Positions 1-36,779 of a DNA stretch of 36,779 nucleotides are shown piece by piece. The notes under the pieces are model-generated. The model had not been told where the DNA came from, searched no databases, and saw only the letters and a list, made by a program, of their open reading frames with translations. Position 1 is the first letter of the stretch; every line of letters starts with the position of its first letter. The stretch is from an uncultured Gammaproteobacteria bacterium. Its GTDB lineage: Bacteria > Patescibacteriota > Patescibacteriia > Magasanikbacterales > UBA922. The position numbers and the translations under genes were made by a program. The DNA is taken from positions 4,190 to 40,968 of the forward strand of contig CAYPPF010000005.1 of the NCBI GenBank assembly GCA_964412535.1. The letters run 5' to 3'.

Positions 1-7885: not shown

Positions 7886-7914
7886 AGTGTAGCAAACGCG
7901 TTTATTTTTGTCAA
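7886..7914 (-). promoter_or_regulatory. sigma70-type promoter (minus strand) of the tRNA-Phe unit
   Basis: The minus strand reads TTGACA (7914-7909), 17-nt spacer, TACACT (7891-7886), about 30 nt upstream of the tRNA 5' end. Confidence 0.6.
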
Positions 7915-7975
7915 GTGACTGTGGATTATTTGTTTTTATTGCCTTATTCCCCTTAATTTGGTAATATATATGTGT

Positions 7976-8716
7976 ATGTTAATAACTATTTGGCATGATT
8001 TTTTATACCAGCCAGTGTTTAATCTGTTGATTTGGATATATAATAACTGGGCAGGTGCTAACTTGGGCTGGGCAGTAGTGTATTTGACAATAGTTCTTAG
8101 GGTTGTCTTGCTTCCTTTTACCTTGATCAGTGAAAAAAACAGGGTGAAAAACCTAAAATTGAACAAGGATATAATGCGGATTGACAAAGAGTTGAATAAT
8201 GATCCAGTATTGAAAAAAGAAGAGATACGAAAGGTGTTGAAAAGTCGCAAGGTAAAGCCTTGGAGCAAGATAGTAGTATTGGGCGTACAGGCCCTTGTTT
8301 TGGTTCTCTTGTACCAGGTGTTCTTGCGAGGTATTACTGGTGAGAAGATCCTAAAGATCCTATACTCTTTTGTAGATTTTCCAGGGAAGATAAATACGGT
8401 TTTCTTTGGTTTTGAACTAGGAGCAGATCATGATTTAGTGTGGTCAGGAGTGGTTGGTATTTTCCTTTTAATAGAGATATACATGGAGTTTCGCAAGCGT
8501 AAGCTTGGTCTGGCTAAAGCAGATATGTACTATTTCTTGGTTTTCCCTTTAGCGAGTTTTGTGATATTATGGATGTTGCCAATGGTGAAGTCGTTGTTCA
8601 TCTTGACATCTTTGATAATTTCTGTTATAATCCACCAGTTTAGTAGACTAATTTTTAGGCCTAAAAAGGCCAAGGCTAAATCAAAAGCTAAATCATCTTA
8701 TCAACCAAATTTATGA
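7976..8716 (+). CDS. yidC: YidC/Oxa1-family membrane protein insertase (short form)
   Basis: FLYQPVFNLLIWIYN...NLGWAVVYLTIVLRVVLLPFTL is a typical YidC core start, followed by multiple TMs and a basic C-tail (KKAKAKSKAK). The start is uncertain (TTG 7958, ATG 7970 or ATG 7976). A TTGCCT-17-TAATAT promoter (7939-7967) would make the 7976 start nearly leaderless. Confidence 0.8.
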   Translation: MLITIWHDFLYQPVFNLLIWIYNNWAGANLGWAVVYLTIVLRVVLLPFTLISEKNRVKNLKLNKDIMRIDKELNNDPVLKKEEIRKVLKSRKVKPWSKIVVLGVQALVLVLLYQVFLRGITGEKILKILYSFVDFPGKINTVFFGFELGADHDLVWSGVVGIFLLIEIYMEFRKRKLGLAKADMYYFLVFPLASFVILWMLPMVKSLFILTSLIISVIIHQFSRLIFRPKKAKAKSKAKSSYQPNL

Positions 8717-9303
8717 GTGAATCTTTAGACAAGTTAATGTACTCCTTTGTAATGGAGGACGTTCTCAAGGGTGTATTCATATATGTTCCTCCTGGATATG
8801 TAGCATGTGTATATGATTTAGGTAGGGGAGTACTAAAAAAGGTACTGACCCCAGGCCTCCATTTAAAGATTCCTTTCTGGCAAAAGGCAAAGCTTTTCAA
8901 TACCCAGACTTTGGAATATAGTATTTCTAGGGAGTTTAATCCAGAAAATGAAAAAGCTATGGGAGATATCCCCATCGCTGCTGTCACTCAGGATGGCAAG
9001 AGAATTGGAGTAGAAGGTACTGTACTGCTTCGCTTAGACATTCATCAGATTCCAGCTATTTGGCAGACTATTGGAGAGGATTTTGTGGCTAAGATTATTC
9101 GCCCTACGGTAAGGAGTAGAATACGAATGGTGATGAGTAAGTTTGATAGGCAAGATATAGTAGGGGCAAAAAGAGATGCAGTGGAGACTGAATTAAAGAA
9201 CGAATTAGAAAGAATTTTCTATTCTAGAGGTATTTATGTAGAAAATGTGTTGTTAAGTGAGATAGCTGATGTAGAAGATTACAAGAGAACAGCCAAAAAA
9301 TAG
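8713..9303 (+). CDS. SPFH/Band-7 (prohibitin/HflC-like) domain protein
   Basis: PGLHLKIPFWQKAKLFNTQTLEYS ... VTQDGKRIGVEGTVLLRLD ... IIRPTVRSRIRMVMSKF. The ATGA start/stop overlap with yidC suggests an operon. Confidence 0.8.
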   Translation: MSESLDKLMYSFVMEDVLKGVFIYVPPGYVACVYDLGRGVLKKVLTPGLHLKIPFWQKAKLFNTQTLEYSISREFNPENEKAMGDIPIAAVTQDGKRIGVEGTVLLRLDIHQIPAIWQTIGEDFVAKIIRPTVRSRIRMVMSKFDRQDIVGAKRDAVETELKNELERIFYSRGIYVENVLLSEIADVEDYKRTAKK

Positions 9304-9313
9304 AATCAATATA

Positions 9314-9341
9314 AAAACTCACCTACTAAGGTGAGTTTTTT
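9314..9341 (+). terminator. intrinsic terminator after the SPFH gene
   Basis: CTCACC-TACTAA-GGTGAG (9318-9335) followed by TTTTTT. Confidence 0.7.
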
Positions 9342-9428
9342 GTTATATAAAAACAATTCAGCCCTAGATACCAGTGGTATCCAGGGCCGGGATAGGGACA
9401 GCTAGGTTCGAGTGGTACTCGAAGCTGG

Positions 9429-9998
9429 CTAGTCGAGAATGGCGTTGGGTTTGCAGGCGAACATTTCCAGGAAATTCATTGTGGCGCGCTTCATTGCTGA
9501 GCTGAGTTCAGGACTCATGGAGATGGCTTCAGCCTTTACATCTCTCATCAGCAACAGGTCGGCCAGAGTCTCCAGGTCACTTTCTTCCTGCTTGCGCTGG
9601 ACACCTTCTTCGTTCATGAGGTCGTTCAGACGAACCAGCGCTGTGAAGTAGAACGGGATTGCCGTGTCATCAGGCATGTCTCCGAGAGTGGGGTGACAGG
9701 CCACGGTAGCAAGCCAGTATAACAGGATTTCACCACTGTTTGTTGGCCAAACTACCTGTTCGCGCACCTGGTCTATCAGCCGCCTGAAGTAGCCCAAGCT
9801 GACGTCGTTGATGTTTTTTTCTTCCGCGATTTTGCGCCAGAGGCTACCTAGCTGGAAGTCGACAAGTAACACCAACTTGTCTTTTCCTCCGCTTCCCAGC
9901 ATTTGGGAGAGGTAGTTGAGAGTTCGGGTGGCACCCATACCTGGTGTGGCTTTACCTGCCATTTTTTTGAGGGCCTCTGTCAAAGTACTTGTCTTCAT
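9429..9998 (-). CDS. hypothetical protein, G+C-rich orphan gene (probable horizontal acquisition)
   Basis: 189-aa ORF with a strong SD (GAGGAGG, complement of 10003-10009) 5-6 nt before the ATG. Line 9541-9600 has 34/60 G+C. I recognised no family motif. Confidence 0.7.
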   Translation of the reverse strand: MKTSTLTEALKKMAGKATPGMGATRTLNYLSQMLGSGGKDKLVLLVDFQLGSLWRKIAEEKNINDVSLGYFRRLIDQVREQVVWPTNSGEILLYWLATVACHPTLGDMPDDTAIPFYFTALVRLNDLMNEEGVQRKQEESDLETLADLLLMRDVKAEAISMSPELSSAMKRATMNFLEMFACKPNAILD

Positions 9999-10035
9999 AG
10001 TTCCTCCTCAGGTTGTCAAGACAATTTGTGACCGT

Positions 10036-10064
10036 AGCTTAGCAATTTTTTATGTATCTGTCAA
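10036..10064 (-). promoter_or_regulatory. candidate promoter of the 9429..9998 gene
   Basis: The minus strand reads TTGACA (10064-10059), 17-nt spacer, TAAGCT (10041-10036). Confidence 0.4.
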
Positions 10065-10087
10065 GGGTGAGTAGGGTAGTGGAGATG

Positions 10088-10096
10088 TGTGGATAA
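10088..10096 (+). promoter_or_regulatory. perfect DnaA-box 9-mer (TGTGGATAA = complement of TTATCCACA)
   Basis: Exact match to the consensus, 8 nt upstream of the hrcA -35 box. The same 9-mer recurs at 26203-26211 and 27423-27431. Confidence 0.3.
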
Positions 10097-10104
10097 CTAG
10101 ATAT

Positions 10105-10133
10105 TTGACATATTATACAGTAAGTGATATATT
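10105..10133 (+). promoter_or_regulatory. sigma70-type promoter of the heat-shock operon
   Basis: TTGACA (10105-10110), 17-nt spacer, TATATT (10128-10133). It abuts the CIRCE operator. Confidence 0.7.
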
Positions 10134-10158
10134 ATCACTCAAGATATAGGAGTGCTAA
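10132..10158. promoter_or_regulatory. CIRCE operator (HrcA binding site)
   Basis: TTATCACTC-N9-GAGTGCTAA against consensus TTAGCACTC-N9-GAGTGCTAA, with one mismatch. It sits between the -10 box and the hrcA start. Confidence 0.85.
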
Positions 10159-10163
10159 TTTGT

Positions 10164-10844
10164 ATGGACAAAAGAAAAGAAAAATTGCTCAAATTAGTGG
10201 TGGAAAACTACGTAAAAAAGGCCGAGCCAGTTGGGTCTAAGTTTTTGGTGGAAACTAGTGAATTAGGGGTAAGTGGGGCTACAATCAGGAATGAAATGCG
10301 TGATTTGGAAGAGGCTGGGTATTTGACCCACCCCCACACTTCAGCTGGCAGGATGCCAACCGAGGCTGGATACAAGTACTATGTTGAGAATATTATGAAG
10401 CCAGTTGGAGTAAAGGGAAAGATAAAGGATTCGTTAAAAGAGTTGCTAGGAAAGAAAGGAGAGCCAGATAGTTTGAAAAAAGCTGGTAAAATGGTTGCTG
10501 GATTAAGTAATAGTGCTGTAATACTAGCTCTTGGTCCGGATAGCATATACTACACTGGTATTTCTAATTTGTTTTCTCAGCCAGAGTTTCAGGACTATTT
10601 CCATGTAGTGAATTTTTCTAGCATTTTTGATCAGTGTGAAGAAAAGATGGAAGATTTGTTTAGTTTGGTAGAGGGCGAGGAGACTCATGTTTTCGTTGGT
10701 AGTGACAATCCTTTAGGGAGCTCTTGCAGTTTAGTTGCTTCTAGGGTGAAAGGTGATGGATTGTTTGTGCTAATGGGGCCAATGAGAATGGACTATAATG
10801 TAAACATTGGATTAATTAACTATATTTCTCAGATATATGCATAA
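10164..10844 (+). CDS. hrcA: heat-inducible transcription repressor HrcA (short form)
   Basis: KLLKLVVENYVKKAEPVGSKFL ... GVSGATIRNEMRDLEEAGYLTHPHTSAGRMPTEAGYKYYV. Trimmed to the ATG at 10164, because the GTG at 10152 lies inside CIRCE. Confidence 0.9.
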   Translation: MDKRKEKLLKLVVENYVKKAEPVGSKFLVETSELGVSGATIRNEMRDLEEAGYLTHPHTSAGRMPTEAGYKYYVENIMKPVGVKGKIKDSLKELLGKKGEPDSLKKAGKMVAGLSNSAVILALGPDSIYYTGISNLFSQPEFQDYFHVVNFSSIFDQCEEKMEDLFSLVEGEETHVFVGSDNPLGSSCSLVASRVKGDGLFVLMGPMRMDYNVNIGLINYISQIYA

Positions 10845-11724
10845 TGAGAAGACAAGACCTAGTGTTACTGCTGGGTTGTATATTATGAACAAAAATGGTG
10901 AGATATTGATGACCCGAGGTACCAAGTGGAAGAACAAGTGGGTGCCGATTGCAGGACATGTAGAATATGGTGAAACAGTTGAAGAAACAGTAGTAAGGGA
11001 GGCTAAAGAAGAGTTAGGGTTAGATGTGGGTAATGTAGAGTTGCTAACTGTTGTTGATTTGATTGAGCCTGAGGATTTTACCCCTCGCAAGGATCATTTT
11101 GTTGGCTTGCAATACAGGGCCGAATTGATTGATTCCAATCAAGAGATTGTGATGAATCATGAGAGTTCTGAATATGCATGGAAAAAGCCGGAAGATATTG
11201 TGAAGGACGAAGAGGTGGAAGAAAAGACTAGATGGGTAATAGAGAACTTTCTAGTGGGAAAGAAGTTAAAAAAAGGATTACTCCGCAAGTGCAAGAATTG
11301 TGGCAATAAAGAAGAGGAGGCTAAAGAAGCCAAAGTAGGGTGGCTTCGAGCACAAGCTGATTACCAGAACTTGCAAAAAGAGGTTGAATCTAACAAAAGC
11401 GAGTGGGCTCAATACAGCGAAAGGGTAATACTAGAGGAGTTCATCCCTGTATATGATAATTTCAAGAAGGCTTTTGCCGTAGAGGGAGAAGTAAATGAAG
11501 AGTGGAAAAAGGGGATTGAATATATCATGAAACAGTTTGCTGATATTTTGAAGCAGCATGGAGTGGAGGAGATAAAGAGTGTGGGGGAGAAGTTTGATCC
11601 TGAATTCCATGAAGCTGTGGGAGAGGAAGAGGGTGAATCAGGAGTGGTTGTAAAGGAAGTGGATCCTGGTTATATGATTAAAAATAAAGTTTTGAAAATA
11701 ACTAAAGTAATCGTGGGTAAATAA
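10837..11724 (+). CDS. grpE: Nudix hydrolase - GrpE fusion protein
   Basis: The N-terminal half has a perfect Nudix box GHVEYGETVEETVVREAKEELGL (GX5EX7REUXEEXGU). The C-terminal ~130 aa is GrpE-like (LRAQADYQNLQKEVE ... FIPVYDNFKKAF ... FDPEFHEAVGEEE ... GYMIKNKVLKITKVIVG). It is one uninterrupted frame in the grpE position of the operon. Confidence 0.85.
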   Translation: MHNEKTRPSVTAGLYIMNKNGEILMTRGTKWKNKWVPIAGHVEYGETVEETVVREAKEELGLDVGNVELLTVVDLIEPEDFTPRKDHFVGLQYRAELIDSNQEIVMNHESSEYAWKKPEDIVKDEEVEEKTRWVIENFLVGKKLKKGLLRKCKNCGNKEEEAKEAKVGWLRAQADYQNLQKEVESNKSEWAQYSERVILEEFIPVYDNFKKAFAVEGEVNEEWKKGIEYIMKQFADILKQHGVEEIKSVGEKFDPEFHEAVGEEEGESGVVVKEVDPGYMIKNKVLKITKVIVGK

Positions 11725-11757
11725 TACTTTTTACCACGATATTAACTAATTATATCT

Positions 11758-12186
11758 ATGTCAATAATTCGTTGGTCTCCTGCGTGGGATCCATTTGAGG
11801 AGATGATTAACAATCTGCCGGCAATGCGTGGTAGATCTCAAGTTTTCGCTCCTGCTATGGATGTGTATGACAAGAAGGATGCAGTTGTAGTAGAAACATC
11901 GTTAGCTGGTGTAAAGCCAGAAGAAGTGGAAGTAAGTGTGGAAAATAGGATCTTGACCGTACAAGGCGAGTCTAAAAAAGAGCATGAGGTGGATGAAAAG
12001 AACTACTATCGTAAAGAAGTACGAAGCGGTTCTTTCTACCGTCAGGTTGCCTTACCTGCTGCGGTAAAGGAAGACAAAGTGAGTGCTGAATTCAAGAATG
12101 GTGTTTTGACCATCACTTGCCCTAAGGCCAGTGCTGTAAAGGCAAAGAAAATAAATGTGAAGGTGGTTAAGAAATCTAGTAAATAA
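11758..12186 (+). CDS. Hsp20/alpha-crystallin small heat-shock protein
   Basis: 142 aa. Contains PAMDVYDKKDAVVVETSLAGVKPEEVEVSVENRILTVQGE ... FYRQVALP ... AEFKNGVLTI. Confidence 0.9.
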   Translation: MSIIRWSPAWDPFEEMINNLPAMRGRSQVFAPAMDVYDKKDAVVVETSLAGVKPEEVEVSVENRILTVQGESKKEHEVDEKNYYRKEVRSGSFYRQVALPAAVKEDKVSAEFKNGVLTITCPKASAVKAKKINVKVVKKSSK

Positions 12187-12207
12187 TTAATATAACATTA
12201 AAATAAT

Positions 12208-14160
12208 ATGGGAAAGATTCTCGGAATCGATCTTGGTACTACTAACTCATGTATGGCAATCGTAGAAGGTGGTCAGCCCAGAGTGTTGGAAAACAAAGAG
12301 GGCAATAGAACCACTCCTTCAGTAGTTGCCATGTCAAAGACTGGAGAACGTTTGGTTGGTCAGTTGGCAAAAAGACAGGCTGTTACTAATCCTACTAACA
12401 CTCTTCATTCAATTAAGCGCTTAATTGGTCGTCGCTTTAATGATCCTGAAGTAGAGGAGATTAAAAAGCACGCACCATTTGAAATTATTCCAGACAATGA
12501 TCGCTTGAAAGTAAAGATGAGCGACAAGGAATATACAATTCCAGAAATGTCTGCCATGGTGTTGCAAAAGCTAAAAGCTGATGCAGAAGAACGTTTGGGA
12601 GAGAAAATTGAGGAGGCAGTAATTACTGTACCTGCATACTTTGACGATTCTCAACGACAGGCTACTAAGGCTGCTGGAGAGATTGCTGGATTGAAAGTTG
12701 CTAGGATTATCAACGAACCTACTGCAGCTGCTTTTGCATACGGTTTTGACAAAGAAAAAGATCAGCAAGTGGCTGTGTATGACCTGGGTGGTGGTACTTT
12801 TGATATTTCAATCTTGGATATTTCACATGATAAGGAGGATGGTAATTCTACTGTGGAAGTGAAATCTACTAATGGAGATACTCATTTAGGTGGTGATGAT
12901 TTTGATCAGAAGATTATTGAATGGATTTTAGATGAGTTTAAGAAGGTAGAAGGGGTTGATTTGGGAAAAGACCCACTATCACTGCAAAGAGTGAAAGATG
13001 CTGCTGAAAAGGCTAAAATAGAGCTCTCAAGCACTCCTGAGACTGAAATTAACGAGCCTTTCATCACTTCTGGTGCAGAAGGTCCTAAACATCTAAACCT
13101 AAAGCTCTCTCGTTCTAAATTAGAAGAGTTGGTAGGGGATTTAGTAGAAAAAACAATGGTTCCTGTGCAAAAGTCTTTGAATGATGCTGGCTTCAAAAAA
13201 GAAGATATTGAAGAAGTGATTTTGGTTGGAGGAATGACTAGAATGCCTTTAGTACAAAAGAAAGTGGAAGAGTTTTTTGGAAAGAAACCCCATGTTGGTG
13301 TTAACCCCGATGAAGTGGTTGCTACTGGAGCAGCTATTCAAGCTGGTCAGTTGCAGGGCGATCTAGGAAAAGACATCCTTTTACTTGATGTCACTCCACT
13401 GTCATTTGGTATTGAAACCTTGGGCGGAGTAATGACTAAGTTAATTGATCGCAATAGTACTATTCCTACTAGCAAGACTCAAACTTTTTCTACGGCTGCT
13501 GATAATCAGCCTAGTGTAGAGATACATGTATTGCAGGGAGAGAGAGAAATGGCCCCAGATAACAAGACCCTTGGTAGGTTCATGCTCGATGGTCTTCCTC
13601 CTGCACCTAGGGGCTTACCTCAGATTGAAGTTAGTTTTGACATTGATGCTAATGGTATACTAAATGTGAAAGCAGTTGACAAGGCAACTAGCAAAGAACA
13701 GTCAATTCGCATTGAAGCATCTTCTGGATTAAGTGATGAAGAGATTGAAAAGATGAAAAAGGATGCAGAAACTCATGCTGACGAAGACAAGAAAAAAAGA
13801 GAAATGATTGATGTGAAGAATACAGCTGATACTATGGTATATACTACAGAAAAGATGATGAAAGACGTGGAGGAGAAAAAGATAGATGTTAGTGATGAAG
13901 AAAAGAAAAAGGTAGAAGAGGCTCTCGCTAAGTTAAAAGAGGTCAAAGACAAGGATGATGTAGAGGAGATTAAAAAGGTTTCTGAAGAGCTTTCTACAGT
14001 TGCTCAAGCAGTAGGAATGAAGATGTACCAGGCAGAACAGCAAGCAGCTGGAAAAGCTGATGAAAATAAAGAGGGCGAGGAGAAGAAAGACGATGGTGGG
14101 GAGAAGAAAGACGATGGTGAAGCAGTAGAGGGTGAGGTTGTAGACGAGGAAAAGAAATAA
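12208..14160 (+). CDS. dnaK: molecular chaperone DnaK (Hsp70)
   Basis: [28 protein letters not shown] and the full-length Hsp70 layout with an acidic C-tail. Confidence 0.98.
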
Positions 14161-14214
14161 TTTATATTACACAGGTGTTGGAGCGGGTAGTTATCCGCTC
14201 CTTACCGTTTGCAT

Positions 14215-15306
14215 ATGGGAAAGGACTACTACAAAATACTAGGCGTTGACAAGAGTACTGAAAAAGAAGCTATAAAGAAAGCTTTTAGAAAGTTAGCGCA
14301 CAAATACCATCCAGACAAAAAAGATGGTGACGAAGCCAAGTTCAAAGAAGTGAATGAGGCTTTTCAGGTATTAGGAGATGACAAGAAACGTCAGCAGTAT
14401 GATCAGTTTGGGGCCACCTTTGATCAACAGGGTGGTTTTGGTGGTGGTGCTAATTGGGAGGACTTTATGAATGCTGCTAGAGGGGGACAGGGTTTTTCAG
14501 GCTTTAATGCTGGTGGGATGGATTTTACTGATTTGTTTGGTGATATTTTTGGCTTTGGTGGCAAGAGAGGTGGTAGGACTAGTAGAGGCAATGATGTACA
14601 AGTCGATTTACAGCTAGATTTCCGTGAGGCAGTGTTTGGCGTTGAAAAAGAAATTAATCTCCTTAAAAACAACCCGTGTGATGTTTGTAGTGGAAAAGGA
14701 AACGAGCCAGGTAGTGAATTAAAGGATTGTGTTGATTGCAAAGGCCAGGGACAAGTGCGTCACGTACAGCAAACCATGCTTGGAGCTATGCAAAGTGTTG
14801 TGAGCTGTCCTAGTTGTCAAGGAGCAGGTAAAGTTCCAGAAAAAATGTGCAAGCATTGTGGGGGAGATGGTATGGTGAGGAGCGATTCAAAATACATGGT
14901 AAAGATCCCAGCTGGGATTGATAATAGCCAGTCTATTCGTTTATCAGGTAAAGGGGAGAGTGCTGGAGTTGGTAGCCATGCTGGCGATTTGTACGTTGTG
15001 GTCCACGTAAGGGAAGAAAAGGGTTTTGAAAGAAGGGGGCATGATATATATACAGAAAGGTATATTAGTTATCCACAGGCTGTGTTAGGGGACAAGATTG
15101 AAATAGACACCTTAGAAGGGGATAAAAAGCTTGTAATACCTCCTGGTACTCAATCACATCAGCAGTTTAAGCTAAAGGGTCTCGGAGTTCCACATCTAAA
15201 TGGAGTGGGAAGGGGAGAACAATATGTGAAAGTGATTGTAAATGTTCCGAAAAAGATGAGTAGAAAGGGAAAAAAGTTGCTTGGAGAACTAAAAGAGGAA
15301 TTGTGA
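14215..15306 (+). CDS. dnaJ: molecular chaperone DnaJ
   Basis: J domain (DYYKILGV ... HPD), G/F-rich linker, four CxxCxGxG zinc motifs and a C-terminal domain. Trimmed to the ATG at 14215. Confidence 0.95.
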   Translation: MGKDYYKILGVDKSTEKEAIKKAFRKLAHKYHPDKKDGDEAKFKEVNEAFQVLGDDKKRQQYDQFGATFDQQGGFGGGANWEDFMNAARGGQGFSGFNAGGMDFTDLFGDIFGFGGKRGGRTSRGNDVQVDLQLDFREAVFGVEKEINLLKNNPCDVCSGKGNEPGSELKDCVDCKGQGQVRHVQQTMLGAMQSVVSCPSCQGAGKVPEKMCKHCGGDGMVRSDSKYMVKIPAGIDNSQSIRLSGKGESAGVGSHAGDLYVVVHVREEKGFERRGHDIYTERYISYPQAVLGDKIEIDTLEGDKKLVIPPGTQSHQQFKLKGLGVPHLNGVGRGEQYVKVIVNVPKKMSRKGKKLLGELKEEL

Positions 15307-15312
15307 TATAAT

Positions 15313-15339
15313 ATACAGCGGTAATACCGCTGTATTTTT
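15313..15339 (+). terminator. intrinsic terminator after dnaJ
   Basis: ATACAGCGG-TAAT-ACCGCTGTAT followed by TTTTT. Confidence 0.7.
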
Positions 15340-15343
15340 CTAT

Positions 15344-15850
15344 ATGGATTTTATTAATTTATTCCCATCTATAGACATATTTATACTTTTTTTATTTGTG
15401 CTTGCAATTGTACTGCATTTAGTTTTTGTTAAAAAGGAAAAGCTCTTGGTGTGTCTTTTATCTGTGTATGTGTCTTTCTTCCTTCTCCTTTTCCTTCCAC
15501 TGTTAGATTCTGTGAAAGAATTTTTAGCAAGCTTCGATTATTTGAAGGTGGGGGTGTTTGTTGGTCTGACATTTGTACTATATATACTATTTTCTTTTAG
15601 TAATTTAGCAAGTTTTTCTCGTAAAATAACTACAGCTAGTTTTACAACTTCTCTTGTGTATAGGGTAGTGATTACTGGTTTCTTTTTTACTGTAGCACTA
15701 TACTTTCTACCTGGTGAAGTAAGGAATAGTTTTGGAGGATTAATACATGTATTGTTTATTAACATGTTTGCTCCATGGGTGTGGTTTTTACTTCCTTTGT
15801 TACTAGCTTTTGGTTATAGGTTTAAGACAAGAAGAGGGTGGATGGAATAA
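15344..15850 (+). CDS. hypothetical polytopic membrane protein
   Basis: 168 aa with about 5 hydrophobic segments. No recognisable motif. Confidence 0.6.
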   Translation: MDFINLFPSIDIFILFLFVLAIVLHLVFVKKEKLLVCLLSVYVSFFLLLFLPLLDSVKEFLASFDYLKVGVFVGLTFVLYILFSFSNLASFSRKITTASFTTSLVYRVVITGFFFTVALYFLPGEVRNSFGGLIHVLFINMFAPWVWFLLPLLLAFGYRFKTRRGWME

Positions 15851-15864
15851 AAGATTATTAAATT

Positions 15865-15891
15865 AAAAAACTCCCTTTTAGGGAGTTTTTT
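15865..15891. terminator. bidirectional terminator between convergent genes
   Basis: AAAAAA-CTCCC-TTTTA-GGGAG-TTTTTT. Confidence 0.7.
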
Positions 15892-15895
15892 GTTT

Positions 15896-16297
15896 CTACT
15901 GTTGATCTAATACCTTATTAACCTCAGCGTCTGCTTCCTTGTTTCCTTCTCGTCTAATGTGTTTAATAGTGATTTTCTTGAATTGTTGCATTGTGTTGTA
16001 TGCTTGGACAAATAATTTTTGTAGCGTAGGTTCTTTTACTTTCCAGTTTCGATTCAATTGTTCGCACACTAATTTGCTGTCAACTATACATTCTACTTCT
16101 TCTGCACCAAGTTCTTTTGCTTTGCTTAGCCCTGAAATTACAGCGGAGTATTCAGCAAAGTTGTTGGTTTGTTCACCAAGGTATTCACCATATGATGCAA
16201 TGATTTTCTTTTTTTCGTCCTTGATAACTACTCCAGTAGCTGCCGGCCCTGGATTTCCTCGTGCCCCTCCGTCAGCAAATATAGTTAGTTTTTTCAT
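15896..16297 (-). CDS. rnhA: ribonuclease HI
   Basis: 133 aa. Contains DGGARGNPGPAATGVVI ... NNFAEYSAVISGL ... DSKLVCEQL ... REGNKEADAEVNK (the DEDD catalytic pattern of RNase H). Confidence 0.9.
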   Translation of the reverse strand: MKKLTIFADGGARGNPGPAATGVVIKDEKKKIIASYGEYLGEQTNNFAEYSAVISGLSKAKELGAEEVECIVDSKLVCEQLNRNWKVKEPTLQKLFVQAYNTMQQFKKITIKHIRREGNKEADAEVNKVLDQQ

Positions 16298-16299
16298 AT

Positions 16300-18069
16300 T
16301 TAGTTGCTTACTTTTTTAAGGTCTACTATTGTTAGTTGTAGTTCTCTATTGCCGTTCCACTCGTTTATGCTCATTTCAAACACTATATCAATTAAGTCTC
16401 CAGGATTTATCATCTTACACCAGTCTTTTTTGTCTCCAGCGTTTCCATTACACAAGTGCCAGCCAATAGTTTTTCTGATTTTACCAGATTTACTCTTTAT
16501 CATTATGCGCAAATGTTTTCCCTCTTGTCCAACTGGTTCTAAAGAGTGGATAGCAAGATTTTTGGAAAGATACTTTGGTTTTTCATTAGCTTGTCCAAAA
16601 GGTTGGAATTTATCCAAAATAGTATACAATTCCCAGTTTACATCATCTATATCTACTTCAGCATCAATTGCCAGGATGGGGAATAGTTCTTGTCCCGAAG
16701 TTTCTTCTTGAAACTTGGCAATCATTTTTTCTTTGAATTCTTCTAGTTTTTCTTTGTTTTTAAGGGTAAATCCGCAGGCCATTGGATGTCCTCCGAATTT
16801 TGCGAAAACCTCTGGCATTTCTTGCATGGCTTGGATTAAGTTAAATCCTTCTATACTTCGCCCTGAGCCAGTTATTTCGCCATTATTCTCTGCCATTATT
16901 AGGCTAGGTTTGTAGTATTTGTCTTTTATCCTTCCAGCAATCAACCCTATCACTCCAGTAGGCCATTCTTTTCCAAGTGCAAACAGTACTGGACTATCTT
17001 TTTCTATTTGTTCGTCTGCTCTTTTTATCAGGTCATCAGTAACCTTCTGTCGCTCCATGTTGTTTTGATTTAGTTCATATGCTAGCTCTGTTGCTTCGGT
17101 GGGACTTTCAGTCATTAGTAGGTTGTATGCAACATTAGCGTGGTTCATTCTTCCGGCAGCATTAATTCTGGGCGCTATTTGGAATCCGACAGTGTGTGAT
17201 ACTAATTCTTTTTTCTTTGTACCGTCTTGTTCCATTAATCGGGCCTCTAGGAGTAGTTTTTGCAGGCCAGTCCTCTGTGTTTTGTTTAATACAGTTAGAC
17301 CATACTTTGTCATTGTTCTTGATTCACCAGTAAGAGGGACCATATCAGCTATCGTGGCAATTGCTACCATATCTAGCATCCATTTTTCAAAACTTTCGTG
17401 GGTAGTGTCATCAACAAGACAAGGGTGTGTTTCCTTATGTCTTGCAAGGAGTCCTTGCATTAGCTTGAAGGCTACTCCACCACCAGCCAATCCTTTGTCA
17501 GGATATGGTTCATCAGGCATATTGGGGTGGATGATTGCAAAGGCAGGGGGGGTGACTTCAGGTATTGCGTGATGGTCGGTAATTATAACGTCAATACCTT
17601 TTTCATTAGCTGATTCCACTTCTTCTTTACTGCTGATCCCACAATCGCATGTGATTATGAGGTTGGTTTTTTCTTCTGCTAAGTTCTTTACAGTATTTAT
17701 ATTTAATCCATATCCATCAGTTTCACGATGGGGGAGGAATACACTTACTTCTTCTGCACCTAGTTTTTTCAAAGTAGACACTAGTATTACAGAGGCACAC
17801 ACTCCATCAGCATCATAGTCTCCGTGCACCACTATCTTTTCTTGCTTTTCAATTGCCTTTAGGATTCTATTCACGGCCTTTTCCATATCTTGGAGCAGGA
17901 ACGGATCGTGTATATCTTTAGAATAGTCTGGGTGAAGGAACTCATCTATTTGTTCTTGTGTGTGTATATTGCGATGATACAACAAATTAGCCACTGTTGA
18001 TGGCATTTCTGGGTGGTTGGCTAGGAATTCAGCCGGTGCATTGTCAAGTACTTTCCAGATTTTTTCCAT
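16300..18069 (-). CDS. recJ: single-stranded-DNA-specific exonuclease RecJ
   Basis: DHH-family motifs VHGDYDADGVCAS, ITCDCGIS and VIITDHH, the DHHA1 motif FGGHPMACGF, and a C-terminal OB-like domain. Confidence 0.93.
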   Translation of the reverse strand: MEKIWKVLDNAPAEFLANHPEMPSTVANLLYHRNIHTQEQIDEFLHPDYSKDIHDPFLLQDMEKAVNRILKAIEKQEKIVVHGDYDADGVCASVILVSTLKKLGAEEVSVFLPHRETDGYGLNINTVKNLAEEKTNLIITCDCGISSKEEVESANEKGIDVIITDHHAIPEVTPPAFAIIHPNMPDEPYPDKGLAGGGVAFKLMQGLLARHKETHPCLVDDTTHESFEKWMLDMVAIATIADMVPLTGESRTMTKYGLTVLNKTQRTGLQKLLLEARLMEQDGTKKKELVSHTVGFQIAPRINAAGRMNHANVAYNLLMTESPTEATELAYELNQNNMERQKVTDDLIKRADEQIEKDSPVLFALGKEWPTGVIGLIAGRIKDKYYKPSLIMAENNGEITGSGRSIEGFNLIQAMQEMPEVFAKFGGHPMACGFTLKNKEKLEEFKEKMIAKFQEETSGQELFPILAIDAEVDIDDVNWELYTILDKFQPFGQANEKPKYLSKNLAIHSLEPVGQEGKHLRIMIKSKSGKIRKTIGWHLCNGNAGDKKDWCKMINPGDLIDIVFEMSINEWNGNRELQLTIVDLKKVSN

Positions 18070-18070
18070 A

Positions 18071-18499
18071 CTATCTTCTGAAGAACTTTATTTTTTTGAA
18101 GTCCCAGTAGGAGTCAGCTAAGAATAGTGAGAACACTGCGAATACGAAGTTGAGGGCAGTAATCTTTTCTAAATAATTTTCTTGTGGATGAAGTTGTAGG
18201 GCGATCAAGGAAATGCCTAGCAACACCCAGTGGACAATTGGTCTTTTGAGGGAATTAACTCTTTCTTCCTCTCCTATCCTACCTCTTTCAACAAGACAGT
18301 AGATTGCATAGAAGATTGTCATTGGAATAAAAAAATACCACTGGTATTCCTGCATATCTAGATTCAGTTCTTGTGTAAAGATGTGGTAGGGGATAAAAAG
18401 AAGGAGGAGAAAGAAAAACAAGAATATCACAGCCATTTGGTAATGGTGGTGTGGTGAAAGATAGTGGTGCTTGTATGAGATGAATTTTTTCCAACGCAT
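18071..18499 (-). CDS. hypothetical membrane protein
   Basis: 142 aa with 4 hydrophobic segments. Tightly packed upstream of recJ. Confidence 0.6.
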   Translation of the reverse strand: MRWKKFISYKHHYLSPHHHYQMAVIFLFFFLLLLFIPYHIFTQELNLDMQEYQWYFFIPMTIFYAIYCLVERGRIGEEERVNSLKRPIVHWVLLGISLIALQLHPQENYLEKITALNFVFAVFSLFLADSYWDFKKIKFFRR

Positions 18500-18503
18500 A
18501 CCT

Positions 18504-18602
18504 TTAGTAGAACAAAGGCATGATAGTAAAGAAAATCATTCCCATGATTGCAATGACCCCTATTACTGTCCACACCATTTTGAACTTTTTGTTTCCCCAC
18601 AT
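18504..18602 (-). CDS. possible 32-aa single-TM micro-protein (below ORF-track cutoff)
   Basis: Hand translation gives MWGNKKFKMVWTVIGVIAIMGMIFFTIMPLFY*. It fills the gap between lepA and the 18499 gene. No SD, which is also true of most genes here. Confidence 0.25.
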   Translation of the reverse strand: MWGNKKFKMVWTVIGVIAIMGMIFFTIMPLFY

Positions 18603-18617
18603 AGATTTTTATGTTAA

Positions 18618-20405
18618 TTAACGTTTTAATACAGCTAAGTAAGCTTCAGTAGGTATGTCTACCTTTCCTTTGCCCATGCTTAGTAGTTTCTTTTTACCTT
18701 TTTTTTGTTTTTCTAAAAGTTTTCTCTTTCTTGTCACATCACCACCATATAGCTTGGCAGTAACATCTTTCCTGAGGGCTGACAATCTTTCTCCAGCAAT
18801 TACCTTTCCACCGACAGCAGCTTGTATCTTTAGTACGAATTGTTGTTTGGGTAGAGTTTCTTTCAAGGATTTGACTATATGTTTCCCTATTCTGAAAGCT
18901 TCATCTCTCCATACTAGGGTGGCCAGAGCTTCTACTTTTTCTTCTGACACTAGTATGTCCATTTTCACTACGTCAGTGGGTTCATATTGCTTGAATTCGT
19001 AATTCAAAGAAGCATAACCACTAGTTACTGTCTTTAGTTTATCATAAAAGTCAGTGATTAGCGAAGCCAAGGGTATTTCATAGTGTAGTATGGCTCTTTG
19101 ATGGGATCCGCTGCTTAGGTACTCGGTATTTAGGTACCTGCCTTTACGTTCTGATACCAGGCCCATTACGTTGCCAATATATTCTTCTGGGGTGATAATG
19201 TCCACGTTCATCCATGGTTCTTCAATTCCTTCTATGTGGTTAGGTTCTGGTAAATCTTGTGGGCTTTTTACCACTAACTTTTCTCCACCTGCTTTTGTCA
19301 CCTTGTATGCAACACTGGGTACTGTCACTATAATATGAAGACCAAACTCTCTTTTAAGTCTCTCTTGAAAAATATCCAGGTGCAACATCCCTAGGAATCC
19401 GCATCGAAAGCCAAAGCCAAGAGCTTGTGAGCTTTCTGGCTCGTATGCAAGGGCTGAATCACTTAGTTTTAGTTTGTCCATTGCTTCGCGCAGGGCAGAG
19501 TAGTCATCACCTTCTTTAGGGAAGATGCCGGCGAACACCATTGGTTTTACTTCCTTGTATCCAGCTAGGGCTTGTTTAGCAGGGTTTTTTTGACTGGTAA
19601 TAGTATCACCAACTCTTACCTCTTCCAGTTCTTTCAACCCAGTAACGATGTACCCAATCTGGCCATTTTCTAGTGTGTTGTCTTTTGTCAGCTTAGGAGA
19701 GTAATGTCCCACTTCCAGAGTCTCAGCTTCAGCTCCTGTTTTCATGAATTTGACCTTTTCTCCTTTTTTCATTTCGCCATCCATTACTCTAATAGAAGCA
19801 ACTACTCCTCGGTAGTCATCATATGAAGAGTCAAATATTAGTGCACTAAGATTTTTTTTATTACCTTCTTCTGGTGAAGGGATATCATCCATTACTTTTT
19901 GCAATATTTCTTCTACGCCCTCTCCGGTCTTAGCTGAACAAGTGAGAATATCTTCTTCTTTGCATCCTAGAAGATGGATAATCTCTGCCTTGGTTTTTTT
20001 TGCATCAGCATTTGGTAAATCAATTTTGTTTAATACTGGAACTATCTTTAAGTTCTGATCAATTGCAAGGTATAGGTTTCCAATTGTTTGGGCCTGCACT
20101 CCTTGGGTGGCATCAACTAGTAATATAGCTCCTTCTACTGCTGCTAAAGAGCGGGATACCTCGTAGTTGAAGTCAACATGTCCTGGGGTATCAATTAGGT
20201 TTAGTACATGGTCTTTGTATTTCATTCGTACAGGTTGTAGTTTTATTGTAATCCCTCTTTCTTGTTCCAGTTCCATTTGGTCTAATATTTGTTCTTTCAT
20301 GTCTCTTTTGTTCACTGTACCGGTCAATTCCAAGAAGCGGTCTGCTAAAGTAGACTTTCCATGGTCAATATGAGCTATGATACAGAAATTACGTGTATTT
20401 TTCAT
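18618..20405 (-). CDS. lepA: translation elongation factor 4 (LepA)
   Basis: NFCIIAHIDHGKSTLADR, LIDTPGHVDF, NKIDL and the LepA-specific C-terminal domain. Trimmed to the ATG at 20405 so it no longer overlaps the murJ stop. Confidence 0.95.
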   Translation of the reverse strand: MKNTRNFCIIAHIDHGKSTLADRFLELTGTVNKRDMKEQILDQMELEQERGITIKLQPVRMKYKDHVLNLIDTPGHVDFNYEVSRSLAAVEGAILLVDATQGVQAQTIGNLYLAIDQNLKIVPVLNKIDLPNADAKKTKAEIIHLLGCKEEDILTCSAKTGEGVEEILQKVMDDIPSPEEGNKKNLSALIFDSSYDDYRGVVASIRVMDGEMKKGEKVKFMKTGAEAETLEVGHYSPKLTKDNTLENGQIGYIVTGLKELEEVRVGDTITSQKNPAKQALAGYKEVKPMVFAGIFPKEGDDYSALREAMDKLKLSDSALAYEPESSQALGFGFRCGFLGMLHLDIFQERLKREFGLHIIVTVPSVAYKVTKAGGEKLVVKSPQDLPEPNHIEGIEEPWMNVDIITPEEYIGNVMGLVSERKGRYLNTEYLSSGSHQRAILHYEIPLASLITDFYDKLKTVTSGYASLNYEFKQYEPTDVVKMDILVSEEKVEALATLVWRDEAFRIGKHIVKSLKETLPKQQFVLKIQAAVGGKVIAGERLSALRKDVTAKLYGGDVTRKRKLLEKQKKGKKKLLSMGKGKVDIPTEAYLAVLKR

Positions 20406-20406
20406 A

Positions 20407-22020
20407 CTATATTTCATCCCCTCTATTAATTTCACCCTGAACATTGGCTAGTTTAAGCCATTTCTTTTTTAGACTTCTATTTAATCGCTTCATTTCCTCT
20501 AATTGAAGGAAATGAAGGATCAGGCCATATACTAGGAGACCAATTGTACCAGATATTGCTCCTTGACTCAAGATGCCCCAAAATCTAGTCATATCCACCA
20601 TCATTGACAGTGGTTGTTTGAGAACTTGGATTACTAAAGCCATTGCTAGGGCTGCTGCAGATATTTTGTACAGGGAGATGATTATTTTGCTCTCTCCAAG
20701 GGTTCCCAAGCTAGTTCGTAACCCAATCCATAGTAAAGACATTTGTAATATCATGGCTAGGGAAAATGCTAGTGCAAGTCCGCTAACACCCATTACATTT
20801 TTCAAATACATTGCAGCTAGTATGTTAGCTAGGGCAGCTACTAGACCTACTAGGAAGGGGGTCCATGTATCGTGTATGGCATAGAAGGTTCGTGCCAGAA
20901 GGGGAATCAAACATTGGGCAAACAAGGAGAGAGAGAAGAAGGCCAGAGTGTTGGCAGTGAGGACAGTATCCCCCCAATTAAATTGCCCTGATCCTAATAC
21001 CACCCTTACTATCTGAGCGCGTAAAAGTAGGAATATAATACTAAGAGGTATTATGAAAAATAATATTTGTTTTATTGTAGAAGACAGTTGGTTAATTATT
21101 TCTTCCTTTTTGTCTTCGGCTGCAAACTTGGCTAAAGTAGGAAAGGCAGCAATTGCAAAAGAAATTCCAATGATTCCAATAGGGAAGTATTGCAAGTTGC
21201 TTGCCAAATTGAATATAGCAATGCTTCCTGCTGTTAGCGTTGAGGCTAGTATTGTAATGACTAGGAGATTTATCTGGCTGGTTGCTAATCCTAGAGTACG
21301 GGGGATCATTAGCTTTCCAATCTTCCTCACATTTTTGTCCTTCCACAGGAGTAGAGGTTTGTACCTAAAGCCGTGATACACAAGAGAGGGTAGTTGAATA
21401 ACAAGGTGGAGAAGAGCTCCTAGTACTACCCCATATGCTAGTCCAGAAATACCGAATTTAGGGACAAGGAAAATAGCGCCGATAATAATACCAAGATTGT
21501 ACATTATTGGAGTGAGGGCATATACCAGAAAGTTTTTGAATGATTGCAATACCCCGCTCACAATACCGCTAATACCTAGTAGAACAGGACTAAGGTACAT
21601 TATTCTGGTTAGGATAATAGTCATCTTGAGTTTTTCTGGATCAAAACCAGGTACAACTAGTTCCATTAACTGTGGAGTGAAGAAAAATAATATTGAACAG
21701 ACGATTACAAGGGCAAGGGCAAGTATATTGAATATAGCACTGGTAACGCGCCATGCCTCTTCTTGATCCTTTACTAGAAGCTTCATAAAGATCGGGATAA
21801 AGCCAGCAGAAAGGGCTCCAACGATAATGAGGTTGTATACTAAATCAGGAATGCGGAAAGCAGCAAAGTATGTATCCAAAATATCACCAGCTCCAAATTG
21901 GTGTGCAAATATTCGATCCCGGACAATTCCTATTATTCGACTTATAAAAGACGCCACAGCTAGAACTAGGGCGGCGCCAGTGATGGATTTAGATTGGGAA
22001 GAAAATATTCTTTTTATCAT
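20407..22020 (-). CDS. murJ: lipid II flippase MurJ (MviN family)
   Basis: 537 aa with about 14 TMs. The N-terminus SRIIGIVRDRIFAHQFGAGDILDTYFAAFRIPDLVYNL is typical of MurJ. Confidence 0.9.
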   Translation of the reverse strand: MIKRIFSSQSKSITGAALVLAVASFISRIIGIVRDRIFAHQFGAGDILDTYFAAFRIPDLVYNLIIVGALSAGFIPIFMKLLVKDQEEAWRVTSAIFNILALALVIVCSILFFFTPQLMELVVPGFDPEKLKMTIILTRIMYLSPVLLGISGIVSGVLQSFKNFLVYALTPIMYNLGIIIGAIFLVPKFGISGLAYGVVLGALLHLVIQLPSLVYHGFRYKPLLLWKDKNVRKIGKLMIPRTLGLATSQINLLVITILASTLTAGSIAIFNLASNLQYFPIGIIGISFAIAAFPTLAKFAAEDKKEEIINQLSSTIKQILFFIIPLSIIFLLLRAQIVRVVLGSGQFNWGDTVLTANTLAFFSLSLFAQCLIPLLARTFYAIHDTWTPFLVGLVAALANILAAMYLKNVMGVSGLALAFSLAMILQMSLLWIGLRTSLGTLGESKIIISLYKISAAALAMALVIQVLKQPLSMMVDMTRFWGILSQGAISGTIGLLVYGLILHFLQLEEMKRLNRSLKKKWLKLANVQGEINRGDEI

Positions 22021-22021
22021 T

Positions 22022-22942
22022 TTAGAGCCACTTCTTCTTTTTCATTACAAGGACAACCATGAAAATGACTAGCAATAGTCCGACAAACATCATCCAGACC
22101 CATAAAGGGTTTTGAGCATATGGGAGTCCTGATATATTCATTCCATATATGCCTGACAAAAGGGTGAGAGGTAGCAAGGCCACAGACATTACTGTTAAGG
22201 CGCTAATTACCTTGTTGGTACGGTGATTGATTAAGGATTCTACTGTTACATGAAGGCCATTAACTGTATCTTTATATGTTTCAGTAATTGACCAAAGTTT
22301 GCTTAAATAATCATTAATATTGTCAAAATACAATGTTAGGTCTTCGTTAAGGAAAGGTTTGCGTATGTGTGAGAGATTGGCTACTAAATATCTTTGAGGA
22401 TCTAGTATCCTTCTTAGTTGTAGTACATTTCGTCTGTGTATGGCTAGTTCTTTCACTGTACCAGTATCTTGTTCTCCTGCATAGATTTCATTTTCAAGCT
22501 CAGAAATTTGTTTACCAATTTTGTCAATGATGGGTTGAGTGGTGTGGAACAATGCTTCAATCAAGCGGTATAGGAGGAAACCAGGACCTTCCTGCATCCA
22601 ATCAGCTTTTACTTTCCTATTTTTCATACAGCGGTAGAAAAAGTTCTTCATTTCTTTTGTTTTGGAGTGTTGGATAGTGATCAAGTAATTATCTCCAATA
22701 AATACATCCACTTCATGAGATCTTACTTTTTGGGCACTGGGGTTCCAAAGAGGGAAGTGAAAAACTAAAAATAAATAGTTTTTGTAAACATCTATTTTAG
22801 GTGTCTGAACCTCTCCTTGCAGATCTTCATAGTCCAAATGATGGAAATTGTAATTGGCCTTTAGGTATTTGAGAGCTTCATCGTCAAGCTTGTCTATGTT
22901 TATCCAAGTAAAGTCGCCTTGTTTCAAGGTTTTTATGGCCAT
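22022..22942 (-). CDS. corA: magnesium/cobalt transporter CorA
   Basis: 306 aa with two C-terminal TMs and the YGMN signature (SGIYGMNISGLPY). Confidence 0.9.
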   Translation of the reverse strand: MAIKTLKQGDFTWINIDKLDDEALKYLKANYNFHHLDYEDLQGEVQTPKIDVYKNYLFLVFHFPLWNPSAQKVRSHEVDVFIGDNYLITIQHSKTKEMKNFFYRCMKNRKVKADWMQEGPGFLLYRLIEALFHTTQPIIDKIGKQISELENEIYAGEQDTGTVKELAIHRRNVLQLRRILDPQRYLVANLSHIRKPFLNEDLTLYFDNINDYLSKLWSITETYKDTVNGLHVTVESLINHRTNKVISALTVMSVALLPLTLLSGIYGMNISGLPYAQNPLWVWMMFVGLLLVIFMVVLVMKKKKWL

Positions 22943-22946
22943 ATTA

Positions 22947-23642
22947 TTATTGCTTAATCTGCTCTATTGGCAGGTTTATAGTTAATGAAGAATAGTCAGT
23001 TCCTGGATCGTCTGGATCGTCTTCAGTGTATAGCATTCCGTCTATTTCTCCTAGACTAAATTTTAGTTCCCTTGTTCTGTCTGTCTTCTCACCCTCTTCA
23101 ATACTATACTTTCCTTTCCTCAGTTCAGTCTTGTAGTATTGGATAAAGAAGTGGGGTTCTGCAGTCAGGGAAGTCCATTCTATTTGCACTATATCTCTAT
23201 GATCAGCCACAGGCTCTTTCATTAATCGTACAAGATCATCCCATCCAGCCTTTTTTTCTATATGCACATCTCCATTTTCATCCGTTGTTTTTTCAGTAGC
23301 AACTTGCTTGTCTAGAACAAGAACAACTGGAGAGAGTATTAGTTTTGGTATGAATGCAGCTATTTCCAATCCACGCCCTTTGTCTTTCCCAGAAATGAAA
23401 GTAATTTTCTGTACATTTTCAGAATCATATACTGGAATGTTAGTGGGGAAGTGGTCTGGCACATTATCAAGTTTTTTAGGTCTTGGTCCTGCTGCGAATT
23501 TGATCAGGAGTATGCCAGCAATCAAAAAAATGACTATGCATCCGCAGCCAGTAAGACATGAGCGTTTTAGACACGAACGCTTTTTGCCTAATTCTTGAAT
23601 TGGCGGTTCCTTTATTTCAACTTGTTCTATATTGCGGCGCAT
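22947..23642 (-). CDS. hypothetical membrane-anchored protein
   Basis: 231 aa. Cys-rich N-terminal anchor (CLKRSCLTGCGCIVIFLIAGILLIKF) and a soluble domain with no recognised motif. Confidence 0.65.
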   Translation of the reverse strand: MRRNIEQVEIKEPPIQELGKKRSCLKRSCLTGCGCIVIFLIAGILLIKFAAGPRPKKLDNVPDHFPTNIPVYDSENVQKITFISGKDKGRGLEIAAFIPKLILSPVVLVLDKQVATEKTTDENGDVHIEKKAGWDDLVRLMKEPVADHRDIVQIEWTSLTAEPHFFIQYYKTELRKGKYSIEEGEKTDRTRELKFSLGEIDGMLYTEDDPDDPGTDYSSLTINLPIEQIKQ

Positions 23643-23777
23643 AAGGAAGACCTAATAAGCCCGTGAGATTAGTGGGCCCATCTTTATTCTTGAATATATC
23701 ATACCAGAAAATTTGTAGCTTGTATAGGTGAAGTATTAGTTTCTGTGATATACTATCCTATATTAATCAACCATATT

Positions 23778-25133
23778 ATGAAAATAAAATTTTGTGGAGC
23801 TGCTCGTGAGGTGACTGGCTCTTGCCATCTCTTGGAAGCAGGAGGTAGGAAGATATTAGTGGACTGTGGGATGTTCCAAGGTTCTGATTTCAATACTGGA
23901 AAGAATCACGATTCTTTTCCTTTTGATCCAAAAGAGGTTGACGTTCTCTTGGTTACTCATGCTCACCTGGATCATGTTGGTAGGATACCCAAGTTGATAA
24001 AAGAGGGGTTTACAGGCAACATATATGCGACTAAGGCCACTCGTGAACTAGCTAAGTTGATCTGGTCGGATGCACACCACATAATGAAGGAGAATAATAA
24101 GAGGTATAATACACCAATATTGTTTAGCGAGAGTGATGTCGCAATGGCATATGACCAGTGCCAAGGAGTAGGCTATGGTCAGACAATAGAGATTGATAAG
24201 GGGATTAGTGCTGTGTGGAAGGATGCTGGACATATATTTGGGGCTTCTTTCATAGAGGTAAGTGCAGAAGGAAAGAAGATTGCATTTTCAGGAGACATTG
24301 GTAATGAAGATGTTCCAATTCTCAAAGATACAGAACCATTAGATGATGATGTGGATGTTTTGCTTTGTGAATCCACATATGGGGACAGGATTCACGAAGA
24401 TATTGATACTCGCAGGGGTATAATACTAGATTTGATTAAAGAAGGTGCTGAAAAAGGTGGTACTATTATGATACCGGCATTCTCTTTGGAAAGAACTCAG
24501 GAATTACTATATGAACTAAACTTACTTAGTGAACATGACAAGGTTCTTCCTAAAATTCCAATGTTCTTAGATAGTCCGTTAGCTATTAATGCTACTGAAG
24601 TATACAAAGAATATCCAGAATACTATGACGAAGCAGCTGCTAAGCTGCACATGGTGGGGGATGATTTTTTTGACTTCCCAGGACTCAAGTTCACATACAA
24701 TCGTGAAGAATCAAAAAAAATTAACCACATGCGTGGATCCAAGCTTGTAATGGCAGGAGCAGGAATGATGAATGGAGGAAGAATAGTACATCATGCTTTC
24801 CGCTATCTCCCAGACCCAGCTTCCACCCTTCTCATTGTCGGATATCAGGCTCAAGGAACTTTAGGGAGAAGATTATATGAAGGGGCTAATCAAGTAAAGA
24901 TATTTGGCGAAGATGTTGATGTAAGGTGTACAGTAAAGGCTATTGGAGCTTTGTCTGCACACGGAGACCAGAAAAAGTTGGTAAAGTGGGTGGGTAGTGG
25001 AAAGAAAGTACCCAAGAAAGTGTTTTGTGTTCATGGAGAAATTCATGCAGCAACAGAACTAGCTCACAGGATACGGGACAAATACAAGACAGAGGCCCTT
25101 ATCCCAGAATATGAAGAAGAAGTGGAAATATAG
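23778..25133 (+). CDS. beta-CASP family metallo-beta-lactamase ribonuclease (CPSF73/RNase J-like)
   Basis: MBL motif THAHLDHVGRIP, then DAGHIFGAS, ESTYGDR, beta-CASP/RMMBL region, C-terminal SAHGD and VHGE. Trimmed to the ATG at 23778. Confidence 0.85.
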   Translation: MKIKFCGAAREVTGSCHLLEAGGRKILVDCGMFQGSDFNTGKNHDSFPFDPKEVDVLLVTHAHLDHVGRIPKLIKEGFTGNIYATKATRELAKLIWSDAHHIMKENNKRYNTPILFSESDVAMAYDQCQGVGYGQTIEIDKGISAVWKDAGHIFGASFIEVSAEGKKIAFSGDIGNEDVPILKDTEPLDDDVDVLLCESTYGDRIHEDIDTRRGIILDLIKEGAEKGGTIMIPAFSLERTQELLYELNLLSEHDKVLPKIPMFLDSPLAINATEVYKEYPEYYDEAAAKLHMVGDDFFDFPGLKFTYNREESKKINHMRGSKLVMAGAGMMNGGRIVHHAFRYLPDPASTLLIVGYQAQGTLGRRLYEGANQVKIFGEDVDVRCTVKAIGALSAHGDQKKLVKWVGSGKKVPKKVFCVHGEIHAATELAHRIRDKYKTEALIPEYEEEVEI

Positions 25134-25144
25134 CTATAAATAAC

Positions 25145-25179
25145 AAAAAACTGCTCACATGGAGTAGTTTTTTGTTTTT
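25145..25179. terminator. bidirectional terminator (RNase gene on plus, large RNA on minus)
   Basis: AAAAAA-CTGCTC-ACATG-GAGTAG-TTTTTTGTTTTT. Confidence 0.65.
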
Positions 25180-26071
25180 CTCTACCCACCTGTGTAGATG
25201 AGTATAGAAGTTGTGGCGCCCTATTAAACAACGGGCGCCAGTGTTTTTCAGAATGAATGGGTGGAATGAGCAGAGGGTCGGGGGTTGGACAACCGTAGTC
25301 GTCCGCCCCCCTTCCCAAAAAATGAGTGGTGGGGTGTAGGCTTTGCACGGGCTGGCTATATACCCCGCGAGCCTGGGAGAACCCCCGCCCTTCCCTAGCC
25401 AGGTTAGGGAGACGTGTTGTTCCTTTCACAGTGTTTATATTCAGCTTACTCCCCAGCTGAAGACACTGTGCTCTCGGAACGTAGCGGCTGTCTGACCTTG
25501 AATTGTTGGTCAGTACATTGAGGTGTGCCCGAAGTGGCAAAACCTCAACCGCTTGCCCCCAACCAATGGGGGGCTCGGTAGAGTGGGGTTACCGGAGACC
25601 CCCACTTGCTCATCGTAGGGACGGCGCTCAGTCATCCAGCGCAATGTGCCCACGATGGAGGAACCCATCTGTGCAAATCCGGAAGTTCCCCAACGCATCG
25701 GCCGGGAGAGAAGGACATCCTCCCCCAACACCACCACACGGTCTTTCGTCCTGCCGCTGCCAGTCAAGTTAAGGTTTCCCCCCACCGCCGTACGAAATAT
25801 ACTTCGTCCGCATTTTGGAGTACTCACCCGCTTATGACATGGTCAACCAGGGCTTTACCGTGCGCTCCACCGCAATGGGCTGCATACAGGTTCCAAGGTC
25901 TACCACCCAGATCCTGGACCGATAGTCCAAAAAGATCTTGTAGTTATCCTAGTCCCGTTACCAGTCCGTGCGATGCCGGCTGAAGACAATTATTGTTGTC
26001 TGCAATCGGCGTCGCATGTGCGACGCGCGTGTAAGGTTCGGTCAGATTGTACTAGAAAGTACATCTGACAA
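25145..26071 (-). ncRNA. candidate large (about 0.9 kb) structured ncRNA, class unknown
   Basis: A perfect promoter lies at 26078-26106 and a terminator at 25145-25179. Line 25561-25620 has 37/60 G+C, against 17/60 in line 26281-26340. Only short overlapping Arg/Pro/Gly-rich ORFs occur, on both strands. Several perfect local hairpins are present (26041-26069; 26009-26026; 25984-26001; 25215-25239). Confidence 0.5.
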
Positions 26072-26077
26072 TAGGGG

Positions 26078-26106
26078 AGTATAGCAGATTTTGATAGTTT
26101 TGTCAA
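26078..26106 (-). promoter_or_regulatory. consensus sigma70 promoter (minus strand) of the large RNA locus
   Basis: The minus strand reads TTGACA (26106-26101), exactly 17 nt, TATACT (26083-26078). Confidence 0.65.
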
Positions 26107-26165
26107 GGGGTTATGTGTTAATATAGCATATTTTTGGCTAAAATAAGGTAAATCTGGCTCTAAAA

Positions 26166-26198
26166 GGCTCTACTCTTGTTAGAGCCTTTTGTTTTTTT
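26166..26198 (+). terminator. hairpin plus T-run (terminator-like), partly inside direct-repeat copy 1
   Basis: GGCTCTA (26166-26172) / TAGAGCC (26180-26186), then TTTTGTTTTTTT. No obvious plus-strand gene lies upstream of it. Confidence 0.4.
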
Positions 26199-26211
26199 GG
26201 GGTGTGGATAA
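26179..26211 (+). repeat. 33-bp direct repeat, copy 1 (left boundary of the two-gene cassette)
   Basis: TTAGAGCCTTTTGTTTTTTTGGGGTGTGGATAA, identical to 27399-27431. It ends in a perfect DnaA-box 9-mer (26203-26211). Confidence 0.9.
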
Positions 26212-26217
26212 TTAGTA

Positions 26218-26246
26218 TTGACAGCGTATCATTTATGGTATATAGT
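26218..26246 (+). promoter_or_regulatory. sigma70-type promoter of the cassette
   Basis: TTGACA (26218-26223), 17-nt spacer, TATAGT (26241-26246). Confidence 0.6.
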
Positions 26247-26272
26247 ATACAGTATAAACTATATACCATAAA
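26232..26272. promoter_or_regulatory. perfect 15-bp inverted repeat (candidate operator or 5'-UTR hairpin)
   Basis: TTTATGGTATATAGT (26232-26246) and ACTATATACCATAAA (26258-26272), 11 nt apart. It covers the -10 box and ends 2 nt before the ATG at 26275. Confidence 0.6.
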
Positions 26273-26274
26273 GT

Positions 26275-27033
26275 ATGAAGACTGATACTAGACAAAAAAT
26301 GTTTAAATTTATAGAAGAAAAGGGACAAGTAGCACCTAAAGAAATTGTTGATTTTATTGGTTTTAGTGCACCAGCTGTTTTCCGTCAATTAAAAAAATTA
26401 ATTGATGAGGGAAAAATACAAAAAACAGGAAGCCCTCCTCACGTGCTATATCACTTACCAATGTCACCAAAAGAGCTGGCTGTTCAGCCGGCAATTAGCT
26501 GGACTTCTTCATTGACACCACCTGAATTGGAGCCAGATGACCACTGTCAAACCAGGGATGTATTCCAAGCCAGGCACGGTAAGTTACCAAAAGATCTTGG
26601 TAGTGTTATAAAAGAAGAACAATTAGTTTTTTTACTGTCAGCAGTAATCGGCGAAATAGGGAACAATTCTTTTGATCACAATTTGGGTAATTGGCCTGAT
26701 ATGCCAGGGGTGTTTTTCCGGATTGATTTTAAAAAGAGAGTCATTCTTTTGGCAGACAGAGGACAGGGGGTCTTGACCAGCTTACAAAAAGTAAGACCAA
26801 ATATTCCTAATCACAGAGAGGCAATAAAGATCGCCTTTACAGAAATATTATCAGGTCGAATGCCAGAACATCGAGGGAATGGGTTGAAGTTTGTAAGGCG
26901 GGTAATTGAGGAAAACAAGCTGCTGTTAAGGTTTTATTCTGGGTCAGCTAAGTGTATAATACAAAATGGTAAAACAAAATTTTTAGATTCTGACAAAAAT
27001 ATAAAAGGCACTGTAGCCGTGATAGAATTTTAA
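26275..27033 (+). CDS. winged-HTH domain fused to a GHKL (HATPase_c, RsbW/SpoIIAB-like) ATPase/kinase domain
   Basis: The N-terminus (FKFIEEKGQVAPKEIVDFIGFSAPAVFRQLKKLIDEGKIQK) looks like a MarR/ArsR-type wHTH. The C-terminus carries an N-box (EIGNNSFDH), a G1 box (DRGQG) and a G2 box (GNGLKF). Confidence 0.75.
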   Translation: MKTDTRQKMFKFIEEKGQVAPKEIVDFIGFSAPAVFRQLKKLIDEGKIQKTGSPPHVLYHLPMSPKELAVQPAISWTSSLTPPELEPDDHCQTRDVFQARHGKLPKDLGSVIKEEQLVFLLSAVIGEIGNNSFDHNLGNWPDMPGVFFRIDFKKRVILLADRGQGVLTSLQKVRPNIPNHREAIKIAFTEILSGRMPEHRGNGLKFVRRVIEENKLLLRFYSGSAKCIIQNGKTKFLDSDKNIKGTVAVIEF

Positions 27034-27043
27034 TTTTAATAAT

Positions 27044-27319
27044 ATGAAATTAGAACTTAAAAAATTCGGTACAACTTTAAGCTCCCGGCCTGCTGCGAAA
27101 GAGGCGTGGGCAGTAACGCGTGCTTATATTTTAAAAGACAAGCAACCCGGAGAAAAAATAGAAATTGATTTTGATGGTGTACAAGTTTTAACTCCATCTT
27201 GGGCTGATGAGTTCATCTCTTCACTTAAACAAGAACATCCAAATGATGTGGTTCTTCTTCCGTCTGACAATGCTTCAGTAAAAATGTCGCTTGAGTTTGT
27301 TGGAAAAGAATCAAATTGA
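27044..27319 (+). CDS. STAS-like small protein (DUF4325-type)
   Basis: 91 aa. SSRPAAKEAW ... IEIDFDGVQVLTPSWADEFISSL resembles the STAS/anti-anti-sigma fold signature as I recall it for DUF4325. It starts 10 nt after the GHKL gene. Confidence 0.7.
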   Translation: MKLELKKFGTTLSSRPAAKEAWAVTRAYILKDKQPGEKIEIDFDGVQVLTPSWADEFISSLKQEHPNDVVLLPSDNASVKMSLEFVGKESN

Positions 27320-27340
27320 TTAGAGTTGACAAAATAATAA

Positions 27341-27370
27341 AAACCACCAGTAATAGGCTGGTGGTTTTTT
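27341..27370 (+). terminator. intrinsic terminator of the cassette
   Basis: AAACCACCAG-TAATAGG-CTGGTGGTTT followed by TTTT. Confidence 0.7.
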
Positions 27371-27398
27371 ACTGTGCCTTGGTTATATATGGGGTTTA

Positions 27399-27431
27399 TT
27401 AGAGCCTTTTGTTTTTTTGGGGTGTGGATAA
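27399..27431 (+). repeat. 33-bp direct repeat, copy 2 (right boundary of the cassette)
   Basis: Identical to 26179-26211. Here the 5' arm of the hairpin is missing, so this copy is not a terminator. It contains a DnaA-box 9-mer at 27423-27431. Confidence 0.9.
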
Positions 27432-27447
27432 ATGTGGTTGTAAATGG

Positions 27448-27476
27448 TTGCTAAGTGTTTCAGAGTGGTATATAAT
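27448..27476 (+). promoter_or_regulatory. mraZ (dcw cluster) promoter
   Basis: TTGCTA (27448-27453), 17-nt spacer, TATAAT (27471-27476). Confidence 0.6.
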
Positions 27477-27484
27477 GGAAGTAC

Positions 27485-27504
27485 GTGGGGAAAAGTGGGG
27501 AAAA
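27485..27504 (+). promoter_or_regulatory. tandem MraZ-box-like repeats
   Basis: GTGGGGAAAA occurs twice in tandem (27485-27494 and 27495-27504), just downstream of the -10 box. MraZ is known to bind GTG[GT]-containing direct repeats at about 10-nt spacing upstream of its own gene. Confidence 0.6.
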
Positions 27505-27535
27505 TGCTTGTCTTCCTACTTTAGCAAAGACAACT

Positions 27536-27967
27536 ATGTTTATCGGTGAATACACCCATAATTTAGATGAAAAGGGACGCTTGGCTGTACCTAAAAAGTT
27601 TAGGGCTGAGCTGTCTAAAGGAGCAGTTGTTACCCGCGGTTTGGACAACTGCTTGTTTCTGTACACTAAAATTGAATGGAAAAAGCTTGCTGATAAGTTA
27701 GCTGGCTTGCCATTTTCACAAGCAAACTCTAGAGCCTTTGCCCGTTTGATGTTGGCTGGGGCTATGGACGTAAAGACAGACAAACAAGGTAGGGTAATAC
27801 TTCCTGAATATCTGCGCAGCTTTGCTGGTCTCAAAAAGAACATAATCGTTGCAGGTCTATACAACCGCCTCGAGATCTGGGACCAGAAGAAGTGGGCAGA
27901 TTACAAAAACAAGACTGAAAGTGAGAGTAGTGCAATTTCTGAACAAATGTTTGAGTTGGGAATCTAA
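27536..27967 (+). CDS. mraZ: division/cell-wall cluster transcriptional regulator MraZ
   Basis: MFIGEYTHNLDEKGRLAVPKKFR ... DKQGRVILPEYLR shows the two SpoVT/AbrB-like halves. Trimmed from GTG 27485 to ATG 27536. Confidence 0.93.
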   Translation: MFIGEYTHNLDEKGRLAVPKKFRAELSKGAVVTRGLDNCLFLYTKIEWKKLADKLAGLPFSQANSRAFARLMLAGAMDVKTDKQGRVILPEYLRSFAGLKKNIIVAGLYNRLEIWDQKKWADYKNKTESESSAISEQMFELGI

Positions 27968-27979
27968 TCTGTCTGTTAT

Positions 27980-28879
27980 ATGAAGCATGTACCTGTTTTG
28001 ATTAAAGAGGTGATTGATGGCTTGGAACTAAAGCCAGGTGATAGTGTGGTTGACTGCACTCTAGGAGATGCTGGTCATGCAGAAGAGATTTTGAACACTA
28101 TTGAACCTGGGCGACTTCTGGGAATTGATGCTGATCCTGAGGCTGTCCTACGTGCTAAGCAGTATTTATACAATTTTGGTGAAAGAGTGGAGTTTGTTAG
28201 AGACAACTTTGTAAATTTAAAACAAATAATAGAAAAAAATGATTTTACGCCAATTAATGCCATTTTGTTTGACCTGGGTTGGTCTAGCCCGCAGTTTGAG
28301 GAGCGGCGCAGAGGTTTTAGCTTTTATAAAGCAAGTGACCCTCTAGACATGAGATACAGTGGTGGCTCTGAGTTAGAGAGTGCTGCAGATTTGGTTAATA
28401 ATTGGGATAAGGATGATTTGGCAAAGATATTTAGAGAGTGTGGAGAGGAAAAATTAAGTAGAGAGATAGCAGAAGGGATAGTGGAGAAGAGAAAACAGGG
28501 TGAGATAGAAAAGGTGAGTGAGCTGGTGGAAATCATTTTACAAATTTATAGAGAAAAACTTAACACAGACAAGGAAATTCCTTGGATCGGTGGCTTGCAT
28601 CCTGCTACTAAAGTATTCCAAGCTTTGAGAATGGCGGTTAATGATGAATTGGGTGTATTGGAAAAGGTTTTACCCCAGGCAGTTGATGTACTGGCTCCTG
28701 GTGGGAAAATAGCAGTAATATCCTTTCATTCAGGAGAGGATAGGATAGTGAAGCATTTTTTCAAGGGTAGGGATGATGTGAAGGTTATAAATAAAAAGCC
28801 GATTATCGCTGGCGAGGAGGAGATTAAGTCTAATCCTAGAGCTAGATCAGCTAAATTAAGAATAGTGGAGAAAATATGA
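27980..28879 (+). CDS. rsmH: 16S rRNA (cytosine1402-N4)-methyltransferase RsmH (MraW)
   Basis: HVPVLIKEVIDGL, DCTLGDAGHAEEIL, FDLGWSSPQ, SFHSGEDRIVK, NPRARSAKLR. Confidence 0.95.
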   Translation: MKHVPVLIKEVIDGLELKPGDSVVDCTLGDAGHAEEILNTIEPGRLLGIDADPEAVLRAKQYLYNFGERVEFVRDNFVNLKQIIEKNDFTPINAILFDLGWSSPQFEERRRGFSFYKASDPLDMRYSGGSELESAADLVNNWDKDDLAKIFRECGEEKLSREIAEGIVEKRKQGEIEKVSELVEIILQIYREKLNTDKEIPWIGGLHPATKVFQALRMAVNDELGVLEKVLPQAVDVLAPGGKIAVISFHSGEDRIVKHFFKGRDDVKVINKKPIIAGEEEIKSNPRARSAKLRIVEKI

Positions 28880-29220
28880 CCACTTACCAGACAAAACACC
28901 AGACCATGAGACAGAAGAGGCTTGCTGTAAAGCAATGGCTCTTAGGCACTACTTTTAGGTGTGTACTCCTTACATCCGTTGCTGTGTTCGGTATAATGTA
29001 CGTAGTACAGACTAGCTCTATCTCTACTAAAGGGTATGAAATCAATGACCTTGAGGGGCAGATTCAAGTTCTAGAGCAGGAAAATCAAAAACTAGAATTT
29101 GAAATTGCCACCCACCGTTCAATGAAAAGCATTCAAGAGAGACTTGATGGCTTGGGCTTGGTAATGGCAGATCGAGTAGATTATGCTACATTAGTTGGTA
29201 CAGCAGTTGCTAGACGTTAA
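28876..29220 (+). CDS. FtsL-like cell-division protein (single TM plus coiled coil)
   Basis: 114 aa. TM segment (VLLTSVAVFGIMYVV) followed by a heptad-like LEGQIQVLEQENQKLEFEI. It holds the ftsL position after rsmH, with an ATGA overlap. Confidence 0.6.
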   Translation: MTTYQTKHQTMRQKRLAVKQWLLGTTFRCVLLTSVAVFGIMYVVQTSSISTKGYEINDLEGQIQVLEQENQKLEFEIATHRSMKSIQERLDGLGLVMADRVDYATLVGTAVARR

Positions 29221-29237
29221 CAAGAATCTACATATAT

Positions 29238-29261
29238 ATCCCCCTAACTGGGGATTTTTTT
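29238..29261 (+). terminator. intrinsic terminator after the ftsL-like gene
   Basis: ATCCCC-CTAACT-GGGGAT followed by TTTTTTT. Confidence 0.65.
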
Positions 29262-29323
29262 ATTTCTGTGGTATAATATCGATATAAATTGTCAATAATC
29301 AATAGTTATTGGTGTTTGAAGTT

Positions 29324-29677
29324 ATGTGGATCTTAGTGATACAACGAATGGTGTTGGAATTAGTGCTTGACTTAGTATACTTCCCTTTGTGGTGGTATAC
29401 AGCTGGTACTAAAAAAGCAGCTATAACATGCTATCATCTTCTGCAAGACGGGAATATGCGAATGGCTCCTGGTTTGTGGCTGAAAAATATTTTTGTCCCC
29501 ATGTATGGGCAAACAGACTGGCGAGGAAGGCTGACCAGTTTTTTTGTGCGCTCAGCTAATATTGTATTAAGAGGCTTTGCTCTCCTTGTTTGGCTAATAG
29601 TGGTGGTAATGATTTTCCTTCTTTGGTTAGTTTTCCCAGTTTTTGTAGTGTATATGCTTTTTCAATCTATAGCTTGA
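29324..29677 (+). CDS. hypothetical membrane protein
   Basis: About 117 aa with 3 hydrophobic segments. An extended -10 (TGGTATAAT, 29269-29277) lies upstream. The start is uncertain (TTG 29309 or ATG 29324). Confidence 0.55.
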   Translation: MWILVIQRMVLELVLDLVYFPLWWYTAGTKKAAITCYHLLQDGNMRMAPGLWLKNIFVPMYGQTDWRGRLTSFFVRSANIVLRGFALLVWLIVVVMIFLLWLVFPVFVVYMLFQSIA

Positions 29678-29679
29678 TT

Positions 29680-32439
29680 ATGTTGTTTACTAAGAATGCC
29701 CCCCTCAACCTATTACCCTGCAACACCTGCCTTGGAAGCGGGTATGTTGGGGTACGCAAGTGTTCTGAATGCAAAGGCATGAGCATGGGTAGAATGGTGA
29801 GAGGCAAGTTTTTGTACTGGGGAGAGCCTTTAACTAGGTATCATATAAAGGTGAGGCAAGGGAGAAGGTTTTTAGACAAGTTTAGGGCAATAGGGGCACT
29901 AATATTTGGATTAGGGTTTTTAGGGTTATTTTTCTGGCTAGTATCAGGTAAAGGATTGTTTAATGAAATCTTCAAGGTTGATTTTTGGACGAGTAGGAAT
30001 GATTTTCTTGCCCCGTTGTTTTGGATGGCCATTATATCCTTCAGTTATTTGGTATACAGGATAGTGGTGGTAGACAAGCAGCCTGTGCCAGTGGAATGGC
30101 ATGAGTATGATAGTGATGAAGCCGTTAGGAAAGAGAAAAAGGGTCCAGGCTTGCAAACATGGCGTCAGGCGATAAAATTATCAAAGAAAAAAAGAAAGGA
30201 TATAACCAAGAGCTTTACTAGTGATGTAATGCAGGTATTAGAAGAGGCATATTATGTAGCAGACAAGCATCAGAGCGACTTTGTGGCACCAGCTCATGTT
30301 TTCTTTGCTCTTCTTTCTTCAAATAAGGTAGCTAATGTTTTTATACGCCTAGGTATTCCAGTACAAACCTTGCAGGCTCATTTAGCAAAAGCTTTTGTTG
30401 CCAGTAAAAAGAACAGAGTGCCTGTGATTTCTGAAGGTGTGCAACAGATTCTTTTCCAGGCATATGAAAAGGCATTTGTCGACCATCAGGAGTTTGTACA
30501 TGTTACAGAGTTGTTAATTACAACAGTGCGTCAAGATGAGAAAATACAAGAATTATTATATGATCTTAAGGTGGACAAGGACAAGCTGTCTAATGTAATA
30601 GAATGGTTGCGTATTCGCGAGCGTTTACGTTGGCAATACAAGAAATTTCACAGGGCAGCTTCTAGGAGAAGTAAACATGGATTAGATCGAGCTATGACAG
30701 CAATAGCCACTCCATATTTGAATAGTTTTAGTCAGGATATAACAATAGCGGCTAAATATAATAACCTATCTCCTTGTGTTGCTAGAGACAAAGAAATTGA
30801 AGAGATTTTTCGTATTATTGAAGGTGGTAGACAAAGTGTGGTATTAGTAGGAGAGCGAGGGGTTGGTAAAATGAGTATTGTCGAGGGAATTGCTCAAAAG
30901 ATGGTGGAAGAGGAAGTTCCTAAGAGGCTTAGAGACAAAAGGTTGGTACAGCTATCAACTTCATCTCTAATGGCAGGTACTACTCTGAGTGGGGCGCAAG
31001 AAAGATTAATACGGATAATGAATGAGGTTTCAAGAGCTAAGAATATAATTTTGTTTATAAAAAATATACATGATTTGATTAGCATAAGCTCTAATGAGGG
31101 TAGTGAAGGATTGGATGTTTCCGAAACTTTGTCTGAGTTTCTTGGTCCGGGTAAGTTCCTTACCTTGGCCACCACCACTCCAGAGGGATTTAATCAACAC
31201 ATTTTGAATTCAGAAATAGGTTCAGTACTTTCACGAGTGGATGTGAAAGAGATGGATGATAACCAAGCAATACAGGTGTTGGAATCAAAAGTGGGGCCCT
31301 TAGAGTACAAACATCAAGTATTTTTCTCATATGATGCTCTTTCTCAGTCTGTTGTTCTGGCAAAGAGATTTTTACATGATCAAAATCTTCCTGAAAGCGC
31401 TATTTCAATAATGACAGAATCTGCTAGTTTAGTGCGCAACCAAAAAGGGGAGAATCATTTAATTAGTGCTGATGATGTTGCCTCTATCGTGGGTGGGAAG
31501 ACTGGGATTCCTGTAGCAAGTATTTCTGAGGATGAATCTACTAGACTATTACGTTTAGAAGAGGAAATGCACAAAAGGATAATAGGGCAGGATCAAGCAG
31601 TGAAAATAGTTGCAAGTGCTTTGCGTAGAGCTAGGGCAGAAATACGTTCACAAAAGAGGCCTATTGCAAACTTTTTGTTTTTAGGACCAACTGGAGTAGG
31701 TAAGACTGAATTAGCCAAGACAATTGCCAGTGTATATTTTGGTGGAGAAAAAAGAATGGTGCGAGTTGATATGAGTGAGTTTCAAGATAAATCTAGTATA
31801 TATAGGTTGATTGGCCAGCCAAATAGGCAGGGAACAGGAATATTAACTGAAGCAGTAAGGCAGAATCCATTTTCTTTAGTATTGTTGGATGAAATGGAAA
31901 AAGCAGATCCAGATGTCCTTAATTTGTTCTTACAAGTATTTGATGATGGTAGATTGACTGATAGTACTGGTAAGGTAATAGATTTTACTAATTCCATTAT
32001 TATTGCCACTTCTAATGCAGCCACTTCATATGTTCAACAGCAGATTGAACAGGGGATTGAATTAGAAGAAATACGTCAGGATTTGATTAAGGGAGAGTTG
32101 AAAAAGTACTATCGTCCTGAATTTATCAACAGATTTGATGGTATTGTATTGTTCAAGTCTTTGAAAAGGGATGAGATAAAGAAGATAGCTGGTTTGATGT
32201 TGAAAAGGGTGGCTAAAGATTTAGAAAAAAGAGGGGTTGGTTTGCGAGTGGAAGAAGCTGCACTAGAGTCCTTGGCAGAAGTGGGCTTTGATCCACAGTT
32301 TGGTGCCCGCCCTATGCGAAGAGCTATTCAAGAACATGTAGAAAATCAATTAGCAGAATTAGTTCTTGGGAATAAGCTAAATCGCAGGGATGTTGTAGTT
32401 CTTGGAAAAGAGTGTAATATATCAATAGAGGGAGAATAA
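29680..32439 (+). CDS. Clp/Hsp100-family AAA+ ATPase with N-terminal zinc ribbon, two TM helices and a degenerate first AAA module
   Basis: Trimmed to the ATG at 29680, since the ORF-track start at 29590 overlaps the upstream gene. Features: CNTCLGSGYVGVRKCSECKG (two CxxCxG); TMs AIGALIFGLGFLGLFFWLV and LAPLFWMAIISFSYLVY; a Clp_N-like repeat; D1 GERGVGKMS / ILFIKNIH (Walker B DE replaced by KN); D2 GPTGVGKTELAK / LVLLDEMEKA. There is no M-domain insertion. Confidence 0.85.
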   Translation: MLFTKNAPLNLLPCNTCLGSGYVGVRKCSECKGMSMGRMVRGKFLYWGEPLTRYHIKVRQGRRFLDKFRAIGALIFGLGFLGLFFWLVSGKGLFNEIFKVDFWTSRNDFLAPLFWMAIISFSYLVYRIVVVDKQPVPVEWHEYDSDEAVRKEKKGPGLQTWRQAIKLSKKKRKDITKSFTSDVMQVLEEAYYVADKHQSDFVAPAHVFFALLSSNKVANVFIRLGIPVQTLQAHLAKAFVASKKNRVPVISEGVQQILFQAYEKAFVDHQEFVHVTELLITTVRQDEKIQELLYDLKVDKDKLSNVIEWLRIRERLRWQYKKFHRAASRRSKHGLDRAMTAIATPYLNSFSQDITIAAKYNNLSPCVARDKEIEEIFRIIEGGRQSVVLVGERGVGKMSIVEGIAQKMVEEEVPKRLRDKRLVQLSTSSLMAGTTLSGAQERLIRIMNEVSRAKNIILFIKNIHDLISISSNEGSEGLDVSETLSEFLGPGKFLTLATTTPEGFNQHILNSEIGSVLSRVDVKEMDDNQAIQVLESKVGPLEYKHQVFFSYDALSQSVVLAKRFLHDQNLPESAISIMTESASLVRNQKGENHLISADDVASIVGGKTGIPVASISEDESTRLLRLEEEMHKRIIGQDQAVKIVASALRRARAEIRSQKRPIANFLFLGPTGVGKTELAKTIASVYFGGEKRMVRVDMSEFQDKSSIYRLIGQPNRQGTGILTEAVRQNPFSLVLLDEMEKADPDVLNLFLQVFDDGRLTDSTGKVIDFTNSIIIATSNAATSYVQQQIEQGIELEEIRQDLIKGELKKYYRPEFINRFDGIVLFKSLKRDEIKKIAGLMLKRVAKDLEKRGVGLRVEEAALESLAEVGFDPQFGARPMRRAIQEHVENQLAELVLGNKLNRRDVVVLGKECNISIEGE

Positions 32440-32447
32440 TCTAAGAC

Positions 32448-33488
32448 ATGTATTTAGCATACTTTTTAGTTTCATTAACATTGGCTGTATTGCTAACACC
32501 ACTGGTCCGCATATTAATGCGGCATTTTATGATAGAAGATGAGCCAAGAGACGAGAAAAGAAAGATCCACAAGGAAAAGGTTCCTTTAGGAGGAGGACTG
32601 GCTATATTTTTGTCTTTCTTTCTTGTTTTGTTAGTTATATTTTTAACAACTGACCATATTGGTCAGAATATAGCTCCCAAGCATTTACTAGGGTTGTTTT
32701 TAGGGGGGTTGGTGTTGATGATAGTTGGAGTCTTGGATGACAAGTATAGTTTGAGGGCAAAACAGCAAATATGGTTTCCAATTGTAGCTGCCTTGATAGT
32801 TATTGTTTTTGGCATAGGTCCTGACACTATTACTAACCCATTTGGAGGAGTATTTAGGTTAGATTCTGTTAACTTTGGTAATTGGGTGGTATTAGCAGAC
32901 GTTGTGGTGTTTTTCTGGTTAATGGGCATGATGTTTACCACCAAGCTGTTAGATGGTTTAGATGGCTTAGTGGCTGGCATAGTGTCTATTGGAGCTTTGA
33001 TGATCGCTTTTTTGAGCTTACAGAGCCAGTGGTTTCAGCCAGATGTTGCTTTGGTCTCCATTGTCTTTGCCGGTTGTTGTCTGGGTTTTTTGTTTTGGAA
33101 TTGGCATCCTGCCAAGATATTTTTGGGAGAAGGGGGAAGCTTGTTCGCAGGTTTTGTACTCGGATCCCTGGCTGTTATATCAGGTAGTAAGATTGCAACT
33201 ACGTTGCTGGTAATGGGTATTCCAATACTAGATGTGGCTCGTGTAATTGTTTTACGTGTTTACAAAAAGAAGCCAGTGTATGTGGGAGATGCAGAACATC
33301 TTCATTTCCGTTTGCTTCAGTCTGGCCTTACTCAGCAACAAGCAGTATTACTGTTGTATGGAATTTCTTTTCTGTTTGGAATCACAACTTTGTTCTTGCA
33401 AAGCAGTGAGAAATTAATTGCGTTGCTATTCTTGTTTGTTCTCATGTTGTTAGTGGGAATTGGATTTTCACGCAAGAAAGATAAATAG
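32448..33488 (+). CDS. glycosyltransferase family 4 polyprenyl-phosphate sugar-1-phosphate transferase (WecA/TagO/MraY superfamily)
   Basis: About 10 TMs. Contains VLDDKYSL, TKLLDGLDGLVAG and GDAEHLHFRLL, which is WecA-type rather than the MraY PIHHHFE motif. Confidence 0.85.
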   Translation: MYLAYFLVSLTLAVLLTPLVRILMRHFMIEDEPRDEKRKIHKEKVPLGGGLAIFLSFFLVLLVIFLTTDHIGQNIAPKHLLGLFLGGLVLMIVGVLDDKYSLRAKQQIWFPIVAALIVIVFGIGPDTITNPFGGVFRLDSVNFGNWVVLADVVVFFWLMGMMFTTKLLDGLDGLVAGIVSIGALMIAFLSLQSQWFQPDVALVSIVFAGCCLGFLFWNWHPAKIFLGEGGSLFAGFVLGSLAVISGSKIATTLLVMGIPILDVARVIVLRVYKKKPVYVGDAEHLHFRLLQSGLTQQQAVLLLYGISFLFGITTLFLQSSEKLIALLFLFVLMLLVGIGFSRKKDK

Positions 33489-33489
33489 T

Positions 33490-36779: not shown

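What the first reader, a model, noticed from the sequence alone, without database searches (positions are those of the whole stretch)
25145..26071. A 0.9-kb G+C-rich, non-coding locus with a perfect promoter and a terminator: candidate large structured RNA of unknown class
**Transcription unit.**
- The minus strand carries TTGACA-17 nt-TATACT (26106-26078).
- About 925 nt downstream is a hairpin plus U-run terminator (25145-25179).

**Composition and coding.**
- The interval is far more G+C-rich than its surroundings: 37/60 in line 25561-25620 against 17/60 in line 26281-26340.
- It holds only short, mutually overlapping Arg/Pro/Gly-rich ORFs on both strands.
- In AT-rich genomes, local G+C enrichment is a classic signature of structured RNA.

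**Structure.** Perfect or near-perfect hairpins are frequent:
- GUCAGAU-GUAC...GUAC-AUCUGAC at the predicted 5' end (26041-26069).
- GCGUCGC/GCGACGC (26009-26026).
- AGACAA/UUGUCU (25984-26001).
- GGCGCCC/GGGCGCC (25215-25239).
- A GGGAAGGG(C/G)GGGG-like motif occurs twice.

**Class.** I could not find the hallmarks of RNase P (GGAAAGUCCGGGC / ACAGAANCCGGCUUA), tmRNA (tRNA-like ends), SRP RNA (GGAA-capped helix with AGCA), rRNA, or group II introns (GUGYG start, domain V). The size class matches the rare giant bacterial RNAs (GOLLD, ROOL, OLE), but I cannot assign it to any of them. It lies back-to-back with the repeat-flanked GHKL/STAS cassette.
Basis: partly seen in the sequence, partly recalled or inferred. 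Interest (0 to 1): 0.8.

Follow-up and report, generated by a model that had tools for sequence, protein, structure and literature searches.

The report
Orphan 0.9-kb structured RNA gene candidate
A 0.9-kb G+C-rich stretch in a Candidatus Magasanikbacteria (CPR) genome looks like a separately transcribed, strongly folding, non-coding RNA gene, but it matches no known RNA family and has no detectable relative, so its structure and function cannot yet be confirmed.

Summary
Window 25140-26071 (minus strand) is 56% G+C in a 40% G+C genome. It has a near-perfect extended -10 promoter (TTGACA-17-TGcTATACT, 26106-26078) and ends at a bidirectional terminator (25142-25176).

It is non-coding by every test run:
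- No frame is open under any stop-codon reassignment.
- There is no 3-base periodicity.
- A six-frame translation found no protein relative among 1.84 billion representatives.

It folds much better than shuffles (z -5.4 for the core, -10.6 with its ends). G+C-rich coding cassettes of the same genome do not (z -0.9 to -2.5). No Rfam 15 family matches, even at E<=10.

It is an orphan. All 11 related lineages sampled lack it. Most have a 90-325 nt spacer between the beta-CASP gene and the next gene. Degenerate-pattern scans of genome, metagenome and viral collections found nothing. Only identical copies from the same population turned up, and they rule out misassembly.

It appears to be a self-contained ~1-kb insertion between the beta-CASP stop codon and that gene's ancestral terminator. 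The best reading is a lineage-specific structured ncRNA gene of unknown function. No covariation test was possible, so the "giant ornate RNA" label remains unproven.

The parts
26078..26106 (-). Sigma-70-type promoter with extended -10: TTGACA (26106-26101), 17-nt spacer ending in TG, TATACT (26083-26078). The predicted start is near 26071 (inferred).
   Evidence: 11 of 12 matches, TG present; the pattern, one mismatch allowed, occurs 12 times against 1.2 expected, and the target's copy is exact. TTGACAAAA also occurs at the tRNA-Phe promoter and at the promoter-like site upstream of the 7215-7530 locus.
26041..26069 (-). 5'-terminal hairpin GUCAGAUGUAC-UUUCUA-GUACAAUCUGAC with a 1-nt bulge, starting about 2 nt after the predicted start.
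   Evidence: pair probabilities 0.98-0.99.
25177..26040 (-). G+C-rich body of the candidate RNA. The core 25200-26030 is 56% G+C. Thirty-two helices of at least 4 bp with mean pair probability >=0.8 are predicted across the whole unit (25140-26071). Stops occur in all six frames and there is no period-3 signal.
25736..25863 (-). Best-defined predicted multi-branch domain (RNA positions 209-336). It is closed by GCACGGU/ACCGUGU and contains an 11-bp helix and a 9-bp hairpin.
   Evidence: mean pair probabilities 0.94-0.98. This is a single-sequence prediction only.
25419..25553 (-). Two adjacent predicted branched domains (RNA positions 519-589 and 592-653) made of stacked hairpins.
   Evidence: mean pair probabilities 0.95-0.99. 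Prediction only.
25287..25304 (-). Hairpin GGACGAC-UACG-GUUGUCC. The UACG loop is closed by C-G, which makes it a UNCG-type tetraloop (from general knowledge).
   Evidence: pair probability 1.00.
25142..25176 (.). Bidirectional intrinsic terminator (15-bp stem, T-runs on both sides). It ends both the candidate RNA and the convergent beta-CASP gene (23778-25133, + strand).
26107..26160 (-). A+T-rich stretch upstream of the promoter. It forms the right-hand end of the ~1-kb insertion.
   Evidence: comparison with spacers of relatives. The boundary is inferred.
26161..26191 (+). Plus-strand terminator hairpin followed by T7 and GGGGTGTGGATAA. It occupies the position of the beta-CASP terminator in relatives, so it is probably the ancestral terminator and marks the right border of the RNA insertion. 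Its 3' half begins the 36-nt direct repeat that flanks the GHKL/STAS cassette.

Best explanation
The interval is a self-contained, lineage-specific gene for a non-coding, highly structured RNA of about 930 nt. The inferred mechanism is as follows. RNA polymerase starts at a consensus extended -10 promoter and transcribes the minus strand from about 26071. It stops at the bidirectional terminator shared with the convergent beta-CASP gene, near 25140. The transcript is not translated. It folds into a 5' clamp hairpin and a chain of about 30 stable helices arranged in several branched domains. I think it most likely acts in trans as a stable structural RNA, serving as a scaffold or decoy for protein or nucleic-acid partners. 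This would resemble other large bacterial RNAs whose biochemical role is still unknown. The whole unit (terminator, RNA, promoter; about 25134-26160) appears to have been inserted between the beta-CASP stop codon and that gene's original terminator, in a spacer that is short in related genomes. Shown here: non-coding character, promoter and terminator signals, excess folding energy, absence from relatives, and genuine presence in the population. Inferred: that it is transcribed, that the fold is the functional form, and its role.
For: Promoter and terminator:
- One search finds both signals.
- The same promoter type is 10-fold enriched in the window and lies upstream of tRNA-Phe and of other discrete units.

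Non-coding:
- Each frame carries 8-14 stops, and no stop-codon reassignment opens a frame.
- The period-3 signal is 1.2, against 2.9-14.5 for nine... [coding regions tested: eight] including the G+C-rich ones.
- The ORFs have no Pfam hit.
- Exhaustive phmmer of the six-frame translation against 1.84 billion representatives returned only the locus's own two spurious ORFs. Both are singleton clusters.

Structure:
- z = -10.6 for the whole unit and -5.4 for the core, with 0 of 80 shuffles as stable.
- G+C-rich coding cassettes give z -0.9 to -2.5 and the beta-CASP gene gives -0.2.
- 428 of 932 nt lie in pairs with probability >=0.8.

Not an assembly artefact:
- The same sequence with the same junctions appears in independent assemblies of four samples (L003, L084, L085, L086).

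Insertion:
- Where mraZ follows the beta-CASP gene in relatives, the spacer is 140-325 nt and consists of terminator, TGTGGATAA box and mraZ promoter.
- Window hairpin 26161-26191 occupies the position of that terminator.
Against: - No relative of any kind was found, so there is no conservation and no covariation. The fold is a single-sequence prediction.
- All 11 related lineages lack the element, so it is dispensable for the group.
- Folding z-scores are equal on both strands.
- No expression data are available.
- Other G+C-rich islands in this genome are orphan protein-coding cassettes with the same promoter and terminator layout. The layout by itself is therefore not RNA-specific.
- Foreign G+C-rich DNA can fold well without being selected to do so.
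Confidence: 0.5

Rival explanations
1. Transcribed but functionless remnant of horizontally acquired G+C-rich DNA. A foreign fragment landed in a recombination-prone spacer next to a terminator. It sits downstream of a promoter, and its hairpin content is incidental or inherited from whatever it was in the donor.
For: - The element is absent from all relatives sampled and lies in a spacer that is variable. L001 has a Cys-rich secreted-protein gene there, L005 and L009 have other G+C-rich non-coding stretches, and L008 has tRNAs.
- The adjacent GHKL/STAS pair is also a recent insertion with 36-nt direct repeats.
- Small G+C-rich hairpin elements do move in these genomes: part of L005 7351-7510 recurs at L004 13027-13102.
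- No conservation of the element could be shown.
Against: - No donor was found. There is no match in phage or plasmid collections, in GTDB species genomes, in JGI metagenomes or in viral contigs.
- The promoter is a perfect native-type promoter in the right place and orientation, paired with a terminator.
- The folding excess is much larger than in the genome's other G+C-rich islands.
- The sequence differs at only one base, over 745 nt of overlap in one of four assemblies; the other three are identical.
Confidence: 0.27
2. Decayed member of the genome's G+C-rich orphan protein cassettes. It was once a small protein-coding gene like 9429-9998, 34487-34882 or 35100-35678 and is now a pseudogene.
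For: It has the same layout as those cassettes: a consensus extended -10 promoter, a G+C-rich body, a terminator, and no Pfam or PHROG family. Because those genes are orphans, the lack of protein relatives does not exclude a pseudogene of such a gene.
Against: - Every frame has 8-14 stops.
- Local 240-nt windows show no period-3 signal (0.5-1.1 in five of six), which frameshifted coding sequence would retain.
- Folding z is -5.4 against -0.9 to -2.5 for the intact cassettes.
- Such heavy decay fits poorly with an intact perfect promoter and terminator.
Confidence: 0.08
3. Cis-acting or antisense regulatory unit for the convergent beta-CASP (RNase J-like) gene. Convergent transcription, or pairing of the complementary 3' ends at the shared terminator, would tune beta-CASP expression. 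The long structured body would serve mainly to stabilise the transcript.
For: - The arrangement is convergent with a shared 35-nt bidirectional terminator.
- Two other lineages (L005, L009) also carry G+C-rich, ORF-free units directly downstream of, and convergent with, the same gene.
Against: - Overlap with the beta-CASP transcript is limited to the terminator.
- Most relatives manage without any such unit.
- The three units share no sequence.
- A 900-nt structured body is unnecessary for this role.
Confidence: 0.08
4. Highly divergent member of a known RNA family (RNase P, tmRNA, group I or II intron, OLE, GOLLD, ROOL, HEARO and others) that escapes the models.
For: CPR bacteria are known for divergent stable RNAs (general knowledge). 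The size is compatible with ORF-less group II introns or with giant RNAs.
Against: - cmscan against all 4227 Rfam 15 families with permissive filters at E<=10 gave only short junk matches at the terminators.
- Nothing reached the gathering score.
- ARAGORN found no tmRNA or tRNA-like element.
- The gene neighbourhood fits none of these families.
Confidence: 0.04

Closest known systems
Large 'ornate' bacterial RNAs of unknown function: OLE, GOLLD and ROOL (cryo-EM structures in PMC12286853; ROOL described in PMC5737381)
   Same: Size class of 600-900 nt. A stand-alone non-coding transcript. Dense predicted secondary structure with many branched domains. No known biochemical role.
   Different: No match to their covariance models. 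No tRNA or prophage neighbourhood of the kind recalled for GOLLD and ROOL, and no OLE-associated protein genes. Those families are defined by many homologues with covariation. This RNA has none and is confined to one population.
Candidate structured RNAs found by screening long G+C-rich intergenic regions in A+T-rich genomes (GC-IGR/DIMPL approach: PMC6429828, PMC8632094, PMC8723152)
   Same: It has exactly the signature those pipelines select: a long intergenic region whose G+C content is well above the genome mean.
   Different: Those pipelines accept a candidate only after homologues are aligned and covariation is seen. This locus fails at the homologue-collection step.
The window's own G+C-rich orphan cassettes (9429-9998 minus, 34487-34882 plus, 35100-35678 plus)
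   Same: A consensus extended -10 promoter, a G+C-rich body, an intrinsic terminator, no family assignment, and a position between core genes.
   Different: Those have one open frame, period-3 signal (2.9-6.9) and near-random folding (z -0.9 to -2.5). The target has no frame, no periodicity and z -5.4.
Other G+C-rich, ORF-free, strongly folding units in Magasanikbacteria: window 7215-7530 and 7590-7775, L009 7365-7905 and 8070-8235, L005 7545-7935
   Same: G+C-rich against an A+T-rich genome. Native consensus-type promoter signals where scanned (window and L009), and terminators. z from -3.9 to -8.5. No Rfam family at gathering score; the window 7150-7800 and L009 loci were also negative at E<=1 (L005 was not scanned at that level). 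The L009 and L005 units lie downstream of the same beta-CASP gene.
   Different: They are shorter (166-541 nt) and share no detectable sequence with the target or with one another.

Membership tests
GOLLD, ROOL, OLE, HEARO and raiA (large bacterial ncRNA families in Rfam) | Match to the family covariance model (sequence plus consensus secondary structure) | tested here: not met
   cmscan of 25050-26200 on both strands against all 4227 Rfam 15 models at E<=10 listed none of these families. The whole window at gathering score gave only two tRNAs.
GOLLD, ROOL and OLE | Characteristic neighbourhood: tRNA clusters or prophage for GOLLD and ROOL, OLE-associated protein genes for OLE (recalled from the literature) | tested here: not met
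   The neighbours are a beta-CASP hydrolase gene, an HTH-GHKL gene, a DUF4325 gene, mraZ and mraW. There is no tRNA within 17 kb. The adjacent proteins gave no clear phage family: only one PHROG of unknown function (E 2.6e-11) and one weak PHROG match for the GHKL protein.
RNase P RNA, tmRNA, SRP RNA, 6S RNA and rRNA | Match to the Rfam model; for tmRNA, a tRNA-like domain and tag reading frame | tested here: not met
   No such match at E<=10. ARAGORN finds no tmRNA in the window.
Group I and group II introns and known self-cleaving ribozymes | Match to the catalytic-core covariance models | tested here: not met
   No match at E<=10. No intron-encoded protein or flanking exon context is present.
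Conserved structured ncRNA (any new family in the Rfam or R-scape sense) | Homologues in other genomes with covarying base pairs | tested here: not met
   No homologue was found in 11 related lineages or about 1 Mb of fetched loci by nhmmer and blastn. None was found by 18 degenerate 24-nt patterns in the viral collection, 12 in metagenome contigs and 6 in genome contigs. None was found by six-frame translation searches. The searches are limited: no full nucleotide homology search of public metagenomes was possible.
Independent transcription unit | Promoter and intrinsic terminator in the correct order and orientation | tested here: met
   These are sequence signals only. Transcription itself cannot be tested with these tools.
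Protein-coding gene or pseudogene | Open frame, 3-base periodicity, or protein relatives in any frame | tested here: not met
Repeat or MITE-like mobile element | Further copies in the genome, terminal inverted repeats, target-site duplication | tested here: inconclusive
   There is no second copy in the window or in the fetched loci, and no terminal inverted repeats. Only 37 kb of this genome is available.

The most novel reading that the evidence does not exclude
The locus is the first sighting of a new class of large structured RNA in CPR bacteria. More broadly, it may be one example of a previously undescribed phenomenon: Magasanikbacteria genomes carry a repertoire of lineage-specific, rapidly turning-over, G+C-rich structured RNA genes. 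These would be driven by native consensus-type promoters and would insert at terminator-proximal hot spots such as the beta-CASP/mraZ spacer. Three unrelated examples lie at that one site, in the window, L005 and L009, and two more lie elsewhere in the window.
Probability: 0.2. Interest if true: 0.75.

Novelty: new member of a known kind. Interest (0 to 1): 0.5.

Why it matters
Very few bacterial non-coding RNAs approach 1 kb, and each one found so far (OLE, GOLLD, ROOL) has turned out to be structurally remarkable. None is known from the CPR/Patescibacteria, which make up a large share of bacterial diversity and have tiny genomes where 1 kb of non-coding DNA is expensive. If this RNA is expressed and folded, it is a new large RNA with no relatives. 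It would also hint that these organisms hold a hidden, fast-evolving pool of structured RNA genes that homology-based discovery pipelines cannot see. If it is only a transcribed remnant of foreign DNA, it still marks a recombination hot spot next to the division and cell-wall (mraZ) cluster.

Tried and rejected
Known RNA family. Rfam 15 at gathering score and at E<=10 gave nothing. ARAGORN found no tmRNA or tRNA-like element.

Protein-coding or pseudogene.
- The ORFs have no Pfam hit.
- A concatenated six-frame pseudo-protein against 5.8 billion proteins gave no hit at E<=10.
- The same idea run exhaustively against 1.84 billion representatives returned only the locus's own spurious ORFs.
- No stop-codon reassignment (TAG, TGA or TAA read-through) opens a frame. 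I tried this because the window carries a tRNA with a CUA anticodon.
- There is no period-3 signal.

Synteny. Beta-CASP homologues were fetched from 11 related lineages. None has the RNA.

Direct searches for relatives.
- blastn in distant mode against phage and plasmid collections gave no match.
- Degenerate back-translated patterns were scanned in the viral (18 patterns), metagenome (12) and genome (6) collections, and none was confirmed.

Link to the GHKL/STAS cassette. Rejected: the pair sits next to rmuC in relatives, with no such RNA beside it, and it is flanked by its own 36-nt repeats here. PADLOC gave only weak HTH-domain matches.

Common origin with the other G+C-rich units (L005, L009, window 7215-7775). 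Shared k-mers, Smith-Waterman against shuffles and nhmmer were all negative.

Strand assignment from folding energy or G-U counts. Uninformative.

The repeated GGGAAGGG motif as a functional signal. It is at chance level. I ran no further search on it.

Small ORFs with a Shine-Dalgarno sequence on the RNA strand. None is convincing. Native genes here lack Shine-Dalgarno sequences anyway, so this test is weak.

Not attempted. A covariance model built from the single sequence was judged too weak to be worth the calls.
Full report
**1. What is there**

The window comes from a Candidatus Magasanikbacteria (CPR/Patescibacteria) genome. The best relatives of its beta-CASP protein are 61-76% identical, and those that carry a source name are called Magasanikbacteria or Patescibacteria.

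Overall G+C is 40.2%. The interval 25151-26100 is the longest G+C-rich island, peaking at 61%.

On the minus strand, TTGACA-17 nt-TATACT lies at 26106-26078, preceded by TG. That is 11 of 12 consensus positions plus an extended -10. About 930 nt downstream is a 15-bp hairpin with T-runs on both sides (25142-25176). It also ends the convergent beta-CASP gene at 23778-25133.

The promoter signal is meaningful in this genome. The pattern TTGACA-N14-TGnTAnnnT, with one mismatch allowed, occurs 12 times against 1.2 expected. Copies lie upstream of tRNA-Phe and of small cassettes. The extended form TTGACAAAA occurs five times against 0.9 expected. Three of those five are the target, the tRNA-Phe promoter and another G+C-rich ORF-free unit.

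**2. Coding or not**

- Only overlapping Arg/Pro/Gly-rich ORFs of up to 158 aa exist, on both strands, and none has a Pfam family.
- Each of the six frames carries 8-14 stop codons. Reading through TAG, TGA or TAA never opens the region.
- The period-3 signal is 1.2 for the region and 0.5-1.1 in five of six local windows. The eight coding regions tested in the window give 2.9-14.5, and that set includes three G+C-rich ones.
- A concatenated six-frame translation found nothing among 5.8 billion proteins.
- An exhaustive HMMER search of 1.84 billion representatives returned only two proteins, of 158 and 85 aa. These are gene-caller ORFs from this very locus and form singleton clusters.

A frameshifted relative of any known protein is therefore excluded as far as these databases reach. 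A recently decayed orphan gene is made unlikely by the missing local periodicity.

**3. Structure**

The whole unit folds to -395.6 kcal/mol against -325 +/- 6.7 for dinucleotide shuffles, giving z = -10.6.

Without the terminator and the 5' hairpin, the 831-nt core still gives z = -5.4. None of 80 shuffles reaches the observed energy.

Controls from the same genome set the scale:

| Sequence | z-score |
|---|---|
| beta-CASP coding sequence | -0.2 |
| Three G+C-rich protein cassettes | -0.9, -1.1, -2.5 |

The partition function places 428 of 932 nt in pairs with probability >=0.8. These form 32 helices, including a 128-nt multi-branch domain (25736-25863), two branched domains in 25419-25553, and a C-UACG-G tetraloop hairpin.

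Folding does not distinguish the strands: z is -5.4 on both. The strand assignment rests on the promoter and terminator. All of this is single-sequence prediction.

**4. Known families**

cmscan against all 4227 Rfam 15 models found only two tRNAs in the window at gathering score. With permissive filters at E<=10, only short chance matches to the terminator hairpins appeared in 25050-26200. ARAGORN finds no tmRNA.

Membership in GOLLD, ROOL, OLE, HEARO, raiA, RNase P, tmRNA, SRP, rRNA, group I or II introns and the known ribozymes was therefore tested and not met.

**5. Relatives and genomic history**

The gene order CorA - hypothetical - beta-CASP - mraZ - mraW is conserved in L002, L004, L005, L006, L011 and L088-L092.

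The table shows what follows the beta-CASP gene in each relative.

| Loci | What follows the beta-CASP gene |
|---|---|
| L002, L004 (and L090-L092, same spacer sequence), L006, L011 (and L088/L089, same spacer sequence) | 140-325 nt spacer, then mraZ |
| L093, L094 | about 90 nt spacer, then uvrB |
| L001 | a small ORF, then a Cys-rich secreted-protein gene |
| L008 | two tRNAs |
| L005 | about 740 nt of G+C-rich, ORF-free sequence, then mraZ |
| L009 | about 1 kb of G+C-rich, ORF-free sequence, then uvrB |
| L007, L010 | downstream region not examined gene by gene; no mraZ match, and no match to the RNA |

The short spacers before mraZ consist of the beta-CASP terminator, a TGTGGATAA box and the mraZ promoter.

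In the window the spacer is 2.35 kb. The plus-strand hairpin 26161-26191, followed by T7-GGGGTGTGGATAA, occupies the place of the ancestral terminator. The RNA unit, with its own terminator and promoter (about 25134-26160), therefore looks like an insertion between the stop codon and that terminator. This is an inference.

The HTH-GHKL/DUF4325 pair (26275-27319) is a second, independent insertion. It is flanked by a 36-nt direct repeat (26176-26211 and 27396-27431). In other Magasanikbacteria the pair lies next to rmuC, with no such RNA nearby.

None of the 11 related lineages, nor about 1 Mb of fetched loci, contains anything similar to the RNA by nhmmer or blastn.

Wider searches were also negative:
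- blastn against phage and plasmid collections found nothing.
- Eighteen degenerate 24-nt patterns derived from the sequence were scanned against the viral collection. Twelve of them were scanned against 241 million metagenome records and six against 185,579 species genomes. None gave a confirmed match.

The only other occurrences come from the same population in independent assemblies of four samples:

| Locus | Window coordinates covered | Difference from the window |
|---|---|---|
| L003 | 24875-26190 | none |
| L084 | 16986-25878 | within the RNA, one SNP at 25598; elsewhere scaffold gaps and a few differences beside a gap inside the beta-CASP gene |
| L085 | 24875-27449 | none |
| L086 | 25882-28372 | 1 mismatch and one 20-nt gap overall; the part overlapping the RNA aligns in full |

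These copies exclude a chimeric assembly but carry no comparative information.

**6. Interpretation**

The best-supported reading is a lineage-specific, independently transcribed, non-coding RNA gene whose product is unusually rich in stable structure (confidence about 0.5).

The main rival is a transcribed but unselected remnant of foreign G+C-rich DNA in a recombination hot spot (about 0.27). It cannot be excluded without expression data or homologues. Points in its favour:
- The site is clearly variable.
- G+C-rich hairpin elements do move in these genomes.
- The window holds other G+C-rich orphan cassettes.

Points against it:
- The promoter and terminator pair is native-type.
- No donor was found.
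- The folding excess is well above that of the other G+C-rich islands.

Three weaker rivals remain: a decayed orphan protein gene, a convergent-transcription regulator of the beta-CASP gene, and a very divergent member of a known family.

**7. Comparison with what is known**

In size and layout the closest analogues are OLE, GOLLD and ROOL (PMC12286853, PMC5737381). The locus has exactly the signature exploited by screens of G+C-rich intergenic regions (PMC6429828, PMC8632094, PMC8723152).

It works like those RNAs only in the loose sense of being a large stand-alone structured transcript. It is not a member of any of them. It also fails the criterion that made them accepted families, which is homologues with covariation.

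**8. Verdict**

This is a real and unusual locus and a credible candidate for a novel large ncRNA. It is an orphan, so its structure and function remain unverified. Interest is 0.5. If transcript and structure are confirmed, or if the pattern of unrelated G+C-rich RNA units at the same site in L005 and L009 proves general, the interest would be considerably higher.

Noticed in passing
window 3669-3741 (minus): ARAGORN calls a tRNA with anticodon CUA (amber suppressor, labelled 'Pyl'). Rfam scores it as a tRNA at 58 bits. An extended -10 promoter-like site lies upstream at 3948-3920. The genes in the window look intact under the standard bacterial code, so its role is unclear.
   Followed up: partly
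window 7185-7535 (minus) and 7590-7775 (minus, directly downstream of tRNA-Phe at 7774-7848): Two more G+C-rich, ORF-free, strongly folding stretches (z -7.5 and -6.8). The first has its own promoter-like site (7569-7541, one mismatch to the extended -10 pattern) and a terminator-like hairpin (7185-7212). Neither matches an Rfam family, even at E<=1. Both are candidate unknown small or medium RNAs.
   Followed up: partly
window 9429-9998 (minus), 34487-34882 (plus), 35100-35678 (plus): Three G+C-rich (48-53%) small gene cassettes. Each has a consensus extended -10 promoter, a terminator, one open frame and period-3 signal, but no Pfam, PHROG or PADLOC family. The third looks like a lipoprotein. 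They show that G+C-rich islands in this genome are not all RNA.
   Followed up: partly
window 26176-26211 and 27396-27431, flanking 26275-27319: A 36-nt direct repeat (97% identical) brackets the HTH-GHKL and DUF4325 (STAS-like) gene pair. The repeat consists of the 3' half of a terminator hairpin, a T-run and GGGGTGTGGATAA. In other Magasanikbacteria the pair lies next to rmuC (L095-L098). Contigs of the same population break at 26190 and 27449, which suggests a presence/absence polymorphism.
   Followed up: yes
window 27423-27500 and the equivalent spacers in L002, L004, L006, L011: A conserved architecture lies upstream of mraZ. It consists of TGTGGATAA (the reverse complement of the DnaA-box consensus TTATCCACA), a TTGCTA/TTGCGT-17-TATAAT promoter, and tandem GTGGGG-N4-GTGGGG repeats that resemble MraZ binding sites.
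   Followed up: partly
L009 7365-7905 and 8038-8240 (minus); L005 7351-7935: In two other lineages, other G+C-rich ORF-free units lie immediately downstream of, and convergent with, the same beta-CASP gene. The L009 unit has the promoter TTGACAaaaggctttttttaTGcTATATT and z -8.5. They have no Rfam family at gathering score (L009 also negative at E<=1) and no similarity to the target or to each other.
   Followed up: partly
window 25383-25397 (minus) versus L004 7416-7430 (plus; the same in L090-L092): There is an exact 15-nt match, TAGGGAAGGGCGGGG, between the candidate RNA and the orthologous beta-CASP/mraZ spacer of a relative. In the relative it sits between the terminator T-run and the TGTGGATAA box. 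L005 has GGAGGAAGGGCGGGCG at the same place. It could be chance (about 0.4 such matches are expected over all related loci), but the position is striking.
   Followed up: partly
L005 7351-7510 versus L004 13027-13102: Part of a G+C-rich hairpin-forming stretch downstream of the beta-CASP gene in L005 recurs at an unrelated position in L004 (nhmmer E 8e-12). This points to small mobile G+C-rich repeat elements in these genomes.
   Followed up: no
L002 7358-7416: A tandem array of about eight copies of TATATTGT lies directly after the beta-CASP stop codon.
   Followed up: no
window-wide gene starts (for example 340, 2151, 23778, 27980): Native genes start with ATG preceded by A+T-rich sequence with no Shine-Dalgarno motif. 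The G+C-rich cassette at 35100 has GGAGG upstream. This is consistent with a foreign origin for the G+C-rich cassettes.
   Followed up: no

What the first reader, a model, noticed from the sequence alone, without database searches (positions are those of the whole stretch)
26275..27319. Two-gene module: wHTH-fused GHKL (RsbW-like) ATPase plus STAS-like DUF4325-type partner, with no sigma factor or phosphatase nearby
**Gene 1.** It joins an N-terminal winged-HTH to a C-terminal histidine-kinase-like ATPase fold, with N-box EIGNNSFDH, G1 DRGQG and G2 GNGLKF.

**Gene 2.** It starts 10 nt downstream and is a 91-aa STAS-like protein (IDFDGVQVLTPSWADEF).

**Comparison with known systems.**
- GHKL serine kinase plus STAS substrate is the core of partner-switching modules such as RsbW/RsbV and SpoIIAB/SpoIIAA.
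- Here the kinase-like protein carries its own DNA-binding domain.
- No sigma factor or PP2C phosphatase is encoded in the window.

**Interpretation (inference).** This may be a self-contained switch in which the STAS protein controls a DNA-binding ATPase.

**Context.** The pair has its own promoter, a 15-bp inverted-repeat operator and a terminator. It is bracketed by direct repeats, so it behaves as an accessory cassette between a giant-RNA locus and the dcw promoter. As far as I know, pairs of this type are essentially uncharacterised.
Basis: partly seen in the sequence, partly recalled or inferred. Interest (0 to 1): 0.72.

Follow-up and report, generated by a model that had tools for sequence, protein, structure and literature searches.

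The report
HTH-fused GHKL ATPase with STAS-like partner
This is a real, self-contained two-gene switch, a DNA-binding protein fused to a kinase-type ATP-binding domain plus a small STAS-like partner, from a widespread family that nobody has characterised and that also occurs in phages, plasmids and archaea.

Summary
Gene 1 (26275-27033) has a winged-HTH head and a C-terminal GHKL/Bergerat ATP-binding domain. Pfam misses that domain, but a confident AlphaFold model, Foldseek and transitive profile homology all show it. Gene 2 (27044-27319) is a DUF4325 (STAS-like) protein.

The pair is strictly conserved. In 78 of 80 related loci the DUF4325 gene lies directly downstream, often overlapping by 4 nt. 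No third gene, sigma factor or PP2C phosphatase recurs nearby.

- The DNA-binding head is interchangeable: MerR-type in 54 loci, wHTH in 19, excisionase-like in 2, and missing in at least three. Each head type has its own palindromic motif at its own promoter.
- In other bacteria the two genes are fused into one protein, GHKL then DUF4325.
- Homologous pairs occur on a Bacillota plasmid, in a Nanoarchaeota genome and beside the integrase of a temperate Burkholderia phage.

My best reading is an autoregulated, ATP-dependent partner switch wired directly to DNA. "RsbW-like kinase" is plausible but unproven. A toxin-antitoxin or defence-like role, with the HTH serving only autoregulation, remains a serious rival. 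I rate it a new variant of a known kind.

The parts
26176..26211 (+). Direct repeat, copy 1 (36 nt). It overlaps the descending arm and T-run of the terminator hairpin at 26161-26191 that closes the upstream GC-rich unit.
   Evidence: the repeat finder family D1, 97% identical to copy 2; terminator scan.
26218..26246 (+). Sigma-70-type promoter of the pair: TTGACA, 17-nt spacer, TATAGT (11 of 12 consensus positions).
   Evidence: Promoter scan.
26232..26272 (.). Palindromic operator candidate. Arms of 18 nt (94% complementary) with a 5-nt gap, overlapping the -10 hexamer and ending 2 nt before the ATG.
   Evidence: the repeat finder I1. Relatives with a wHTH head carry similar TATAGTWTA / ATAAACTAT palindromes 0-50 nt upstream. 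ATAGTATA occurs in 13 of 18 wHTH loci, 0 control regions and 4 of 53 MerR loci. The half-site is unique to this promoter in the window.
26275..27033 (+). Gene 1, 252 aa: wHTH head, conserved linker and GHKL ATP-binding domain.
   Evidence: ORF; more than 5000 homologs; AlphaFold model with pLDDT 91.1 and pTM 0.83.
26284..26454 (+). Winged helix-turn-helix DNA-binding head (residues 4-60).
   Evidence: Pfam HTH_24 E 4.3e-5, above cutoff; 49 of 50 family members hit HTH_24; model topology H5-16, H21-28, H32-44, E49-51, E58-60; Foldseek hits to MarR, AspA and MecI.
26617..27030 (+). GHKL / Bergerat-fold ATP-binding domain (residues ~115-252). It ends right after the C-terminal G245-T246 strand, with no transducer domain.
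   Evidence: Foldseek on the domain-only model: top 50 are all GHKL, prob 0.99-1.00; viral library likewise, with RIIA, Hsp90 and Topo II; hhalign to the fusion family E 5.6e-14; phrog_3364 E 2.6e-11.
26653..26682 (+). N-box, EIGNNSFDHN (E127-x3-N131-x3-H135).
   Evidence: Invariant in the family. E127, N131 and H135 are also invariant when distant plasmid homologs are added. Aligns in register with SpoIIAB SEAVTNAIIHG and PMS1.
26755..26769 (+). G1 box, D161-R-G163-Q-G165.
   Evidence: Invariant.
26857..26892 (+). ATP-lid end and G2 box: R195-M-P-E-H-R-G201-N-G203-L-K-F.
   Evidence: R195, P197, E198, R200, G201, N202, G203, L204 and K205 are invariant. Residues 195-200 are the only segment with pLDDT below 50, as expected for a flexible lid. 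Aligns with SpoIIAB PELERSGMGF.
27044..27319 (+). Gene 2, 91 aa: DUF4325 (STAS-like) partner.
   Evidence: Pfam PF14213 E 2.3e-10, 40.5 bits against a cutoff of 23. Lies immediately downstream of gene 1 in 78 of 80 loci. hhalign to the C-terminal domain of the fusion proteins, E 7e-9.
27197..27199 (+). Codon of Ser52, the candidate phospho-acceptor or helix N-cap in the invariant P-S-W-A-D-E-F motif.
   Evidence: Invariant. The PSW.DE motif is present in 74 of 78 partner genes. Conserved as SSFADE in the plasmid and fusion relatives. Aligns to SpoIIAA S59, next to phospho-S58, but that alignment is not significant.
27339..27369 (.). Intrinsic terminator hairpin after gene 2: stem CCACCAG/CTGGTGG flanked by an A-run and a T-run, so potentially bidirectional.
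   Evidence: the repeat finder I3; terminator scan; T-run read directly from the sequence.
27396..27431 (+). Direct repeat, copy 2 (36 nt), just upstream of the mraZ promoter (TTGCTA-17-TATAAT, 27448-27476).
   Evidence: the repeat finder D1; promoter scan.

Best explanation
The locus encodes an autoregulated, self-contained two-protein ATP-dependent switch.

Components:
- Gene 1 joins a winged-HTH DNA-binding head to a minimal, kinase-type GHKL ATP-binding domain.
- Gene 2, tightly coupled to it, is a DUF4325 STAS-like partner.

Proposed mechanism:
- The head binds the 18-nt-arm palindrome that overlaps the -10 hexamer of the pair's own promoter and represses it (inferred).
- The GHKL domain binds the STAS-like partner in a nucleotide-dependent way, and probably phosphorylates its invariant Ser52 (inferred).
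- This toggles the oligomeric state or DNA affinity of gene 1's protein, so cellular ATP/ADP status or an unknown input is converted directly into transcription without a sigma factor (inferred).

Wider family: the pair belongs to an uncharacterised family with the layout [variable head]-GHKL plus DUF4325 (phrog_3364 / phrog_5816). The head is MerR-type, wHTH or excisionase-like HTH in Patescibacteria. It is weakly STAS-like or absent elsewhere.

What is shown: the domain architecture, the conserved pairing, the natural fusions, the head swapping and the head-specific promoter palindromes. DNA binding, complex formation, phosphorylation and the physiological input are all inferred.
For: GHKL domain:
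- Foldseek on the domain-only model gives only GHKL domains in the top 50, prob 0.99-1.00.
- The N-box, G1 and G2 residues are invariant, and the lid region is flexible in the model.
- hhalign links the family at E 5.6e-14 to relatives that pass the Pfam HATPase_c_2 or HATPase_c cutoffs.
- The motifs align in register with SpoIIAB: E-x3-N-x3-H, DxGxG and PE..R.G.G.
- The domain ends after the C-terminal G245-T246 strand with no transducer domain, as in small GHKL kinases (family knowledge).

Partner and pairing:
- DUF4325 scores above the Pfam cutoff.
- It lies directly downstream in 78 of 80 loci. The most common junction is a 4-nt overlap.
- Natural fusions in the order GHKL then DUF4325 exist in seven proteins.
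- Homologous pairs occur in Bacillota, Nanoarchaeota and a Burkholderia phage.

DNA-binding head and autoregulation:
- The head is swapped between clades.
- Upstream palindromes and 8-mers are specific to each head type and are absent from control regions.
- The window's operator overlaps the -10 hexamer.

Self-containment:
- No third neighbour is conserved, and no sigma factor or PP2C recurs. The 147 flanking genes carry 184 Pfam families, with at most 4 occurrences of any one.
Against: - There is no direct evidence for kinase activity, complex formation or DNA binding.
- HATPase_c_2 is below the cutoff for the window protein and weak in only 11 of 50 members.
- hhalign against SpoIIAB (E 0.22) and SpoIIAA (E 0.79) is not significant.
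- The nearest solved structures are ATPases (GyrB, Hsp90) and CheA, not SpoIIAB.
- Gene 2's fold was not modelled, so 'STAS-like' rests on the Pfam family description.
- Headless forms and forms with a weakly STAS-like head exist, so DNA binding is not intrinsic to the core.
- No phosphatase that could reset a phospho-switch is found nearby.
- The only detectable operator is at the pair's own promoter.
- Gene order (GHKL first, partner second) is the reverse of spoIIAA-spoIIAB and rsbV-rsbW (established knowledge).
Confidence: 0.45

Rival explanations
1. The conserved GHKL + DUF4325 core is a mobile conflict module of the toxin-antitoxin, addiction, abortive-infection or phage-defence type. 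One protein restrains or senses for the other. The HTH head in Patescibacteria only provides the promoter autoregulation typical of type II TA operons. The module's real output is growth arrest or interference with an invader, not gene regulation.
For: - It is a compact two-gene operon with overlapping genes and a palindromic operator on its own promoter.
- Its genomic context varies widely, and it has moved relative to its closest relatives.
- It is bracketed by a 36-nt direct repeat.
- Two modules with different heads occur in one MAG, L014 and L049.
- Homologous pairs sit beside the integrase and near BrnT/BrnA in Burkholderia phage vB_E188, next to IS elements on plasmid pAACI02, and next to a PIN gene in a Nanoarchaeota genome.
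- Both PHROG families it matches have no known function.
- A PIN nuclease subgroup is described as transcriptionally coupled to DUF4325 genes (PMC5499597).
- A 293-aa protein plus a DUF4325 protein lie between the repressor and the integrase in Francisella prophage KIRK (PMC7924643).
- Headless forms exist.
Against: - PADLOC finds no defence-family match beyond weak hits to the HTH.
- In Patescibacteria the flanking genes are mostly housekeeping, with only scattered TA or defence genes such as AbiEii (2) and DUF4143 (2).
- No recognisable toxin or effector domain is present, and a minimal GHKL domain has no known toxic activity.
- Both proteins are highly conserved across at least 584 species-representative genome loci, and a subclade keeps local synteny.
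Confidence: 0.3
2. The GHKL domain is not a protein kinase. It is an ATP sensor or ATPase that dimerises on ATP binding, as in GyrB, MutL, Hsp90 and MORC. ATP-driven dimerisation clamps two HTH heads onto the palindrome, and the DUF4325 protein modulates the ATPase cycle without being phosphorylated.
For: - The nearest structural neighbours are the GyrB 24-kDa, Topo II and Hsp90/TRAP1 ATPase domains.
- In the Patescibacteria clade the N-box also fits the ATPase-type E-x3-N-x2-D pattern (E127, N131, D134).
- No phosphatase is encoded nearby.
- A palindromic operator implies a dimeric binder.
Against: - There is no transducer domain or N-terminal strap, which ATPase-type GHKLs use for hydrolysis (family knowledge).
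- D134 is not conserved in distant homologs, whereas H135 is, which points to a kinase-type E-x3-N-x3-H box.
- The weak Pfam hits and the above-cutoff hits of relatives favour HATPase_c_2.
- The G2 and lid region resembles SpoIIAB and CheA.
Confidence: 0.15
3. It is a conventional anti-sigma kinase and anti-anti-sigma pair that acts on a sigma factor encoded elsewhere in the genome. The HTH would be incidental.
For: - JGI annotates some fusion relatives as anti-sigma regulatory factor or anti-anti-sigma factor.
- The combination of a GHKL domain and a STAS-type partner matches that kind of module.
Against: - No sigma factor is adjacent in the window or recurrent among 147 flanking genes.
- The head is a bona fide DNA-binding domain, swapped between clades and matched by head-specific promoter palindromes, which would be pointless for an anti-sigma factor.
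- Sequence similarity to SpoIIAB and SpoIIAA is not significant.
Confidence: 0.05

Closest known systems
SpoIIAB-SpoIIAA and RsbW-RsbV partner-switching modules (GHKL Ser kinase/anti-sigma factor plus STAS antagonist)
   Same: - A small GHKL domain without a transducer domain.
- An E-x3-N-x3-H N-box, a DxGxG G1 box and a PE..R.G.G lid/G2 region that align in register with SpoIIAB.
- A small STAS-type partner encoded next door, with a conserved Ser at the start of a helix.
   Different: - No sigma factor and no PP2C phosphatase.
- The kinase-like protein carries its own HTH head.
- The partner is DUF4325, not canonical STAS. hhalign against SpoIIAA gives E 0.79.
- HATPase_c_2 is below the cutoff.
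- Gene order is reversed (knowledge).
Uncharacterised phage/plasmid family phrog_3364 / phrog_5816: [weakly STAS-like head]-GHKL plus DUF4325, as a pair or fused
   Same: - Homologous GHKL domain (hhalign E 5.6e-14) and homologous DUF4325 (E 7e-9).
- The same order, GHKL then DUF4325.
- Overlapping genes in the Nanoarchaeota genome and the Burkholderia phage.
   Different: The head is a roughly 110-aa weakly STAS-like domain (STAS_2 E 6e-4; hhalign to SpoIIAA E 0.008) rather than an HTH. These relatives sit in prophage, plasmid and other varied contexts, and no function is known.
SiaB-SiaC of Pseudomonas aeruginosa (kinase plus DUF1987 STAS-like protein controlling a diguanylate cyclase); comparison from my own knowledge
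   Same: A partner switch with an output other than a sigma factor and a non-canonical STAS-like substrate.
   Different: - SiaABCD includes the PP2C phosphatase SiaA and the enzyme output SiaD.
- It has no fused DNA-binding domain.
- Its STAS-like family is different.
- I did not test this relationship here.
MarR-type and MerR-type one-component transcription factors
   Same: An N-terminal wHTH or MerR HTH head and a palindromic operator overlapping the regulator's own promoter.
   Different: The C-terminal sensor or dimerisation module is replaced by a GHKL ATP-binding domain, and a separate obligatory partner protein is present.
Type II toxin-antitoxin operons such as HipBA
   Same: A two-gene, translationally coupled operon, autoregulated through an HTH and a promoter palindrome, patchy and mobile, and present in prophages and plasmids.
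   Different: There is no recognisable toxin domain and no PADLOC match. The HTH sits on the larger, enzyme-like protein.

Membership tests
GHKL / Bergerat-fold ATP-binding superfamily | Bergerat alpha/beta sandwich fold | tested here: met
   The domain-only AlphaFold model (pLDDT 85.7) gives only GHKL domains in the Foldseek PDB top 50, prob 0.99-1.00, with 131 hits at E<=1e-3. The viral library gives the same picture.
GHKL / Bergerat-fold ATP-binding superfamily | N-box with the Mg-binding Asn, G1 box (DxGxG) and G2 box (GxG) in the canonical order | tested here: met
   E127, N131, D161, G163, G165, G201 and G203 are invariant in 50 family members and in distant homologs. They align in register with PMS1, CheA and SpoIIAB.
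GHKL / Bergerat-fold ATP-binding superfamily | Significant match to a curated HATPase profile | tested here: inconclusive
   The window protein has no hit, and members reach only E>=0.01. Homologs linked at hhalign E 5.6e-14 do pass the cutoffs: P0244 at 32.8 bits and P0246 at 30.5 bits for HATPase_c_2, and P0253 at 38.1 bits for HATPase_c.
GHKL / Bergerat-fold ATP-binding superfamily | ATP binding or hydrolysis | not testable with these tools
   Needs biochemistry.
RsbW / SpoIIAB anti-sigma Ser kinases (Pfam HATPase_c_2) | HATPase_c_2 profile match at or above the gathering score | tested here: not met
   No hit for the window protein. 11 of 50 members match, with best E 0.01. hhalign against SpoIIAB gives E 0.22.
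RsbW / SpoIIAB anti-sigma Ser kinases (Pfam HATPase_c_2) | Cognate sigma factor, and usually a PP2C phosphatase, in the same operon or neighbourhood | tested here: not met
   None among the 10 flanking ORFs scanned in the window. None recurs among 147 flanking genes of 79 loci.
RsbW / SpoIIAB anti-sigma Ser kinases (Pfam HATPase_c_2) | Phosphorylates a conserved Ser of an adjacent STAS antagonist | not testable with these tools
   An adjacent STAS-like partner with invariant Ser52 exists, but its equivalence to SpoIIAA S58 is not established.
DUF4325 (PF14213, STAS-like) | Pfam profile match above the gathering score | tested here: met
   E 2.3e-10, 40.5 bits against a cutoff of 23. 113 of the 120 listed homologs carry PF14213.
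DUF4325 (PF14213, STAS-like) | STAS fold | not tested
No solved relative exists by sequence. hhalign against SpoIIAA is not significant.
Winged-HTH (MarR / HTH_24-like) DNA-binding domains | Profile match, tri-helical plus beta-wing topology, and a palindromic target | tested here: met
   HTH_24 above the cutoff and in 49 of 50 members. Model topology fits. Foldseek hits MarR, AspA and MecI at prob 1.0. A palindrome sits at the pair's own promoter, with a clade-specific motif. DNA binding itself was not tested.
Z-alpha (Z-DNA-binding) domains | Helix-3 Asn and Tyr that contact Z-DNA, plus a wing with P-P-x-W | tested here: not met
   The profile hits PKZ and ADAR1 Z-alpha at E 1.5e-5. In that alignment, however, the Asn and Tyr positions are F36 and K40, and the Trp position is Leu or Phe.
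Known anti-phage defence systems (PADLOC-DB v2) | Match to a defence-system protein model | tested here: not met
   Only weak HTH-region hits to Csa3 and CARF models (E>=0.002). Nothing for gene 2.

The most novel reading that the evidence does not exclude
This would be a previously unrecognised class of sigma-independent partner switches. A GHKL kinase-like domain and its DUF4325 STAS-like antagonist form an ancient, portable switch core, found fused, paired, in phages, plasmids and archaea. Patescibacteria have wired that core directly to DNA through interchangeable HTH heads (MerR, wHTH, excisionase-like). The result is ATP- or phosphorylation-gated transcription factors that need neither a sigma factor nor a dedicated phosphatase.
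Probability: 0.4. Interest if true: 0.72.

Novelty: new variant of a known kind. Interest (0 to 1): 0.6.

Why it matters
- Partner switching (GHKL kinase plus STAS antagonist) is a textbook bacterial signalling logic, but it is known almost only as a way to control sigma factors or a few enzymes. This family would show the same core plugged straight into DNA-binding heads.
- The family is widespread in Patescibacteria, whose regulatory repertoire is small and poorly understood.
- The work assigns a partner and a testable hypothesis to DUF4325 and to two PHROG families of unknown function that sit in prophage accessory positions.
- The natural fusions, the head swapping and the head-specific operators give clear, cheap experiments: EMSA, phosphotransfer and toxicity tests.

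Tried and rejected
1. Direct sequence detection of the GHKL domain in gene 1 failed with Pfam, NCBIfam, and single-sequence and profile searches of PDB. A bridging profile gave only sub-significant hits, although all seven were GHKL proteins.
2. hhalign of the family profiles against validated SpoIIAB and SpoIIAA sequences (validated) was not significant. I therefore do not file the pair as RsbW/RsbV-type.
3. The Z-alpha reading of the wHTH head is rejected, because the Z-DNA contact residues are absent.
4. PADLOC gave no defence-system match.
5. Literature: DUF4325 appears in three papers, none of them functional. Searches for 'STAS-like' and for partner-switching with HATPase_c_2 found nothing relevant.
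6. The empty-site test for cassette insertion had no power:
   - the exact junction pattern gave 0 hits in metagenomes;
   - a 20-mer from the repeat gave 4 unrelated chance hits;
   - the exact MraZ look-up found nothing;
   - the five contigs that carry the identical gene 2 are the same population and match the window at 99-100% identity.
7. A search for further operator copies, in the window and in each related locus, found none beyond each pair's own promoter.
8. Rfam gave no match for the upstream GC-rich region, at gathering scores or at E<=1.
Full report
**1. What is in the sequence**

Two same-strand ORFs sit at 26275-27033 (252 aa) and 27044-27319 (91 aa), separated by 10 nt. Around them:
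- A near-consensus promoter, TTGACA-17-TATAGT, lies at 26218-26246.
- An inverted repeat with 18-nt arms (94% complementary, 5-nt gap) spans 26232-26272. It overlaps the -10 hexamer and ends 2 nt before the ATG.
- A terminator hairpin with flanking A- and T-runs lies at 27339-27369.
- A 36-nt direct repeat (97% identical) brackets the unit at 26176-26211 and 27396-27431.

The first repeat copy overlaps the descending arm and T-run of another terminator hairpin (26161-26191). That hairpin closes a GC-rich stretch of about 900 nt without long ORFs. Downstream are MraZ, RsmH, a small ORF, a ClpB-like AAA+ gene and MraY. Upstream are LepA, MurJ, CorA, a hypothetical gene and a beta-CASP RNase. None of these 10 flanking ORFs has a sigma-factor or PP2C domain. 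The only corrections are that the palindrome arms are 18 nt, not 15, and that the 'giant RNA' stays unverified (no Rfam match).

**2. Gene 1 domains**

The N-terminus is a winged HTH:
- Pfam HTH_24 scores above its cutoff, and 49 of 50 family members hit it.
- The AlphaFold model of the whole protein is confident (pLDDT 91.1, pTM 0.83) and shows three helices plus a beta-wing.

The family profile also resembles Z-alpha domains (E 1.5e-5). However, the Asn and Tyr that contact Z-DNA are replaced by F36 and K40, so I reject that reading.

The C-terminal half is invisible to Pfam, NCBIfam and PDB sequence searches. Several independent results nevertheless show it is a GHKL domain:
- Modelled alone (pLDDT 85.7), it returns only GHKL/Bergerat ATP-binding domains among the top 50 PDB matches: GyrB 24 kDa, Topo II, Hsp90/TRAP1 and CheA P4. 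Probabilities are 0.99-1.00, and 131 hits have E<=1e-3. The viral structure library behaves the same way, returning RIIA, Hsp90 and Topo II.
- The quoted motifs are invariant in 50 homologs: E127-x3-N131-x3-H135, D161-x-G163-x-G165 and R195-x-P-E-x-R-G201-N-G203-L-K.
- The only low-confidence segment in the model, residues 195-200, is where a GHKL ATP lid belongs.
- A bridging alignment with distant plasmid homologs keeps exactly E127, N131, H135, D161, G163, G165, G201, G203 and G245.

The domain stops right after the last strand, with no transducer domain.

**3. Is it 'RsbW-like'?**

This is not established:
- HATPase_c_2, the RsbW/SpoIIAB family, appears only weakly, in 11 of 50 members with best E 0.01.
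- I validated remembered SpoIIAB and SpoIIAA sequences against PDB and compared the family profiles with them.
- The SpoIIAB comparison is not significant (E 0.22). Its alignment still puts the N-box, G1 and the PE..R.G.G lid/G2 region in register.
- The His-containing N-box, the lack of a transducer domain and the small size fit the kinase branch. The nearest structures, however, are ATPases.

I therefore treat 'kinase-type GHKL' as the more likely reading, not as a shown fact.

**4. Gene 2**

It matches DUF4325, which Pfam describes as STAS-like, at 40.5 bits against a cutoff of 23. The motif L49-x-P-S52-W-A-D-E-F is invariant. PSW.DE occurs in 74 of 78 partner genes from other genomes, and plasmid and fusion relatives have SSFADE at the same place. 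Ser52 aligns next to the phospho-Ser58 of SpoIIAA, but that alignment is not significant (E 0.79). No solved relative exists by sequence.

**5. The pairing is conserved and self-contained**

Among the 80 kept, contig titles that name a lineage are mostly Patescibacteria groups, plus two Elusimicrobia and one 'archaeon'; many others carry generic 'uncultured' labels.
- In 78 of the 80 fetched loci a DUF4325 gene lies immediately downstream on the same strand. The other two loci are cut by contig ends.
- The commonest junction is a 4-nt overlap, and most lie between -25 and +12 nt.
- No other neighbour cluster occurs in more than 10 loci.
- The 147 immediate flanking genes carry 184 different Pfam families. 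The most frequent is RmuC with 4 occurrences, no sigma or PP2C family recurs, and TA or defence genes are only scattered.
- The closest relatives (about 64% identity) carry the pair in a different context: TrmB, pair, RmuC, rpsT, GGDEF, holA. The pair has therefore relocated in the window's lineage, which fits the 36-nt repeat bracket. I could not find an empty site.

**6. New evidence: swapped heads with matching operators**

Among 79 gene-1 homologs the N-terminal head varies:

| Head type | Loci |
|---|---|
| MerR-type HTH | 54, plus L053, whose head is cut by the contig end |
| wHTH | 19 |
| Excisionase/HTH_17-like | 2 |
| None (about 190 aa) | 3 |

The exhaustive representative search also shows many headless clusters of about 190 aa. 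Palindromes lie 0-50 nt upstream of the gene in the wHTH clade. Upstream 8-mers are head-specific:

| 8-mer | Loci of its own class | Control regions | Loci of the other class |
|---|---|---|---|
| ATAGATTT (MerR class) | 27 of 53 | 0 | 1 of 18 |
| TTGCATAG (MerR class) | 22 of 53 | 0 | 0 of 18 |
| ATAGTATA (wHTH class) | 13 of 18 | 0 | 4 of 53 |

Each operator half-site occurs only at the module's own promoter within the DNA I hold. This supports binding of the head to its own promoter. It does not reveal any further targets.

**7. New evidence: natural fusions and relatives outside Patescibacteria**

- Plasmid pAACI02 of Alicyclobacillus carries a homologous pair of 297 aa and 102 aa. hhalign gives E 7.7e-8 and 9.3e-8 for the two proteins.
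- Seven homologs of its large protein are single polypeptides of 409-458 aa. Their layout is [weakly STAS-like head]-[HATPase_c_2/HATPase_c]-[DUF4325], the same order as the two genes here. Four of these fusions, and two unfused relatives in the same alignment, pass a Pfam HATPase_c or HATPase_c_2 cutoff.
- The window's gene 1 family aligns to the GHKL part of these proteins at E 5.6e-14. Its gene 2 family aligns to their C-terminal DUF4325 at E 7e-9.
- A Nanoarchaeota genome has a HATPase_c_2 protein overlapped by a 95-aa DUF4325 gene, next to a PIN gene.
- Gene 1's GHKL domain hits phrog_3364, and the fusion also hits phrog_5816. Both are of unknown function.
- In the temperate Burkholderia phage vB_E188 a 305-aa homolog (E 4.3e-12) and an overlapping 98-aa DUF4325 gene sit directly after the integrase, near BrnT/BrnA.
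- The literature adds two pointers. A PIN subgroup is described as 'transcriptionally coupled to DUF4325' (PMC5499597). A 293-aa protein plus a DUF4325 protein lie between the repressor and the integrase of a Francisella prophage (PMC7924643). I found no functional study.

**8. Interpretation**

The constant unit is GHKL plus DUF4325, and the fusions make a direct physical or functional interaction very likely. In Patescibacteria this core has acquired DNA-binding heads that recognise the module's own promoter.

- **Best reading (0.45):** an autoregulated, ATP-dependent partner switch wired directly to DNA. The GHKL domain binds, and probably phosphorylates, the STAS-like partner, and this changes DNA binding.
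- **Main rival (0.30):** the core is a TA-like or defence-like conflict module and the HTH only autoregulates it. In favour are the headless forms, the phage, plasmid and PIN contexts, and the evident mobility. Against are the absence of any effector domain, the absence of a PADLOC match and the mostly housekeeping neighbourhoods.
- **ATPase-clamp variant (0.15)** and a **conventional anti-sigma pair (0.05)** are less likely.

All mechanistic steps beyond architecture, pairing, fusion and operator co-variation are inference.

**9. Verdict**

It is a new variant of a known kind: partner-switch components with a direct DNA-binding output. Interest 0.6.

Noticed in passing
window 25100-26050: A GC-rich stretch of about 900 nt (GC 0.49-0.59 against a background of about 0.40) with only short overlapping ORFs. 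It lies between a beta-CASP RNase gene and the pair, and ends at a terminator hairpin (26161-26191). No Rfam family matches at gathering scores or at E<=1. It is a candidate large structured ncRNA.
   Followed up: partly
window 26284-26454 (gene 1 residues 4-60): The wHTH family profile hits the Z-alpha domains of PKZ, ORF112 and ADAR1 (E 1.5e-5 to 1e-3), and 11 of 50 members weakly hit Pfam z-alpha. The Z-DNA-contacting Asn and Tyr are replaced by F36 and K40.
   Followed up: yes
window 27448-27505: The mraZ promoter (TTGCTA-17-TATAAT, 27448-27476) is followed by a tandem GTGGGGAAAA GTGGGGAAAA repeat at about 27486-27505, with 10-bp periodicity. This looks like MraZ operator boxes, judged from the sequence and from general knowledge of MraZ.
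   Followed up: no
L097:1419-1720 versus window 27300-27620: A population variant from another metagenome sample has a 20-bp deletion inside the mraZ coding sequence, which shifts the frame after about codon 9. The rest of the locus is 100% identical.
   Followed up: partly
window 29590-32439: A 949-aa ClpB/ClpC-like AAA+ protein (AAA_2, ClpB_D2-small) is encoded inside the dcw-like cluster, between the small post-rsmH ORF and mraY. An ftsI-type gene would usually sit there.
   Followed up: no
L014 and L049 (both from MAG DATDYA01): One Patescibacteria MAG carries two modules with different heads: wHTH-type in L014 and MerR-type in L049. L049 has a 23-nt-arm palindrome upstream.
   Followed up: partly
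L030:3089-5703: The palindrome AAATACGGAGGTC..GACCTCCGTATTT upstream of this locus's gene 1 recurs at several places in the locus (3089, 4779, 5366/5381, 5676/5691). It is a dispersed repeat, not a module-specific operator.
   Followed up: no
L083:4542-8378 (Cytobacillus plasmid NZ_CP085393.1): An HATPase_c_2-like 'ATP-binding protein' (E 9e-6) is followed by a 192-aa protein with a C-terminal MarR-like wHTH. A multiubiquitin / ThiF / DUF6527 cluster follows that. This may be a split arrangement of GHKL and HTH next to a ubiquitin-like conflict system. Similarity to the window protein is weak (tblastn E 0.5).
   Followed up: partly
L082:2535-10351 (Aminobacter plasmid pMET2): A 189-aa protein annotated STAS-like (weak DUF4325 match, E 0.003) and a 274-aa HATPase_c_2-like protein lie in one same-strand gene array with DUF4417, DUF499 and DUF1156 genes. 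This is a defence-island-like context.
   Followed up: no
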